64,000 bases of DNA, from the NCBI GenBank assembly GCA_963693055.1, contig OY843751.1, forward strand, positions 32,001-96,000, in the 5' to 3' direction. The position numbers and the translations under genes were made by a program. This DNA comes from a bacterium. GTDB lineage: Bacteria > Zhuqueibacterota > Zhuqueibacteria > Residuimicrobiales > Krinioviventaceae. The notes beneath the pieces were generated by a model. That model had not been told where the DNA came from. It saw only the letters and a program-made list of their open reading frames with translations, and searched no databases. This document shows positions 1-64,000 of this stretch, in pieces; position 1 is the first letter of the stretch, and each line of letters begins with the position of its first letter.

Positions 1-1
1 T

Positions 2-871
2 CTTATTAAAAAAGAAGCAGAATTGTTGGGTTCTACACTTACTGATGCTCAGGTGCAGGTAGGTGGCGGCGGACAAAACAGTTTTAATGCTGGTGAAGCC
101 GAAGTTCATATGGAACTGAACAATGAAGGAACCAAAACTTTTGCACGTGTTACCGGTATGAATGTTGGCAAATTCCTGGCAATTGTATTGGATAACAAGG
201 TTGCATCAGCTCCCAGAATTAAGGAAAAAATTCCTTCAGGAAGTGCTAGAATTGAAGTTGGTAATATGGATGAAGCTAAAGATTTAGCATTGACCTTGCG
301 TGCCGGTGCTTTACCTGCTCCTATTCATGTTATTACAGAAAATACAGTAGGGCCTTCTTTGGGACATGATTCCATTAAAAAAGGTCAGAATTCTGCATTA
401 ATCGGAATATTGCTGGTAATTCTTTTTATGATTTTTTATTATCGGGCCTCTGGAATTATTGCGGATTTTGCACTTTTATTAAATATTGTATTTGTTATGG
501 CAGTTATTGCAAGTTTTCATGCTACGTTGACCCTGCCGGGTATTGCCGGAATTATTTTGACAGTAGGTATGGCGGTTGACGCAAATGTGTTGATTTTTGA
601 AAGAATTAGAGAAGAAATCAAGACCGGTAAAACCATAAGGGCTTCTATAGATAGTGGTTATAGCCGTGCATTTTCTACCATTTTAGATGCCAATATTACA
701 ACATTGATCACCGCGGTTGCGTTGTATAGCTTTGGTACCGGTCCCATTAAGGGATTTGCATTGACGTTGTCTATCGGTATTTTGGCAAGTATGTTTACCG
801 CCATTGTTGTTACCCGGTTGATTTTTGATTTAATTACGTCACGTTATGCTGTTAAAAAGTTGAGTATTTAA
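2..871 (+). CDS. secD: Protein translocase subunit SecD (5' end outside window)
   Basis: LRAGALPAP, VGPSLG, TLTLPGIAGIILTVGMAVDANVLIFERIREE, ILDANITTLI, GPIKGFA; followed by secF. Confidence 0.97.
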   Translation, partial: LIKKEAELLGSTLTDAQVQVGGGGQNSFNAGEAEVHMELNNEGTKTFARVTGMNVGKFLAIVLDNKVASAPRIKEKIPSGSARIEVGNMDEAKDLALTLRAGALPAPIHVITENTVGPSLGHDSIKKGQNSALIGILLVILFMIFYYRASGIIADFALLLNIVFVMAVIASFHATLTLPGIAGIILTVGMAVDANVLIFERIREEIKTGKTIRASIDSGYSRAFSTILDANITTLITAVALYSFGTGPIKGFALTLSIGILASMFTAIVVTRLIFDLITSRYAVKKLSI

Positions 872-895
872 TAATTCTGAGGAGATGGAAGCAGA

Positions 896-1807
896 ATGCA
901 ATTTTTTAAAGAATTACAAAACCTGAAAATTATTCCCAATAGAAAATATGCTTATATTTTCTCTGGGGTATTGATCCTGATCAGCTTCTTTTCATTGTTT
1001 TTACATAAAGGCCCCCAGTATGGTATCGACTTTACGGGTGGTACATCATTACAGTTGAAATTTGAAAAAACAGTTGCCCCCGGTGAACTCCGAGAATCGT
1101 TAAGCGGCATCGGGTTTGGCAGAGCGGAAATTAAGCGGATTGGTTTACCCAAAGATAACGAGTTTATCATTCGTGTTGAACAGTTGGAAGAAGGCGCAGA
1201 AGCCGCTACTGTTATGGAGACTAAATTGACCCAAGATTTTCCTGATAATGCATATGACATCCGTGCAGTGACGGAGATTGGCCCCAAAATTGGTAGCGAG
1301 TTGCGTACTGCAGCCATTTTGGCGATTTTGTTTTCACTGGCCGGTATTCTGGTTTATATCAGTTTCCGTTTCGAATTCAAATACGCGGTTGCCGCGGTTG
1401 CCGCACTTTTCCATGATGTGTTTATCACACTTGGAATCTTTTCACTGTTGAATTTTGAAATATCACTTGCTGTTGTTGCGGCGTTTTTAACAATTGTGGG
1501 TTATTCATTGAATGATACCATTGTTGTTTTTGACAGAATCCGTGAGAATTTGAAAATTCTGCGTCGTGAAAATTTTGATAATCTGGTAAATATCAGTTTG
1601 AACCAAACGTTGAGCCGTACTATCATTACTTCATTAACAACCTTGATTGTAGTATTAGTACTCTATATTTTGGGTGGTGAAGTAATACACAGTTTTGCCT
1701 TTGCATTAATTATTGGTGTGCTCATTGGTACGTATTCTTCTCTGTTTGTGGCAAGTCCTATTGTTGTGGAATGGCAAAATCGTACTGCTGACAAAAAGAG
1801 AAAGTAA
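896..1807 (+). CDS. secF: Protein translocase subunit SecF
   Basis: GIDFTGGT, IGPKIG, HDV, GYSLNDTIVVFDRIRE, QTLSRTI, GTYSS. Confidence 0.97.
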   Translation: MQFFKELQNLKIIPNRKYAYIFSGVLILISFFSLFLHKGPQYGIDFTGGTSLQLKFEKTVAPGELRESLSGIGFGRAEIKRIGLPKDNEFIIRVEQLEEGAEAATVMETKLTQDFPDNAYDIRAVTEIGPKIGSELRTAAILAILFSLAGILVYISFRFEFKYAVAAVAALFHDVFITLGIFSLLNFEISLAVVAAFLTIVGYSLNDTIVVFDRIRENLKILRRENFDNLVNISLNQTLSRTIITSLTTLIVVLVLYILGGEVIHSFAFALIIGVLIGTYSSLFVASPIVVEWQNRTADKKRK

Positions 1808-1845
1808 GAACCTTCCATGCAGTATTAACGGATTGGGAGATTATT

Positions 1846-2187
1846 ATGGAAATTATTGAACATTTAGAAAACGATATTATTATTTTAGATTTGTCTGGCA
1901 AGATAATGGGTGGTCCGGATGCGGCAGCTTTGAACGACAAGCTTCACGAGTTGATTGAAGCCGGTAAAACAAGAGTTGTTGCTGATTTGTCTGAAGTGAA
2001 TTGGATGAACAGCAGCGGTCTAGGGATTTTAATCAGCGCTTTGACGACAATCCGAAATGCAGGTGGCGACTTGAAGCTTGCTTCTGTTACGGAGCGGGTT
2101 AAAAGTCTGCTCAAGATAACAAAACTCTTGTCCGTGTTTAATGTTTATGAAAATACAGGCGAGGCCATCGCCAGCTTTAATAATTAG
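1846..2187 (+). CDS. STAS-domain anti-sigma factor antagonist (RsbV/SpoIIAA-like)
   Basis: 113 aa; DLSEVNWMNSSGLGIL motif; GGGAG RBS. Confidence 0.9.
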   Translation: MEIIEHLENDIIILDLSGKIMGGPDAAALNDKLHELIEAGKTRVVADLSEVNWMNSSGLGILISALTTIRNAGGDLKLASVTERVKSLLKITKLLSVFNVYENTGEAIASFNN

Positions 2188-2205
2188 CAAGATTTAAATG
2201 TTAAC

Positions 2206-3919
<1,714 letters not shown>

Positions 3920-3920
3920 A

Positions 3921-6230
3921 TTATTTCCCCTCTACAGTTTCATGATCTAACAATTTACGAATTACAAACGCAATTTCTTTCATAAAGATTGGTTTCATAA
4001 TAAACTCATGAATGCCAATTTTTTTTGCTTTTTCTTCGGAAATTACTTCACTAAACCCTGTACATAATACAATAGGAATTTCTGGTCTGATTTCCAATAT
4101 TTTTTTTGCAAGTTCGGCGCCGGTTAATGAGGGCATGGTTTGGTCTGTGATGATTAGATCAAAATCATAGGGGTGTTGTTCAAACAATTCCAGCGCTTCG
4201 GTACTATTTGACTTGGCAATCACGTTGTAACCCAATTGTTCAAGCATTTCCTGGCCAATCTCAACAAGCGTTACTTCATCGTCAACAAATAAAATATTTT
4301 CTGAACCATGGGGAAGGATAGAATCCTGTTCTTCTTTTTCTTCAGAGGCCTCTTCAATTCTAGGAAGGAATATATTAAACGTTGTACCTTTACCTATTTC
4401 ACTGTAAACGGAAATATCTCCATTATGACTTTTTACAATACCATGAACCACTGATAATCCCATACCGGTACCTTCGCCGGGTTTTTTTGTTGTAAAATAG
4501 GGCTCAAAAATTCTTTCAGAGATTTCCGGCGCCATGCCATGTCCACTATCTGTGACCGATAGCTTGATAAAGGGACCAGCGGAAAGACCGTGATAATGAT
4601 TTGCATCTCTGGGGGTGATTTCTATTTCAGACATGCTGACTTCAAGAATTCCCCCGCTGTGGCGCATTGCGTGGGCTGCATTGGTACATAAATTCATGAT
4701 CAATTGATGGATCTGTGTGGGATCTGCAAATACCAGGCTTTTATGTGATCTGATGTTTTGACGTATCTCTATAGTTGTGGGGAGTGAAGCACGTAACAGC
4801 TTTAATACTTCTTTAATGATCAGGCTGATCTGTAAGGGTTTAACTTCCTGCTGGCCCTGACGGCTGAATGCCAAAATTTGTTTGATCAGGTCTTTTGCTC
4901 GATAGCCGGCTTGCAAGACCTGCTGCAAGTGTTTATAAAGCTTAGAGTCTTCCTGGAGATCTCTTTGTGACAATTCGGTATAGCCAAGAATAGCCGCAAG
5001 AATATTGTTAAAGTCGTGAGCAATTCCACCGGCCAGGGTACCAATGGCTTCCATTTTTTGGGCCTGGCGTAGTTGTTTTTCCATTTTTACTTCATTGGTA
5101 ACATCACGTTTTACCGCCACGTAATTGGTAATGGAGCCCCTGGTGTTTCTGATTGGAGATATGGTTACCTCATCTTCGTAAACCGTACCATCTTTTTTCT
5201 GGTTAAAGATGTGACCGTTCCAAATATCACCGCTGAGTATGGTTTTCCACATGTCTGTGAAAAAGGATTTATCATGTTTTTGGCTGTTAAAAATTCTGCA
5301 ATTTTGGTTTAAAAGCTCTTTTCTTGAAAAACCGGTTATACGCTCAACAACGGGATTAACATATTGTATATTGGCATTGGTATCTGTTATTACAATACAT
5401 TCTGCAACCTGTTCAAAGGCTGTTGCTAGGCGAATCAGTTCATTTTCAGCTTTGGTCCTTTCGGTAACGTCTAGCAGAAATCCTATAACACCCGTAATTT
5501 TTTTGGTTTCGTTTCTAAGGGGTGACAACGTAATATCCAGCCAAAATTCACCTTTGGGTAGCTTTATCAAAAAAGTATCATTAATTGTTTCACCGGTATC
5601 AAATACATTGTGGATCTGGGTGATTCTGTTGATTGCATCTTTGGGTGAGTAATAAGAAGACAGAGATTTGCCAACCAGCATATCGGCACTGATTCCGTAA
5701 TGCTCATATATTTGTGGACTAACCCATGCTTGTGTATAAACGCCATCGTAATCATAAACGACTATCATTGCGTTTTGCATGGAACTTAAAATGCTTTCAA
5801 ATTGTTGAATATACTTTTTGTATACTGTTTGTTCGTGTTCTTTGTGGGAAAGAGTGTTTTTGTGGATCAATGCATTACGTACAATTCGGGGCATGCGGGC
5901 AAGATTGTCTTTTAAAACATAATCCCAGGCACCGTTTTGAATGCATTGGATTGCTGTTTGCTCGTCCAGATCGCCTGTTACAATAATTAATGGAATTGTA
6001 GGTTTTAGCGATTGGACCAAGTCAATTGCATCCAGGCCAGTTAAATTCGGCAAGTTAAAATCAGACAAAACCAGGTCGGGTCTGTATTCTTTTAACGCAT
6101 TAACAAAGTCAATTTTATTATCAACCGCAAAAGAGGTAAACGGTATTTCGTCTTTGTTCAGCTCTCGGATAATCAATTCAGTGTCGGTTTCGGAATCGTC
6201 CAGTATCAGTATGCGGACCGGTTCTGTCAT
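3921..6230 (-). CDS. Hybrid sensor histidine kinase (REC-PAS-PAS-HisKA-HATPase-REC)
   Basis: N-terminal REC, two PAS/PAC, GGIAHDFNNIL H-box, NLCTNAAHAM, FEPYFTTK, GTGMGL, C-terminal REC; no obvious TM segment. Confidence 0.95.
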   Translation of the reverse strand: MTEPVRILILDDSETDTELIIRELNKDEIPFTSFAVDNKIDFVNALKEYRPDLVLSDFNLPNLTGLDAIDLVQSLKPTIPLIIVTGDLDEQTAIQCIQNGAWDYVLKDNLARMPRIVRNALIHKNTLSHKEHEQTVYKKYIQQFESILSSMQNAMIVVYDYDGVYTQAWVSPQIYEHYGISADMLVGKSLSSYYSPKDAINRITQIHNVFDTGETINDTFLIKLPKGEFWLDITLSPLRNETKKITGVIGFLLDVTERTKAENELIRLATAFEQVAECIVITDTNANIQYVNPVVERITGFSRKELLNQNCRIFNSQKHDKSFFTDMWKTILSGDIWNGHIFNQKKDGTVYEDEVTISPIRNTRGSITNYVAVKRDVTNEVKMEKQLRQAQKMEAIGTLAGGIAHDFNNILAAILGYTELSQRDLQEDSKLYKHLQQVLQAGYRAKDLIKQILAFSRQGQQEVKPLQISLIIKEVLKLLRASLPTTIEIRQNIRSHKSLVFADPTQIHQLIMNLCTNAAHAMRHSGGILEVSMSEIEITPRDANHYHGLSAGPFIKLSVTDSGHGMAPEISERIFEPYFTTKKPGEGTGMGLSVVHGIVKSHNGDISVYSEIGKGTTFNIFLPRIEEASEEKEEQDSILPHGSENILFVDDEVTLVEIGQEMLEQLGYNVIAKSNSTEALELFEQHPYDFDLIITDQTMPSLTGAELAKKILEIRPEIPIVLCTGFSEVISEEKAKKIGIHEFIMKPIFMKEIAFVIRKLLDHETVEGK

Positions 6231-6436
6231 CTACTCCTCAAAATTTTTCGCTCCAGAAATGCAACCTTTTGCAATAGTGCTGGAATGTTTATATTGAAAA
6301 TATTATATTCTTTCAGATCAAGTACATAAAGTAATGAAAAGTATGTGTACAAATCAAGTGATTTTCTTGAAAAGTGAAATCAATTTCAGCGAATTTTGTG
6401 TTTTATTTATTAAATTTAACATAAGGAAGAAAAGTT

Positions 6437-7687
6437 ATGGCAAAACTGATTCCATTTAAAGGATTAAGACCTGCTCAGCAGATTGCTGCAAAAGTGGCCT
6501 CACTACCTTATGATGTATTGGATTCGAATGAAGCACGGATTATGGCTCAAGATAATCCGAAAAGTTTTTTACATGTAATTAAACCGGAAATAGATCTGGA
6601 TCCCGGTATTTCTCAGTATGACCAGCAAGTTTATGACAAGGGTAAAAGTAACCTCACCGCATTTATAAATGACGGTACCCTGATTCAGGATGAAAAGCCT
6701 TGTTATTATATATATAAACAAATTATGGGTGACCACGAACAAACCGGACTTGTAGCCTGTGCGTCTGTAGAAGAGTATATGAACAATATTGTGAAAAAGC
6801 ACGAGCATACACGTCCTGATAAAGTGAACGATCGTGTGAATTTAATGTTGGCATTGGAAGCGCAGACGGGCCCCATTTTTTTAGCATATAAACAAAATGA
6901 CAAAGTCAGATCATTGATCCAGGCAGCAATGGAAACCGAACCAGTTTATGACTTTACAAGCCATTTTGATATTCGACATATCTTTTATCTGGTTAATGAT
7001 GAAAAACAGGTCAGTGAAATCAAAGCTGCGTTTGATAATATACCTGTATTGTATATTGCGGATGGTCACCATCGTTCCGAAGGTGCTGCCGAGTATTGTA
7101 AACGCATGCGAGCAGAGAATCCCGATTTTACAGGAAATGAAGAATTTAATTTTTTTCTCACGGTGAGTTTTCCTGAGGATGAATTGTTGATATTGCCCTA
7201 TAACCGGGTTGTTAAAGATCTGAATGGTAATACTGCAGCTGAATTGTTGGAGAAAATTAAATCCGCTGGTTTTGTTTTTGAACCTTTCAGCGGAGATTTT
7301 AAAGGTCCTGAAAGCAAAAACAGTTTTGGTGTTTACCTTGAAGGCAAATGGCATTTGATTTCCGCAAACGAGTCCATGATGACCGGCAGAGATGAAGTAG
7401 GCCGTTTGGATGTGGCGTTGCTGCAGGATCTGGTTTTGAATCCCATGTTGAACATTCAGGACCCCCGTACCGATACCCGTATTAAATTTGTGGGTGGACT
7501 GGACTGTATTCAGACGCTTGAAAAACTGGTCAACAGTGGAGATTTTGCAGTAGCTTTTGCATTGTATCCTACCCAGATGGGACAGGTGATGGATGTTGCG
7601 GACGCAGGCATGGTAATGCCACCCAAGTCCACCTGGTTTGAACCCAAACTGCTGAGTGGAATGGTTACACACATGTTGGGTGAATAA
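6437..7687 (+). CDS. DUF1015 family protein
   Basis: LPYDV, KKHEHT, YIADGHHR, MPPKSTWFEPKL. Confidence 0.9.
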   Translation: MAKLIPFKGLRPAQQIAAKVASLPYDVLDSNEARIMAQDNPKSFLHVIKPEIDLDPGISQYDQQVYDKGKSNLTAFINDGTLIQDEKPCYYIYKQIMGDHEQTGLVACASVEEYMNNIVKKHEHTRPDKVNDRVNLMLALEAQTGPIFLAYKQNDKVRSLIQAAMETEPVYDFTSHFDIRHIFYLVNDEKQVSEIKAAFDNIPVLYIADGHHRSEGAAEYCKRMRAENPDFTGNEEFNFFLTVSFPEDELLILPYNRVVKDLNGNTAAELLEKIKSAGFVFEPFSGDFKGPESKNSFGVYLEGKWHLISANESMMTGRDEVGRLDVALLQDLVLNPMLNIQDPRTDTRIKFVGGLDCIQTLEKLVNSGDFAVAFALYPTQMGQVMDVADAGMVMPPKSTWFEPKLLSGMVTHMLGE

Positions 7688-8448
7688 TGGTCTCGGTAAT
7701 TCCCCTGGCAATGAAAATGCCCAACTTTGGCGGCCGTAAAGTCAATATGTGGCTGATGGCCGCTGTTATCAAATCCCCGGATGCGACCATTCTGGTGGAT
7801 ACCGGATATGTGGGGCATGATGATATTTTCAAACAACTGGATTCGGTGGGGCTTGGGGTTGAGGATATAGATATTGTTCTCAATACCCATGTGCACCCGG
7901 ACCATGCGGGCAACAATCCGGCATTCAAAAACGCGCGCATAGTGCTTAGCAAAACCGATTATGATTTTACGCGCGAGTTTTCTGCAGCAATTTTAGAGAC
8001 GAACGATCCGTTGTCCGTATTTTTAAAATATTTCCCCGAGTATACCTCCAAACAGGCGGAACGCCATGCAGTTTCAGCCCAGCGCACAGCCGAACGGTTC
8101 TGGAACATTCAGGGGATTGGTCCTGCTGACAAGATCGAATGGATTGAAGACGATCCTGATTTGCCAGAGTATTTAGAGTTCTGGTCCACACCCGGTCACA
8201 CACCGGGGCACTATTCTGTGCTGATAAAAGGGGAAACCCGAAATATGCTGCTGGCAGGGGATGCCATGCCGAGCAGGTTGTTCTGGAAGCGAAATCTGCG
8301 CGAGACCGTACCGCGTTACAACTCGGATTCGTATGTGACCAGCAAAGCCCGCATTGAAGACTTTGAAGGGATCATTATGGGTGGGCATGATCTGCCTTTT
8401 GATACGGCAACTAAAAAGTATGTTGAGGATGGGAAAGTTGTGTTATAG
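7687..8448 (+). CDS. Metallo-beta-lactamase-fold hydrolase
   Basis: THVHPDHAG, TPGHTPGH, AGD, GGHD; 1-bp overlap with the DUF1015 gene. Confidence 0.9.
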   Translation: MVSVIPLAMKMPNFGGRKVNMWLMAAVIKSPDATILVDTGYVGHDDIFKQLDSVGLGVEDIDIVLNTHVHPDHAGNNPAFKNARIVLSKTDYDFTREFSAAILETNDPLSVFLKYFPEYTSKQAERHAVSAQRTAERFWNIQGIGPADKIEWIEDDPDLPEYLEFWSTPGHTPGHYSVLIKGETRNMLLAGDAMPSRLFWKRNLRETVPRYNSDSYVTSKARIEDFEGIIMGGHDLPFDTATKKYVEDGKVVL

Positions 8449-8472
8449 CTGTGATTGATAAAGGATAAATAT

Positions 8473-8523
8473 TAACCACAAATGAATCCGCCAGCAAGCG
8501 GACAAGCACAGCGGAACACAAAT
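8473..8523. repeat. REP-like palindromic element
   Basis: TCCGC-CAGCAA-GCGGA hairpin inside ACACAAAT-type repeats; related hairpins at 34595 and 37125. Confidence 0.5.
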
Positions 8524-8543
8524 TTAAACATTATTTATTTTCA

Positions 8544-9242
8544 TTGAGAAGTACGGGTGGTTCATATTTAACAAAGGGGAGAACCCTGAAAAAAATCCAG
8601 ATTTTTTTACTATTATTTCTAGCTGTTTCTCAATGTGCGTTTGGCAATACGCGCTGGGGGTTGACTGCCGGTGTGAATGTTTCACGATTTTATGATATAC
8701 ATACTGAAATGGAACCGGGATTTCATTTGGGATTCATACGAGAGAATTGTTTGGATACAGGAGCATTTACCAGTTATGGATTGATCTTTTCCAGCAAGCG
8801 AGCATTTGTATCCAACAAGTCAGTGGGAGGCTGGGCGAATTCTATTTATTTATGGGACATTGATGTTCAACTGCTTTATCTGCAAGTACCCATTTTGTAT
8901 AATTATCAGTTTTCTATGAATCAGCATCCTGTATTTGTTTCTGTGGGACCTGTTTTATCTTTGTGTTTAGCTGATTTTAGTGAAAAGGCCAAAAAAGAAC
9001 TGTTCTTTTCTTCCGCACCTCCAAACTATAAATATGATTATTATGATACATATGGTGAACAATTGTTTTATCCTCAAAAGAGTTCATCTTTTGGCTTTGA
9101 ACTGGGGATTGGCGCAAAAGTTGAAAACTTGACATATAAATTATTTTCTCATATTGATTTTACCAATGTCAATGAGATTAAAGGAATCAAGATCAATCAG
9201 CCCTTTATTAGTTTTGGTTTCCTGGTTATGTGGTTTTATTGA
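8544..9242 (+). CDS. Outer-membrane beta-barrel protein (PorT/porin-like); true start possibly CTG at 8586
   Basis: Signal peptide, GLTAGVNVS, YLQVPILY, alternating beta strands, aromatic C-terminus. Confidence 0.7.
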   Translation: MRSTGGSYLTKGRTLKKIQIFLLLFLAVSQCAFGNTRWGLTAGVNVSRFYDIHTEMEPGFHLGFIRENCLDTGAFTSYGLIFSSKRAFVSNKSVGGWANSIYLWDIDVQLLYLQVPILYNYQFSMNQHPVFVSVGPVLSLCLADFSEKAKKELFFSSAPPNYKYDYYDTYGEQLFYPQKSSSFGFELGIGAKVENLTYKLFSHIDFTNVNEIKGIKINQPFISFGFLVMWFY

Positions 9243-9342
9243 TTTAATCAATGGATTTGATTTACAGGTGCAAGCAATTTCTTTAAAGAGAGATCTGGAA
9301 TGTTGAGTAATGAATAGATTTTTATGAGAAATGTACCTTGTT

Positions 9343-9762
9343 CTAAATTCCCAGCAGGGGTAGATGCTTGACGCGGTGATATTCCAATGCTTTGCTGACG
9401 CACAATTTGATCTCGTTTTTCGGAATGTCATCATTCATATGAAATACTATTGCACGTTTGCCTTCATATGTGAACAGGTTCGGGAACAAGGTGCGAAACG
9501 TTTCAACCAGTTTTGTTTGGCAATGAAAATAGAGACAATAATAATCCGGATTGGTTTCTTTCCATCCCATTCTTACAGTACTGCCGATTTTTGTTAAATA
9601 GCTTGGCTCACCCCATTTCAGGTCCTCAATCAATTGTTCAACGCCCTCCAATGCTTCGGATGCTTCAATGATGAGCTGGCGGAGTTCCATTATTCTTTGT
9701 TGAATTTCAGGTGGGTATTTTTCAATTGTATGCAAGACGTTTGGATTGCTATTAAACTGCAA
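9343..9762 (-). CDS. DUF1801 family protein
   Basis: LKWGEPSY, GSTVRM, YFHCQTKLVETFR, EGKRAI, ALEYH; GGAGG RBS before TTG. Confidence 0.85.
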   Translation of the reverse strand: MQFNSNPNVLHTIEKYPPEIQQRIMELRQLIIEASEALEGVEQLIEDLKWGEPSYLTKIGSTVRMGWKETNPDYYCLYFHCQTKLVETFRTLFPNLFTYEGKRAIVFHMNDDIPKNEIKLCVSKALEYHRVKHLPLLGI

Positions 9763-9890
9763 AAGGACCTCCGGATTGTTTTAATGCAAGATTGTTAAAA
9801 CAATGGACCAGACTAAATTAATCCCGGGAGAGTGGAAGAAAAAATGCTGAAAAGATATAGGAAGGAAACACTGGTCAGCCCTTGCAGAAA

Positions 9891-9998
9891 ACTTGATCGC
9901 GATTGATATTCATGTATAGCGAGCTGGATATTAGATTGGGACGTTCGTCCCATAGCAGGTGCTCAGCAATGGTGGTTTCTTTTGAATTGCAGCCTTGG
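9891..9998. repeat. 108-bp direct repeat, copy 1
   Basis: 104/108 identical to 11425-11532 by manual alignment; internal hairpin TGGGACG-TT-CGTCCCA. Confidence 0.9.
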
Positions 9999-10021
9999 CC
10001 TTTTTAAAATATTTTGGAATA

Positions 10022-10051
10022 GGTTACAAGGCAGAGCCTTGTAACCAGTAG
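10022..10051. repeat. REP-like palindrome
   Basis: GGTTACAAGGC-AGA-GCCTTGTAACC followed by AGTAG. Confidence 0.65.
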
Positions 10052-10083
10052 GGAATAGTTTTTTACATGATTTCAGAATTCTA

Positions 10084-10112
10084 TTGACATATACTGTTTG
10101 TTTTCGTAATAT
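10084..10112 (+). promoter_or_regulatory. Sigma70-like promoter
   Basis: TTGACA-17 nt-TAATAT upstream of the 10249 gene. Confidence 0.55.
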
Positions 10113-10248
10113 CCAAAAGGGAAGCAAGTCTTTTTATTATTAAAAGTAAAAATTTTAATTATCGGGGCGACTCTCGGGGAAACGGCGCTGTTTCGGGTGA
10201 GACCAAAACTGATATTTTAGCAATTAGAATAAATATATAGAGGGGCAT

Positions 10249-11328
10249 ATGCAAAGGAATCTGTACTTGATTGTTTTAATTGTATTTGCGGTATCAATAC
10301 TATGTAAACGAATACCCACATTGCCGGAAACAGAGCCGGAACCCGGCAGCAGAAATTATATATGGGAACTGGATACTCTGAACTCACCCATGAATTATAT
10401 AAGTGCTGTTTGGGGAGCCACACCAAACGATGTATGGGCAGTTGGCGGTGGAGGAACGTATCAAGACAGGTTATGGCATTATGATGGTGTTGAATGGTCT
10501 ATTTATAACAAAGAAGCGATTAATGTAGGGGGTATGACCCTTTGGGGCACAGGTCCGAACAATGTTTGGATGGGCGGACAAGGCGGTTGGGGAGTAGAGG
10601 GGGCTGCGATTTGGCATTTTAATGGCAAAGAATGGAGCCAGTTCTATAATTATAAAGTTGATGGCGCTTATATAATTTCTATTGAAAAAATTTGGGGAAC
10701 ATCTGCTAACGATGTTTATGCTTGTGGAATAATTGATTTTAAAAAAGAGACTATTGATAACTGGCGTGGCTTTGTATTGCATTTTGATGGTAAAAAGTGG
10801 AAAGAAATTGTACGAGCAACCTTTAATTCTCAATTTTTAAAAATAAGGAAAAATGATAATAAAGTCATTGTACAATCTTATGCAATGGATTATAAAAGCA
10901 GCGCTCAAGATATAATAGCATTTTATCAAATAAGTGATAATAAACTTGATGAAATTTATTCAACAACGCTTAAAGATGTTTATTGGGCCAGTCTTCATGT
11001 TATTGATGGAATAACCTATTTTGTTGTTGGTGAGGAGGTATATTCATATCAAGGAGCAAAGATGATTGAGCAATTTACAGTACCAAATTCTGAATTTAAT
11101 TGTCAAATTTATGGCAGGAACAATCTTGATCTTTTTCTTAGTATGAAAGATGGTATCGCCCATTATAATGGAACAGATGTTGAATATATATATACTTATC
11201 CCAATGAAAGCATGGGCAACATAAATGATCCCATAATATTTAAAAATGAAATATTTTTTTGTGTGTTGAATCTTAATAGTACACCGGAAAATAGTAATTT
11301 AATTTTACATGGCAAGATTTTAAAATAA
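10249..11328 (+). CDS. Putative lipoprotein with beta-propeller-like 'WG.s.n.VW/..HyDG..W' repeats
   Basis: Signal peptide ending in Cys; repeated VWGATPNDVW/LWGTGPNNVW/IWGTSANDVY and HYDG/HFNG/HFDG; AT-rich. Confidence 0.7.
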   Translation: MQRNLYLIVLIVFAVSILCKRIPTLPETEPEPGSRNYIWELDTLNSPMNYISAVWGATPNDVWAVGGGGTYQDRLWHYDGVEWSIYNKEAINVGGMTLWGTGPNNVWMGGQGGWGVEGAAIWHFNGKEWSQFYNYKVDGAYIISIEKIWGTSANDVYACGIIDFKKETIDNWRGFVLHFDGKKWKEIVRATFNSQFLKIRKNDNKVIVQSYAMDYKSSAQDIIAFYQISDNKLDEIYSTTLKDVYWASLHVIDGITYFVVGEEVYSYQGAKMIEQFTVPNSEFNCQIYGRNNLDLFLSMKDGIAHYNGTDVEYIYTYPNESMGNINDPIIFKNEIFFCVLNLNSTPENSNLILHGKILK

Positions 11329-11424
11329 GGAGAATACTGCTAAACCATAAGAATAATTAATCGGAGACAGCGATTGCGGCGCTGTCTCCTGAATTTAGAA
11401 CAGCACACAGGTTGGCGCCCTAAT

Positions 11425-11532
11425 ACTTTATCGCGATTGATATTCATGTATAGCGAGCGGGATATTAGATTGGGACGTTCGTCCCATAGCAGATGATCAG
11501 CAATGGTGGTTTCTTTTGAATTGCAGCCTTGG
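11425..11532. repeat. 108-bp direct repeat, copy 2
   Basis: Matches 9891-9998; overlaps the 3' end of the BNR gene. Confidence 0.9.
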
Positions 11533-12876
11533 GCTTTCCTGCACCATAACAGCAAGTATACTACTCTTTTTCCATCGATAATAATCCCCCAACATCTCAT
11601 TGTGAAAAGGGCCCTCTTCTGAATGAACTGTTTTCCAGTCCGACCATTTGTTTGAAGCTTGTGTACCCATGATGACGAGTTTTCCATCTTTTTCAAAGAT
11701 CAGGTATGCGTTGTCAGCCTTGTCCATAAACAGTTTAGGACGGTTCCCCGCAATTCCGGGAAGCTCTGTTTGTTTCCACGTTCCATCTGCCATGCGCCAG
11801 TAATGAAAGTAGCGACGAGCTTCCGGTTTTCCCCATATGTGCTCACCCGGCTCGCTATCAGCAGCTTTTAGAGAGGCTTTAGTACAATGCCACATTACTG
11901 TATGAATACGTCCTTGTGAATCAACTGCCTGGCCATGGGTATTCATCAGTGCATATCTACGGTCAATTTTGAATACGGTTATACCCGGGGAATCAACTCT
12001 GGGAGGACCGTTAATGGCTTGGCCGGCATTGTTTAACCATGTGTTACCCCGATCTTTACTATAGACATAGATAAGGTCATGGTTTGCACCCTGGCTGCTT
12101 TCCCGCCAGACCCAGGTCGCATGCAAATATCCCTTTGGGCCATAGGTGTAGCCGTTTGGGTAGGAACAACGGGAATCGCTGGAACCCAGTGCATCTGTAA
12201 AAGTCCCTTTTGAAGAATCAATTTGATGTGTATTCTCCCACAACCCGGTTTGGGGATTATAATCCACCAACATTCGATCACCATTGCCCGACCCTCGTAG
12301 CCGATAACAGAATTGCAAATCACCATCGGGCGTTTGCCAGAATTGGGGATAGGTTATTTTAATTTTTTTGTTCTTTTCCAGTTCTGGCAGGATCGGACTA
12401 AAAAGAGAGGACTCCCATTAGGTTGTTTCAGGATTGTTGGCAATCCCCTTTTGGGAAATCCGGTAGTGCAGTAAATCTCCATGGTGGTCAAAAGCCATGT
12501 GAATCGTTCCGTCATTTGGGCAAATGCCAATAGAGATCGTATTGTGGGCGTCATTGCTCTTGAATTGATAATCATTGAAACGTATGGTCTCCCAGGGACC
12601 ACCCGGCAGTTTACGTCTGGCGATACAGACCTGCCGATAGCCATCATAGTAGCCTATATACTGGTAATCTTTGTGCGAAATAATTGCATCCTGCTGAAAA
12701 GAGCACCCGTTAATCGCATTTCCATACCTTGCCTCTCCGAACTTTTTGTCGCCAAGGTTCAGTGCATTTGCATCAACAAGCGAATTGTCTGCCTTTATGA
12801 CAAGAGATTCCGCCATTGCTGGTATTGACATCAAAGTGATTAGTATAGTCAAGTAGAAAAGGTTTCTAATTGTCAT
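11497..12876 (-). pseudogene. BNR-repeat (BNR_4-like) secreted protein interrupted by an in-frame TAA
   Basis: ORFs 12418-12876 and 11497-12318 share a frame; the 99 bp between are open (WESSLFSPIL...ITYPQFWQTPDG); DAHNTISIGI, HMAFDHH, SKDRGNTW Asp-box. Confidence 0.8.
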
Positions 12877-12909
12877 TCAATTCTCCATAGATAACGATCA
12901 AGCGGCCTG

Positions 12910-15276
12910 TCAAAATTTGACAATAGTGCTTTTACCTGTTGTGAGGTCCAATTGTTCAATTTTATTGCCGTATCTCACTATACAGGGTTTGCCTGCAAGT
13001 GAGTGAATGACCGCTTTCAAGAGCTTACCATCTCTCCATTCAATATCCACAACAAAGCCATCGCGCGCTTTTAATCCTTGAACTGACCCTGTTGCCCATT
13101 CCTGTGGTAATGCCGGCAGCAGATGTATTTCGTTTGCGTGGCTTTGGAGAAGCATCTCGGCTATTCCTGCCGAGCCGCCGAAATTGCCATCAATCTGAAA
13201 TACCCTGCCCGGCCAGCACGCATCCATCAGGTTTGGAAATCCATTGCGGCTGATCAGTCTATTGATATAGAAATGTGCCTGTTCCGGATCGCCAAGTCGC
13301 GCAAAGAAGCTTGTCTTCCATGCATTGCTCCAGCCGACATCTCCCCCAAATCCACGGCGGTCCAGTGTTTTGCGAGCAGCGGCAAACAGCTTTTCCTGTT
13401 TTGGTTGGATAGTAGAGAACGGATATAATCCCAGCAGGTGCGAGACATGCCGGTGCTTTGGATCTTGTTCTTGATAGTCTTTTATCCATTCCTGGATGGT
13501 GCCGTCCGCACTGATCATCATCGGCGGCAGTTTTTTCAAAGCAGTTTCCAGTTCACTCCTGAATGTTTGGTCAGTATTTAGGATTGTTGATCCACTGATT
13601 ACAGCATCGAACACCACCTTGACCAGAGTCATATGGTACGTTGATCCTCGTGTAATCCTTACAGGCTTTTTCGTCTCCGGGTGGATGTACTCGTTCTCTG
13701 GTGAAGTTGAAGGCACAATTACAAGATATCCGTCTTTATCTGTTCGCATATAATCTAAAAGGAACCTGGCCGCCCCTTTGAGGATTGGATAGGCCTTTTG
13801 TTTCAGGAATACCTCGTCCTGTGTAAATTCGTAATGACGCCACAACGTCATTGCCATCCATGCACCTGCAAGAGGATCCAGAAAACCATTTTGAAACTGT
13901 GAACCCGGATTTGATCCACTTCCCGTAGTTCTCCCAAAAGGATTTGTCGCTGTATATGATATCCAGCCATCCGAGCCATACAATGTTTTTGCCGAAACCT
14001 TTCCTTTCTCTGTCAAGAGTTCAAACCAGTCCACTAGTGGATCGATCGTTTCGGAAAGATTACAGAGATCAACCGGCCAATAATTCATTTGAAGATTGAT
14101 GTTGAGATGATAGTCTGATTCCCATGGGGCCCACATTTCTTCGTTCCAGAGCCCCTGTAGATTTAGAGGCAGCCGGCCCGGTCGGCGTGATCCGCTCATC
14201 AGCAGGTAACGACCGTACTGAAAGTACAATGTCACCAAGCCGGGATCATTCGTTCCTTCTTTTAACGCTGCGAGCCGTTTGTCCGTAGAAAGTTTGTTGT
14301 TTGCTGATGTCCCGAGATCAAGTTGTACCCGTTCCATAATCGGACGATGTTCTTTTTCGTGATCGGTTTTAACTTCTTTCCACGTTTTTTTTGCAGCTTT
14401 TTTTAGAATAGTGTCTGCTGTTTTGCCAGGGTCTATTGATCGGTCGAAATTCATTTTTTTGAGGTTATAATCCGTTGTCCCGGTAAACAACAATAGCGCT
14501 TCATCTGCTTTATCTATAATCAGCCTGTCGTTCTCTGCTCTGACAGTACCCCCCGTTGCTTTTACAATCAACCGGCCGGCGAATTTCATGTGTGGTCCAC
14601 CCGGTCCTGATCCGCCCGCATTGTCATCAAATGCCTCAGGTGCTTCAATATCTATTATCTGGCCGTCCATCTTTAATATATTGTTTTCTGTACTCAACTG
14701 CATATCCTTCTTTCGTGTCAACGTCACCGACGTACTGACAGCTCCGGTTTTGTCTGCAGAGAGTCTTATCGCAATCACATCATCAACAGCAGATATCAGA
14801 ATGTCACGTTTATAGGAAATGCCACCGGCCTTGTACTGAACAGTGGCAATACCGCTGATCAGATCCAGCTCGCGTTTATATTCTGTGATTTCCGGGGCGT
14901 GATGAAATTCCAGTTGCAGGTCGGCAAGCGGTTCATATGATCTGAACGATGTCGGTTTTTTAACCATCGTTTTGTGACCAAAGGCGCTGGCCTCTGCAAT
15001 TTTTCCTTCAAGGACCATATCCTGTAATTGTACAAGGTTCTCTTTGAAATTATCGGGATATGTGTCGAACGGCTCTCCAGCCCAAAGGCTTTCTTCGTTT
15101 AACTGAAGGCGCTCATTTAATACACCGCCAAAAACCATCGCTCCCATTCGCCCATTACCTAGAGGCAGGGCTTTTGCCCACTGGTTTGCCGGTTGTTCAT
15201 ACCATAGGATTGTTTCTGATCCGTAGGCAGAAATTAATGCAGCAAAGAGGATGGATATTAGAATATAGCGTTTCAC
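12910..15276 (-). CDS. GH95 alpha-L-fucosidase-family glycoside hydrolase
   Basis: ALPLGNGRMGAM, LQLNEESLW, FQYGRYLL, NLQGLW, NINLQMNYW, HRHVSHL, FQIDGNFG, EMLLQSH. Confidence 0.95.
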   Translation of the reverse strand: MKRYILISILFAALISAYGSETILWYEQPANQWAKALPLGNGRMGAMVFGGVLNERLQLNEESLWAGEPFDTYPDNFKENLVQLQDMVLEGKIAEASAFGHKTMVKKPTSFRSYEPLADLQLEFHHAPEITEYKRELDLISGIATVQYKAGGISYKRDILISAVDDVIAIRLSADKTGAVSTSVTLTRKKDMQLSTENNILKMDGQIIDIEAPEAFDDNAGGSGPGGPHMKFAGRLIVKATGGTVRAENDRLIIDKADEALLLFTGTTDYNLKKMNFDRSIDPGKTADTILKKAAKKTWKEVKTDHEKEHRPIMERVQLDLGTSANNKLSTDKRLAALKEGTNDPGLVTLYFQYGRYLLMSGSRRPGRLPLNLQGLWNEEMWAPWESDYHLNINLQMNYWPVDLCNLSETIDPLVDWFELLTEKGKVSAKTLYGSDGWISYTATNPFGRTTGSGSNPGSQFQNGFLDPLAGAWMAMTLWRHYEFTQDEVFLKQKAYPILKGAARFLLDYMRTDKDGYLVIVPSTSPENEYIHPETKKPVRITRGSTYHMTLVKVVFDAVISGSTILNTDQTFRSELETALKKLPPMMISADGTIQEWIKDYQEQDPKHRHVSHLLGLYPFSTIQPKQEKLFAAARKTLDRRGFGGDVGWSNAWKTSFFARLGDPEQAHFYINRLISRNGFPNLMDACWPGRVFQIDGNFGGSAGIAEMLLQSHANEIHLLPALPQEWATGSVQGLKARDGFVVDIEWRDGKLLKAVIHSLAGKPCIVRYGNKIEQLDLTTGKSTIVKF

Positions 15277-15347
15277 GGTATTGTCCTTTCAGTGTTTTTT
15301 TGCCAGGCATCATAAGGTGCATGGCAAATATCAAGTAGAAATGTTTT

Positions 15348-16802
15348 TTATTCCTTTACATCAACTATCACCCGCTGATAGCGAGTTAACCTCGGGGTGC
15401 CATGATCAGTGACAGCCAGGATGATATGCATAGTACCGGTGCCCGGCGGCATGACCCTGCTTGCAGGCACGGTAAACGATGCCTGCGGTTGGTCAAAATT
15501 TTGGATTGCTATCGGCTGTCCGGTACGCGCGCTTGATGCCGGAAAGGTGCCCGCTTCGTTATAGTAAAACCAGTTGTACGACAGCGCGTCACCGTCAGGG
15601 TCGCTGCAGTTTGTTGCAGCGAGTTTTATGACATCACCCTTTTTTGCGATCATTTGCGCGGGGTGGTCCAGTTTTACGATTGGGGGATGATTGGCCTCAG
15701 CATAAGGCTTGATGGTCCAGTCCATTCTTGCCGCAAAATCATTCTGATACGCTTCACGCCAGCGCCAGATGGTAGCGTGATTGTCGGTGTGCCAGCGGTT
15801 ATCAATGCCCAAAACTTCGTCATCCGCATCGGTCCAAAAGGGACGCGTTTCGGGATAGAGAAACCATTTTTGAATGCGTGGTGTGTAAAGCTCATAGCGA
15901 CCGCCCCAGCCGCCCCAGTTGGGATGCTCGGCATCGCTCAGGCCATTGTTGACAAGATTGAGAAATGACGGCGTATCACCTTCCATCAGGAATTCCCATA
16001 AAGGATACTCGGCGCCCAGGGGGCCTTTGCGCCGGATGTTGCGGTCCAGCCATTCGTTGGTCACCAGCATAAAGTCCGCACCTGAGAATCGACCGTGAAA
16101 ATAGTCGCCGCTGATCCCGCTCCAGGTTGCGTGATGGTACGCACCGCCGGCGTTGAATCCGGGACTCGCAATATAGAACAGATTGGGGAATTCCTTGCGC
16201 AGCCAGGGACCGCTATTATCCTGATCGGATATGGTATATACTCTTAATTTAGCAACAAATTTGTCCAGTTCTTTTGCGGAGCGGGTTTCCCGCACTTTCC
16301 ACAATGCCTGTGCGAGCACATTGGGTCCGCCCCAGACCGTCACCCAGAGAGGACGCGGATCGTCACGGTCCACGGCTTTGATCAGCATTTCAGAACCGGG
16401 CGAGTCTTTGCCCTTGCCCACAGCATCAATGCCGTATTCCGGCAGTCCTTCGCTAACCACGGACAAGAGCTGTTCATCCGTAGGGTAACCGGGCTCGTGC
16501 AGTTCCAGGTTGTCACGGACCTTGCCATATGCTTCAACAATCCTGCGGATGCGCTGCGGCGCGGTACGGTTTTGCTGGTGAATGGATGTAGTAGCAATCA
16601 ACCCTTCGATATCGAATTGATTGGCATAGGTGAGAAACCGCACCATGGACATGGCATCATCGGGTTCGTTTTCAATATCGGTCAAAACAAATACCCGAGG
16701 TTTTTCTGCGGCGGTTGCAAGAGTGCTGAAAAAAATGAAAATAAAAGTGAAAAATATTGTTCTCTTTTTGAAAATTAAATCAATCATAAGTATATCCTCC
16801 AT
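15348..16802 (-). CDS. DUF1593 family (nucleoside hydrolase-like) secreted protein
   Basis: [51 protein letters not shown]. Confidence 0.88.
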
Positions 16803-16903
16803 TTACTACAGGTGATTGGGATATTTTTGTATAATGAATATAATATGTTGATGGGTGGACACATGGGCCCGCCCTTGCAATACATTTTCGACAAAATGAT
16901 TTA

Positions 16904-18355
16904 TCAATCCATTGCAATGGGTTTGGGGCTGACTACAATGCCGGCGTGACGGACCTGTTCGCCGGGGCGGTCCTTGTCGCCCAAATCACGCCTGGCCCTT
17001 TCAGCAATGTCTAATAGTATTTCAACAACATCGGGATGCTGTTCTGCGATGTTGTTGCTTTCGGCAATATCTTCTTCCAGATTATAAAGTTCCAGTTCCG
17101 ACGGGACGGTATCAAGAAGGTGCACTGCTTTGTATTTATTTTCAAGGGGCAGGTGCAGTTTCCAGGGACCGGAGCGCAGGGCCTGAAGCTGGTCTTTTTG
17201 ATAATAGTAAAATACCTGGTGCGGAGTTCTTGCTCCCGGATTGCCAAAGATGAGGGAATGGATGTCTTTACCATCGATGATCCTGTCCTGCGGTGGTGTA
17301 GTGCCCGATAGTGTGCATAGAGTTGGAAGCAGGTCCATGGTAGAGGTTAATTCATTACACTCGCGGTTTTGCGGGATTTTACCTGTCCATTTCATAATAC
17401 AGGGAACGCGCATGCCTCCCTCCAGGGTACTGCCTTTCCAGCCTTTTAGTGGCAGATTATTACCGCCATAACTGGGAGACGCACCATTATCCGAAGTAAA
17501 GAAAACCAGGGTGTTTTCATCCAAACCCAATTCTTTCAAGGTGTTTAGGATCTGTCCGGTTGACCAGTCGATCTCTTCAACGGCGTCACCGTATCCATTG
17601 TTGGCGGATTTCCCCTGAAAGGCTTTACTGGCATGTACGGGATTATGCGGCATGGCGTGCGGCAGGTACAGGAAAAAAGGATTGTCTTTGTTTTTGTTAA
17701 TAAATTCTATGGCCTTTTCCGTATAACGTTTGGTGATGGTATTCTGGTCCACCGGTGCCTCTATTACCTTTTCATTCAGCATGAGGGGGAGTGGCGGATT
17801 GATATTAAACTGTTGCGAACCCATGTCGTTACTGTAGGGAATACCATAATAAAGATCGAATCCCTGTTTTGTTGGCAGGAATTCGGGCTGGTCTCCCAGA
17901 TGCCACTTGCCGATGCAGGCAGTGGCGTATCCCTTGGGTTTAAGCAGCTCGGCAATGGTGATCTCGTTGGGATTGAGTCCCTTTTTGGCAACCGGGAACA
18001 GGACCTGGCGCATTTTGTTTTTCCCAACCGGTTCGGCGTTCATGTTCATATCCACGCGCTGTGAATAGCAACCGGTCATTAAACTGGAGCGGGAGGGAGA
18101 ACACACACCGCTGGAGACATAAAAACTGGTGAATTTGGTACCGGCCTTTGCCATGGCATCGAGATTGGGGGTACGATGCAGTTTAGAGCCAAAGCAGCCC
18201 ACGTCCCCGTAACCCAGATCATCGCAAAAGATTATGATGAAATTCGGCAGTTTGGGTGATTGGGTTATACAATGAGCAGATAATAGAGACCCACCAATAC
18301 ATCCGGCACTTAGGGATTTGAGAAATGACCTGCGGGAAGTGATTGCATTTGGCAT
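16904..18355 (-). CDS. Tat-exported sulfatase (formylglycine, Cys-type)
   Basis: SRRSFLK Tat motif; DDLGYGD, CSPSR, GKWHLG, FTSDNG. Confidence 0.95.
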   Translation of the reverse strand: MPNAITSRRSFLKSLSAGCIGGSLLSAHCITQSPKLPNFIIIFCDDLGYGDVGCFGSKLHRTPNLDAMAKAGTKFTSFYVSSGVCSPSRSSLMTGCYSQRVDMNMNAEPVGKNKMRQVLFPVAKKGLNPNEITIAELLKPKGYATACIGKWHLGDQPEFLPTKQGFDLYYGIPYSNDMGSQQFNINPPLPLMLNEKVIEAPVDQNTITKRYTEKAIEFINKNKDNPFFLYLPHAMPHNPVHASKAFQGKSANNGYGDAVEEIDWSTGQILNTLKELGLDENTLVFFTSDNGASPSYGGNNLPLKGWKGSTLEGGMRVPCIMKWTGKIPQNRECNELTSTMDLLPTLCTLSGTTPPQDRIIDGKDIHSLIFGNPGARTPHQVFYYYQKDQLQALRSGPWKLHLPLENKYKAVHLLDTVPSELELYNLEEDIAESNNIAEQHPDVVEILLDIAERARRDLGDKDRPGEQVRHAGIVVSPKPIAMD

Positions 18356-18449
18356 GGGAAAATCCTTATATTATTGTATCCATTTGGATATATTAACATA
18401 TTGTTTCAGAACCTAAAATGCAATGAAATAGTGAAAAAAGGAGCCTGAT

Positions 18450-19217
18450 TTGAAATCGCGTCCATATATACTCAAAGAAGTGCAGTACAAGACTGTAAAA
18501 GCAACGGATTACAATGTTGCTATTTTACCATGGGGTGCCACCGAGGCGCACAATCTCCATTTACCCTATGGTACCGATGTGATTGAAAGCGAGTACATTT
18601 GCGCCGAAGCCGCACGCATAGCCTGGGATGCCGGAGCCAAAGTGATGGTGTTACCGGCTGTGCCCTTTGGTGTGAATACCGGTCAACTGGATATCCCCTT
18701 TGATATCAACATGAATCCTTCAACGCAAATGGCAGTGCTATATGATATTCTCGTATCGCTGGCGAATCAACAAATCCCCAAGGTGGTGATTGTAAACAGT
18801 CATGGCGGTAATGATTTTAAACAGATAATACGAGAGCTGCAGCCGCGTCTGCCAGAAATGTTTATTACCATGCTGAGCTGGTACAAGATTCTGGATCTTG
18901 AAGATTATTTTGACGATACCGGCGACCACGGTTCAGAACTGGAGACCAGCATCATGATGCAGATGGCGCCGGATCTGATTTTGCCATTGGAAGAGGCCGG
19001 AGACGGCAATGCCAAACAGTTCAAGTTCAAAGCAATGCAAGAGGGCTGGGCCTGGGCACAACGGGAGTGGTCAGAAGTGACCGAGGACACGGGTATCGGC
19101 AATCCGAAAAAAGCCACGCTTGAAAAAGGCCAGCGCTACCTGAACGACCTGCTGCCCAAGATCGCTGAATATTTCATCGAGCTGGATGCATGCAAGTTTG
19201 ACGAATGGTATGAGTGA
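18450..19217 (+). CDS. Creatininase family protein
   Basis: LPWGATEAHNLHLPYGTD, NSHGGN, HGSELETS. Confidence 0.9.
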   Translation: MKSRPYILKEVQYKTVKATDYNVAILPWGATEAHNLHLPYGTDVIESEYICAEAARIAWDAGAKVMVLPAVPFGVNTGQLDIPFDINMNPSTQMAVLYDILVSLANQQIPKVVIVNSHGGNDFKQIIRELQPRLPEMFITMLSWYKILDLEDYFDDTGDHGSELETSIMMQMAPDLILPLEEAGDGNAKQFKFKAMQEGWAWAQREWSEVTEDTGIGNPKKATLEKGQRYLNDLLPKIAEYFIELDACKFDEWYE

Positions 19218-19258
19218 TTTTTGTCTGAATCAAGATGGATGAGATTAAGATAGTGATT

Positions 19259-19357
19259 TGCCCGGCACCTCCAAGGTGCCGGGCAAATGTATCGAAAGAC
19301 AGGAATGTGTTTATTTATCCGCGTTTATCTGCGTGCATCGAGCAAAGCGGGCGGTTA
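19259..19357. repeat. REP-like palindrome cluster between convergent genes
   Basis: TGCCCGGCACCT-CCA-AGGTGCCGGGCA, followed by an ATCCGCGTTTATCTGCGTGCATC-type repeat; relatives at 34472 and 34935. Confidence 0.65.
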
Positions 19358-19367
19358 ATTTTTTGCT

Positions 19368-20618
19368 TTACGCCATCAAATTCAGTTTAACAATATGCAA
19401 CTGCCGGGTACCGTCGCTGGCAATACCGTCAAAGCAGATCTGGTTGCCGCTGCGGTTCCAGCGGGGGTGTAGATCGCAGCGCAGGTCTCCTCTGAAAAAG
19501 AGACGCTCACGCATGTTGATGCGCCCCATTTCAATAAACTCGCGGGTTTCGAGATTGTAGAGATTAATGGATTTCTCCAGAGTTTCATCCAGATTGCGGT
19601 CGGTCACCATCCAGTTTTTATCGGGACCAAAGGAGCAGTGCCCATCAAAGTCCAGCATACCACCACCAAGGTGTTCAAAATGGTTATCCCCGTCTGTTAA
19701 GAGAAAATGCGCCCTTCCCGGAGTATTGTGAATAAACGTGGCCACAATTTCGGTATCATTGCGCCAGTCAAAATGGGAAACGCTAGAGCCATAAGGCACC
19801 ACCTCGGTGAGGTTGCCGCCGTCCGTATCCGCGGCAAACATGCCGGTTTCGAGTCTGCCATTGTCTTGTCGGATGCGCGCCAGAAAAAAGAAGCGGGTGT
19901 CTGAGGGATTAAAAACCACATGATTGAACCACAAGTGTTTTTCTTTCAGCTCCGGATGTTTAGGCACCAGCATCTCGTACACCTGTTTAATGGAAACGAT
20001 CAGCTTTGTTTTACCGGTTTCAAGGTCCATCAGAAAAACACCGTCATTGTCCGGATGCGGATCGTTGGGATTCGGATCTATTGTTCCCGCGTAACCCACC
20101 ACTTTGCGCAAACGGCCCATTCGTCCATAAGTGAGGCAAAGGGCGTGTTTGCCCTGGTGTCCCATTGCGTTAACAGGGCGGGGTAAAACCTGGCGTTTTG
20201 ATGTGTGCAGATCATAGAATACAGAGACCAGTTCGCCCTTTTCTCGGTCGTTGAACAGGATTTTTGAATTGAGATGTGCGGGATGCCAGTACATCATTGC
20301 ACCCTGTTGAAAGTTCCATGCGTGGGTTTGCGTGACAGGAGAAAACGCGCCGGTTTTGGCATCTACCAAACCTATAACGGCGGCATCTTGAGGCTCTGGC
20401 ATATGGTCCTGAAAGGAACTCTGTAATGACAGTATTTGTGACTCTTTGCCGTTCCAGGGACAGATGCCATAATACCCGAAAAAATGGTTCTGTGGACCCG
20501 AGGTGAGTGTAGATATGGAATACCTGGGTCCTGTTTCAGTTTCAGGTGATGTACAACGCATAACTCCTCCCGACAATGCAGCCATAGCTGCAGTTTGGAT
20601 GAACTGGCGTCTTTTCAT
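19368..20618 (-). CDS. Tat-exported beta-propeller protein (oligogalacturonate lyase-like)
   Basis: KRRQFIQ Tat motif; HFFGYY, AWNFQQG, NHVVFNP, SHFDW, DGHCSF, RCDLHPRW. Confidence 0.7.
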   Translation of the reverse strand: MKRRQFIQTAAMAALSGGVMRCTSPETETGPRYSISTLTSGPQNHFFGYYGICPWNGKESQILSLQSSFQDHMPEPQDAAVIGLVDAKTGAFSPVTQTHAWNFQQGAMMYWHPAHLNSKILFNDREKGELVSVFYDLHTSKRQVLPRPVNAMGHQGKHALCLTYGRMGRLRKVVGYAGTIDPNPNDPHPDNDGVFLMDLETGKTKLIVSIKQVYEMLVPKHPELKEKHLWFNHVVFNPSDTRFFFLARIRQDNGRLETGMFAADTDGGNLTEVVPYGSSVSHFDWRNDTEIVATFIHNTPGRAHFLLTDGDNHFEHLGGGMLDFDGHCSFGPDKNWMVTDRNLDETLEKSINLYNLETREFIEMGRINMRERLFFRGDLRCDLHPRWNRSGNQICFDGIASDGTRQLHIVKLNLMA

Positions 20619-20631
20619 GTCTGGCTCCGTT

Positions 20632-21324
20632 TTAGTAATTTTTTTTCAGCAAGGGTCCCACAATACTGTTCCAAAGTTCATACCCCTTTTCATTCAGGTG
20701 CAGTCCGTCATCCATAAACAGGTCCTGCATGGGTTTACCGTCTTTGCCAAACATGGGAGTAGCAATATCAACATAATACAGTGATTTAGACTCGTCCGAA
20801 TAGTCTTTAATCATTTTGTTGGTGGTTTCCATTGTTGGCCACATGTCCCATCGGGCGATACTGGGTTTAATGGGAACGTAAACGATCTTGGTTTTGGGGA
20901 ACTTTTTGTGCACGGTTTCTACAAAGGTTTTGTAATCGCTCAGTACCTGTTCAGGTGATTTTTTACCGGCAATATCATTGTCTCCGCAATAAAACACAAT
21001 GATTTTAGGACTGTATTTCATTACGACATCGTAGATGAAAAAGTTGACATCTGAAATATGCGCGCCTCCAAATCCACGATTAATGATGGGCAAGTCGGGA
21101 AATGCATCGTGACTCATCCACATACGGATGCTGGAACTGCCCGCGAACAAGATGGGGTCCTCGGGGAATGCGTTTTTTTGATCGTATTTGATAAAGGATT
21201 GAATGGCATCATCAAACCGATGGGGATCGGGATTTTCGACGGGAGTAAAGGCAAAAGATTGAAATGCCAGAAAGATAACGAGTAAAAGAGTAAAGAGCTT
21301 GAGCTTTTTCATTGTGTGCTCCAT
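20632..21324 (-). CDS. SGNH/GDSL lipase-esterase
   Basis: GSSS, NRGFGG, GDND, DGLH; signal peptide. Confidence 0.9.
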   Translation of the reverse strand: MEHTMKKLKLFTLLLVIFLAFQSFAFTPVENPDPHRFDDAIQSFIKYDQKNAFPEDPILFAGSSSIRMWMSHDAFPDLPIINRGFGGAHISDVNFFIYDVVMKYSPKIIVFYCGDNDIAGKKSPEQVLSDYKTFVETVHKKFPKTKIVYVPIKPSIARWDMWPTMETTNKMIKDYSDESKSLYYVDIATPMFGKDGKPMQDLFMDDGLHLNEKGYELWNSIVGPLLKKNY

Positions 21325-21433
21325 TTTGATTCAATTTTATAAAAAAAGATAATAATTAAATCAATTGGATGAAACAGAAAAATATTTAATCTGTTTATGC
21401 TTATTGTTTAAAGCTGATTTTTGAGTATCAGGA

Positions 21434-21985
21434 TCAGCGGGAAAGGTGATAACCCACAGTTGCACAGGTTTGAGGTATGATCAACATTGGAATAATATTT
21501 TCAGTAGTTACACTTGCTTGTACTCCGACAGCAGTACCAATAATAGAAGAAAGAATTGTAACGGCGAGAGAGCCATCCAGTCCATTGCGTTGGCCGATTT
21601 TATATACTCCGGCAGTCATTCCTGTTATGTACCCCAATCCACCGCCAAAAACCAGGCTTGCCAGACCAGGAAATTCATTTTGTTTGCTTCGGCTTTCAAT
21701 GATCAGTCCCACACCTGTTCCTACACATCCGCACAAGAAACCGATGATGGGGCTGGAAATAACCTGTTTGGAAAAAGTTTCGTCAATATTTTTATTTTGT
21801 TCAGATATCGCCGTTGTTGTATTTTCAATCGAAACAGATTATACATAGGAAAGATTGTTATCCGGATTAACAAAAACCAGATTGTTTGATCGGTTTAGAA
21901 CAGAGCTGTTAACCTGTGCTGTTAAAAATGCAGGAAATGATAAAAATATTAATACGGGCAATGCGCTAAAAAGAGTTCGGTTCAT
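21434..21985 (-). pseudogene. Exported/membrane hypothetical protein interrupted by an in-frame TAA (21839-21841)
   Basis: ATG 21985 (MNRTLFSALPVLIFLSF...) is in frame with ORF 21434-21736; a single stop lies between; Gly-rich hydrophobic C-terminal half. Confidence 0.65.
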
Positions 21986-22053
21986 ATTCTCTCTTTGATT
22001 GTTTGTTTGGGAAAGCGTAATAATATAAACGATTGACAGGTAATATACAAAGT

Positions 22054-22085
22054 AAAAAAGCCCTTACGAGAACTCGCAAGGGCTT
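22054..22085 (-). terminator. Intrinsic terminator
   Basis: Minus strand AAGCCCTTGCGAG-TT-CTCGTAAGGGCTTTTTT. Confidence 0.75.
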
Positions 22086-22225
22086 GAAAATTTCTATGTC
22101 TTTGGTGATTAGTCTGAGGAAAGTTTGAATACGTTACCGTCTTTCCATTTTATTGAGATTAGATGGCGAAACTTGTAGGCGAATACAGCCGCAGGAATAA
22201 TAGTAATCGCTTTATAAAATATCCT

Positions 22226-22951
22226 TTATTGTAATTTCCTGATTCGGATGTCAATATTCTGGTCGTCTTTGAACAATTTCAGCAATTGGTTTGTATCGGT
22301 TTCGCCAAAATGATAGGGATACAGTACCGCAGGTTTAATTTTGTGGGCCGCATCAGCTGCCATTTCCGGTGTCATGGTGTAGGGCAGATTCATGGGTACA
22401 AATGCAATGTCGATTTTGCCGAGGTTAGTCATTTCGGGTATGTTTTCCGTATCTCCTGCGACATATACGTGTTTATCACCAAAGGTGATGACATAGCCGT
22501 TACCATTGCCTTTGGGGTGATAGGGATTGCCTTCACCGCGCATATTGACAATGTTGTAGGCTGGTACTGCCTTAATGGTTAGTCCTGATACGTTTTTTGT
22601 ATCTCCATTGTTCATGACCGTGCCTTTGCCAAGTTTGTCAAAGCAAATTTGCGTGAGCAGAATCTTTGTGCTTTCTTTGCTGGTCTGCTTAATGGCGTTG
22701 GCGTCGAGATGGTCACCATGCTCATGAGTGATCAGAATAATGTCAGCTTTGGGCAGGGTGTTATAATCTGCCAGACGTGTCCATGGATCGATTTGGACCA
22801 CTTTGCCATCAAATTTCATCATCAACGTGCCGTGACCAATGAATGTGATTTTCAAGTCGCCTTTTGATGTGGAAAAAGTATCGGATTCGAAATCGTTTGC
22901 TGCAAAAATCATAGATGAGAGCACTAAAATTATTATGAATATTTGTTTCAT
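22226..22951 (-). CDS. Secreted MBL-fold metal-dependent hydrolase
   Basis: THEHGDH, VPAYN, AGDTE, MNLPYTM, YPYH. Confidence 0.9.
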   Translation of the reverse strand: MKQIFIIILVLSSMIFAANDFESDTFSTSKGDLKITFIGHGTLMMKFDGKVVQIDPWTRLADYNTLPKADIILITHEHGDHLDANAIKQTSKESTKILLTQICFDKLGKGTVMNNGDTKNVSGLTIKAVPAYNIVNMRGEGNPYHPKGNGNGYVITFGDKHVYVAGDTENIPEMTNLGKIDIAFVPMNLPYTMTPEMAADAAHKIKPAVLYPYHFGETDTNQLLKLFKDDQNIDIRIRKLQ

Positions 22952-23002
22952 TGTGTCCTCCTTGTTGGCAATAGTATAATAGATTCGTGCTTATAATGCA
23001 AT

Positions 23003-23038
23003 AAAAAAACCGCAAGCTGTATTGAATAGCTTACGGTT
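23003..23038 (-). terminator. Intrinsic terminator
   Basis: Minus strand AACCGTAAGCT...AGCTTGCGGTT plus a T run, just past the stop at 23063. Confidence 0.7.
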
Positions 23039-23062
23039 AATAAAACAGTACGAGTTTAAGTT

Positions 23063-24286
23063 TTAATTCAATAGATATTGTTCAAGCAATACATTTTCAT
23101 CGGCAAGCTGCATCCAGATTTTCAGGTATCCGGTTTCGGTACCTGAAATGATTTGACCAATCTGCACATTGTTTTCCAAAAGACTTCCCTGGACGATCCA
23201 ATAAGAATCCAGCTCTGAGGGTTTAGAGTTGAAAAAGGCCTTGCGGATAACCACATCCTTGAGCGCGTATGTGGTATTGTTTTGTACCCAGGTGCTGTTG
23301 GAACGACGCTCTACATTTTCAACAAAGTTGTCTACATAAATGCTTTGATAATGATAATATTCATTCATTGTCATGGAAAAGTCAGTACTGGAAAGAGTTC
23401 CTGATATCTGTTCTTCATTCTCATATGAACTGCCAGAGCCCACATCAAAGCTGTAGGTACCTTGCAAGTCAATGTCGACCTGCCAGGTTTTGTTTTTATA
23501 AACCACAGAACCTTTCAATGTCCCAAGTTTTTGACCGTTATTCTGATATGAATAGATCTCAATGTCTGTTCCATCACTGATCTGCATGGTAATCTGAAAT
23601 TCGTGCGGCTGCTGTAAAAAGTTTTCACTGTTACTGTTAAAATCGCCATCCATTTTGCTGATCAGAAAATCGACTGTTGTACCGTTTGAAAATTTTACCA
23701 CCAGTTTGTCATTGGGTGAGGCAGAGTAGGTGAAATTGTCGCTGTTGACAGCAGTTTGCGTCAAGGTTCCTGTTGTGATCAGGGTTTGGCCGCCATTGAT
23801 CAAGCTGGCCTGCCAAACCGCCTCGGCTCCCAGTGCGAGCGCTTCTTCTCCTGTGGATTTCATATATTGCGGGGTGTTATATCCGTCTTGAGCAATTGTT
23901 GATAATTCAACCGGAGGTTTAGAAATCGTTACAGTCGAAACCCCTTCTTTAGTTGCGTCTGCATTTGAAATAACCTTGACTATGGCTGTTACGGATTGGC
24001 CGGAAATAATTGAAGGTGCTGTGTATAAACCATTCTGGGTTATGGTACCAATGTCATTTTCAACAATCCAGGTAACTGCAGTGTCTTCAGTACCGGAAAT
24101 GGTAACTGAAAATTGCTGTGTGCCACCCGGTTCAAGTGTAACGGTGAAAGGGCTGATTGATACGGTTATCTCAGCAGCAGGTGCTGTAGGGTTGTTTGAA
24201 GAATCTCCACCACAGTTGATGATCAGCAGAATACTGATTGTCATAACTGTAAAAATAAGCGAAATATGTTTAATTGTACTGTTCAT
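23063..24286 (-). CDS. Lipoprotein with N-terminal Ig-like domain
   Basis: LLIINC lipobox; VSISP...GGTQQFSV...VTW...GLYTAP Ig-like motif. Confidence 0.75.
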   Translation of the reverse strand: MNSTIKHISLIFTVMTISILLIINCGGDSSNNPTAPAAEITVSISPFTVTLEPGGTQQFSVTISGTEDTAVTWIVENDIGTITQNGLYTAPSIISGQSVTAIVKVISNADATKEGVSTVTISKPPVELSTIAQDGYNTPQYMKSTGEEALALGAEAVWQASLINGGQTLITTGTLTQTAVNSDNFTYSASPNDKLVVKFSNGTTVDFLISKMDGDFNSNSENFLQQPHEFQITMQISDGTDIEIYSYQNNGQKLGTLKGSVVYKNKTWQVDIDLQGTYSFDVGSGSSYENEEQISGTLSSTDFSMTMNEYYHYQSIYVDNFVENVERRSNSTWVQNNTTYALKDVVIRKAFFNSKPSELDSYWIVQGSLLENNVQIGQIISGTETGYLKIWMQLADENVLLEQYLLN

Positions 24287-24344
24287 AAATCACCATATAT
24301 ATATTCTTTACAATTAATTTCAAATAAATATTTTTCATAAAATT

Positions 24345-24372
24345 TATCCGGGAGGTGTGAGCCTCCCGGATA
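24345..24372 (-). terminator. Hairpin, probably the original terminator of the M4 peptidase gene
   Basis: Perfect 11-bp stem TATCCGGGAGG/CCTCCCGGATA; AATTTT follows on the minus strand. Confidence 0.6.
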
Positions 24373-24449
24373 TTGTATATTACTTAAAGTTTAGTGCATA
24401 TGACCATAGGAATCATTGTTTTAATAAAAACAGAAATAAGGAGATTCTT

Positions 24450-25289
24450 ATGGCAGATGTTAAAAATAATTATGGTTTAAAAAGACTCGAATCCAAGACA
24501 GCTAAAAACGCTATTGTCCAAAAACTGTCTCAGGATTTCAATTTGACTCCTATTATTGCCGAAGCTTACTATCAACAATTTGACCAATACTTTCAGGAAC
24601 ATTCCAACATTTCATTATCAGGAGGTGAAGTCGCTTATGAAGCTGTTGCCGCTGAAGAACCAGCCGGCAAACATATCAGATTAACCCGAAAGCTTACGGT
24701 CCGTCTCAAACTAATTGACTTTAATACAGATCTGCAAGCCCTGGCTAATTATGGCCTTGCCGGACTTAGACGACACCGGATCGCCCGTCTGACTCGACAA
24801 GCCTATGATCAGGGTGCTTTACTCAGCTATGAAGACCTGGCAATGCTTTTAACCACCAGTCCGGCCACTGTTAAACGTGACATTTATCATCTCCGTCATC
24901 ACGGTATGTTTATCATGACACGAGGTATGAAACATGACATGGGTCCCGGACTGTCTCATAAAACCATCATTATTGATCTGTATCTTAAAGGTTATACCTT
25001 TTCAGAAATAGAACAAAAAACCAATCATTCTGAAACCAGCATCAAACGTTACCTCGCTGACTTTATGCAGATCGCCCTTTTATACAAGGAAAATTTCTCT
25101 CCGAACCAGATTCGACTCATTGCAAAGAAATCCGACCGCCTGGTGCGCGAGTATATCCAACTCTACCAAACCTATCTTCAACAAAACAATACGCGATTAA
25201 ACGATCTGTTATCTCCTGCGGAACCTGGTGGCGACGCGAAAAAAAAATCCATTCCTCAACATCTATCAGGAGGCAAAGAAAATGAGTAA
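24450..25289 (+). CDS. DUF1670-like protein A
   Basis: AAGGAG RBS before ATG 24450; AYDQGALLSYEDLA, TRG..HDMGPGLSHK, HSETSIKRY. Confidence 0.8.
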   Translation: MADVKNNYGLKRLESKTAKNAIVQKLSQDFNLTPIIAEAYYQQFDQYFQEHSNISLSGGEVAYEAVAAEEPAGKHIRLTRKLTVRLKLIDFNTDLQALANYGLAGLRRHRIARLTRQAYDQGALLSYEDLAMLLTTSPATVKRDIYHLRHHGMFIMTRGMKHDMGPGLSHKTIIIDLYLKGYTFSEIEQKTNHSETSIKRYLADFMQIALLYKENFSPNQIRLIAKKSDRLVREYIQLYQTYLQQNNTRLNDLLSPAEPGGDAKKKSIPQHLSGGKENE

Positions 25290-26106
25290 ACCTTTGACTA
25301 AAGAACAAATTCAACTCAAAAAAATGAGACGACTTAAAGATAAAGATCTCAAGCAGTTACTACTGTACAACTTTTTGAATAGCTATGGCTATGACAAAGG
25401 AGCCATCACTGCCAATGCCATCATTGATGATATCCTTAAAATCATTGATGACTATTTCCTTGTCTCCTCTATTGATGATGACTTGCACCATATTCACTAT
25501 GGGCAACTCGTCTGGATGGCTGTTCCTGTCGATGAATACCCCAAACGCGGAAAAAGTATTGCCGCTACCCGAATGAAACCCGTTGTCCTCTCTTTCATTA
25601 CTGATCAGGATACTTCTCATATCGCGCATGGTTTTGATTCCAAAACTTTAAGGAAAAGACGCCTCAAACGTTGGGTTGATGAAGCTTTTGATCAAGGTGC
25701 TCTGCTTACTCAACTTGACCTGGCTATGTTACTCGGTGTCTGTGATGCCGTTGTCAGTAAATATGTAAATGAAATCCAAAAAGAAGGGCATCTCTTACCA
25801 ACGCGTGGCAACATCCATGATCTTTCCGGCGCTATTACTCATAAACGCGAAATTATCACTCTGTATCTTGAGGGATATCTCACTCCCGAAATCGCTTTGA
25901 AAACCAAACACAGCAACGAAGCGGTTGACAGGTATATCAAAGATTACCATCGTGTTGAATTACTTTGGAAGCATGACATTAAAAACCTTGATCAAATCAG
26001 CCAGCTGGCAAGACTTTCCAAACGTGTCATACAACAATATGTTGATCTTTTGCCTGATAAAATTAAAAATCAAAGGAGTCAGTTGAATCTTTCAAAGAAC
26101 AATTAG
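25282..26106 (+). CDS. DUF1670-like protein B
   Basis: AGGAGG RBS; ATGAGTAA overlap with gene A; AFDQGALLTQLDLA, PTRGNIHDL...THK, HSNEAVDRY. Confidence 0.8.
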   Translation: MSKPLTKEQIQLKKMRRLKDKDLKQLLLYNFLNSYGYDKGAITANAIIDDILKIIDDYFLVSSIDDDLHHIHYGQLVWMAVPVDEYPKRGKSIAATRMKPVVLSFITDQDTSHIAHGFDSKTLRKRRLKRWVDEAFDQGALLTQLDLAMLLGVCDAVVSKYVNEIQKEGHLLPTRGNIHDLSGAITHKREIITLYLEGYLTPEIALKTKHSNEAVDRYIKDYHRVELLWKHDIKNLDQISQLARLSKRVIQQYVDLLPDKIKNQRSQLNLSKNN

Positions 26107-26231
26107 TTGCTTTTATATTTCCCTTTTATTACTTTCAGAATGACAGATCACCAAATTTATTAATGATCTGACGCTCCGTTGTATTTTTAGGGGGTTTTAT
26201 AAATTTCTTTTTCTCCTCTGGTCATATGATA

Positions 26232-29200
26232 CTATTTTAATAATAACATTTTTTGTGTTTCAGTACCCATTGGAGTTGTTAAGCGATAGTAATAAATGCC
26301 GCTTGGTAAATCCTGACCGTTAAATTTGATTTGATGCGATCCCGCGGTATAAAATCCATCTGCCACCGACATGACATTTCTACCCAGAACATTATAAACA
26401 TCCAAACGCACATTCATGTTCTCAGGCAGATCAAAACGTATGGTTGTTTCCGGATTAAAGGGATTGGGATAATTCTGATGCAATGTTAATGCGGTAGGTA
26501 TTTTAATATCATTCTCTTCTACTGCAGTTTCGGGACGAGTACCTCGTGTTACCCATAATGGATAAATTGCACCGGTCAAAAACTGAAAATCATCACCTGC
26601 ACCGGTTATACCATCAGTAAGCAAGCTGGCTACAAATACACCATAATTATTTCCATCGGTATATTCGTAAATTACTGCCGAGTCATCTGAAGAAAAATCA
26701 GGTCTAGAGATCGCGTAACCATTTCTTGTGATCACACCAACATCACCCGTCTCCAGGTTGGCGCCATAAGCGGTAACCTCTCCGTTTGCGTCTACAAAAT
26801 CAAATGCCATAATATAATCATTGTTGGATGCCAGAACGGGATTGCCCAGGTTCACACCAATATCCTGTGGAGGAAAAGCACGGATTACTGTGCCGTCTGC
26901 AATACGTAAAAAGTTGATATCCCAATAATCCAGGGTGTCACCGGTTGCGGTAGCCGCTATATTATATGCATCATAAACCAGATACTGACTGTCAAGGGTC
27001 CAGTCCATTGCATCGGCATACAATACCGTAGAGGATTGTGCGCCTTCGGTATAGGTTTGCGCGTAAAGCGGATACTGGTAAACATTGTCTGTATTGACCA
27101 TGTCAAACAGATAGATCAGGCCATCCGCAACGTTTGAAGTTGCTGCAATATAGTTACCATTGGGTGAGTATGCCAGGTTCCAAAAGGTTCCTGAATCGTC
27201 CAACTGCTGTTCCGCACTGCCATCAATAGCTACGATTCTGGGATTGTAATCATAATCCACAAACAATACAAATTCACCATCGTCTGTTATTGAAGGTTTG
27301 TTCAGCACGGGAGAAGCAGAAATCATTTCAATGGTTTCCGCGTCTAGACTAATGCGATAGAGTGCACGGGTCCCGGAATCTACAGCCAGGATCCAATCAA
27401 TGCCTTGTACCTGAGGTTCAATATCGGGTAATGTAGAGCCTTCACCATCCAAAATCCCTACAGTATCAAACGCATTTTGAACCGCCTGATATTCTGTTGA
27501 ATTTTCTCCATAGAGATCGGAAGCTGATTTTAAAATTGCAATTCTGGCGTCAATGAATTGTGAACTGCGAGTCAGGTAAACTGAAAGTGCACGGTAATAA
27601 ATTTTTTCTGCTTTTTCAATGCCGATATTCAGGGCAACTTGATAAAAAGCCCTGTTGGGTATACCACTGTTCACGTGAACACCACCATTGTCGCCATCTT
27701 CAGTATTGGGGAGATTTTGATATTGATTCATATGTCCTGGCTGTTGGCCTCCGCCTACATTGGGGCCATCCGGTTGGATCATATCGCGAAGTGCGTCATT
27801 GGCAATAGAGGGGGTTGTTACATCTTCGCCCACCAACCAGTCGCCGTTTGCGCCTTCATGGTAAAATTCTGCTGCAACGCCAAAAACATCGGCAAAGGAT
27901 TCATTCAAAGCACCTGACTGTTCTTCATAGATCAGGTTTGCTGTATGTTCAATAACACCGTGGCTCATTTCATGAGCGGTTACATCCAACGCACCGGCAA
28001 GATCGCTGAATTGTTGACTGTCGCCATTGCCAAACACCATAAACTGGCCATTCCAGAAAGCATTGTTGTAATTATTATCAAAGTTGACCACAATGTACAT
28101 GGTGCCGCCTTTACCGTCAATGCTGTTACGGTTGTGGATATTGCGATAATAATCATAAACCACACCGCCATTTGCAATTGCACTGATAGCATTGGGCACG
28201 CTCCATGAATTTGCATTGGTTGATGTGTTGTAATACAGTTGGCTGCCATCTCCGTTTTGAGCGTCAAGCACAACAATACCGCCTTCCACGTTGTCTGGGA
28301 GTTGAGATTGCCCTGCGTTGTACATGGGCTTGGAGGTATCGATCAAATAGTGATCACTACCGATTTGATATGCGCCAAAATTTCGGGTATTACCTTGCAG
28401 ATCCATACCACTTGCGTTTACTGCGCCATCATAACAGATGCGGTTAATTTTCTTTAATACATTTCCAGAATGGGCGTCAATTACAATATCCCAGTTTTCG
28501 GCCAGTGTTGGTTTAACGTTTACAATATAAGTCAGGGGGAATTCGTCCTGCATGGGATAAATTACCAGTCTGCTTTGTACCGGAACAGAGTCAGTATCTT
28601 TTAATCCCAGGTATTGTATTGCCTGGATCTCTGCATTACGAGCAGTAACGGAAGGTTGAATATCAAGAGATTTGGGCAAGGGTGTTGTGCGTCCGTTTAT
28701 ACCTACCAGTTTGTTATCTTTATCAAAATGGTAATAAAGGTCACGACCATATACCGGTACATTTGCAAAAGATTGATGCATACGTACATGGGTCATGCCC
28801 AGCGCGTCGGTTTGTTGTTTGACAAAAACCAGCTTGTCGTCCTGGTTTTCAAGACCCAGCAATCGTTTTGCCCTGGGAGCAAAAGCGTTAAGAGATTGGT
28901 TGATGGTGTTACCTGACATTTCATCAGATAACAGATTTTCCGCTTCGATAAATATGGGACTGCTGCCGTCCTGTGACCATTCAATCTGAATGTTACGGTT
29001 CGGGTCTCTTATGAGTTCAATCAATGCCTGTTTTTGGGCAGCGGGTAATTGATAATTGATTGTGTTTTTTTGACGTTTAGCCGTTTTGGGGGCGTTTCTA
29101 AACTGACTGATTTTTTCGCTGATTGTTTTTAGTTTTGCCTGTTCGATACCGATTGTTTTGTCGTTAGCAACCGGACGGGTGTTTTTTTTATCCGTTAATG

Positions 29201-29270
29201 CATTTGTGGATGAAAATGCCGTCCCTGAGAGAAACGCGCATAAAAGTAATATAGCCGTAACATGTTTCAT
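26232..29270 (-). CDS. Secreted M4 (thermolysin-family) metallopeptidase with propeptide, TolB-like propeller and C-terminal sorting domain
   Basis: NNAFWNG, HEMSH, GALNESFAD, GGVHVNSGI, QNYPNPFNP. Confidence 0.95.
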   Translation of the reverse strand: MKHVTAILLLCAFLSGTAFSSTNALTDKKNTRPVANDKTIGIEQAKLKTISEKISQFRNAPKTAKRQKNTINYQLPAAQKQALIELIRDPNRNIQIEWSQDGSSPIFIEAENLLSDEMSGNTINQSLNAFAPRAKRLLGLENQDDKLVFVKQQTDALGMTHVRMHQSFANVPVYGRDLYYHFDKDNKLVGINGRTTPLPKSLDIQPSVTARNAEIQAIQYLGLKDTDSVPVQSRLVIYPMQDEFPLTYIVNVKPTLAENWDIVIDAHSGNVLKKINRICYDGAVNASGMDLQGNTRNFGAYQIGSDHYLIDTSKPMYNAGQSQLPDNVEGGIVVLDAQNGDGSQLYYNTSTNANSWSVPNAISAIANGGVVYDYYRNIHNRNSIDGKGGTMYIVVNFDNNYNNAFWNGQFMVFGNGDSQQFSDLAGALDVTAHEMSHGVIEHTANLIYEEQSGALNESFADVFGVAAEFYHEGANGDWLVGEDVTTPSIANDALRDMIQPDGPNVGGGQQPGHMNQYQNLPNTEDGDNGGVHVNSGIPNRAFYQVALNIGIEKAEKIYYRALSVYLTRSSQFIDARIAILKSASDLYGENSTEYQAVQNAFDTVGILDGEGSTLPDIEPQVQGIDWILAVDSGTRALYRISLDAETIEMISASPVLNKPSITDDGEFVLFVDYDYNPRIVAIDGSAEQQLDDSGTFWNLAYSPNGNYIAATSNVADGLIYLFDMVNTDNVYQYPLYAQTYTEGAQSSTVLYADAMDWTLDSQYLVYDAYNIAATATGDTLDYWDINFLRIADGTVIRAFPPQDIGVNLGNPVLASNNDYIMAFDFVDANGEVTAYGANLETGDVGVITRNGYAISRPDFSSDDSAVIYEYTDGNNYGVFVASLLTDGITGAGDDFQFLTGAIYPLWVTRGTRPETAVEENDIKIPTALTLHQNYPNPFNPETTIRFDLPENMNVRLDVYNVLGRNVMSVADGFYTAGSHQIKFNGQDLPSGIYYYRLTTPMGTETQKMLLLK

Positions 29271-29313
29271 GTTTAACTCCTGAGATGATTGTATTTGCCA
29301 ACTGCGAAACTTT

Positions 29314-29742
29314 TTAAAGATCTGAGCAATACTCGTAAATATCCTGATACAGCGATGTTAACACCAGTGGTATTTCCTGCGAGTTGAGTGTAGCCGGAAA
29401 TCTCCATTGCCGTGTTGTATCCTGCTGTTGTATTGTCAGTAATCTTGACATATTGGAAGATTGGTCGATATTGATATCGGTGAGTGATGATTCGATGGTT
29501 TTTTTGAATTTATAGATTTTTTTTGAATTACCGGATTTTTCCCATTCAATTTGTTCGTCTTTACCCGGCATTTGAGTCCATTTTTGTACGAGCCCTGTAT
29601 CATCCATGTGAAATCCAAGGCGTTGACCTGTAATACCACCGCCTTCAGAAATTGTGATCCGATACGGTCCGGATTTACCGGATTTGCTGCCCGCGCATGA
29701 AAACAGCATTAATACGGATAACATAATAACTGTGACCCTCAT
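29314..29742 (-). CDS. Small lipoprotein upstream of the M4 peptidase
   Basis: LFSC lipobox; ISEGGGITG motif. Confidence 0.75.
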   Translation of the reverse strand: MRVTVIMLSVLMLFSCAGSKSGKSGPYRITISEGGGITGQRLGFHMDDTGLVQKWTQMPGKDEQIEWEKSGNSKKIYKFKKTIESSLTDINIDQSSNMSRLLTIQQQDTTRQWRFPATLNSQEIPLVLTSLYQDIYEYCSDL

Positions 29743-29856
29743 ACTTTTTATCCTTCCCTTTAACTATAGTTTATAGGTTGAATAACAAGTAAATTATACG
29801 GTTATATTCCGTAAATGAATGTAATTCGGGTCACATTTTGTAAAGGTTAGATTTTT

Positions 29857-30423
29857 TTATATTCTCCAGGCATAACCCATTTTGGCAAAGAATACACGGT
29901 CTGTTCGGGTTAATGGATCTACATGATCACCCCAGTAATTGTCTGAATAGCCCAGAAACAGTACTGTTTGGGGATTGATTTTGTATGAAAACAGGAATTG
30001 GTTGAAAAATGTCTTTTCTTTGGGATCAACGTCATCGTCTTTGTAAAGCGAGACATTGCAGTCGTATACCATTTTTTGTAATATTGCCCGCACAAAGATA
30101 CGTTTTGAAAATTGATATATGACTTTGAATTTACTCGAATTGGCGGTATATAATCTTCCCGGAGCTACATCCAGTTTTTCCCAGGTGTGCCCCATTTCCA
30201 GGTTCAAATGTTTGCCGGGACGTACTTCAATATTGGTCTCAATCACCAAAGCGTCTTGCCAATAGGGCTCATCCAGTACTGCGTCTATTTTTATATCAGA
30301 GTTGATTCTGGGTACTTGCAAGGGCGTTCGGGTGGTATCATTTGTATTAAACAGGGCAAAGGTACAGGAGAAAGGGACCAGTAAAAACAGAATGGTCCGT
30401 ATAACCGGTCTGATCAAATGCAT
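29857..30423 (-). pseudogene. Internally deleted CBM9/DUF5916-like outer-membrane protein
   Basis: N-terminal IKIDAVLDEPYW joined at about 30214 to C-terminal barrel strands FLFSYKINPQTVLFLGYS...FFAKMGYAW; only 188 aa. Confidence 0.6.
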
Positions 30424-30626
30424 GAAATTCTCCGTATATTAAGATATGGTAATAATTGTAGACAATTCGGTGTGAAAATGGTTTGCAAGGGAACCAGTAC
30501 AAGCGCATTGTCTTTTATACAAACCATGATCCCGATAAAAGGTTACAATGTCAGAAAGGTTGTTGATTTATTTTATATACGGTGAAAAAAGAAGACGGAT
30601 TTCAAAATAATGAATAATATTCAATG

Positions 30627-32984
30627 TTAGCGAAGCAAAGTACATTTTTTAATTAAAGTATTACTGTTTGTTGCGAGGCGTATAAAATAGATACCGGAGG
30701 GATGGGCTGCGGCTTGCCATATCAATTCATAATTGCCTGCGGTTTGGGTGCCACTAAACAAATGATCAATCCGTTGACCCGTAATATTATAGATTTCAAT
30801 GTTGACACGGGAAGGTTTTTCGAGTTGATAGGCTATTGTGGTATTATTATTAAAAGGATTGGGGTAATTCTGAACCAAACGGGTAGTTTTGGGTGTTTTC
30901 CCGGTTTTAATACCTGATATGGTTTGCGGCATGGCCTTTAACGTGTTGAATATTTGCAGTTTTCCACTACCCCAGGCATTGTTAGGTGTTGAGCCGGTGA
31001 GTTCATCCTGCAAGGCGCCTTGTGCCAGCAGAGATCTGATTTGGACGACAGAGAGTGTCGAATCGATTTGCAGCATTAGTGCAATAGCTCCTGCTGCATG
31101 CGGACCGGAAAAACTGGTGCCTTCAACGCTTCTGTAGCCTCCGCTGAATTGTGGATAGCGGGTGTTGACGTCGGGAGTAAAGATCAGCTTGCCCGGGGCG
31201 GTAATATCTACACATTCCATACCATCGATTCTTGGCCCAATACCACTAAAGGTTGACAACTCGCCGGCAGGCTGATTGGTGGTCCGGATGTTAAAAGAGC
31301 CAACAGTCACCGCGCTGTCTGCTGTGGCAGGTAGTGTGACTGTGGCATTTTTTGTTGCATATGCATTGAAAAAAGCGCCATGTTCCCAGCCAAAGCGGGG
31401 ATCATAAGCATAACCATCCAAATGTCTTGTGGTGTTGGAAGGATTTTTTATGGTTATAGTCCAGTCACTTCCCACACGGTTGAGTCTGTACAGGACAATA
31501 TCGTATCGGCCTGTACCGCGCTCAGACTGCTGATGGGTGGTCCATATGTTAAAGAGCATGGAAGGAGTGATCTCTGAGGTCGCATCGAGTTTGAAATACT
31601 GTCCATCAGGAGACAGTAAACTGAAATCAAACAGGGAATCCTGATCTGTGAACAGAAATGACAAGAAAAATGGCGTACCGTTATTGTCCTGAATGATGGG
31701 CCAGGTTACACTAAAGGATATGGAATTGTTTGGCGGGATGTCCGCTTCCATGTGAACATCTGCCAGGTTCATATTGCCGGAGGGTATTACCGGAATGACA
31801 CCCCTGGCCGCAAGCGAATCCATCATGATCTCTTCATGAGATGACCCGTCCAGATATTCCTGCGAGTACCAGCCTTGTTCATACGTAACCAGATTTACAT
31901 CTGCTTCCGCCAGATACTCGAGGGTGCCGTAAACCAGGTCTGCATCGGGTGCTATGCCGGTTAGCGCGTTTACACCCGGCCAGCCTCCGGCAAGAATACC
32001 GCCAACGGCAGTACCATGTGAATTGATGGTGTTTAGCTCTATCAGGTCCACACCGCGTTCAAGTATTCTGTAAACAGGATTAAAGTTTTCGTCCAAGCCC
32101 ATATATTCACGGATGGCCTTGATTTTTGAAGAGCTTAATTGTACCAGCGGTTCATCACTGTTTAATCGATTGTTTTTGTTAGAGTCAATACATATAAACA
32201 AGGGTTCACCATAGGCCGGATCGGTTTCTGTAAATCCTGCGGATGTACCGTAATCCCGTATCCCATTGCTGTTGCTGTCAATAAACAGCCAGTCATATTG
32301 AGGTTCGTACGCGTCTTGTGTTTTTTCAAACAGTTCCCAGTAATCCAGAACGGGAGCATTGATGTAATGCAGTATTTCATCCGCATCAATTGTTCCGTTG
32401 TCATCCAGATCAATGCCGTCGGTACCACCGTCAAATTGTCCGTTTTGATTGACATCGGTCCAATCCAGGGTGTCGCCATCTGCGCGAAAAAACAGGGGAT
32501 GGAATATATCCGGGGGATCATCTGCAACGCCAATGGTAATACCTTTACCGGTGATTGGGTTTAAATTGCTATCGTATTGTACCCAGCACTGGTCCGCCTG
32601 TATGAGAGCCGCGCTTTTATTTAGACATTTATGACGGTCCTCTTGCCCTGCATACTCGATGGAGAGGATGTTTTCATCCTTTTGTAAAGCAGCAAGCAGA
32701 TCAACAGGAGTATAAGCTTTATAGATACCACCCAAATGCAGGGGGGACTGGTTTATCTTTTCAAAAAATACACCCCGGCTTTCCCATTGCTGCACAAAAT
32801 CGGCAGGTACATTGGAGCGCGTGCGGATGGAAATGGCGATTTTGTCCTGGTCCACTTTTTGAAGAGATGCTTGGGTATTGTCAGATGCCCATAACAGATA
32901 CTGCAGCCGGGTGTCCAGCTTTTGCGTACCTGCAAAAAGTGAATGAGAAAAGATGAGAAATATGTATAAATATAATTTATTAAT
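30627..32984 (-). CDS. Secreted S8 subtilisin-like serine peptidase with C-terminal sorting domain; start uncertain (ATT 32984 or GTG 32855)
   Basis: GVADD, HGTAVGG, GTSFSGP triad; DxNxNG repeats; QNYPNPFN; in-frame signal-like segment upstream of the GTG. Confidence 0.88.
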   Translation of the reverse strand: MNKLYLYIFLIFSHSLFAGTQKLDTRLQYLLWASDNTQASLQKVDQDKIAISIRTRSNVPADFVQQWESRGVFFEKINQSPLHLGGIYKAYTPVDLLAALQKDENILSIEYAGQEDRHKCLNKSAALIQADQCWVQYDSNLNPITGKGITIGVADDPPDIFHPLFFRADGDTLDWTDVNQNGQFDGGTDGIDLDDNGTIDADEILHYINAPVLDYWELFEKTQDAYEPQYDWLFIDSNSNGIRDYGTSAGFTETDPAYGEPLFICIDSNKNNRLNSDEPLVQLSSSKIKAIREYMGLDENFNPVYRILERGVDLIELNTINSHGTAVGGILAGGWPGVNALTGIAPDADLVYGTLEYLAEADVNLVTYEQGWYSQEYLDGSSHEEIMMDSLAARGVIPVIPSGNMNLADVHMEADIPPNNSISFSVTWPIIQDNNGTPFFLSFLFTDQDSLFDFSLLSPDGQYFKLDATSEITPSMLFNIWTTHQQSERGTGRYDIVLYRLNRVGSDWTITIKNPSNTTRHLDGYAYDPRFGWEHGAFFNAYATKNATVTLPATADSAVTVGSFNIRTTNQPAGELSTFSGIGPRIDGMECVDITAPGKLIFTPDVNTRYPQFSGGYRSVEGTSFSGPHAAGAIALMLQIDSTLSVVQIRSLLAQGALQDELTGSTPNNAWGSGKLQIFNTLKAMPQTISGIKTGKTPKTTRLVQNYPNPFNNNTTIAYQLEKPSRVNIEIYNITGQRIDHLFSGTQTAGNYELIWQAAAHPSGIYFIRLATNSNTLIKKCTLLR

Positions 32985-33282
32985 TTTAATTTCCTTTATG
33001 GGTACAACAAATTTAAGAATTATTGATGAACCGTTGCCTGGGATAATACTGCTCCGAATGTGAGATTATTTATGTTGGCCTGTTTCCCATGAAATTAAAT
33101 ATAACAATACGATCATTGTACAGAAATCGCAGATATTTAGGAAAACAGGAGTTGGACAGCAGATCTCCAAAAACAAGTTTTGCTGAAAAATTCGGGTTCA
33201 ATATACGTAAAAACATTGTTTATTGCAAAACGGGAATTGAGAAAATGGGATTGTTTGGGGGTAAAGAACGTTTTAAAATTGG

Positions 33283-33321
33283 AAATCCTGCCGCCAAAGT
33301 GATATGTAACGGCAGGATTTC
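33283..33321 (-). terminator. Terminator-like hairpin
   Basis: AAATCCTGCCG...CGGCAGGATTT just past the stop at 33336. Confidence 0.6.
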
Positions 33322-33335
33322 CAAATCAGTCGCTG

Positions 33336-34322
33336 TTATTCAAATTTTTTAACATAATCTAAAAAAGCCTTGGCGGTTTTGTCGAGGTTTTCCATAGAAC
33401 CGCCGCCATCCAATACTTCGCACATTTCATAAACAATATAGCCCTGGTAACCGATTTCTTTCAAAGTACCAATAAAGTTCTCATAATCGATAACGCCGGT
33501 GCCCATGGGGACCGCGCGCATAACCGGTTTTTCGGCAATATAATTGGTGAGGTGGTTTTCGTAATGGTAGCGGGGCATGGTGATATAATCCGCGGCTATA
33601 GTATTGACAATAAACGGTTTCATTTTTAAAATGGATTCGCGGATTTCTTCTTTGCTCAAGCCTTCCAGTGTGGGGGACCAGGCATCCCAGCCGGACATGA
33701 CGTTGGGCATATTGACTTCTTTGAGCAGCCAGTACATGGCATCGTGATGCAGGGCAATATCGTGATGGTTTTGCACCACCAGGGTTACACCGTACTCTGC
33801 CGCGCGTTTGCCCGATTCTCTTAATCCTTCTAAAACCATGGCGTATTGCTTGTCGTAAGGGATACCGGGTCTTTCGTAACCGGTAAAGATGCGGACCATA
33901 TTGGTGCCCAGATCTTTGGCCAGTTTAGCCAGTTCACCAACATATGCGGCCTGGATCTCGGTATGGGGAATGCCGGGCTTGTCGATACCGGCGGTGTAAT
34001 CGGTATAACCGGCAAGGGCAACCAGCTCGAGTCCCAGTTCTTCTATGCGGGCTTTGAGCTTTTTGCGGGCCGCTTGATCATAATCAATGATGGAAACATG
34101 GGGGCGTTTGGCCACCAGCATAACGCCGTCGTAACCCAGTTCTTTGGCCTTGACCAGGAACTCGTCAACGGTCAACTGTGTCTGGCCGCGCCACACTCCG
34201 GCATAGCTGACCGAGTGCAGACAGGTTTTGACTTTGAAATCTTTGGGATTGCCCGTGGGTGTTTTCTGCGCGTATCCCATTACTGTGAAAAATAACAACA
34301 ATACAACAAGCATACGTTTCAT
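33336..34322 (-). CDS. Exported sugar phosphate isomerase/epimerase (AP-endonuclease-2 TIM barrel)
   Basis: AKELGYDGV, VRIFTG, QNHHD, GTGVIDY, IGYQGYIVYE; signal peptide. Confidence 0.85.
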   Translation of the reverse strand: MKRMLVVLLLFFTVMGYAQKTPTGNPKDFKVKTCLHSVSYAGVWRGQTQLTVDEFLVKAKELGYDGVMLVAKRPHVSIIDYDQAARKKLKARIEELGLELVALAGYTDYTAGIDKPGIPHTEIQAAYVGELAKLAKDLGTNMVRIFTGYERPGIPYDKQYAMVLEGLRESGKRAAEYGVTLVVQNHHDIALHHDAMYWLLKEVNMPNVMSGWDAWSPTLEGLSKEEIRESILKMKPFIVNTIAADYITMPRYHYENHLTNYIAEKPVMRAVPMGTGVIDYENFIGTLKEIGYQGYIVYEMCEVLDGGGSMENLDKTAKAFLDYVKKFE

Positions 34323-34343
34323 GATTGACCTCTGTTTTGTGGG

Positions 34344-34565
34344 AATTTGCAAATTTTTAATACTTAGACATTTTTTAACAAATAATCAAGGGAAAAAGAC
34401 GGGTGGCAGAATGATATGAAAAAGAAAGAGTAGGATTAGCAAGTTTCCTGGGTGATTGGAATGGGAGAATAGCCCGGCACCTTTGATGTGATGAGCTATT
34501 ACATGTAATTTACAAATTTTAAATACTTTTTATTTTTTGACAAATAATCAAGGGAAAAAGACGGG
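34344..34565 (-). repeat. About 60-bp duplication of a promoter-like segment (34344-34403 and 34507-34565)
   Basis: Shared ACAAATAATCAAGGGAAAAAGACGGG core; the distal copy reads TTGTCA-16-TAAAAT on the minus strand. Confidence 0.75.
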
Positions 34566-34788
34566 AGGAATGTAGAACGAGATTTAATTCATTTGTCCGC
34601 TGCAAGCGGACAACTTTCCCGTCTTACCCGTAACCGGGGCTCGAGTTCGATTGCATTCGCCAATAGAGAATGCAATCGGGTATAAAAGGCCCGGTATCAA
34701 TCTTGTTTTTTTCTATGATTGTGACGCAGATTTTTGCAACGTGGAATTTATATTGAGACTCTTGGCTGGTTTTATTTTAAATATGGGT

Positions 34789-34817
34789 TAGGGACCGGTC
34801 TGAGACCGGTCCCTACA
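34789..34817. repeat. GTAG-type REP element
   Basis: Minus strand GTAG-GGACCGGTC-TCA-GACCGGTCC-CTA. Confidence 0.75.
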
Positions 34818-35267
34818 TTGCGATTATTAAGAAATATAGTAATGCAGATTTCAGCATTGCGGAATATCGCATGGGGACATTCGTACCGAAATTGCTTTGT
34901 ATGCAGCCAGGTCAAATGTCCTGATATATATTCCGCCCGGAACTTCCGATGTGCCGGGCTATTAAATACCTCAACATTTTGGAAGAGAAAGAAAAAAATC
35001 TATTTATTATGGTTCCTCTTGATCAAATCTGAAATTTTACTTATTATAAAAAAACTAGAGTGCTGGATTTATAAATTTAACGAGTGATGAGGGAGCTCAC
35101 TTGTAATTCAGCGCTTCACGGGGTCGTACTACACGTGAATGCTGTAATCTAATTCGCAAAGAGATGCTCATGTACTGTGGGGTACAATATGAAAGCAAGG
35201 GGAGACGCCTTCAGGCCGCCGTAGATGTATACTAAATTCAAAATTAAATTAAAACAAGGAGTTTAGC

Positions 35268-35918
35268 ATGAAAAATGTAATTAAATTTACTATTTTTGTA
35301 TTATTTTTTTTCAGCTCAATTGCATCTGCTGTTTCAATAGTAAGCGGCCCAACATTCTCAAAGATTGTAATGGATGATTCGTATTATGATATGCATTATT
35401 CAGTGGGTTTGCGATTTGAAAAAAAATTAAGTCAAAAGATATCTCTGATTCATGAATACCTGTTAACAACCAAAGGTGGCTTTTTAAATAATAAAACAAT
35501 TTTTTTAAATAATTTTAGTGAATCTTATATCAGCGATATTTATTGTAAGATCCGCTGTATTGAAATCCCATTACTGCTCAAATATCATATTCATTCTGGC
35601 TTTAATATGTTAGGTGGTTTGGGTTTCAATCTTGGGGTTTCGGACGCATCCGAAATAAATGAGATTGGTGAAATGAGCATTTTATATCAAGACTCGGAAA
35701 GTTTGGAATATGACTTTGGTACCAATTTTGACACAGAATTTTACTCAACAGACAACTCTAGTATAGATTTAGATATCGGAGTTTCTTTTGAAAATGAATT
35801 CTGTGGTTGTGAATTTCTTGCAATATATAATCTTTTAGGACGTTTGGAGACAATCAGTGGTTTAAACATTGCCGAAAAGGTATTGTGCTTTAAAATCAAT
35901 TTCATTCTAAAAAGATAG
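35268..35918 (+). CDS. Outer-membrane beta-barrel protein (PorT/porin-like)
   Basis: AAGGAG RBS, signal peptide, IEIPLLLKY; resembles the 8544 protein; AT-rich. Confidence 0.65.
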   Translation: MKNVIKFTIFVLFFFSSIASAVSIVSGPTFSKIVMDDSYYDMHYSVGLRFEKKLSQKISLIHEYLLTTKGGFLNNKTIFLNNFSESYISDIYCKIRCIEIPLLLKYHIHSGFNMLGGLGFNLGVSDASEINEIGEMSILYQDSESLEYDFGTNFDTEFYSTDNSSIDLDIGVSFENEFCGCEFLAIYNLLGRLETISGLNIAEKVLCFKINFILKR

Positions 35919-35931
35919 AAACGGAGACGAT

Positions 35932-36255
35932 ATGAAACGACTATTATTAACAACCATATTAAGTGTATTCATTCTATCTGCTAATGTGTTTGCATTATTA
36001 ATTCCAAGTTCTAATCGGGTTGATTGGTCATCAGCGGGTCTGTATTCTAATGGGCCTGCTTGCGTAGATACTGTTTTACAAATAAATTTAATGCCAGGTG
36101 CTGATGACGATGCAAGGATAAGTAATGCATTAACCACTATTCGGGATATGAGAAGCAATGATAATTATGAAGGTTGGATAATTATTTATACTCGTTCCCA
36201 AACTCCTGTTTGGGAACGCTATGGCTGGATAAACTCTGTTTATCCAGTATGTTAA
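35932..36255 (+). pseudogene. Truncated secreted protein, 3' end replaced by REP-derived sequence
   Basis: Signal peptide and NRVDWSSAG; the frame runs into the REP CGTTCCCAAAC-TCCT-GTTTGGGAACG at about 36191. Confidence 0.55.
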
Positions 36256-36279
36256 GGGGCGTTTTTTGCTTTAGATGTG

Positions 36280-37124
36280 GTCCACCTGGCGGTGGACAAT
36301 CCCATTAAAATGGGATCTACAAGTTGAATGAAAATTGTTTTGTTTGTGTAGTATTTATTCTTTTATTTAATATATAAAAGCACAAACCATTAAATGTGTT
36401 GCATTACGGACTTGAGTTACCAGCAATCCCACTTAAAAAAGGATTATCTGTTCTCCTTTATGTTCTTGACTTTGGTTGAATTTATTATAATCTTGATAAA
36501 CGGTATAGATTAAAACCGGGGAAGATTTTTACACGATTTACTATCACTTTCAAGATTAAAATGAGCCAAGGGGTGGAATTATGTATTCTAAAAAATTACT
36601 CTTGTTATATGTCATACTCATTTCAAGCGTTTTGTCTTGCTCGTATTGTTATAATATTTCTAACGATTCTTGCCAGACTCTTGAAGATAAAGAGGACATT
36701 CGGCTCGAGATTCATACGCTTGATGGTGATGTTTATGTTACACGAAATTTTCATGTTGGTAATGATACTTTGTATCTTGAGGATTATACACGGTCAGTGG
36801 GTAAAAAAGGAATGAAAATTCATATAAAATCAATTCGTTATGTTAAAGCATGCGAGTATAACACAACAAAAGGGAAAAAGGGCGGGTTGAAATTCGGTTT
36901 AGGCGTTATTTCCTTTTTTGTAATATTCCCTTTATTGTTATTGATACTGTACCCGCCGGCGGATTTATGAGAATACAATGATAAATTTGTTTGACAGCGT
37001 ACGGCCCTTTAATACGTCCCGTCAGAAGACGGGAAACCTGCCGTTCTGGTTTCTTCTGTCCACCTGCCGGTGGACAATCCCATTAAAATAGGATTTACAA
37101 GTAGAACGAAATTTATTTCGTTTG
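36280..37124. repeat. 67-bp direct repeats (36280-36346, 37058-37124) flanking one gene
   Basis: GTCCACC-TG(G/C)C-GGTGGAC-AATCCCATTAAAAT(G/A)GGAT..TACAAGT in both copies. Confidence 0.85.
36581..36970 (+). CDS. Hypothetical lipoprotein with C-terminal TM helix
   Basis: VLSC lipobox-like; hydrophobic C-terminus. Confidence 0.6.
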   Translation: MYSKKLLLLYVILISSVLSCSYCYNISNDSCQTLEDKEDIRLEIHTLDGDVYVTRNFHVGNDTLYLEDYTRSVGKKGMKIHIKSIRYVKACEYNTTKGKKGGLKFGLGVISFFVIFPLLLLILYPPADL

Positions 37125-37439
37125 GCAGCTGCAAGCGGACTTGGTCAACTATGCATACTTGGAACTTTTCAGTTTGCTCTTGTCCGTATGCTGGTGAATT
37201 CATGGCATGTTAAGTGTCGTTTTTTCCTCCTTGTCGTAAACTGCCAATGATCGAACAATTTCAAAATGAATTTTCCGAAAATACTTGCTTTGATTACAGG
37301 TCTTGTATATATTATTAATAGTATCTCTATGGATTCTGTGGATGATAACGAGTAGGGAACACCTGGGAACGAAACCAATTACCAAATAAAAAAATATTAC
37401 CCGGAAAGCAGTAAATTTAATAATAAATGGAGTTTTCAA

Positions 37440-38063
37440 ATGGGTGATCTAAAACAAACGTCCGGTATGTCACGCCGTAATTTCATTAAAGGATTAGGCG
37501 GTGGTGTAGCCGGAGCAACCGTTATCACTGCAACTGCGGTAGAAGCGGCACCGGAAGGTCCGCATGGCGCCAAAGTTGTGGGCCCCGGAGCTGTCAAGAT
37601 CGCATTCACTGTAAACGGAAAAAAACATGAACTCGAGATCGATCCGCGCATCACACTGCTGGATGCGCTGCGAAATGATCTGGATTACACCGGTACCAAG
37701 CGGGTCTGTAATCGTGGACAGTGCGGTGCCTGTACTATCATTATGGACGGGAAAACCGTATTGGCGTGCAGTATACTCGCTTTGGATGCCGATGGCGCGT
37801 CACTCGAGACCGTGGAAGGCCTTGCCGATGGCGACAAACTGCATCCCGTTCAGGAAGCCTTTGTAAAGCATGATGCCCTGCAATGCGGATTTTGTACACC
37901 CGGATTTATCATGTCTTGTGTCTCCTTGTTACGCGAAAACGACCAGCCTACATTGGAAGAGATCAAAACCGGCGTTTCAGGCAACTTGTGCCGGTGTGGA
38001 ACGTATCCCAATATTTTCAAAGCCGTTGCTGATGCGGCTGACACGATCAAGAAGGGAGGTTGA
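37440..38063 (+). CDS. (2Fe-2S) subunit of a xanthine/aldehyde oxidoreductase with Tat signal (PaoA/YagT-like)
   Basis: SRRNFIK; C..GQCGACT, QCGFCTPG, GNLCRCG. Confidence 0.93.
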   Translation: MGDLKQTSGMSRRNFIKGLGGGVAGATVITATAVEAAPEGPHGAKVVGPGAVKIAFTVNGKKHELEIDPRITLLDALRNDLDYTGTKRVCNRGQCGACTIIMDGKTVLACSILALDADGASLETVEGLADGDKLHPVQEAFVKHDALQCGFCTPGFIMSCVSLLRENDQPTLEEIKTGVSGNLCRCGTYPNIFKAVADAADTIKKGG

Positions 38064-38065
38064 TT

Positions 38066-40171
38066 ATGGCCGGATGGAAAAAACCTGAAGAAATGACCAT
38101 TGTGGGTAAATCCTACTCCCGTATTGATGGCCCGGATAAAGTTACCGGACGCGCAAAATATACCTATGACCTAAAATTCCCCGGTATGCTTTACGGACGC
38201 ATACTGCGCAGTCCTCACCCGCATGCAAAAATTGTATCCATTGATGCATCAGACGTATTGAAAATGCCTGGTGTAAAAACCGTGATTACCGATATCAAAG
38301 ATGAAGTGTTTTTTGTTGGCGATGATGTAGCCGCAGTGGCAGCAGTAAGTGAAGAATGTGCCGCAGAAGCGCTATTGAAATTCAAAGTCAAATACGAGGT
38401 GCTTCCCTTTACCGTACGTGAGCAGGAAGCGTTAAAAGGCGATATCAAAGTATTCAGCAACAAAGAAGATAATATAGGCCGTGTGCAAAATCGGGAAGAA
38501 GGAGATGTAGAAAAAGGATTTGCAGAAGCTGATGCCGTTGTAGAGCATACCTATCATATGAATGTGCAGATCCACACTCCCCTTGAAACTCACGGCTGTA
38601 TTGTGAATTGGGAAGGAGACGACCTCTATATGTGGAGTTCTACCCAGGCTGTTCATAGTGAACGTGCCGGCATGGCAAGGCATTTCGAGATCCCCGAAAA
38701 CAAGGTGCATGTTGTGGCCCATCATATGGGTGGTGGCTTTGGCAGCAAACTGGGCATTAAAAGCTTTCATCCCATTTGTGCCAGACTCGCGAAAAAAGCC
38801 AACGCTCCGGTAAAAATGATGCTGGACCGTGAAGAGCAATTGCTGGCAGTGGGTAACCGTCCCTCTTCATTCCAGAAAATCAAGATTGGCGCTAAAAAAG
38901 ACGGTACCTTTATCGCGTTTCAACTGGAATCCTATGGGTCGGCTGGCGTAGGAACAGGCGCCGGTGTACCTCAACCATATGTTTATGAATTTCCCAATTA
39001 TAAAATAGACCACCAGGATGTGCATATCAATGCGGGTGGCAGCGCACCCATGCGCGCACCGGGGCATCCCCAGGCCAACTTTGCCATGGAATCGGCAATT
39101 GATGAACTGGCGGACAAGCTGGGCATGGATGCGTTAGAGATGCGCAAGAAAAATGATCCCAATACTACTCGTCAAAAAGAATACGAGATTGGCGCGGAAC
39201 AGTTTGGCTGGAAGAACCGGCCCAAAACCGGTAGTCAAAGAGGACGAGTTGTAAAAGGAATGGGTGTGGGCTCTGGCCGATGGGGCGGTGGTGGCAACAA
39301 GAATACCAAAGCCATTATCAATATTTATCCCGACAGCTCGGTGGATATCAAGATCGGTACTCAGGATATTGGAACCGGAACGAGAACAATCATACAGGCG
39401 GTTGTGGCAGAAGAACTGGAATTGAAACCGGAAATGGTACAGCCCTTTATTGGTAAATCCGACTATCCCTGGGCGCCGGGCAGCGGTGGAAGTGTGACCG
39501 CTCCTTCTGTGACGACAACGGTCAAGCTGGCCGCAACTCAAGCGATGGAAACCTTGAAAACCCATGTTGCGGAAGAATGGGGTATTCCTGTTGAGCAGGT
39601 GAAATACCAAAAGATGAAATTCAACGGCAATGACAGTTCACAGTCCCTTTCATGGAAAGGAGCTTGTGCGCTTTTAGACGGGCAGCCTGTGTCTGAGCAG
39701 GTCCAATGGCAGGAAGGATTGTCTGACAGTGGTACAGCGGGTTGTCAGTTTGCTGAAGTAGAGGTAGATACCGAAACCGGTCAGATCAAGATCACCCGCA
39801 TGCTGGGTGTGCAGGATTGCGGGCTGGTAGTAAATATGCTGACAGCTGTTAACCAGGTACAGGGTGCAATGATTGGAGAGATTGGGTACGTTACTCTGGA
39901 AAACCGTCTGCTTGATTATGAAACCGGTGTAATGCCAAACGCGGATATGGAAAATTATAAAATACCGGGCGCTAAAGAAATGCCTGATTTTAGCGTAACC
40001 ATGTATGATGAATCTGAGCGGGGTGTCATCGGATTGGGTGAACCACCGGCTATACCCGGTGTGGGTGCAATTGCAAATGCAATTGCCAACGCCATTGGAA
40101 CCCGGATTTATGAACTGCCGATAACGCCTGATAAAGTCCTCATGGCGCTGCAAGGAAAGGAGGACAACTGA
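38066..40171 (+). CDS. Molybdopterin-binding subunit, xanthine dehydrogenase family (PaoC/YagR-like)
   Basis: KVTGRAKY, SPHPHA, MGGGFGSK, MRAPG, QDIGTG, GLGEPP. Confidence 0.93.
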   Translation: MAGWKKPEEMTIVGKSYSRIDGPDKVTGRAKYTYDLKFPGMLYGRILRSPHPHAKIVSIDASDVLKMPGVKTVITDIKDEVFFVGDDVAAVAAVSEECAAEALLKFKVKYEVLPFTVREQEALKGDIKVFSNKEDNIGRVQNREEGDVEKGFAEADAVVEHTYHMNVQIHTPLETHGCIVNWEGDDLYMWSSTQAVHSERAGMARHFEIPENKVHVVAHHMGGGFGSKLGIKSFHPICARLAKKANAPVKMMLDREEQLLAVGNRPSSFQKIKIGAKKDGTFIAFQLESYGSAGVGTGAGVPQPYVYEFPNYKIDHQDVHINAGGSAPMRAPGHPQANFAMESAIDELADKLGMDALEMRKKNDPNTTRQKEYEIGAEQFGWKNRPKTGSQRGRVVKGMGVGSGRWGGGGNKNTKAIINIYPDSSVDIKIGTQDIGTGTRTIIQAVVAEELELKPEMVQPFIGKSDYPWAPGSGGSVTAPSVTTTVKLAATQAMETLKTHVAEEWGIPVEQVKYQKMKFNGNDSSQSLSWKGACALLDGQPVSEQVQWQEGLSDSGTAGCQFAEVEVDTETGQIKITRMLGVQDCGLVVNMLTAVNQVQGAMIGEIGYVTLENRLLDYETGVMPNADMENYKIPGAKEMPDFSVTMYDESERGVIGLGEPPAIPGVGAIANAIANAIGTRIYELPITPDKVLMALQGKEDN

Positions 40172-41148
40172 TGAAAGCTTTTGAATATATATACCCCAAG
40201 GATGTAAAATCTGTGCCTGCTGTACTGGGCGAATATGAGGGTAAGGCCTTGTTATATGCTGGCGGGACCGATGCCCTGGCCCGCATGAAAGAAGGCGTTG
40301 ATCGTCCTGAACATGTGGTGAATTTAAAAGGACTGGATGAGCTGAGCTCTATTTGGGATGATAAAGACGGATTACAAATTGGCGCAGGAACATTGCTATC
40401 TACCATTGCGAACAGCGATGTGGTTAAACAATATGGAGGACTGGCAAAAGCGGTAGAAACCGTAGCTACCATCCAGTTGCGGAATATGGGCACCCTGGGC
40501 GGCAATTTGTGTCAGCGTCCGCGCTGCTGGTATTATCGCAGTCGCCATTTCGATTGTGTACGCAAAGGTGGTGATGTTTGTTTTGCCATCAGTGGTGACA
40601 ATAAATACCATGCCATATTGGGTGGATTCCCCTGTTATATCGTCTATCCTTCGGATGTTGCACCCATGCTTATAACGCTTGGCGCCGAGATAGAGATTCT
40701 TGGACCTCAAGGCACCAAAAGAGTACCGCTGGAAGATTTTTACATCTTGCCTGATGAAAACTCTACCCGTGAGAATATATTAAAATTCGATGAAATTGTC
40801 ACCAAAGTGATTGTTCCGAAAAAGGCAAAGCAGCTCAAGAGTCATTATCTGAAATTTAAGGAACGTGATTCATTCGATTTTGCTATGGTGAGTGTTGCGG
40901 TTTCGGGCAAGGTTTCCGGAAACAAGATATCTGATCTGAAAATCGCCATGGGAGGAGTAGCACCTAAACCCTGGCGTGCATTCAAAGCGGAAAAAGTACT
41001 GGACGGCAAAACCATTACCGATGACTTGCTAAAACAGGCAGGTGAAGCGGAATTAAAAGATGCCGAACCGCTGGAACAGAATGAATATAAAATCACGTTG
41101 ACGAAAAACCTGCTCAAGCGGGCAGTTGGTGAATTGTTAGCCGAATAA
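40171..41148 (+). CDS. FAD subunit with Cys insert for a 4Fe-4S cluster (PaoB/YagS-like)
   Basis: AGGTD, RNMGTLGGNLCQRPRCWYYR...C...C...C...PSD. Confidence 0.93.
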   Translation: MKAFEYIYPKDVKSVPAVLGEYEGKALLYAGGTDALARMKEGVDRPEHVVNLKGLDELSSIWDDKDGLQIGAGTLLSTIANSDVVKQYGGLAKAVETVATIQLRNMGTLGGNLCQRPRCWYYRSRHFDCVRKGGDVCFAISGDNKYHAILGGFPCYIVYPSDVAPMLITLGAEIEILGPQGTKRVPLEDFYILPDENSTRENILKFDEIVTKVIVPKKAKQLKSHYLKFKERDSFDFAMVSVAVSGKVSGNKISDLKIAMGGVAPKPWRAFKAEKVLDGKTITDDLLKQAGEAELKDAEPLEQNEYKITLTKNLLKRAVGELLAE

Positions 41149-41166
41149 AAAAGGGTAGGTGTTATT

Positions 41167-41370
41167 ATGAGTGAAAAAAAACGCGTATGTACCATGTTGA
41201 TGCGTGTCGGTCCGAGTTATCCCGGTTTTTCAGACGAGTCCGAAGGTGAAGATAAAATGCTGACTTCGCAATTCTCCTGTTTAAAGACCGCAACTCCTGT
41301 GGGGCCCGATAATAATATTGCCGTCCCGCACGAGTGCACATCAGAACGACTCTGTTATAAAGAAACTTGA
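41167..41370 (+). CDS. Small four-Cys protein closing the oxidoreductase operon
   Basis: 19 bp after the FAD gene and before the terminator; C...CLKT..PVGPD...C...C. Confidence 0.65.
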   Translation: MSEKKRVCTMLMRVGPSYPGFSDESEGEDKMLTSQFSCLKTATPVGPDNNIAVPHECTSERLCYKET

Positions 41371-41380
41371 GTTGAAAATA

Positions 41381-41411
41381 AAAAAGGGACGATCATTGAT
41401 TGTCCCTTTTT
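41381..41411. terminator. Bidirectional intrinsic terminator
   Basis: AAAAAGGGACGATC-ATT-GATTGTCCCTTTTT between convergent genes. Confidence 0.85.
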
Positions 41412-41439
41412 TGTTTTAATAGATTGTAATTCTCTGAAA

Positions 41440-42660
41440 TTAATACAACGCCCACGGATACATGACCAGATCTGTTTTTCTACCTTTGGTAAGAGATTGC
41501 CCCTTGTTTAACAATACATATCCTTCTGCTTTACCAATGGATGTCAATTTATAAGGATCCTCATTTGAATAAAGGATAGCAACCGGTTTTCCTCCTGCTG
41601 TTGAAATTTGCAGTCGTAAAAATAAAGAGAGGTCCTCGGTGTTTTTTATAGAACTTCCCATAATTACAGAACGGGTTTGATGAGTTTGTGGTTTTCCCTG
41701 TATTTGCTGCAATACCGGATGAATGTAATACGCATAACAGTTTAATGCCAAAACCAGATTTTCCGGTAACCCGAACAACAGGGTTTGGTCCTTTTTAGCA
41801 AGATAGAATGATTGTCCCGGTTTTTGTTTTACACCCCAAAACAGATTTACAAATCCTGCTTCTCTGGCGGCTTCTTTGACTATATCCTGAGGACTGTCAG
41901 AGATACCTCCGCTAACAATAATGATGTTTGCAGATTCAGCGGCTTTATTAATAGCTTGTCTTACCGCATTGATATTATCACCGGTTCGGGTATGAAAGGC
42001 CAGATCTGCACCCGAAGAAAAGACGGCTGTTTTTAGCATGCTCGAGTTTGCATCGCGCATTTGGCCGGGTTCTGGTTTTAGGTCAAAGGGTACCAGTTCA
42101 CTGCCTGTAACTACTATTGAGACCTTTGGTGAAGCAATAACATCGATCTCGGTATATCCCTGAGATGCCAGCAAACCAATGCAGCCGGGAGTCAAAAAAG
42201 TCCCTGCTTTACAAAGGATTTCACCGCGTTTAAAATCTGAACCTGCTGTTCGAATACAATCGCCTTTAACATTTTTCTGTTTGATGAGCAACTCGTGATC
42301 ATTCACAAGCGTGTTTTCAATGGGTACAACAGTATCCGTACCTTTGGGCAGCAGAGCACCTGTATCAACGCGTACTGCGGTCCCTTTTTCGACAGGTCCG
42401 TTAAAAGGTGCCCCGGCTTCACTCTTGCCGCAGATGTCAAGCATAACAGACGAACTTTCATTTACTTTTGCTATATCTGTCCATTTAACGGCAAAACCAT
42501 TTACCGTACTGTGGTTGAAAGCGGGGTGTGCTTCACGAGCGGTTGCATTTTTTACCAGCACTTTACCGGATGCGTCTTCAAGCGATAGTAGCTCTATATC
42601 TTGTGGAGGAATATGCTGTTGAATGATTTGAACAGCATCGTTCAAAGAGATCAAATTCAT
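41440..42660 (-). CDS. moeA: Molybdopterin molybdenumtransferase MoeA-like (divergent)
   Basis: TGALLPKGTDTVVPIE, TGSELV, DANS, SGG, KPG, FGLP. Confidence 0.85.
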   Translation of the reverse strand: MNLISLNDAVQIIQQHIPPQDIELLSLEDASGKVLVKNATAREAHPAFNHSTVNGFAVKWTDIAKVNESSSVMLDICGKSEAGAPFNGPVEKGTAVRVDTGALLPKGTDTVVPIENTLVNDHELLIKQKNVKGDCIRTAGSDFKRGEILCKAGTFLTPGCIGLLASQGYTEIDVIASPKVSIVVTGSELVPFDLKPEPGQMRDANSSMLKTAVFSSGADLAFHTRTGDNINAVRQAINKAAESANIIIVSGGISDSPQDIVKEAAREAGFVNLFWGVKQKPGQSFYLAKKDQTLLFGLPENLVLALNCYAYYIHPVLQQIQGKPQTHQTRSVIMGSSIKNTEDLSLFLRLQISTAGGKPVAILYSNEDPYKLTSIGKAEGYVLLNKGQSLTKGRKTDLVMYPWALY

Positions 42661-42953
42661 GTTAAAAATCTTGTTTTATAATACCCTTGCCGTTAAATAC
42701 GAAATGGGCATTGATGCTTTTGGGAAAATGCGACTGGATATTTTCCAGCACACAATTATTTTTCTTCCCAAAGGATTTAAGAGAATATATTATTAATATA
42801 AAGCACAATTTGATTAAATGCAAATGTGTACATGTACTCGTTGTAAACCGGAATTACAATGCTATTATTAGTAAACATCAAGAAAATGCTGCTAAAAGTT
42901 GTGATGCCCCTTTTACTTTTCAAAATGTTGATATTACTGGCCTTTAAATGTAT

Positions 42954-43463
42954 TTATTGACTCCATGGACAGGTAGCATTAGCAAAGTCTTTTTCGCCCT
43001 TTACGAGATGGTATAGATAAGATCCCAAACAAAATTTTAAAAATAATAGTGCGGAAAAAGCTATTACCAGAAAACCTTCAAAAATATATGCTGCAATATT
43101 CCATGACATGATAATGCTTATAGCCGCTCCCAATGAAAATACAGCCGCCATTCCCTGCGCAAAACGCCGGGGCCCAGGAGCGGCTTCAATTCTGGGCTTG
43201 TCTTTTTCGCGAATGAGAAAACGGTTGAAAAAGTTTTCAAACGGATTTGCTTTGGGTATTAGCACATTTATCCACAACACTACCGAAATGACAAGAAACA
43301 ATTGCCAACTCTGGAAAATGGTTGCAATAAATACCAATGAACCTACAATTGTAGGTTGAAATTGCAAAGAAAGGACTCGATAGTTTGCATCATTTTCTGA
43401 AAATCTGCTGAATCCCTGTTGTTGTAAAAATTTATAGTCAGTAGATCTCAATATGTTCTCCAT
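42954..43463 (-). CDS. DUF4395 family membrane protein
   Basis: PRRFAQG, FCLG, several TM helices. Confidence 0.75.
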   Translation of the reverse strand: MENILRSTDYKFLQQQGFSRFSENDANYRVLSLQFQPTIVGSLVFIATIFQSWQLFLVISVVLWINVLIPKANPFENFFNRFLIREKDKPRIEAAPGPRRFAQGMAAVFSLGAAISIIMSWNIAAYIFEGFLVIAFSALLFLKFCLGSYLYHLVKGEKDFANATCPWSQ

Positions 43464-43565
43464 AAAATATTCTATCTGATTACAAAAACAGAGGAAAATT
43501 TGGCAATATTCCTAAATAGATTCTGGGTAGGAATGAGATGCTTTGTTTTACAAAATATGGGTTTG

Positions 43566-44162
43566 TTACATAAAGCGGGATTGGATATCTTTTAATTCTG
43601 TGGGGGTGTCTGCGTCAAAAAGAATACCATCTGATTGGATAGGAATTTTGTACACAGAATCTTGAAATGTTTTTCCCAAATCTCTGGCGGTTTGATTGGG
43701 TGACATGTTGGGTATTTCTTTTAATACCTGACAGGAATAAAATACAGGATGACCTCCCTGTCCATTAAATTCAGGGATAATAATGTCTTTATCGGTATTA
43801 TTGTGAGCAGTTATTAGTTCATTGATCCAAGCCGCACGGATTTGGGGCTGATCACCAAGGCAGACAATGGCACCCTTGCACTTTTCGGGCAGTGCTAATA
43901 CCCCGGTTTGCAGGGAAGAAAATTGTCCGCGTTTGTAATGTGTATTGATGATAAAATTGGCATGCACACCGCATTGGCTTTTGATCTCTTCCGGCTTGAA
44001 GCCCAGTACAACGATCACTGGCCCAATTCCGGCTTCACTCAGTTGTCCATGGATATGCTGTAAAAAGGTCTTTTCACCAATTTTGAGGATGGGTTTCAGT
44101 TGCCCCATTCTGCGGGACTCACCCGCGGCCAGTATGATTCCGGCAATCATGTTTATTTCCAT
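43566..44162 (-). CDS. Molybdenum cofactor cytidylyltransferase MocA-like
   Basis: ILAAGESRRMG, GQFSSL, LGDQP, GHPV, DADT; next to xdhC. Confidence 0.85.
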   Translation of the reverse strand: MEINMIAGIILAAGESRRMGQLKPILKIGEKTFLQHIHGQLSEAGIGPVIVVLGFKPEEIKSQCGVHANFIINTHYKRGQFSSLQTGVLALPEKCKGAIVCLGDQPQIRAAWINELITAHNNTDKDIIIPEFNGQGGHPVFYSCQVLKEIPNMSPNQTARDLGKTFQDSVYKIPIQSDGILFDADTPTELKDIQSRFM

Positions 44163-44956
44163 GTTTGGGTGTCAATGTTGTTTTTCACTGCAATCATTTC
44201 TGCTGCTATCGAGATAGCGATTTCAGCCGGAGAATCTCCACCAATCGGCAACCCAATGGGACTGTGAATTTGGTCAATCCGTTCAGCGGCAATGCCGTTG
44301 TCTATCAACGTCTTGCGTGTCTGCCCAACTTTGCGTTTACTGCCAATCATTCCCAGATAGGCAAAAGGCTGTTGTACGCAATATTCAAGAATTTCCTGAT
44401 CATGCAAATGTCCGTGTGTAACAATCACGATAAAAGTATGATCCGTAAATGTCAGTTCTGATAATGCCTGATCATAAGGCTTACAAATAACAGAGCGGGC
44501 ATCAGGGAGCCGTTCAGGTGATGCAAATTCAGGACGATTGTCTATGACCGTCATGGTAAATCCGGCGTCTTTGATGACACTGCTCAGTGCTTTGCAGACA
44601 TGTCCCCCACCGAACACATAGAGGGGAGAAGGGGGATTTAGCGGCTCGAAAAACAGGGTCATGTTACCGCCGCATAGCATATGCGTATCTGTTTCCAGAG
44701 AATATTCTTTTAACAAGGGCTCTTTGCTGTTCATTAAATCCATTGCCTGCCGGATCGCTTCTTTTTCAATGGCACCACCGCCAACAGTGCCGTGAGTATT
44801 ACCATTGGAATAGACGATCATACGGGAACCGGATTTTTGTGGAGCACTGCCTTTGGACTCGACCACTGTCACGATCACCGCCGGAATGGAACGTTTTTCA
44901 ATCTCTGCAATTTCAGAATATAATGATTTTTGAACAGTAGGCATTTGATTTTCCAA
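44153..44956 (-). CDS. xdhC: XdhC/CoxI family Moco chaperone
   Basis: GSAPQ, GTVGGG, CGG, FGGGHV, YLGMIGSKRK, SPIGLPIG, EIAISI. Confidence 0.9.
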   Translation of the reverse strand: MENQMPTVQKSLYSEIAEIEKRSIPAVIVTVVESKGSAPQKSGSRMIVYSNGNTHGTVGGGAIEKEAIRQAMDLMNSKEPLLKEYSLETDTHMLCGGNMTLFFEPLNPPSPLYVFGGGHVCKALSSVIKDAGFTMTVIDNRPEFASPERLPDARSVICKPYDQALSELTFTDHTFIVIVTHGHLHDQEILEYCVQQPFAYLGMIGSKRKVGQTRKTLIDNGIAAERIDQIHSPIGLPIGGDSPAEIAISIAAEMIAVKNNIDTQTWK

Positions 44957-45045
44957 TAATATTTAATATAATATAAGATACTCGTATTTTTAAAAAAAGA
45001 AAATTCTGAACTACCTTTAATAAAAAAATGGAAATTGAGGTGAAA

Positions 45046-45834
45046 ATGAAAAAAGCGTTGTGGTTGTGTCTGCTTTTATTTGTGAGTAGTAATATGCTTT
45101 TTTCTGCAGAAACAAATCTGCCTGAAAAACAAAATTTTCATATTTTCTTACTGGCCGGTCAATCGAACATGGCCGGGCGCGGCAATGTTGATTCATTGAG
45201 CAAACAAATCCATCCGCGGGTGTTAATGTTGACAAAAGACAACAAGTGGGTGCCTGCGGTAGACCCCATACATTATGATAAAAGTGCAGCGGGAGTAGGC
45301 CCCGGCAAGTCATTTGCTCTGGCACTGGTTGAGCAGGACACATCGATTGTCATAGGACTGGTCCCCGCGGCTTGTGGTGGTTCACCTATAGATACCTGGC
45401 AGCCGGGCGGATACCACGATCAAACCAAAAGCAATCCCTATGATGATGCTATTAAACGCGCACGCTTTGCCATGCTGGATGGGTACCTTGAGGGAATTCT
45501 CTGGCACCAGGGGGAAAGCGATTGTGAACCGTTTCTTGCCGGTTCATACAAGACAAAGCTAATCAGTTTGATCTCACGCTTTAGAACGGATCTGGGGTAC
45601 CCTGAACTGCCATTTCTTATTGGGCAAATGGGCCAGTTTGAGAGCAATCCCTGGGATGATTATAAAAAGACCGTGAACCAGGCGCATATCGATGTTGCGA
45701 AAACGGTAGAGAATGCAGCGTTTGTAAAATCGGATGGACTTTCCTGTAGATCCGATAATGTACATTTCAACACTCAATCCGCTCGTGAGTTGGGGAAACG
45801 ATACGCAAAGGCGTATTTGAATCTGAAAAAATAA
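45046..45834 (+). CDS. Sialate O-acetylesterase/acetylxylan esterase (SASA/CE6-like)
   Basis: AGQSNMAGRG, WHQGESD, DNVHF; signal peptide. Confidence 0.9.
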   Translation: MKKALWLCLLLFVSSNMLFSAETNLPEKQNFHIFLLAGQSNMAGRGNVDSLSKQIHPRVLMLTKDNKWVPAVDPIHYDKSAAGVGPGKSFALALVEQDTSIVIGLVPAACGGSPIDTWQPGGYHDQTKSNPYDDAIKRARFAMLDGYLEGILWHQGESDCEPFLAGSYKTKLISLISRFRTDLGYPELPFLIGQMGQFESNPWDDYKKTVNQAHIDVAKTVENAAFVKSDGLSCRSDNVHFNTQSARELGKRYAKAYLNLKK

Positions 45835-45916
45835 AAATTAAATATCTATTACTTAAAAAGGGGTGATCCATCCGGTGGGAAAAACCGCCTGGTCCCTGAC
45901 ATTTGGGAGGAATATC

Positions 45917-47695
45917 GTGAGATTCAAGGTAATGGTTTTGTTATGGTTTGCATTTTCCATGATTGCACATGCATACTCTAGTGTTGAAGAAATCTATATT
46001 GAAACCGAGTTTTATGGTGTGTTGAACAAGACCCGTGCAGAGTTTATTATTAATAATCAAGGGGACCGCGATGATGAAGCAACGATTACCTTACAATTGA
46101 ACAAATCAGCTATTGTGACGGATATGTGGCTGGAAATTGACGGCAAACTGGAAAAAGCTGAAACAATGGACCGTGATACGGGAGAACAAATCTATGAGCG
46201 TATTGTGGAGAGACAAATTGATCCGGCTTTGATGATTAAGCGTGAAAATGGATTGTACGAATTGAATGTCTTTCCAGTAGAGGCCCGTAAAAGCAGAAAA
46301 GTGGTCATAGAGTATATTTGCGTTGTTGAAAGTGCTGACAAAGGCTACCCGGTTTGGACTTTTGGTACTCGTGCTCAACATGTTTGTCTGAACATAAAAG
46401 AAAAGTATCCTCAAAATATGAATATACATGTTTCACCGCTGCGTTATCAGCTTTACGGTAAATTGATTGATCAAAAAGAAAATTATTTCGAGTTTGAGAA
46501 TCCCAATCGTATAGATCTCCTTCTGTTTTTTAATAACAATTCCCTCAATTTCTTTAAATCAAATTCGAACATGTTATTTGAAAAGCAGGACCTGTCTTTG
46601 AACAGGTATGATTTTGACAGAGATGAATTGGACCAACTCGTAGAATTACTGTTTTATTTAAAAGGGGACCAGCGGTATTTGGTTACCTATAGAAAGGATG
46701 ACAGATTTTTAAAGGCATTTTTTAGCTATTTATCCCGTACGGGTAAAATAAAATATGATTATCATACCGAAGCAAAAAACTGGATTGTCAATCAGCAAAA
46801 TTATGAATACCTGGATGATACTTATCGATTGCGGTCTGATTTTAAAGAGAAAAGCAATGTTGAAAAGTGTTATTGCCCTTTTTTAGATGTATATGAAGAC
46901 TATCTTTTTAGTTTAAAGGAACCTGTAACTGTACAGCGCCTGAAAGGATATTTGACCAAAAGATTCTCCAAAATTGTCATTGAAAAAGATAAACGCGCTC
47001 AACGGATCCGGCAGGAAGAGCTGCAATATCAAGATCGACGCGATGCAAACACCTCGGGGGATTTTCAAACAAAAGCCAATTCGTCACTTGATCAGGATAT
47101 GAGAGTGTCATATTCAATGTCTGCATTGAGATCGGACAATTATGTGCCTGCCAGACCGGTTGGTGGAGATGCTAAAATTCAGGAAAAATTATACTATCCC
47201 TCTTTTTTACAAAAACTCGGATTGGGAGGGACTGTTCGGGTTAGTTGTGGCGTTGATAGATTCGGAAATATAACCCAAACCGACATCGCAACATCACTAC
47301 ATCCGCTCTTGGACCAGGAAGCAATCAGGGCCGTTAATAGTGTTGAATGGGAACCGACAAATAGTGATGGTAAAGACATTAACGGGGGGGGGACAGTCGT
47401 TGTTGAATTTAATAACAATACGAAAATTGTAGAGATGGATGAGATTGAGCACTCTGTTTTTGAACAATTGGGAAGAACGCTCGAGTTGTGGACCGCGAAT
47501 CCGCGTAATGTGTTTGAACAGGGATTTGACGCGGACTCGGCTATAGAACTGGAACTGGAATCTGATGCCTTTTTCAAATTCCTGATGGGGCATCCGGAAT
47601 GCATAAAACTGGTATACCGGTTTTTTTACAGGTTTAAAGCAAATCAATTAGGAGTTGTTGAGAACGACCAGTCTGTGTTGATTTTTAGAAAGTGA
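45917..47695 (+). CDS. Exported VIT-domain protein with TonB C-terminal domain (paralog 1)
   Basis: GGAGG RBS + GTG; VIT motif VTDMWLEIDG...IYERIV..IDPAL...VFPV; TonB-C YP...GTVRV...LDQEAIRAV...WEP. Confidence 0.8.
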   Translation: MRFKVMVLLWFAFSMIAHAYSSVEEIYIETEFYGVLNKTRAEFIINNQGDRDDEATITLQLNKSAIVTDMWLEIDGKLEKAETMDRDTGEQIYERIVERQIDPALMIKRENGLYELNVFPVEARKSRKVVIEYICVVESADKGYPVWTFGTRAQHVCLNIKEKYPQNMNIHVSPLRYQLYGKLIDQKENYFEFENPNRIDLLLFFNNNSLNFFKSNSNMLFEKQDLSLNRYDFDRDELDQLVELLFYLKGDQRYLVTYRKDDRFLKAFFSYLSRTGKIKYDYHTEAKNWIVNQQNYEYLDDTYRLRSDFKEKSNVEKCYCPFLDVYEDYLFSLKEPVTVQRLKGYLTKRFSKIVIEKDKRAQRIRQEELQYQDRRDANTSGDFQTKANSSLDQDMRVSYSMSALRSDNYVPARPVGGDAKIQEKLYYPSFLQKLGLGGTVRVSCGVDRFGNITQTDIATSLHPLLDQEAIRAVNSVEWEPTNSDGKDINGGGTVVVEFNNNTKIVEMDEIEHSVFEQLGRTLELWTANPRNVFEQGFDADSAIELELESDAFFKFLMGHPECIKLVYRFFYRFKANQLGVVENDQSVLIFRK

Positions 47696-47776
47696 TTTGG
47701 GATTTGCCTGGTGCTTGTCAAGTATCAGATAAATAGATTTCTGGTCCCCAATTATTATTTGGTATAATTTTTAGAG

Positions 47777-49549
47777 GTGAATTTGAAAAGAGTATTGTTT
47801 TTGTTATTATTAACCATTTCCACTATTGCTTATGCTAACGTCTATGTAGACGAGATCAGCATCGAGACCGAATTTTATGGCGTGCTGAACAAAACCCGGG
47901 CCGAGTTTATTTTGCGGAATGACAGTGAATGGGACAATCGGCAGGGATTTATTCACTTGTATATCAACAAGACCGCAATTGTTACGGACATGTGGTTAGA
48001 GATTGACGGCAGACTGGAGCGGGCCGAGACCCTTGCCCGGCAAACCGGTGAACAAATCTATGACCGCATAACCCGCCGCAATATAGATCCCGCAGTATTG
48101 ACAAAGTCGGGTAATGGCATCTATGAATTACGTGTTTTTCCGGTCAATGCCCACAGCAGCAGGCGGGTGGTGATCGAGTATGTGTGTATTGTTGAAAGCA
48201 GTGGTAAGAGTTTTGACTTTGTTTGGCTGTTTAACGCGGAAGCAAAAACTAAAACTATCGATGTGATTAAGAAATACCCTTCGGACATTGATATTTGTGC
48301 TTCATCTGTTTTAAAAGAGGATGTTGAAACGTCTGGGGATTTTTTCAGGGTTAAAGATAATCGTAAATTCGGACTAATTTTGGATGTGCCTTTCTCTGAA
48401 TTTGCGTTTTACAATAATAAAAGTTATATGGTTTTGAAAAACCACGAGATTGTTGTCAATCCCAAATATTACAATTGTTACAATGCCGTTCAACTTGAAA
48501 CATTGATTTGGGATATTGATCATTTCCCCAAATACCTGGTAAAATATGTTTACGGGGGCAATCCCTTTATTCAATCCTTTCTGGAATACCTGGAACGGAA
48601 AAAATTGATCGAGCTAGAATATCACCAGGAAGCGCCCGGCTGGTTACAGAGAGACAAAATGTGGACGTATTACGATCCGGCTTTTACATTGACATTACAA
48701 CCGCTGGCACGAAATGCCATAGACGAGTACTATTGTCCGTTTCTTGATGTATATCAGGATTATTTAGCTATTTTAAAAACAACACTCGCCGAGCAAAAGG
48801 ATAAAGGCTTTCTGGTAGAACGGCTTTCAAAACTGGTGATTGAGGATGACAGGCGCGCACAGCGGATCAGGCGGCAGGAGCTTGAGAATGAGGATTGGGA
48901 GTCGTTGGAGGAGTCAATTGAACCTGCTCCTGATGAATATGAGCAAAAGCCCTCCGACAATATGGATAATGATGGTGTATCTGCAGAAGCATTTATTGCA
49001 TATGATGAACCACCTTCGCCTATTGGTGGATTTTCTGCAATCCATAAAAAATTAAATTTCCCCAGATTCTTATTGTATAGATATGAAGGTAAGGTCATTG
49101 TGACCTGTCTAATTGGTGAAGATGGAAAAGTATTAGAAACCCGAATATTAAAATCTCTTCATCCCCTGCTTGACCAGGCGGCAATCGATGCGATCAGAGC
49201 TACTGAGTGGAAACCTGCGAAACAACGTATCAAGCCGGTCAAGGTTTGGATTTCTATTCCACTGGTTTTCAGGCAAGGAGGGAAAAAAGATGTTATTGAG
49301 TTGTCTGACAGCTTTGTATTTAAAGATCGAGAGTTTTATTGTGAATCCGATGAAAAGTACATTTGTTGTGAATCTGGATTTAATGAAAAGCAATGCATAG
49401 GTTTTGCAGCCGGTACAGAAGACTTTTTTAAATATCTGATTGAGAATCCGGATATTATTGCGTTTGTGGATTTAATTTACAACAATACGAGGGAATGGCA
49501 ATTGGGCTTGGTTGTTGAAGGTCAATCTGTGATGTTTGTGAAGGAGTGA
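47777..49549 (+). CDS. Exported VIT-domain protein with TonB C-terminal domain (paralog 2)
   Basis: Same VIT motif; PPSPIGG...EGKVIV...LDQAAIDAI...WKPAKQ...PVKVWISIPLVF. Confidence 0.82.
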   Translation: MNLKRVLFLLLLTISTIAYANVYVDEISIETEFYGVLNKTRAEFILRNDSEWDNRQGFIHLYINKTAIVTDMWLEIDGRLERAETLARQTGEQIYDRITRRNIDPAVLTKSGNGIYELRVFPVNAHSSRRVVIEYVCIVESSGKSFDFVWLFNAEAKTKTIDVIKKYPSDIDICASSVLKEDVETSGDFFRVKDNRKFGLILDVPFSEFAFYNNKSYMVLKNHEIVVNPKYYNCYNAVQLETLIWDIDHFPKYLVKYVYGGNPFIQSFLEYLERKKLIELEYHQEAPGWLQRDKMWTYYDPAFTLTLQPLARNAIDEYYCPFLDVYQDYLAILKTTLAEQKDKGFLVERLSKLVIEDDRRAQRIRRQELENEDWESLEESIEPAPDEYEQKPSDNMDNDGVSAEAFIAYDEPPSPIGGFSAIHKKLNFPRFLLYRYEGKVIVTCLIGEDGKVLETRILKSLHPLLDQAAIDAIRATEWKPAKQRIKPVKVWISIPLVFRQGGKKDVIELSDSFVFKDREFYCESDEKYICCESGFNEKQCIGFAAGTEDFFKYLIENPDIIAFVDLIYNNTREWQLGLVVEGQSVMFVKE

Positions 49550-49597
49550 TTTAAATCCTATAGTCTTTGAATCCTATTTGACATAATTCAGACAGAA

Positions 49598-49641
49598 CGG
49601 CCCTTCGATGCATCCGCCAACAGCTGATACTCGGGGACCGT
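49598..49641. repeat. Palindromic intergenic repeat
   Basis: ACGGCCCTTCGA...TCGGGGACCGT; similar start at 36981. Confidence 0.45.
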
Positions 49642-49651
49642 TCTTCCTTTT

Positions 49652-51820
49652 TTATAATCTTCCCCGTAAGCCCAGGGTAAAGGCGCGCATGGGCATGAGG
49701 TTGCTTTCGCGTGGGGCATAGTTGTAATTCATCATATTGGTCACACCAAGCTGAAAAGTCAGCATTCTCCAGTCCACATCAATACGCGCGTCTACAAAAT
49801 GCATGGGTACACGTTCGTTAATGGGATAGATTTTGACTTCGGCAATCTCGCTGGCATAGCGGTAATCCAGTTGAAAATTGTACCTACCGGATCGGAGTGT
49901 GGTTTTGGCTGTGGCCAGCCAGTCCGGACGATAGGTGAGGGGCTCGTCATATTTGAGGTTCCGATGGTGCATATAGGTGACACTACCCTCGATGCCGGGG
50001 GTCATGCGGATGCCGAACAGTCGCACCGGAGTGCTGAATTTGGTCAGGAATTCCACGCCTTGAATGCGCGCACGTGGTATATTGCGGAACTGGATTTGTC
50101 CACGGATCAGGTCCAGATGCGCTTCAATCAGCTCCCAATAATCGTTGCGGAACAGGGATATGTCAAAATTCCAATCCTTGTTGATATACTGTCGCCATCC
50201 CAGATCATAGGCCCAGGAGCTTTCGGATTTGAGCTCGGGATTAGCTTTGATTTTGAAATTCATGACGGTCATTTCCAGGAAACGCTCGGTAATGGTTGCG
50301 GCCCGGAAACCGCTGCCCACAGACAGACGAAAGCTGGTGGGTTCCCATGGCTGCCAGTTGACACCAAAACGGGGACTAATCAAATCTTCCTTATCACCAC
50401 CAACGAGTTTATAACGATCGTAACGGAATCCTGTGGTGAGGCGCAGGTTTTCGCGTACTTTCCATTCGTCCTGAATATAGGGCCCGACAAAGTAACCGCT
50501 GTGCTTTCCAAAGTATTTGGTGCTGCCGGAATCGTCCTGGTACTGGGTTCCGACAGTGACCACATGGCCGAAAACCGGAATCCAGTTGGCCTGGATCTCG
50601 CCACCCTGCCCAATTGCAGGATCAAATTCCGCATCTTTGCCGAACTGGTTGCCAAGCAAAGAACGGTTCATGGATGCACGCATATCGATTGAAAATCGCG
50701 CGTTGAACGGCACCGAGAGTTTGGTATACAAGCTGAGTTGGTTAACCTCTGATCGATTGTCGAGATTGGACGGGTCGACCTGGTATGGATCGTTGGGGCC
50801 TTTCCACTGTACAAAAAAGCCCTTGTTGATTTTGCTGTATGCAGCGTAACCGGTCCATTTGATACCGTTTTTAAAACGGTAATCCACTTTACTGGTCAGA
50901 TTTTGTTTACGGAAATCACCCAGTTCGGTATAACCGGTAGACATGAAACGCCCTGCAGAAACGCGCACACCCAATTGTCCATAACGCTTGCTATAGCTGA
51001 CGTCTTCGCGGGTATAGTGCAATCGATTGGGATCGGTCCATTCCCACTCGCTGTACGCAGGCTTGTCGTATTTACCGGCAGAATACGAAAAGAGTAGTGC
51101 TCCTTCCGGGGACGGATCTTTGGTGATAATGTTTACCACACCGCCCAATGCAGAAGAACCCCAAAGGGTAGAACCCGCACCTTTGAGCACTTCAATCTGT
51201 TCAATGTCAAGCGGCGGCAGCATATCCCAGTTGAACGCGCCGGTATCGCTTGCGTAAACAGGTACGCCATCCAGTAACAGCAGGGTCTTGTTGCCCGCTC
51301 CGAATGTGAATCCCGTAGAACCACGTATATTGATCTGGTCACCAATAAAGTTAATGCCGGGGGCGGTTTCCAACGCTTCGATGATGCTGGTGGGATTACG
51401 GCGTTCAATCTCCTTGGACGAGACCACGGACATGGATACGCTGGCCTGGTCCAGTCGCATTTCGGTTTTACCGGCCAGCACCACAATGGGGTCGAATTCA
51501 AGTGTGGTCTGCTCGAGAATAAAATTTACATTGACTGTACGATTGGCCTGCACGGTGACTTTTTGATGGGAATCCGTACGGTAACCAATCATGGATGCCC
51601 GCAGCTTGTAGGTACCCGGCGGCAGGTTCGCGATGGTAAAGTTGCCGTCCATATCCGTACTGGCACCGCGTACAGTTCCGTCTACAATTACATTAACGGC
51701 TTGTAAAACATCGCCGGTTTCCTCGTCCTTGACTGTACCGGTGATTGTGCCGGTAATCGCCGCAAAGGAGATGTTGGATGCAAATAAAAGAATTGCTATA
51801 TATACTAATCTTTTCATCAT
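49652..51820 (-). CDS. TonB-dependent receptor with N-terminal carboxypeptidase-regulatory-like domain
   Basis: GTITGTVKD, plug NIRGS...LLLLDGVP, IEVLKGAGSTLWG..ALGGVVNIITK, barrel C-terminus. Confidence 0.93.
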   Translation of the reverse strand: MMKRLVYIAILLFASNISFAAITGTITGTVKDEETGDVLQAVNVIVDGTVRGASTDMDGNFTIANLPPGTYKLRASMIGYRTDSHQKVTVQANRTVNVNFILEQTTLEFDPIVVLAGKTEMRLDQASVSMSVVSSKEIERRNPTSIIEALETAPGINFIGDQINIRGSTGFTFGAGNKTLLLLDGVPVYASDTGAFNWDMLPPLDIEQIEVLKGAGSTLWGSSALGGVVNIITKDPSPEGALLFSYSAGKYDKPAYSEWEWTDPNRLHYTREDVSYSKRYGQLGVRVSAGRFMSTGYTELGDFRKQNLTSKVDYRFKNGIKWTGYAAYSKINKGFFVQWKGPNDPYQVDPSNLDNRSEVNQLSLYTKLSVPFNARFSIDMRASMNRSLLGNQFGKDAEFDPAIGQGGEIQANWIPVFGHVVTVGTQYQDDSGSTKYFGKHSGYFVGPYIQDEWKVRENLRLTTGFRYDRYKLVGGDKEDLISPRFGVNWQPWEPTSFRLSVGSGFRAATITERFLEMTVMNFKIKANPELKSESSWAYDLGWRQYINKDWNFDISLFRNDYWELIEAHLDLIRGQIQFRNIPRARIQGVEFLTKFSTPVRLFGIRMTPGIEGSVTYMHHRNLKYDEPLTYRPDWLATAKTTLRSGRYNFQLDYRYASEIAEVKIYPINERVPMHFVDARIDVDWRMLTFQLGVTNMMNYNYAPRESNLMPMRAFTLGLRGRL

Positions 51821-51833
51821 TGGATTTCCGTGC

Positions 51834-52637
51834 TTAATCATTGATATTGTCCCAGTCGGCGTGGATGTCAATATCTGTAGCTGTCTGGTCTTGTCGTAAA
51901 CGGAGTGTGCCAGGTGATGTCGAGTCTACCGGATCAACATAATAGCCAACGGTTTTGAAATCATCCAGACCTGAGCGATCAGAGAGCCAGAGTACTACCA
52001 CATATTTAATAATTGCAGGACCTTTGATTGGCAGTTTGTAGTGAAAAGGATTTTCGTCTACACTGAAATCCATGGATTTCAGATAGATGAGATGTTCAAG
52101 ATCGTTTGTCGGTCTCTGCGAATAAGCTGCAACTGCAGTGAGCAGGGTTGAATCCGGAAACGCACGGTCAAAATAGATTGTACCTTCTATGCTGGCATCT
52201 CTGTCGACCCGTTCCAGATTGGCCCACAGATCTGTCTGATGTACCGGTGCATTTTCTGTGATGTCAAACTCGTAGGGCAGCAGCTCATTGTTGAACTTTA
52301 ATGTGAAAAGATCGGCAAGGTTGGAGACGGTGTTTTTATTATACCACCACAGTCCAATTGCCTGATAATGTCCATAAGGTAATTCCATAGACGTGATAAC
52401 CGTATCCTCACCCAATGGCAGACTGTTGGGACTGAGAAACATTTCATTAATAGCGTGGGGAGGAAATTGGGGCGCTACAAATAAATAAACACCCTCTGTA
52501 TTTTCGGGTATATCCTCAGTGGAAAAATAAATATTCAAGTCCAACCTGCCGGGCAGGGGTTCAATGCCATGATTGTCACCGCACGACAAAAATATGGATG
52601 ATATGAATAAAGTTAATAAAAGATAAACGTATTTCAT
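51834..52637 (-). CDS. Lipoprotein with two related domains
   Basis: FLSC lipobox; QFPP, VGYY and DIDIHADW echo the 58304 lipoprotein. Confidence 0.75.
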   Translation of the reverse strand: MKYVYLLLTLFISSIFLSCGDNHGIEPLPGRLDLNIYFSTEDIPENTEGVYLFVAPQFPPHAINEMFLSPNSLPLGEDTVITSMELPYGHYQAIGLWWYNKNTVSNLADLFTLKFNNELLPYEFDITENAPVHQTDLWANLERVDRDASIEGTIYFDRAFPDSTLLTAVAAYSQRPTNDLEHLIYLKSMDFSVDENPFHYKLPIKGPAIIKYVVVLWLSDRSGLDDFKTVGYYVDPVDSTSPGTLRLRQDQTATDIDIHADWDNIND

Positions 52638-52668
52638 GTTCTTTCCTGATCCGTTTTGGATGTTTGGT

Positions 52669-54393
52669 TTAACGTACCATTATCAATTTTCGGGTTGAAA
52701 CGAAATTTTCTGTTGTTAACTTGTAAAAATATACACCCGTGGGTACAATGTCTCCGTTCATATTGGTACCGTTCCAGTACACATTGTGCTTCCCTTTTGA
52801 CAAATAGCTGTTAGCAAGCGTTGTGACCAATTGTCCCTGTGTATTGAATATTTCAAGCTTGGCATGTCCGTTTGCAGCCAGATTATATGTGATCCGTGTT
52901 GAGTGATTAAACGGATTGGGATAATTTTGAAATAGCTGATGGGTTGATATATGTTTAGAGTAATTGCTTTCTTTGACAGATACTTTGATTGAGCTTTTTA
53001 CTGCCAAGGTATCCAAAACATTATGATATAAAATATCGCCTTCAGACTGTGTCATGTTTGTTTGAGGAAGGAAAAATGCGGTATAGCCGAGATACAATGA
53101 TATCGTATCACCTATCATTGATTTAAAATTGACGCCAAAATCTCCATAGGATTTGTTGTCACCGGTATCCGGAATCGGGTCCTGACCTTGCGGGCCATCA
53201 GAGTTGTCATAATAGTAAAGGTGTGCTTCATCCCAATCTTTTTCTTCGTATTTTCCACAAATAAATACAGTACCCCAAGTTCCGGTCAACATACCCCATG
53301 TTGTTAAAGGGAGTTGGGGATTCCCAGGCATGTCAAGCGCATTGTTTACAATGTCCGGTTGTCCGTCAACCAGAATTTCATTATTATGAGGATTGACGAA
53401 TTTCATGCCTGTAACATTTTCATTAAAATCCCAGGAAAAACGCAGGCTGTCCGGATAAAAAGCAGCATCTGAAAAGGGAAAGAGTTCGCCAAAATCTTTT
53501 TTGTCCAGTTTTGCGCCACCCCAGATTGATGCACTGTACGGCGTCATTTTGGTTTTGACCCAGAAATAAAATTCATCAAAAATCAAGTTGTTGATTTGCA
53601 AGGTGTGTTTGGTTTGACGGATAACCCTGACCCGAGGATTTTTTGTATAATAGAATTCAGGGGCCGTATACAAGTATTGCTCGGTAGCATTAATGGGAAA
53701 GAATCCAATGCTTGCATCCAGTCTGCCATAAAAGCGTAATTTTAGAATATCAAACAAATCCGTACTGCTTTCAATACCATTTTTGTGAATAAAAATATCA
53801 TCCACCACACCATTGGGGCTGAATCCCAAAGTATATTTTGATGTTTTAACAGCGTCAGATTCGGTTAGATATTCCATATTGTATGGTGAGGGGATATCAT
53901 TTTGATCAAGTGTATTAGATCTGTATAAATACAAGTAGGCAAGTTGGTCTGTATTTACCGGATTATAAACTTTTACTTCTAACCTTTTATTGTTTTTAGA
54001 ATCCGGGTCATCTATCCAGGAACTGTCGGGGGCCTGATCTCCGAGATCGTTGACCATAAAAACCAGTTCGTCGTGATCATCAAATATTTTGTTATGGTCT
54101 AAAATTCCCGCATCATGCAATTCCGGGTAAATAAAATATGTCCATCGATCCAAACCATTTATGGGATCAGCTGCCCAGGTTTGTTCGTCAATTTGAAATG
54201 GCACCAAGGTCCATGTGTCATTTTCAGCATTATATGAATAAGCATAAATTTCATTTATTGGAGTCTCTAACAGATCTGGAAAATAGTATGCATGATAAGC
54301 AACTGTTGAATACTGAAAATCCTCTTGCAGAGTCCCTGCGTATAAACCTGCTGTTAATAGCATATATAGGGTTATGTAGAATATGTTTTTCAT
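52669..54393 (-). CDS. Secreted uncharacterised protein with FlgD-like C-terminal sorting domain (paralog 1)
   Basis: Signal peptide; VPFQIDE, DELVFM..DLGD, DTGDNKSYGD; QNYPNPFN...WNG...GVYFYKL. Confidence 0.8.
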   Translation of the reverse strand: MKNIFYITLYMLLTAGLYAGTLQEDFQYSTVAYHAYYFPDLLETPINEIYAYSYNAENDTWTLVPFQIDEQTWAADPINGLDRWTYFIYPELHDAGILDHNKIFDDHDELVFMVNDLGDQAPDSSWIDDPDSKNNKRLEVKVYNPVNTDQLAYLYLYRSNTLDQNDIPSPYNMEYLTESDAVKTSKYTLGFSPNGVVDDIFIHKNGIESSTDLFDILKLRFYGRLDASIGFFPINATEQYLYTAPEFYYTKNPRVRVIRQTKHTLQINNLIFDEFYFWVKTKMTPYSASIWGGAKLDKKDFGELFPFSDAAFYPDSLRFSWDFNENVTGMKFVNPHNNEILVDGQPDIVNNALDMPGNPQLPLTTWGMLTGTWGTVFICGKYEEKDWDEAHLYYYDNSDGPQGQDPIPDTGDNKSYGDFGVNFKSMIGDTISLYLGYTAFFLPQTNMTQSEGDILYHNVLDTLAVKSSIKVSVKESNYSKHISTHQLFQNYPNPFNHSTRITYNLAANGHAKLEIFNTQGQLVTTLANSYLSKGKHNVYWNGTNMNGDIVPTGVYFYKLTTENFVSTRKLIMVR

Positions 54394-54462
54394 GATAGGT
54401 CCTTTTGATTATTTAACAATTCTAAACAATCGAAGCAAGTTATATGTTCCTGGCGATACTAT

Positions 54463-56148
54463 TTAATTCATGATCAGCAGTTTGCCTGACAACTGTTGAT
54501 TGGTACCGGTTACGCGGTAAAAATAGATACCCTGACTGACCGGCTGTCCGTTTAGACCCTTACCATCCCAGGAAAGTGCCTGAGAGGATTCGGGAATGAG
54601 GCTGATATTGTTGAATTGCATGACCTTTTGCCCCAGTATATTGTATATACTCAATTGAACATTCTTTTGCAAGTTAATATTCTGAAAAGAAAAGGTAACA
54701 TTTCCATTGCCAACTTGATATGGATTCGGGTATGCCGCATTGAGCTCAAAATCCAATGGTTGTATTGTGTTGTCAGCGATATTTGTGGATACATATTCCT
54801 GTTCTGCTACAGATAAGGTGAGTGGATTCAGGTGCTGTTCTGTAAGCAGATCACCCAGTTCTGCGGCATGCTGGCGCATATCCTGATTGATAAAATAGAG
54901 CGAATAGCGAAAAAAGACCTGGCTGATTTTAAGGCCGTCGCTGGTTGTCTTGCTCCACATTCCCATATCTCCATAGGATTTCTGGTCGCCGGTATCGTCT
55001 GATCCGTCTTTGGAGCCGCCGTTTTTGTCGTCATAGTAAAACAGGGTGGTGTTGCCGCGTTCCACCTCGGGCATTTGCAGCATTAAAATGACCGTACCCT
55101 TTTCGCCGGTTGCCATCATCCAGTTTAACGCAAAAGGTTCGTCTACAATTGCTTCGGGAGTATCCGGTTCACCATCAATGGCAAATCCATTACGGTTTTT
55201 GTTGCTGTAATAGGTCATGCGAGAGGCATTGGGAGACATGTCCAGTGACAAACGTATAAAATTAACACGAACCTGGCCCAGAAACGCACCGCCAATGTTC
55301 AGATCTACCTCTCCCTGGATCGAATAGGGGAAATATTGCAGTTTGGGGTCCAAATCCAGATCAAGACTCAGAACGGACAGATCCACCTTGAACTTGTCGC
55401 GAATATCTCTGAACAACCGGACCTCTCCCGGAAACGCGGATACCGGAGAGCCCTCGGCGGTATCGGTTTTGGGCGTAATGCTGTTCTCGTTGATCTTGAT
55501 GTCTGTGGGTATTAACGTAGAGGTTGCATCAAAACGCATTTTCAGGCGGTCAAGCAGGTCAAGATCGGAATTGTTGTCAAAAGTCAGATAATTGAAAAAA
55601 CCATTGTTTTGATGTGCCAGTTTGTAATAACGGCTGAAAACCGTGTCTGCTGCTGAAACAGAAGGATTTGGCGGGGGAGTGTAATCAAAATAGCCGTTAT
55701 GCAATGCTATTTCAACTACATTTTTGTAAAGATATACCCATCCCTGTTTTGAAGCGTCAAGGGGATCGGTAAATTCCAGTTCCAGGCGTGTATCTGTTTC
55801 AGGATCTGCGTCAACAAGCCATTCTGAAGCAGGGGCTTTATCGCCCAGATCACCCGGCATGAACACCAATTCGTCTTCTGCTCCGATGATGGGATTGATA
55901 GAGGCTACAGTGTGTTCGTAACCGCCATTTGATTTGATGTCGTCGATCTGAAAGGGTACGCTTTTCCACGAGCTAGTGGATTGGTCATAAACCCAGGCGC
56001 TCCAAACCGCACGTTCGCTGCCGGCAATGGGTGCCTCCAGATCGCTAAGGACGATAGGTGTATACTGGCGATCAAGTGTTTTTGTTTGTGAAAAGGCTGT
56101 TCCCAAAAACAAAAAAACAGAAAATAGTATTAATATCATTCGTTTCAT
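54463..56148 (-). CDS. Secreted uncharacterised protein with FlgD-like C-terminal sorting domain (paralog 2)
   Basis: VPFQIDD, DELVFMPGDLGD, DTGDQKSYGD; AYPNP...WDG...GIYFYRV. Confidence 0.8.
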   Translation of the reverse strand: MKRMILILFSVFLFLGTAFSQTKTLDRQYTPIVLSDLEAPIAGSERAVWSAWVYDQSTSSWKSVPFQIDDIKSNGGYEHTVASINPIIGAEDELVFMPGDLGDKAPASEWLVDADPETDTRLELEFTDPLDASKQGWVYLYKNVVEIALHNGYFDYTPPPNPSVSAADTVFSRYYKLAHQNNGFFNYLTFDNNSDLDLLDRLKMRFDATSTLIPTDIKINENSITPKTDTAEGSPVSAFPGEVRLFRDIRDKFKVDLSVLSLDLDLDPKLQYFPYSIQGEVDLNIGGAFLGQVRVNFIRLSLDMSPNASRMTYYSNKNRNGFAIDGEPDTPEAIVDEPFALNWMMATGEKGTVILMLQMPEVERGNTTLFYYDDKNGGSKDGSDDTGDQKSYGDMGMWSKTTSDGLKISQVFFRYSLYFINQDMRQHAAELGDLLTEQHLNPLTLSVAEQEYVSTNIADNTIQPLDFELNAAYPNPYQVGNGNVTFSFQNINLQKNVQLSIYNILGQKVMQFNNISLIPESSQALSWDGKGLNGQPVSQGIYFYRVTGTNQQLSGKLLIMN

Positions 56149-56158
56149 ATCAGACTCC

Positions 56159-58303
56159 TTAAAAGTCTCCGCTTACCGAGAACATGAAATTACGGATCTC
56201 TCCCAGCACACGTTCGGAAACCGTATAGTTGTAATTTAATGCGTTCTTTATCTGTATTTGAAATGTCAATGCATTCCAGCGGTAATTCAATCGAATGTCC
56301 CAGATTTTTGTAGGTACTTTTTCATCAAGGGGATACACGGCCACTTTTTTGATTTCACTCATGTAGCGGTAATCTGCTTCAAGCGCAAAGGGACCGTAAT
56401 AGAGGCCCGGTGAAATATATCCTAAAAATTTTGCACGATAAATCAGTGGCTCGTCTGTTTCAAGATCTTTGGGGTCCATATAGGTGGCAGAAGCCTGCAA
56501 TTTTATATGGTCTTGCCACAGGTCCCAGCGCATTTCAGCTTCTACGCCCGTAATTCTGGCCCGGGGATAGTTGAGAAATTGTGCAGTCAAGTCAGATTTT
56601 AATGTAGGTTCTATGAGATGTTTGTATGTGCTATTGAAAAAAGTAACTTCTGCATAGGCTTTTTTACCAATATTTTGCCGTACACCTATATCAAACAGTT
56701 TTGACCTTTCCGGCATCAAATCCGGATTCGGCAGCGCTTTAAAATCGCTTGATCCCGCAGAGATAAATCGCTCAACAACCGTTGCGGCACGGAATCCCAT
56801 GCCCCATGAAGCATGTAGAACCGTTCCCAGCAGAGGTTGATAGCTTGCACCGATCTTGGGAGATGCTTGCCATTCGGTTGAATCTCCAACCAGCGTATAG
56901 GTATCCAATCGCACTCCGGTATTGATCTGCAGCAGGTTGGTGATCTGCCAGATTTCCTGCAAATATGGTGAAATGCCATTGGCGTAGCGTTGGCCGTAAT
57001 ATTGGGATTCTACCTCATCATATTTGTAATCCACACCCATGGACAAGCTATGGTCCGGATGGGGCTTCCAGTTGACTTGAGCTTCACCGCTTAATCCCAG
57101 CGCCGGCGTAAAAGCACTGGTTATATTAAAGGGTACACCTACAAGCTGCTGATTATAAGATAACCGGGCTTTGGTGGATAGTGTGGGGGAGAATAGTTTG
57201 TTAAATACCGCATAGCCAACAAAGCCGTCAATGGTGTATCGGTTGCCCAACTCGGTTGGCGGGACCTTGAGTGCCTGGTCCTGTTCCAGCCATTGTAGAA
57301 ACAGTTCGCGATCATCAATACTGTAAGTGGAGAACAGGGTTAATGTGGATTGCCCCGGAAGCTGGATATGGGACTTGCCGGTAAAGTACCAGCGTTCAAA
57401 AAATCCATTTTGCCTGTCACCGGTGGATTTGTGATGAGAAACCGCCAGGCGCAGTCCAACCGGGCCATAGCTGTCTGACAAGCTGACATCCGTTCTCTGG
57501 TAATACAGGGACTCGTTGGTCCATTTCCATTCGGGAACAGATGGCTCGTCATAAATACCGGCGCTTTGCCGGAAGGATACACTCAGGTCGTTAGACGGCA
57601 TCTTTGTGAAAATATTGATCACACCGCTAAGCGCACCTGATCCGTATAAGGAAGATGCCGCACCTTTGAGTACTTCCATGTGCTCAATTTCTGTAACGGG
57701 CAGAATGTTCCAGTTGGCCGTACCCAGATCACTGGTTAAGATGGGCACGCCATCTAATAGCACCAGTGAACGGCTGCCGCCTAAACGATTGTAACCAGAA
57801 CCACCCCGAATATTTACGTTTTCACCGACAATAGTTACTCCCGGAACACTGAGCAAGGCATCATCGATACGAAATGCGTTGCGCCGTTTAATATCCCGCT
57901 GCCCCAGAATATTGATGCTGGAAGCCGCCGAGGCAAGTGTTTCCGGCTGTCTTGAGCCGGTAACCACAATCTGTTCGGTCTGTAGTGTGGTGGGTGCCAG
58001 AATAAAATCATGTATTACCGTCTGGTTGGCACGTACTGTGATGTTTGCTGTTTGTGTGCCATAGCCCATGAAACTGGCTTTGATAGTGTACGACCCGGGT
58101 TGAATACGAATTGTGTAATTGCCTTTTTCGTCCGTTCCGGAACCAATAAAGGTGTTTTCGATAAACACATTGGCTCCTGGTAGAAAACCTTTTGTATCAA
58201 CCGCACGCAAGGTTCCTTTGATAGTACCGGTAACAGCTGCAGACAGGCTGCAGGTGGTTATAGTAATGATTGTTAGTGCAATATAAATTTTGTTCCGCAT
58301 CAT
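56159..58303 (-). CDS. TonB-dependent receptor (paralog of 49652-51820)
   Basis: IVVTGSR, NIRGGSG, LLDGVP, VLKGAASSLYGSGALSGVINI, terminal Phe. Confidence 0.93.
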   Translation of the reverse strand: MMRNKIYIALTIITITTCSLSAAVTGTIKGTLRAVDTKGFLPGANVFIENTFIGSGTDEKGNYTIRIQPGSYTIKASFMGYGTQTANITVRANQTVIHDFILAPTTLQTEQIVVTGSRQPETLASAASSINILGQRDIKRRNAFRIDDALLSVPGVTIVGENVNIRGGSGYNRLGGSRSLVLLDGVPILTSDLGTANWNILPVTEIEHMEVLKGAASSLYGSGALSGVINIFTKMPSNDLSVSFRQSAGIYDEPSVPEWKWTNESLYYQRTDVSLSDSYGPVGLRLAVSHHKSTGDRQNGFFERWYFTGKSHIQLPGQSTLTLFSTYSIDDRELFLQWLEQDQALKVPPTELGNRYTIDGFVGYAVFNKLFSPTLSTKARLSYNQQLVGVPFNITSAFTPALGLSGEAQVNWKPHPDHSLSMGVDYKYDEVESQYYGQRYANGISPYLQEIWQITNLLQINTGVRLDTYTLVGDSTEWQASPKIGASYQPLLGTVLHASWGMGFRAATVVERFISAGSSDFKALPNPDLMPERSKLFDIGVRQNIGKKAYAEVTFFNSTYKHLIEPTLKSDLTAQFLNYPRARITGVEAEMRWDLWQDHIKLQASATYMDPKDLETDEPLIYRAKFLGYISPGLYYGPFALEADYRYMSEIKKVAVYPLDEKVPTKIWDIRLNYRWNALTFQIQIKNALNYNYTVSERVLGEIRNFMFSVSGDF

Positions 58304-58774
58304 TTACTCCTCATCCGGTAAAAGTGACCAGTCGCAAATAATGTCGATTCCCGTGGCAACGGGATGGTGTTTGGACAGGGTGATAGTCGTTTCCTTACTT
58401 TCCCAGGTAACGGGATCAAAACCATAATATCCCAGCCATTTTAAATAATCCCATTCTTTACCCTTGACCTTGTACACGGCAACAATCAAGTGGTAGGTGC
58501 CAAGAGGAGCAGGAATATAATAATCCGGTTCGGTTTTGCTCAAATTGACCGAACGATTGGTGAAAACCACATCGCCCAGGGATTCGGGCGGAAAGTTCAC
58601 CACACCCACAATACGTACAGATTCTACATAATCCGGTTTTTGGTCGGGATTCAACAGGATGATTTTACCCGAGATGCGGGAATCCATTGTGCCCAATCCT
58701 TGATCGATTTCGCACGATAGCCAGAGCAAGGGTGATAAAAGTAAAAATAATCGGAATATTGTCAAAAGACGCAT
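58304..58774 (-). CDS. Lipoprotein
   Basis: WLSC lipobox; NFPP, LGYY, GIDIICDW. Confidence 0.75.
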   Translation of the reverse strand: MRLLTIFRLFLLLSPLLWLSCEIDQGLGTMDSRISGKIILLNPDQKPDYVESVRIVGVVNFPPESLGDVVFTNRSVNLSKTEPDYYIPAPLGTYHLIVAVYKVKGKEWDYLKWLGYYGFDPVTWESKETTITLSKHHPVATGIDIICDWSLLPDEE

Positions 58775-58956
58775 ATAAATCCTGTTTTATGAGTATTGAA
58801 CTGCTCATTTAACGAATTTTTGGAAAAACAAATTCCGATCTGGATCACAAAATGGTTAATTTTATAATAAATAAAAGATTTTATTTATTTAAGCAAAGAT
58901 ACTGTAAATATTGGGGAAAAGGGTTGTTAGGAGGTCAATGTATTGAAAGAGTGAGA

Positions 58957-58983
58957 AAATCCGGGTGAATTTCACCCGGATTT
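58957..58983. terminator. Terminator-like perfect palindrome
   Basis: AAATCCGGGTGAA-T-TTCACCCGGATTT directly after the stop at 58985. Confidence 0.65.
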
Positions 58984-58984
58984 A

Positions 58985-60085
58985 TTATTTTTGAGTTTGT
59001 GGAAAAGAAAGCTGAATCTTGCTGGGTTCATATGCTTTACCCTCGTCCGGTGTAGACAAACCGAATGGGCGCATATCTTTGGTCAATTTCCTCAATTGGT
59101 TGCTGAAATCAATATAGCCCAAGTAATTGATATCGATCATGAGTAATTTTTTAATTTTTTCTTTGAATGCAGCCGCTTCTGTAGCTTCCTCTTCGCTATA
59201 AACCATATTGGTTACCATTTTGGGTTTAAAACTTTGAATGGTAGCCATAAAAAATGACGCAGCGCGAGGGTCGAAATTTTGTATTTTTTCAAATACAGAG
59301 TAGAGTGAGTTTTCGTATTTTTGCCAATCCCAATGTTCAAATTCTTTGATCTTGGCAGTAGAAAATTCACAGAAATCAAGCGCTTTAAGTAATTTGCGAA
59401 TTATACTGACCCGTATAAAGTTGAACGCATCCATAAAAGATGTAGGATCCGGGATGGTCACAATGATACCATTGTCACACGCCAGAAATAAATCAATCGT
59501 CTGATAAGAAACACCAGGACTCATGTCAACCAGAACAAAATCCGCTTCAAGCTGATGTAAGTGTCTGTGGAATTTGCTTCTGCTAAAGAAATTGGGATTC
59601 GAGTGTGCAATGTTTGCAATCTCTCCACCAATCAGTTGTACATTGGGATAAGGGGTTTCAACCAGCAATTGTTGAAGTTTTACACCTTTGTATTGAAAAA
59701 AGGTGTTTAACGTGATGGGGGGCCTGCTAACACCTACCCATTCATGCAGATCGGGGCCACCAAGATCAGCATCCACAATGATCACTTTTTTGCCAAGGGC
59801 TCCCAGTTCTATTGCCATTGAAGCGGTTATTGCAGTTTTTCCTACACCGCCTTTGCCGCTGGCAAACGCGTAAACCTTGGACCTCCCGGTTTTCTTTTTC
59901 ATTTTGTCGAAATAAGGTTTAAATTGCTCAATCTTGCCAATGGGTGTCCATTCATTTGTTTTAGGAGTCCAGACAAGATCCCGGTCGGTGGAGAGACCTT
60001 CTTCTATAAACCAGGGGGCATCAGTAGTTTTTAGTGGGCCGTATCGATACTGCGGTGTTTTAATGTATAAAGCATCCATTTCCAT
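58985..60085 (-). CDS. MinD/FleN(FlhG)-like P-loop ATPase with N-terminal GYF_2-like extension
   Basis: SGKGGVGKT deviant Walker A, VDADLGG, VD..PG, PDPTSF.DA. Confidence 0.85.
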   Translation of the reverse strand: MEMDALYIKTPQYRYGPLKTTDAPWFIEEGLSTDRDLVWTPKTNEWTPIGKIEQFKPYFDKMKKKTGRSKVYAFASGKGGVGKTAITASMAIELGALGKKVIIVDADLGGPDLHEWVGVSRPPITLNTFFQYKGVKLQQLLVETPYPNVQLIGGEIANIAHSNPNFFSRSKFHRHLHQLEADFVLVDMSPGVSYQTIDLFLACDNGIIVTIPDPTSFMDAFNFIRVSIIRKLLKALDFCEFSTAKIKEFEHWDWQKYENSLYSVFEKIQNFDPRAASFFMATIQSFKPKMVTNMVYSEEEATEAAAFKEKIKKLLMIDINYLGYIDFSNQLRKLTKDMRPFGLSTPDEGKAYEPSKIQLSFPQTQK

Positions 60086-60325
60086 TTTTTCTCTTTATTT
60101 TACAAGTACGAAAATGTAATACAATAATTATACCACGTATTTGACGACATTTTGTAACAATTGTTCCCCAAAAGCAACACTGACTTTTAAGAGCCAAACT
60201 GTTGTTTTGTAATGATTAAGGTGTGATCAGTGTGTAAATCCCCGCATCACATCTGTGTGTATAATATACAAAAAAATGGACACAGATGCCACACTTTTAT
60301 TTGCATATGGACATGTTAAAAAAGG

Positions 60326-60354
60326 TTGACAAAAACATAAAAAGTTCTTATATT
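60326..60354 (+). promoter_or_regulatory. Sigma70 promoter of the tRNA operon
   Basis: TTGACA-17 nt-TATATT, 15 nt before tRNA-Glu. Confidence 0.8.
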
Positions 60355-60369
60355 TTCTAGCTAACAGTT

Positions 60370-60442
60370 GGCGCATTCGTCTAGGGGTTTAGGACGCTGG
60401 CCTCTCACGCCGGTAACACGGGTTCGAATCCCGTATGCGCTG
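60370..60442 (+). tRNA. tRNA-Glu(CTC)
   Basis: Acceptor GGCGCAT/ATGCGCT; arm CTGGC-CT-CTC-AC-GCCGG; GGTTCGAATCC; CCA not encoded. Confidence 0.95.
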
Positions 60443-60460
60443 CGAAAGTATAAAATATAC

Positions 60461-60534
60461 GCGCCCATAGCTCAATTGGATAGAGTGTCTGGCTACGGAC
60501 CAGAAGGTTAGGGGTTCGACTCCCTTTGGGCGCG
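60461..60534 (+). tRNA. tRNA-Arg(ACG)
   Basis: Acceptor GCGCCCA/TGGGCGC; TCTGG-CT-ACG-GA-CCAGA; GGTTCGACTCC. Confidence 0.96.
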
Positions 60535-60558
60535 CTTAAAAAAACGACGGCACCCGAT

Positions 60559-61014
60559 ATGAATGATCATTCAAGTTGGATGCGATTTGCACTGGCTGAA
60601 GCTCAAGAAGCTTATGCCAAAGATGAAGTGCCGATAGGTGCAGTCATTGTGTGCAATGGGGAGATCATTGGCAACGGACATAACCTGGTAGAGACACGCC
60701 AGGATCCCACCGCACATGCTGAAATGCTGGCAATTCAGGCGGCATCACAGGCAAAGCATTCATGGCGATTAGAAGACTGTATTTTGTATACCACACTTGA
60801 GCCCTGTGTTATGTGTGCGGGAGCCATTTTGCTTTCCAGGATCCAGGCAGTGGTGTTTGGAGCATACGATCCCCGATATGGTGCTTGCGGTTCTGCTTTG
60901 CAGATAGCCGACAATGATCGTTTGGATGTCAGGGTCCCCTGTACAGGCGGTGTACTGGAAAAAGAGTGTAGCACTATAATTAAAACTTTTTTTGCCGAGA
61001 TCCGTAAACGGTAA
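60559..61014 (+). CDS. tadA: tRNA adenosine(34) deaminase
   Basis: [26 protein letters not shown]; the listed TTG start lies inside the tRNA, so ATG 60559 is preferred. Confidence 0.95.
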
Positions 61015-61030
61015 CATGAACGCACCAACT

Positions 61031-61115
61031 GGAGAGATGCGAGAGTGGTTGAATCGGGCGGTCTCGAAAACCGTTGTGCCTTCGGGTACCCAGGGTTCGA
61101 ATCCCTGTCTCTCCG
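61031..61115 (+). tRNA. tRNA-Ser(CGA)
   Basis: GGAGAGA/TCTCTCC; GCGGT-CT-CGA-AA-ACCGT; long variable arm. Confidence 0.95.
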
Positions 61116-61139
61116 CACATTAAAAATTTATCTTTACCC

Positions 61140-61225
61140 GGAGAGGTGTCCGAGTGGCTTAAGGAGCACGCTTGGAAAGCGTGTGTAGGCAACCCCTACC
61201 GCGGGTTCGAATCCCGCCCTCTCCG
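61140..61225 (+). tRNA. tRNA-Ser(GGA)
   Basis: GGAGAGG/CCTCTCC; CACGC-TT-GGA-AA-GCGTG; long variable arm. Confidence 0.95.
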
Positions 61226-61307
61226 CTTTCAACTTGTCATTATTTGACAAGTTCTTTTTTTATATGGCTATTGCAAAGCCATAATTGAAAAATTTATTTG
61301 AAATGTA

Positions 61308-61404
61308 AGCCAGGCCCTGCGCAACGGAGGCGTGCTAAACCCCGTCAGGACCGGAAGGTAGCAGCGGTAGGTACACAATCTGTGTGCCGCAGGATCACCT
61401 GGCT
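61308..61404 (+). ncRNA. ffs: Signal recognition particle 4.5S RNA
   Basis: GTCAGGACCGGAAGGTAGCAGC core; closing stem AGCCAGG/CCTGGCT; directly upstream of dnaX. Confidence 0.93.
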
Positions 61405-61433
61405 ATTAATTTGAACAAGCAAGCGGTATCGAT

Positions 61434-63113
61434 ATGTCTTATTTGGTTTTGGCCAGAAAATACCGACCCATGTTTTTTGATGATGTAGTGGGCCAGCAGC
61501 ACGTTACCCGTACGCTGCAAAATGCCATTGAGCAGAACCGTCTTGCTAATGCCTATCTTTTTTCCGGTCCGCGTGGTGTAGGTAAGACCACGGTTGCCAG
61601 AATTCTATCCAAAGCTTTAAACTGCGAAAACGGTCCTACTATCAGTCCATGTAATACCTGTTCATTCTGTCGGGAAATTAACGAAAGTCGAAGTCTGGAT
61701 GTTTTCGAGATTGATGGTGCGTCTAACCGTGGTATTGATGAAGTTAGAAATCTGCGTGAGAGTTTGCGCTATTCTCCCAATCCCGGAAAGCATCGTATCT
61801 ATATCATTGATGAAGTTCACATGCTCACCAATGAAGCGTTTAACGCTTTATTAAAGACACTTGAAGAACCCCCAAAAAATGTCTTGTTTGTCTTTGCCAC
61901 GACCGAGGCCCACAAGCTTCCGGCAACTATTTTGTCCCGTTGTCAGCGTTTTGATTTTAAGCGTATTACCAACAAGGGATTAATTGAGCAGCTAAAGAAC
62001 CTTTGTGAACAGGAAAATATCGAGATTGAAGATGAGGCTTTGCGACATATTGCTAACAAGGGTGATGGCAGTATGCGTGACTCGCAAAGTATTCTTGATC
62101 AAATTATTGCCTATGCTGGTAAAACCATTACCGGTGCGGATGTAGAAAATCTGCTGGGAATTATCAATCAGGAACTGTTCTTTCAGGTGAGCGATCTGAT
62201 CCTGCAGGGAGATGTTGAAGGTGGTGTTCAGCTGGCTGCCAAGATTTTTATTGAGGGATATGATTTCAGCGAGTTCCTGATGGGTTTGTCTGAACATTTG
62301 AGAAATATTCTGGTTGCCAAGGCTACACAATCTACAGAAGAACTGGATGTTTCCGAAGAGTATGCGCAACGTTACCTTGCTGTTGTTGATGCGTTTGAAG
62401 TTGAAGATTTGCTGAGGCTGGTGAAAATTGCCAGCGAGACAGAAACACTGATAAGGCGCAGCTCTAATGCGCGCCTGCATCTTGAAGTGGCGCTTGTTAA
62501 AATGATAAAGCTGAGCAAAAGCGTTACAGTGAATCAGTTGTTTCAAAAACTTGATGACGTAAAAAAAAAAGCTGATTTCGTAACAAAAACGGATACAGTT
62601 CAACCCCAGGCCCAATCCAAACCGGCACCTGCCAGAAAATTCTCCATCGATCTTATAAAAAAGCCAGAAGCAACCCAGGTGAAAAGTGAATCAAAAACGG
62701 ATGATGCGGATTCTTCCGAAACGGATACAACACTAACTCTTGAAGATATTGAAGCCGTATGGGAAAAAGTGCTGAATCAGGTGAGAGACCAACGTATTAA
62801 TGTGGGTTCCTGTTTGACCGAGGGCTGGCCAACGCGGGTAAATGGTCCGATTTTGGAAATCTCCTTTAATCCTCAAAATGGTTTTCAAATGAGTACGGTT
62901 GAGCGAAACAAGTCGATCATTCAGGAAGCCATACAAAACCACACCGGTCAGTCATTGCGTATAAATTGTGTTCCGGATAAAAAAGGCGTATTGGAAGAAG
63001 TGAGAAAGATTGCGCCACCACCGGATAAAAAAGAAGAGTTTGAAAAGCTGGTTAAAGAAAATAAATCAATGCAAAACATTGTTGATACTTTTGATGCTGA
63101 ATTTGTAGAATAA
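61434..63113 (+). CDS. dnaX: DNA polymerase III subunit gamma/tau
   Basis: LARKYRP, GPRGVGKTT, EIDGAS, IIDEVHML, SRC. Confidence 0.98.
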   Translation: MSYLVLARKYRPMFFDDVVGQQHVTRTLQNAIEQNRLANAYLFSGPRGVGKTTVARILSKALNCENGPTISPCNTCSFCREINESRSLDVFEIDGASNRGIDEVRNLRESLRYSPNPGKHRIYIIDEVHMLTNEAFNALLKTLEEPPKNVLFVFATTEAHKLPATILSRCQRFDFKRITNKGLIEQLKNLCEQENIEIEDEALRHIANKGDGSMRDSQSILDQIIAYAGKTITGADVENLLGIINQELFFQVSDLILQGDVEGGVQLAAKIFIEGYDFSEFLMGLSEHLRNILVAKATQSTEELDVSEEYAQRYLAVVDAFEVEDLLRLVKIASETETLIRRSSNARLHLEVALVKMIKLSKSVTVNQLFQKLDDVKKKADFVTKTDTVQPQAQSKPAPARKFSIDLIKKPEATQVKSESKTDDADSSETDTTLTLEDIEAVWEKVLNQVRDQRINVGSCLTEGWPTRVNGPILEISFNPQNGFQMSTVERNKSIIQEAIQNHTGQSLRINCVPDKKGVLEEVRKIAPPPDKKEEFEKLVKENKSMQNIVDTFDAEFVE

Positions 63114-63126
63114 CCAAGGAGCGTTT

Positions 63127-63450
63127 ATGAATAAAGCAGCTATGGGCAATCTGATGAAACAGGCCCAAAAAATGCAAAGAGACATGGAAAAAGCACAGGA
63201 AAACCTGGCAAGCATAGAGGTAGAAGGTACCGCAGGTGGCGGAATGGTAAATGTAAAAGCAACTGCCGCTCAGCAGATCCTTGAGATTAAAATTAATCCC
63301 GAAGTAGTTGATCCTGATGACGTAGAAATGCTTGAAGACCTGGTGCTTGCTGCTGTAAATCAGGCGATGGAAAACGCCAAAGCGCGCGGAGAACAGGAAA
63401 TGGCCAAAGTTACTCCGAATATGGGCAACATGAAGATCCCGGGCTTTTAA
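63127..63450 (+). CDS. ybaB: YbaB/EbfC nucleoid-associated protein
   Basis: MKQAQKMQ, AGGGMV, DDVEMLEDLV; between dnaX and recR. Confidence 0.95.
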   Translation: MNKAAMGNLMKQAQKMQRDMEKAQENLASIEVEGTAGGGMVNVKATAAQQILEIKINPEVVDPDDVEMLEDLVLAAVNQAMENAKARGEQEMAKVTPNMGNMKIPGF

Positions 63451-63467
63451 TAAAAAGCGAATAGATT

Positions 63468-64000
63468 ATGAAGTACTCATCCGAAGCTGTTGAACGTGCA
63501 ATACACGAACTCAGCAAATTGCCGGGGATTGGCCGAAAGTCTGCCCAACGGCATGTTTTTTATTTGTTAAAAGTGCCGGCAGAAGAAGTGCAGGGACTGG
63601 CAAAAGCGTTGACCGATTTGAAAGAAAAGGTTAAGCACTGTACAATTTGTTTCAATATTACAGAAGATGATCCTTGTGATATCTGCCGTAGTGAACGACG
63701 CGATAAAAAGACCCTGTGCGTTGTTGAAGAAGCCAATGATATTATTGCCTTTGAAAAAACAGGTGAATACAAGGGATTGTACCATGTGTTGGGTGGAGTT
63801 TTGTCTCCATTGGATGGGGTAGGACCTGATGATTTGCGAATCAAAGAATTGCTTGCGCGCTTGAAAGATGATATTCAAGAGATCATTATTGCTACCAATC
63901 CCAACACCGAGGGTGAAGCCACAGCGATATATCTTGCCAAGTTGATAAAACCCATGGGGATTAAATTGTCTCGCATTGCCCGGGGAATACCGGTAGGTGC
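63468..64000 (+). CDS. recR: Recombination mediator RecR (runs off the window)
   Basis: Translated by hand: LSKLPGIGRKSAQR, CTIC...CDIC, YHVLGG.LSPLDG, ATNPNTEGEAT. Confidence 0.97.
   Translation, partial: MKYSSEAVERAIHELSKLPGIGRKSAQRHVFYLLKVPAEEVQGLAKALTDLKEKVKHCTICFNITEDDPCDICRSERRDKKTLCVVEEANDIIAFEKTGEYKGLYHVLGGVLSPLDGVGPDDLRIKELLARLKDDIQEIIIATNPNTEGEATAIYLAKLIKPMGIKLSRIARGIPVG

Follow-up and report, generated by a model that had tools for sequence, protein, structure and literature searches.

The stretch of DNA analysed here, referred to as the window, comprises 64,000 nucleotides of contig OY843751.1 (positions 32,001 to 96,000) from a bacterium of the family Krinioviventaceae. It carries two neighbouring genes of the Pfam family DUF1670 (PF07900), to which Pfam assigns no function, within a short insertion designated E1 at the end of a peptidase gene. 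The features of the locus are:

24381..24385, minus strand: target-side core AAGTA, the original Lys codon and stop start of the target gene, moved to the far end
24384..26237, plus strand: insertion sequence E1, with the 2-bp core counted at both ends (net insertion 1852 bp)
24386..24392, plus strand: 7-nt extension outside the left inverted repeat, constant among copies within a genome
24393..24411, plus strand: left subterminal inverted repeat, agreeing with the right repeat at 14 of 19 positions (93% complementarity over the inner 15 nt)
24450..25289, plus strand: ORF A (P0001), DUF1670, 279 aa (Pfam E 1e-58, 198.8 bits, cut-off 25)
24936..25052, plus strand: candidate active-site tetrad of A, D163 (24936), H170 (24957), H193 (25026) and Y201 (25050)
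25282..26106, plus strand: ORF B (P0002), DUF1670, 274 aa (Pfam E 2e-62, 210.8 bits, cut-off 25)
25819..25935, plus strand: candidate active-site tetrad of B, D180 (25819), H187 (25840), H210 (25909) and Y218 (25933)
26107..26213, plus strand: right non-coding region with a small hairpin, differing widely in sequence and length among relatives
26214..26232, plus strand: right subterminal inverted repeat, whose outermost base gives the G of the new TAG stop
26232..29270, minus strand: target gene, an M4 (thermolysin-type) peptidase with a C-terminal secretion-tail domain (TIGR04183, E 4e-11; PF18962, PF01447, PF02868)
26233..26237, minus strand: core AAATA on the target-gene side, consisting of the 2-bp core (26237-26236) and the fixed 3-nt extension ATA of the element

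E1 (1.85 kb) is present in six copies in the host genome (G000), a complete, single-contig sequence (100% complete). A 1832-bp interior is identical in all six copies, and their flanks are unrelated. In a genome of the same genus (G001) the site occupied in the window is empty, its flanks being joined via one core. Empty alleles were found in that genome at three sites altogether, including the window's site and a site of the sister element E2; a fourth site compared showed no clean empty allele. Of the 13 DUF1670 pairs in the host genome, six are copies of E1 and six are copies of E2; the remaining one is E3, which matches E2 at 92%. That E1 is a mobile element is practically certain, and it is a recently active insertion sequence with site-specific insertion. 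Its content consists of the two DUF1670 genes only, and the reverse strand holds no other ORF longer than 89 aa. The right non-coding end measures 129 nt in E1 and between 16 and 149 nt among elements with two intact ORFs. A promoter scan gave a chance-level result (9 versus 6.0 ± 2.7).

In the window, E1 was inserted at the last codon of the peptidase gene and left the protein intact. The Lys-stop of secretion-tail-like gene ends is the site of 11 of the 13 insertions in the host genome, where the window's target was assigned by its TIGR04183/PF18962 score and the remaining targets by motif only. Insertion at this position restores the stop codon. About 183 secretion-tail gene ends are present in this genome, compared with 40,757 AAATA sites. 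The orientation relative to replication was uninformative, as E1 lies three times on the leading and three times on the lagging strand, and E2/E3 in six of seven cases on the leading strand, with a background of 117 of 183.

The subterminal repeats are located 7 and 3 nt from the ends in E1 and 6 and 3 nt in E2, around the 2-bp core. Junctions were tabulated for 62 distinct events (50 E1-type and 12 E2-type), covering loci for which a pattern search located both ends. On the gene side, the core ended in ATA in all 62 events. On the far side the last three bases varied in 20 events, which indicates that they are derived from the target, and a far-side variant was also present in the empty allele at an E2 site. 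Taken together, these observations indicate that ATA is borne by the element and rebuilds the Lys codon and the stop. A 5-bp target duplication was considered and rejected, because the empty allele and the 62 junctions revealed that the apparent repeat is partly element-borne. The first two core bases were AA/AA in 58 events and AG/AG, CA/AA, AA/TG and AG/CG once each, a pattern that places the crossover within 1-2 bp. Junction and target share a sequence of only 1-2 bp, with neither a fixed duplication nor added bases. The AA/TG junction contradicts a model of 1-bp duplication, and AG/CG needs a carried-over base under a 2-bp heteroduplex overlap; the two models are indistinguishable from the four odd junctions.

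The proteins encoded by A and B are 32% identical and have the same domain architecture, and the start of ORF B overlaps the end of ORF A by 8 nt. Paired genes are the usual arrangement of DUF1670, and natural A-B fusions exist. In a quick tree, which took in 23 of 33 pairs and seven fused proteins, a single branch (SH-aLRT 99) separated all 30 upstream units from all 30 downstream ones. By this tree A and B are separate ancient lineages, and the split at one branch fits two specialised subunits. Values of dN/dS between 0.05 and 0.15 for both genes in nine of 13 pairs (the other four being saturated) indicate that A and B are under purifying selection. Among 61 relatives, 16 gave DUF1670 matches, mostly paired, and across the phylum 25 of 113 genomes gave matches; both counts include the host genome and some weak partial matches and come from samples with non-independent kin. 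Three of five further genomes carry multi-copy relatives (G061, G062 and G063 with 14, 14 and 26 matches). Named loci belong to KSB1, Calditrichota, Marinimicrobia, Ignavibacteria/Bacteroidetes, Cloacimonadota, Poribacteria and Zixibacteria, and archaeal DUF1670 clusters exist. The left inverted repeat is conserved across phyla, and in several phyla the element ends are kept together with the genes. Collections of plasmids, phages and viral contigs contained no relatives.

AlphaFold monomer models of the two proteins (pLDDT 83.5 and 89.2, pTM 0.59 and 0.55) predict a winged HTH followed by two further HTH modules, with only a two- to three-strand hairpin for a sheet. In the model of A, N-terminal helices and a beta hairpin precede the winged HTH (about residues 102-165), HTH2 (170-213) and HTH3 (218-244). 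Regulators, NiaR among them, are the best structural neighbours (Z 6.4 and 6.6, RMSD 1.7-1.8 over 56 residues). No tyrosine recombinase, protelomerase or topoisomerase IB was among the best 50 matches of either model; since these are monomer models with loosely placed domains, this does not exclude such folds. Neither a PDB fold search with the model of B nor a viral structure library searched with the model of A gave a match at E <= 0.001, and a wide fold search with both models returned no chain at Z >= 8. At the sequence level, solved structures yielded just a designed CAP repeat and weak HTH matches, and PHROGs and NCBIfam weak HTH matches only. A protein cluster atlas contained DUF1670 clusters only and, when these were omitted, nothing above 0.79, and a Pfam scan of 119 members gave DUF1670 and HTH families among the best 25 of 54 matches. 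A preliminary description of this DNA had likened the C-termini of both proteins to the catalytic box of tyrosine recombinases, while conceding that the segment could simply be an HTH. The HTH-only fold of the models is one half of what that description had set against its own proposal, and the fold search it proposed gave no match of the Cre or XerD type among the best 50.

The C-terminal regions of A and B share the motif TRG-x2-HD-x5-(S/T)HK-x2-II-x-LYL-x-GY-x3-EI-x2-KT-x-HS as it had been described, with the correction that the last spacer reads HS-x5-RY rather than x6 (HSETSIKRY, HSNEAVDRY). Conservation was determined in 98 sequences, namely the two queries and 96 proteins of 240-305 aa among 150 listed representatives at 50% identity; being the top matches to the pair's own profile, this set is biased towards the pair. 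R113 and R158 were each found in 96 sequences, H170 and Y201 in 95, H193 in 94, Y235 in 93, D163 in 86, K171 in 85 and R200 in 83, and Q121 in at least 95%. Judged from this alignment, the motif is conserved far above chance, yet unevenly. Concerning the invariance of R/H/H/Y, which had been named as a check of the recombinase proposal, R113, H170, H193 and Y201 reach 94-96 of 98, whereas R158 is often K, T, A or V in intact B-type units, 10 of 33 having K or T. Within the A-type units D163, H170 and Y201 are present in 33 of 33 and H193 in 32 of 33; within the B-type units D180, H187, H210 and Y218 are present in 33 of 33 each. The histidine of 'HD' (H162) is not conserved (16/33 A-type, 24/33 B-type).

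The fused relatives allow a comparison of intact with degenerate units. In the intact units D163, H170, H193 and Y201 are each retained in 28 of 28, and Y235 in 19, R200 in 15 and K171 in 13. In the 18 degenerate extra units D163, H170 and H193 are found in none and Y201 in three, apparent losses which are inflated by the poor alignment of these units. They keep R113 (18/18) and G159 (17/18), and most of them carry a hydrophobic residue at position 193, like the turn of an ordinary HTH. This contrast suggests that the arginines are structural or DNA-binding residues and that the D-H-H-Y set is functional. At position 201 the 98 single units have 95 Tyr, one Cys and two gaps, and neither these nor the 28 intact fused units ever have Phe or Trp; the degenerate units tolerate W, I, L and C. 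The absence of Phe and Trp from intact units suggests that the hydroxyl group is important. Variability of this tyrosine, which according to the preliminary description would have spoken against a recombinase, was not observed, the residue being kept in nearly all single units, every A-type and B-type unit and every intact fused unit. Y201 lies where HTH recognition helices usually carry an aromatic residue. The conserved tyrosine is located in the HTH after the winged HTH, and the winged HTH of DUF1670 itself has no conserved tyrosine. Y235 occupies the equivalent position in the next HTH repeat (HTH3) and is conserved almost equally in single units (93 versus 95 of 98). An invariant serine was not present in the alignments of the 98 sequences and the fused units.

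Tyrosine recombinases are defined by a catalytic domain with an RKHRH pentad and a tyrosine, according to the available part of PMC8138268. The HxxR of this pentad, which had been described as not cleanly present, occurs nowhere in A or B. The His-to-Tyr spacing, said to be the same as in Xer/Int enzymes, is 8 in A and B and 9 in 25 of 25 XerC/D-type proteins taken from 31 integrase loci. HHalign comparisons of DUF1670 profiles (119 and 123 sequences) with integrase alignments, whose profiles were shallow (Neff 3-4.4), gave probabilities of 0.5-1.5%, compared with 99.8% for the positive control. The sole alignment obtained placed HS..SV.RY..DF on the N-terminal core-binding helix of Xer, off the catalytic box. 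Missing HxxR, a spacing of 8 instead of 9, the HHalign values and the HTH models leave a family link to Xer/Int unsupported, and neither descent from nor mimicry of its catalytic box is borne out. In tyrosine recombination the two sites typically have an overlap of 6-8 bp in common, or a coupling sequence of similar length that varies. No shared or variable coupling segment of 6-8 bp was found at the 62 junctions, where the extensions are fixed; this result does not speak against enzymes for which 2-3 bp suffice.

Searches for other known enzyme classes gave similar results. No conserved HxH (His-hydrophobic-His) column typical of HUH enzymes was found, and HHalign against 12 Y1 proteins reached 0.4-0.6%. 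The DDE class is not indicated either, as the models have no RNase H-type sheet, the repeats are subterminal rather than terminal, and there is no fixed duplication. The IS110/IS1111 recombinase domain PF01548 was absent from the host genome, G001 and G063, two of five genomes having one; tblastn with two IS110 proteins gave no match in the host genome, and E1 itself contains no DEDD recombinase.

The pair is quite probably E1's own enzyme. End motifs in the host genome occur only on DUF1670 elements and on a few short orphan ends. Non-coding DNA is short in some relatives, a four-copy element of G062 having 68-69 nt on each side and two single copies having 16 and 30 nt at the right, which leaves too little for a typical guide RNA. 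Seventeen related loci have a structured RNA-like motif at their right end; this motif was not found in the host genome, and the right-end motif of locus L055 had no match in Rfam. Host enzymes that could in principle be borrowed comprise integrases of the XerC/D type and of other types, one resolvase and Y1 matches; XerC/D-type genes are present in 31 of 31 genomes sampled. Compared by eye with the dif consensus, the ends and targets of the elements look different. As no other genes are present in this recently active insertion sequence, A and B very likely form a two-subunit recombinase. This part of the preliminary description, which proposed a two-subunit enzyme acting like XerC/D, therefore stands on the gene content of the element, the two ancient lineages and the near-invariant tyrosine; its Xer/Int connection is not supported.

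For the chemistry we tentatively favour, at slightly below even confidence, a heteromeric Asp-His-His-Tyr transesterase on an HTH scaffold that moves E1. The A + B heteromer would bind both repeats and the target via its HTH domains, and the element ends would be joined into a circle in which the repeats lie 12 bp apart (7 + 2 + 3). This circle would then be inserted at the AA core. A transient protein-DNA link may form on Y201 of A and Y218 of B, with D163/H170/H193 (A) and D180/H187/H210 (B) acting as metal ligands or acid-base groups. Provided that the pair is the element's own enzyme, it is moderately probable that the tyrosine is the nucleophile. Such a logic would be nearer to HUH enzymes than to the cationic RKHRH pocket. 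The predicted motif of the circle junction was detected on three metagenome stretches, none of them beside DUF1670 genes; one appears chance-like, and two near-identical ones have a full end-to-end junction without DUF1670 genes. Viral sequences gave 0 matches to this motif, and contigs of three runs from one sample, probably the window's own source, contained no circle joint. The transesterase proposal is weakened by several observations: all modules of the models are of the DNA-binding HTH type with regulators as best matches, Y201 lies at a position commonly aromatic in HTH recognition helices and Y235 is almost as well conserved in single units, the pTM values reach only 0.55-0.59, the losses in degenerate units are inflated by a difficult alignment, and the host's integrases, resolvase or Y1 matches might be borrowed.

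The pair could also be its own enzyme without a covalent tyrosine, a metal bound by Asp-His-His activating water or a DNA 3'-OH in DDE-like chemistry on a new fold, and the tyrosine being an HTH core residue. D163, H170 and H193 are conserved like the tyrosine and vanish wholly in degenerate units, where the tyrosine survives in three of 18, and the counterpart of Y201 in the next HTH, Y235, is found in 93 of 98; on the other hand, Phe and Trp are never seen at Y201 in intact units while degenerate ones accept W, I, L and C, and an insertion lacking a fixed duplication would better fit an energy-conserving exchange. We consider this alternative rather improbable. Somewhat less probable still is that A and B are targeting or synapsis proteins only, for which TnsD and a Xer-activating factor are models, the chemistry being carried out by a host nuclease, a topoisomerase or XerCD. 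The models with HTH modules only and the general presence of XerC/D-type genes agree with such a role, but DUF1670 occurs in archaea and in numerous bacterial phyla, among which host partners differ greatly, it is specifically the intact units that retain the polar D-H-H-Y residues, and ends and targets are unlike dif by eye.

Two further explanations, which rely on known enzymes, are both very improbable. In a highly divergent Xer/Int-fold pair, R113, R158, H170/K171, H193 and Y201 would form the pentad and nucleophile; the order R...R...HK...H...Y is conserved, and there are two specialised paralogs. Some tyrosine recombinases need just 2-3 bp of homology. Moreover, some shift their pentad residues, according to the available part of PMC8138268. 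Apart from the spacing, the missing HxxR, the profile comparison and the missing coupling segment, this explanation has against it that R113 persists in all 18 degenerate units and that many intact B-type units replace R158 with K, T, A or V. Marginally less probable is an IS1111-type element moved in trans by an IS110/IS1111 DEDD recombinase or guided by a right-end RNA, with the DUF1670 genes as passengers or regulators. The 7/3 and 6/3 extensions are as in IS1111 (available part of PMC11187229), and the RNA-like motif of the 17 loci would suit it, but both this motif and a DEDD recombinase are missing from the host genome, and relatives with ends as short as those described above still insert into targets of this kind.

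Known prokaryotic insertion sequences move, to our knowledge, with DDE, HUH, serine, tyrosine or DEDD/serine enzymes. E1 is active, yet neither of its two genes passes the sequence tests applied here for the tyrosine, DDE, HUH and DEDD classes, which points to a chemistry or fold of DNA breaking and joining that the literature searched does not describe. We give an even chance to the broader interpretation that DUF1670 represents a new recombinase class: a tandem-HTH heteromer in which a DNA-reading module has turned catalytic (Asp-His-His-Tyr), with IS1111-like ends acquired by convergence without DEDD enzyme or guide RNA, driving a widespread bacterial and archaeal insertion sequence family that enters genes for secreted proteins at their last codon without leaving a scar. 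No paper on DUF1670, PF07900 or such an element was found in the literature searched, which lay outside most subscription journals, ISfinder and supplements, so that an unnamed listing may exist; the available part of PMC13107129 concerns an unrelated family. With these results an unassigned Pfam family gains a probable function and is tied to a defined mobile element, and four candidate residues per subunit are named. The element also constitutes a compact (<2 kb), oriented and gene-sparing integration system, made up of a pair of small genes with a 20-bp end on either side and using a short target.

Among known systems, the central domain superposes with winged-HTH regulators (NiaR, DeoR/Crp type) and with the winged helix of topoisomerase VI-A (1d3y) at Z 5.4-6.6 (RMSD 1.7-2.7 over 55-62 residues), a generic winged-HTH match tied with dozens of regulators. 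IS200/IS605 elements with HUH (Y1) enzymes are small, use a short AT-rich target and produce no duplication. DUF1670 elements resemble them in these respects and in the proposed combination of His, His, an acid and Tyr, but their ends are paired inverted repeats and no strand bias was seen (E1 3/3). With XerC/XerD, other tyrosine recombinases and RIT elements (available parts of PMC8138268 and PMC5737581) they have in common paralogous subunits, a near-invariant C-terminal His and Tyr, and short mobile units without duplication. Unlike these systems, they have no RKHRH pentad or HxxR, a spacing of 8, no profile similarity to the catalytic domain and only 1-2 bp shared with the target. The IS1111 group of the IS110 family has, as far as the available part of PMC11187229 describes it, subterminal repeats with 7/3 or 6/3 extensions and no added bases, and DUF1670 elements resemble it in the 7- or 6-nt and 3-nt extensions, the oriented, site-specific insertion and the lack of added bases. 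They differ from it by carrying two HTH-only genes instead of one transposase, without a DEDD/RuvC recombinase, by a long non-coding region that is not constant among elements and, in E2, by genes oppositely oriented relative to the short and long extensions.

In addition to E1, the 1.85-kb insertion sequence with the overlapping DUF1670 genes A and B, the genome G000 harbours two sister elements:

E2, G000:C1:987149-989034, sister of E1; this copy and five more (six in all)
E3, G000:C1:2174028-2175913, sister of E1; single copy

The proteins encoded by E2 and E3 showed about 24-31% identity to those of E1. The repeats of both elements differ from those of E1 and their genes run in the opposite direction relative to the target gene, whereas the core, the short AAATA-like sequence at the element ends, and the target class, the Lys-stop of secretion-tail genes, are common to all three. 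The far-side core of one E2 copy, located at the end away from the target gene, is the exact insertion point of one E1 copy (G000:C1:509732), and a second E1 copy was found ~80 bp away from an E2 copy (G000:C1:1348179-1348258).

Orphan element ends lacking the genes were detected at six positions of G000 (C1:1730448, 5975649, 3844072, 5684746, 4718446 and 333440); in five cases the site is a secretion-tail-like stop codon. These ends are likely scars left by older insertions. About 60 other repeats of 0.75-1.6 kb each, probably other insertion sequences, are also present in this genome.

A two-way terminator-like hairpin (window 24345-24372) lies immediately outside the left end of E1; its original place was directly behind the stop of the target gene. 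In 17 related loci, gene B is directly followed by a conserved motif, about 60 nt long, that resembles a structured RNA:

L057:2980-3057, RNA-like motif
L054:1770-1847, RNA-like motif
15 further loci, RNA-like motif

An alignment of 16 rows revealed compensatory change at 7 of 16 predicted pairs. One locus scanned against Rfam gave no match, and a search of G000 did not find the motif.

Two metagenome stretches (L136:2480-2560 and L137:2501-2560) carry a full junction of right end, core and left end, after which comes a left end in inverted orientation, within a long contig and with no DUF1670 gene nearby. In L070, a related element lies between direct repeats of about 30 bp at a site which is not a tail gene, representing either an assembly error or an aberrant insertion.

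Gene A contains, close to its end, a run of nine A residues (window 25239-25247). The reading frame of gene B is already open at this point, and slippage on the run could yield an A-B fusion product. Fused DUF1670 proteins with an extra degenerate unit comprise P0125, P0126, P0128 and P0130 (930-950 aa) as well as P0165 and other proteins of 500-660 aa. In the three-unit proteins, the conserved K171 (numbering of A) is missing from the A-like unit and R158 from the B-like unit, a complementary loss which hints at composite sites.
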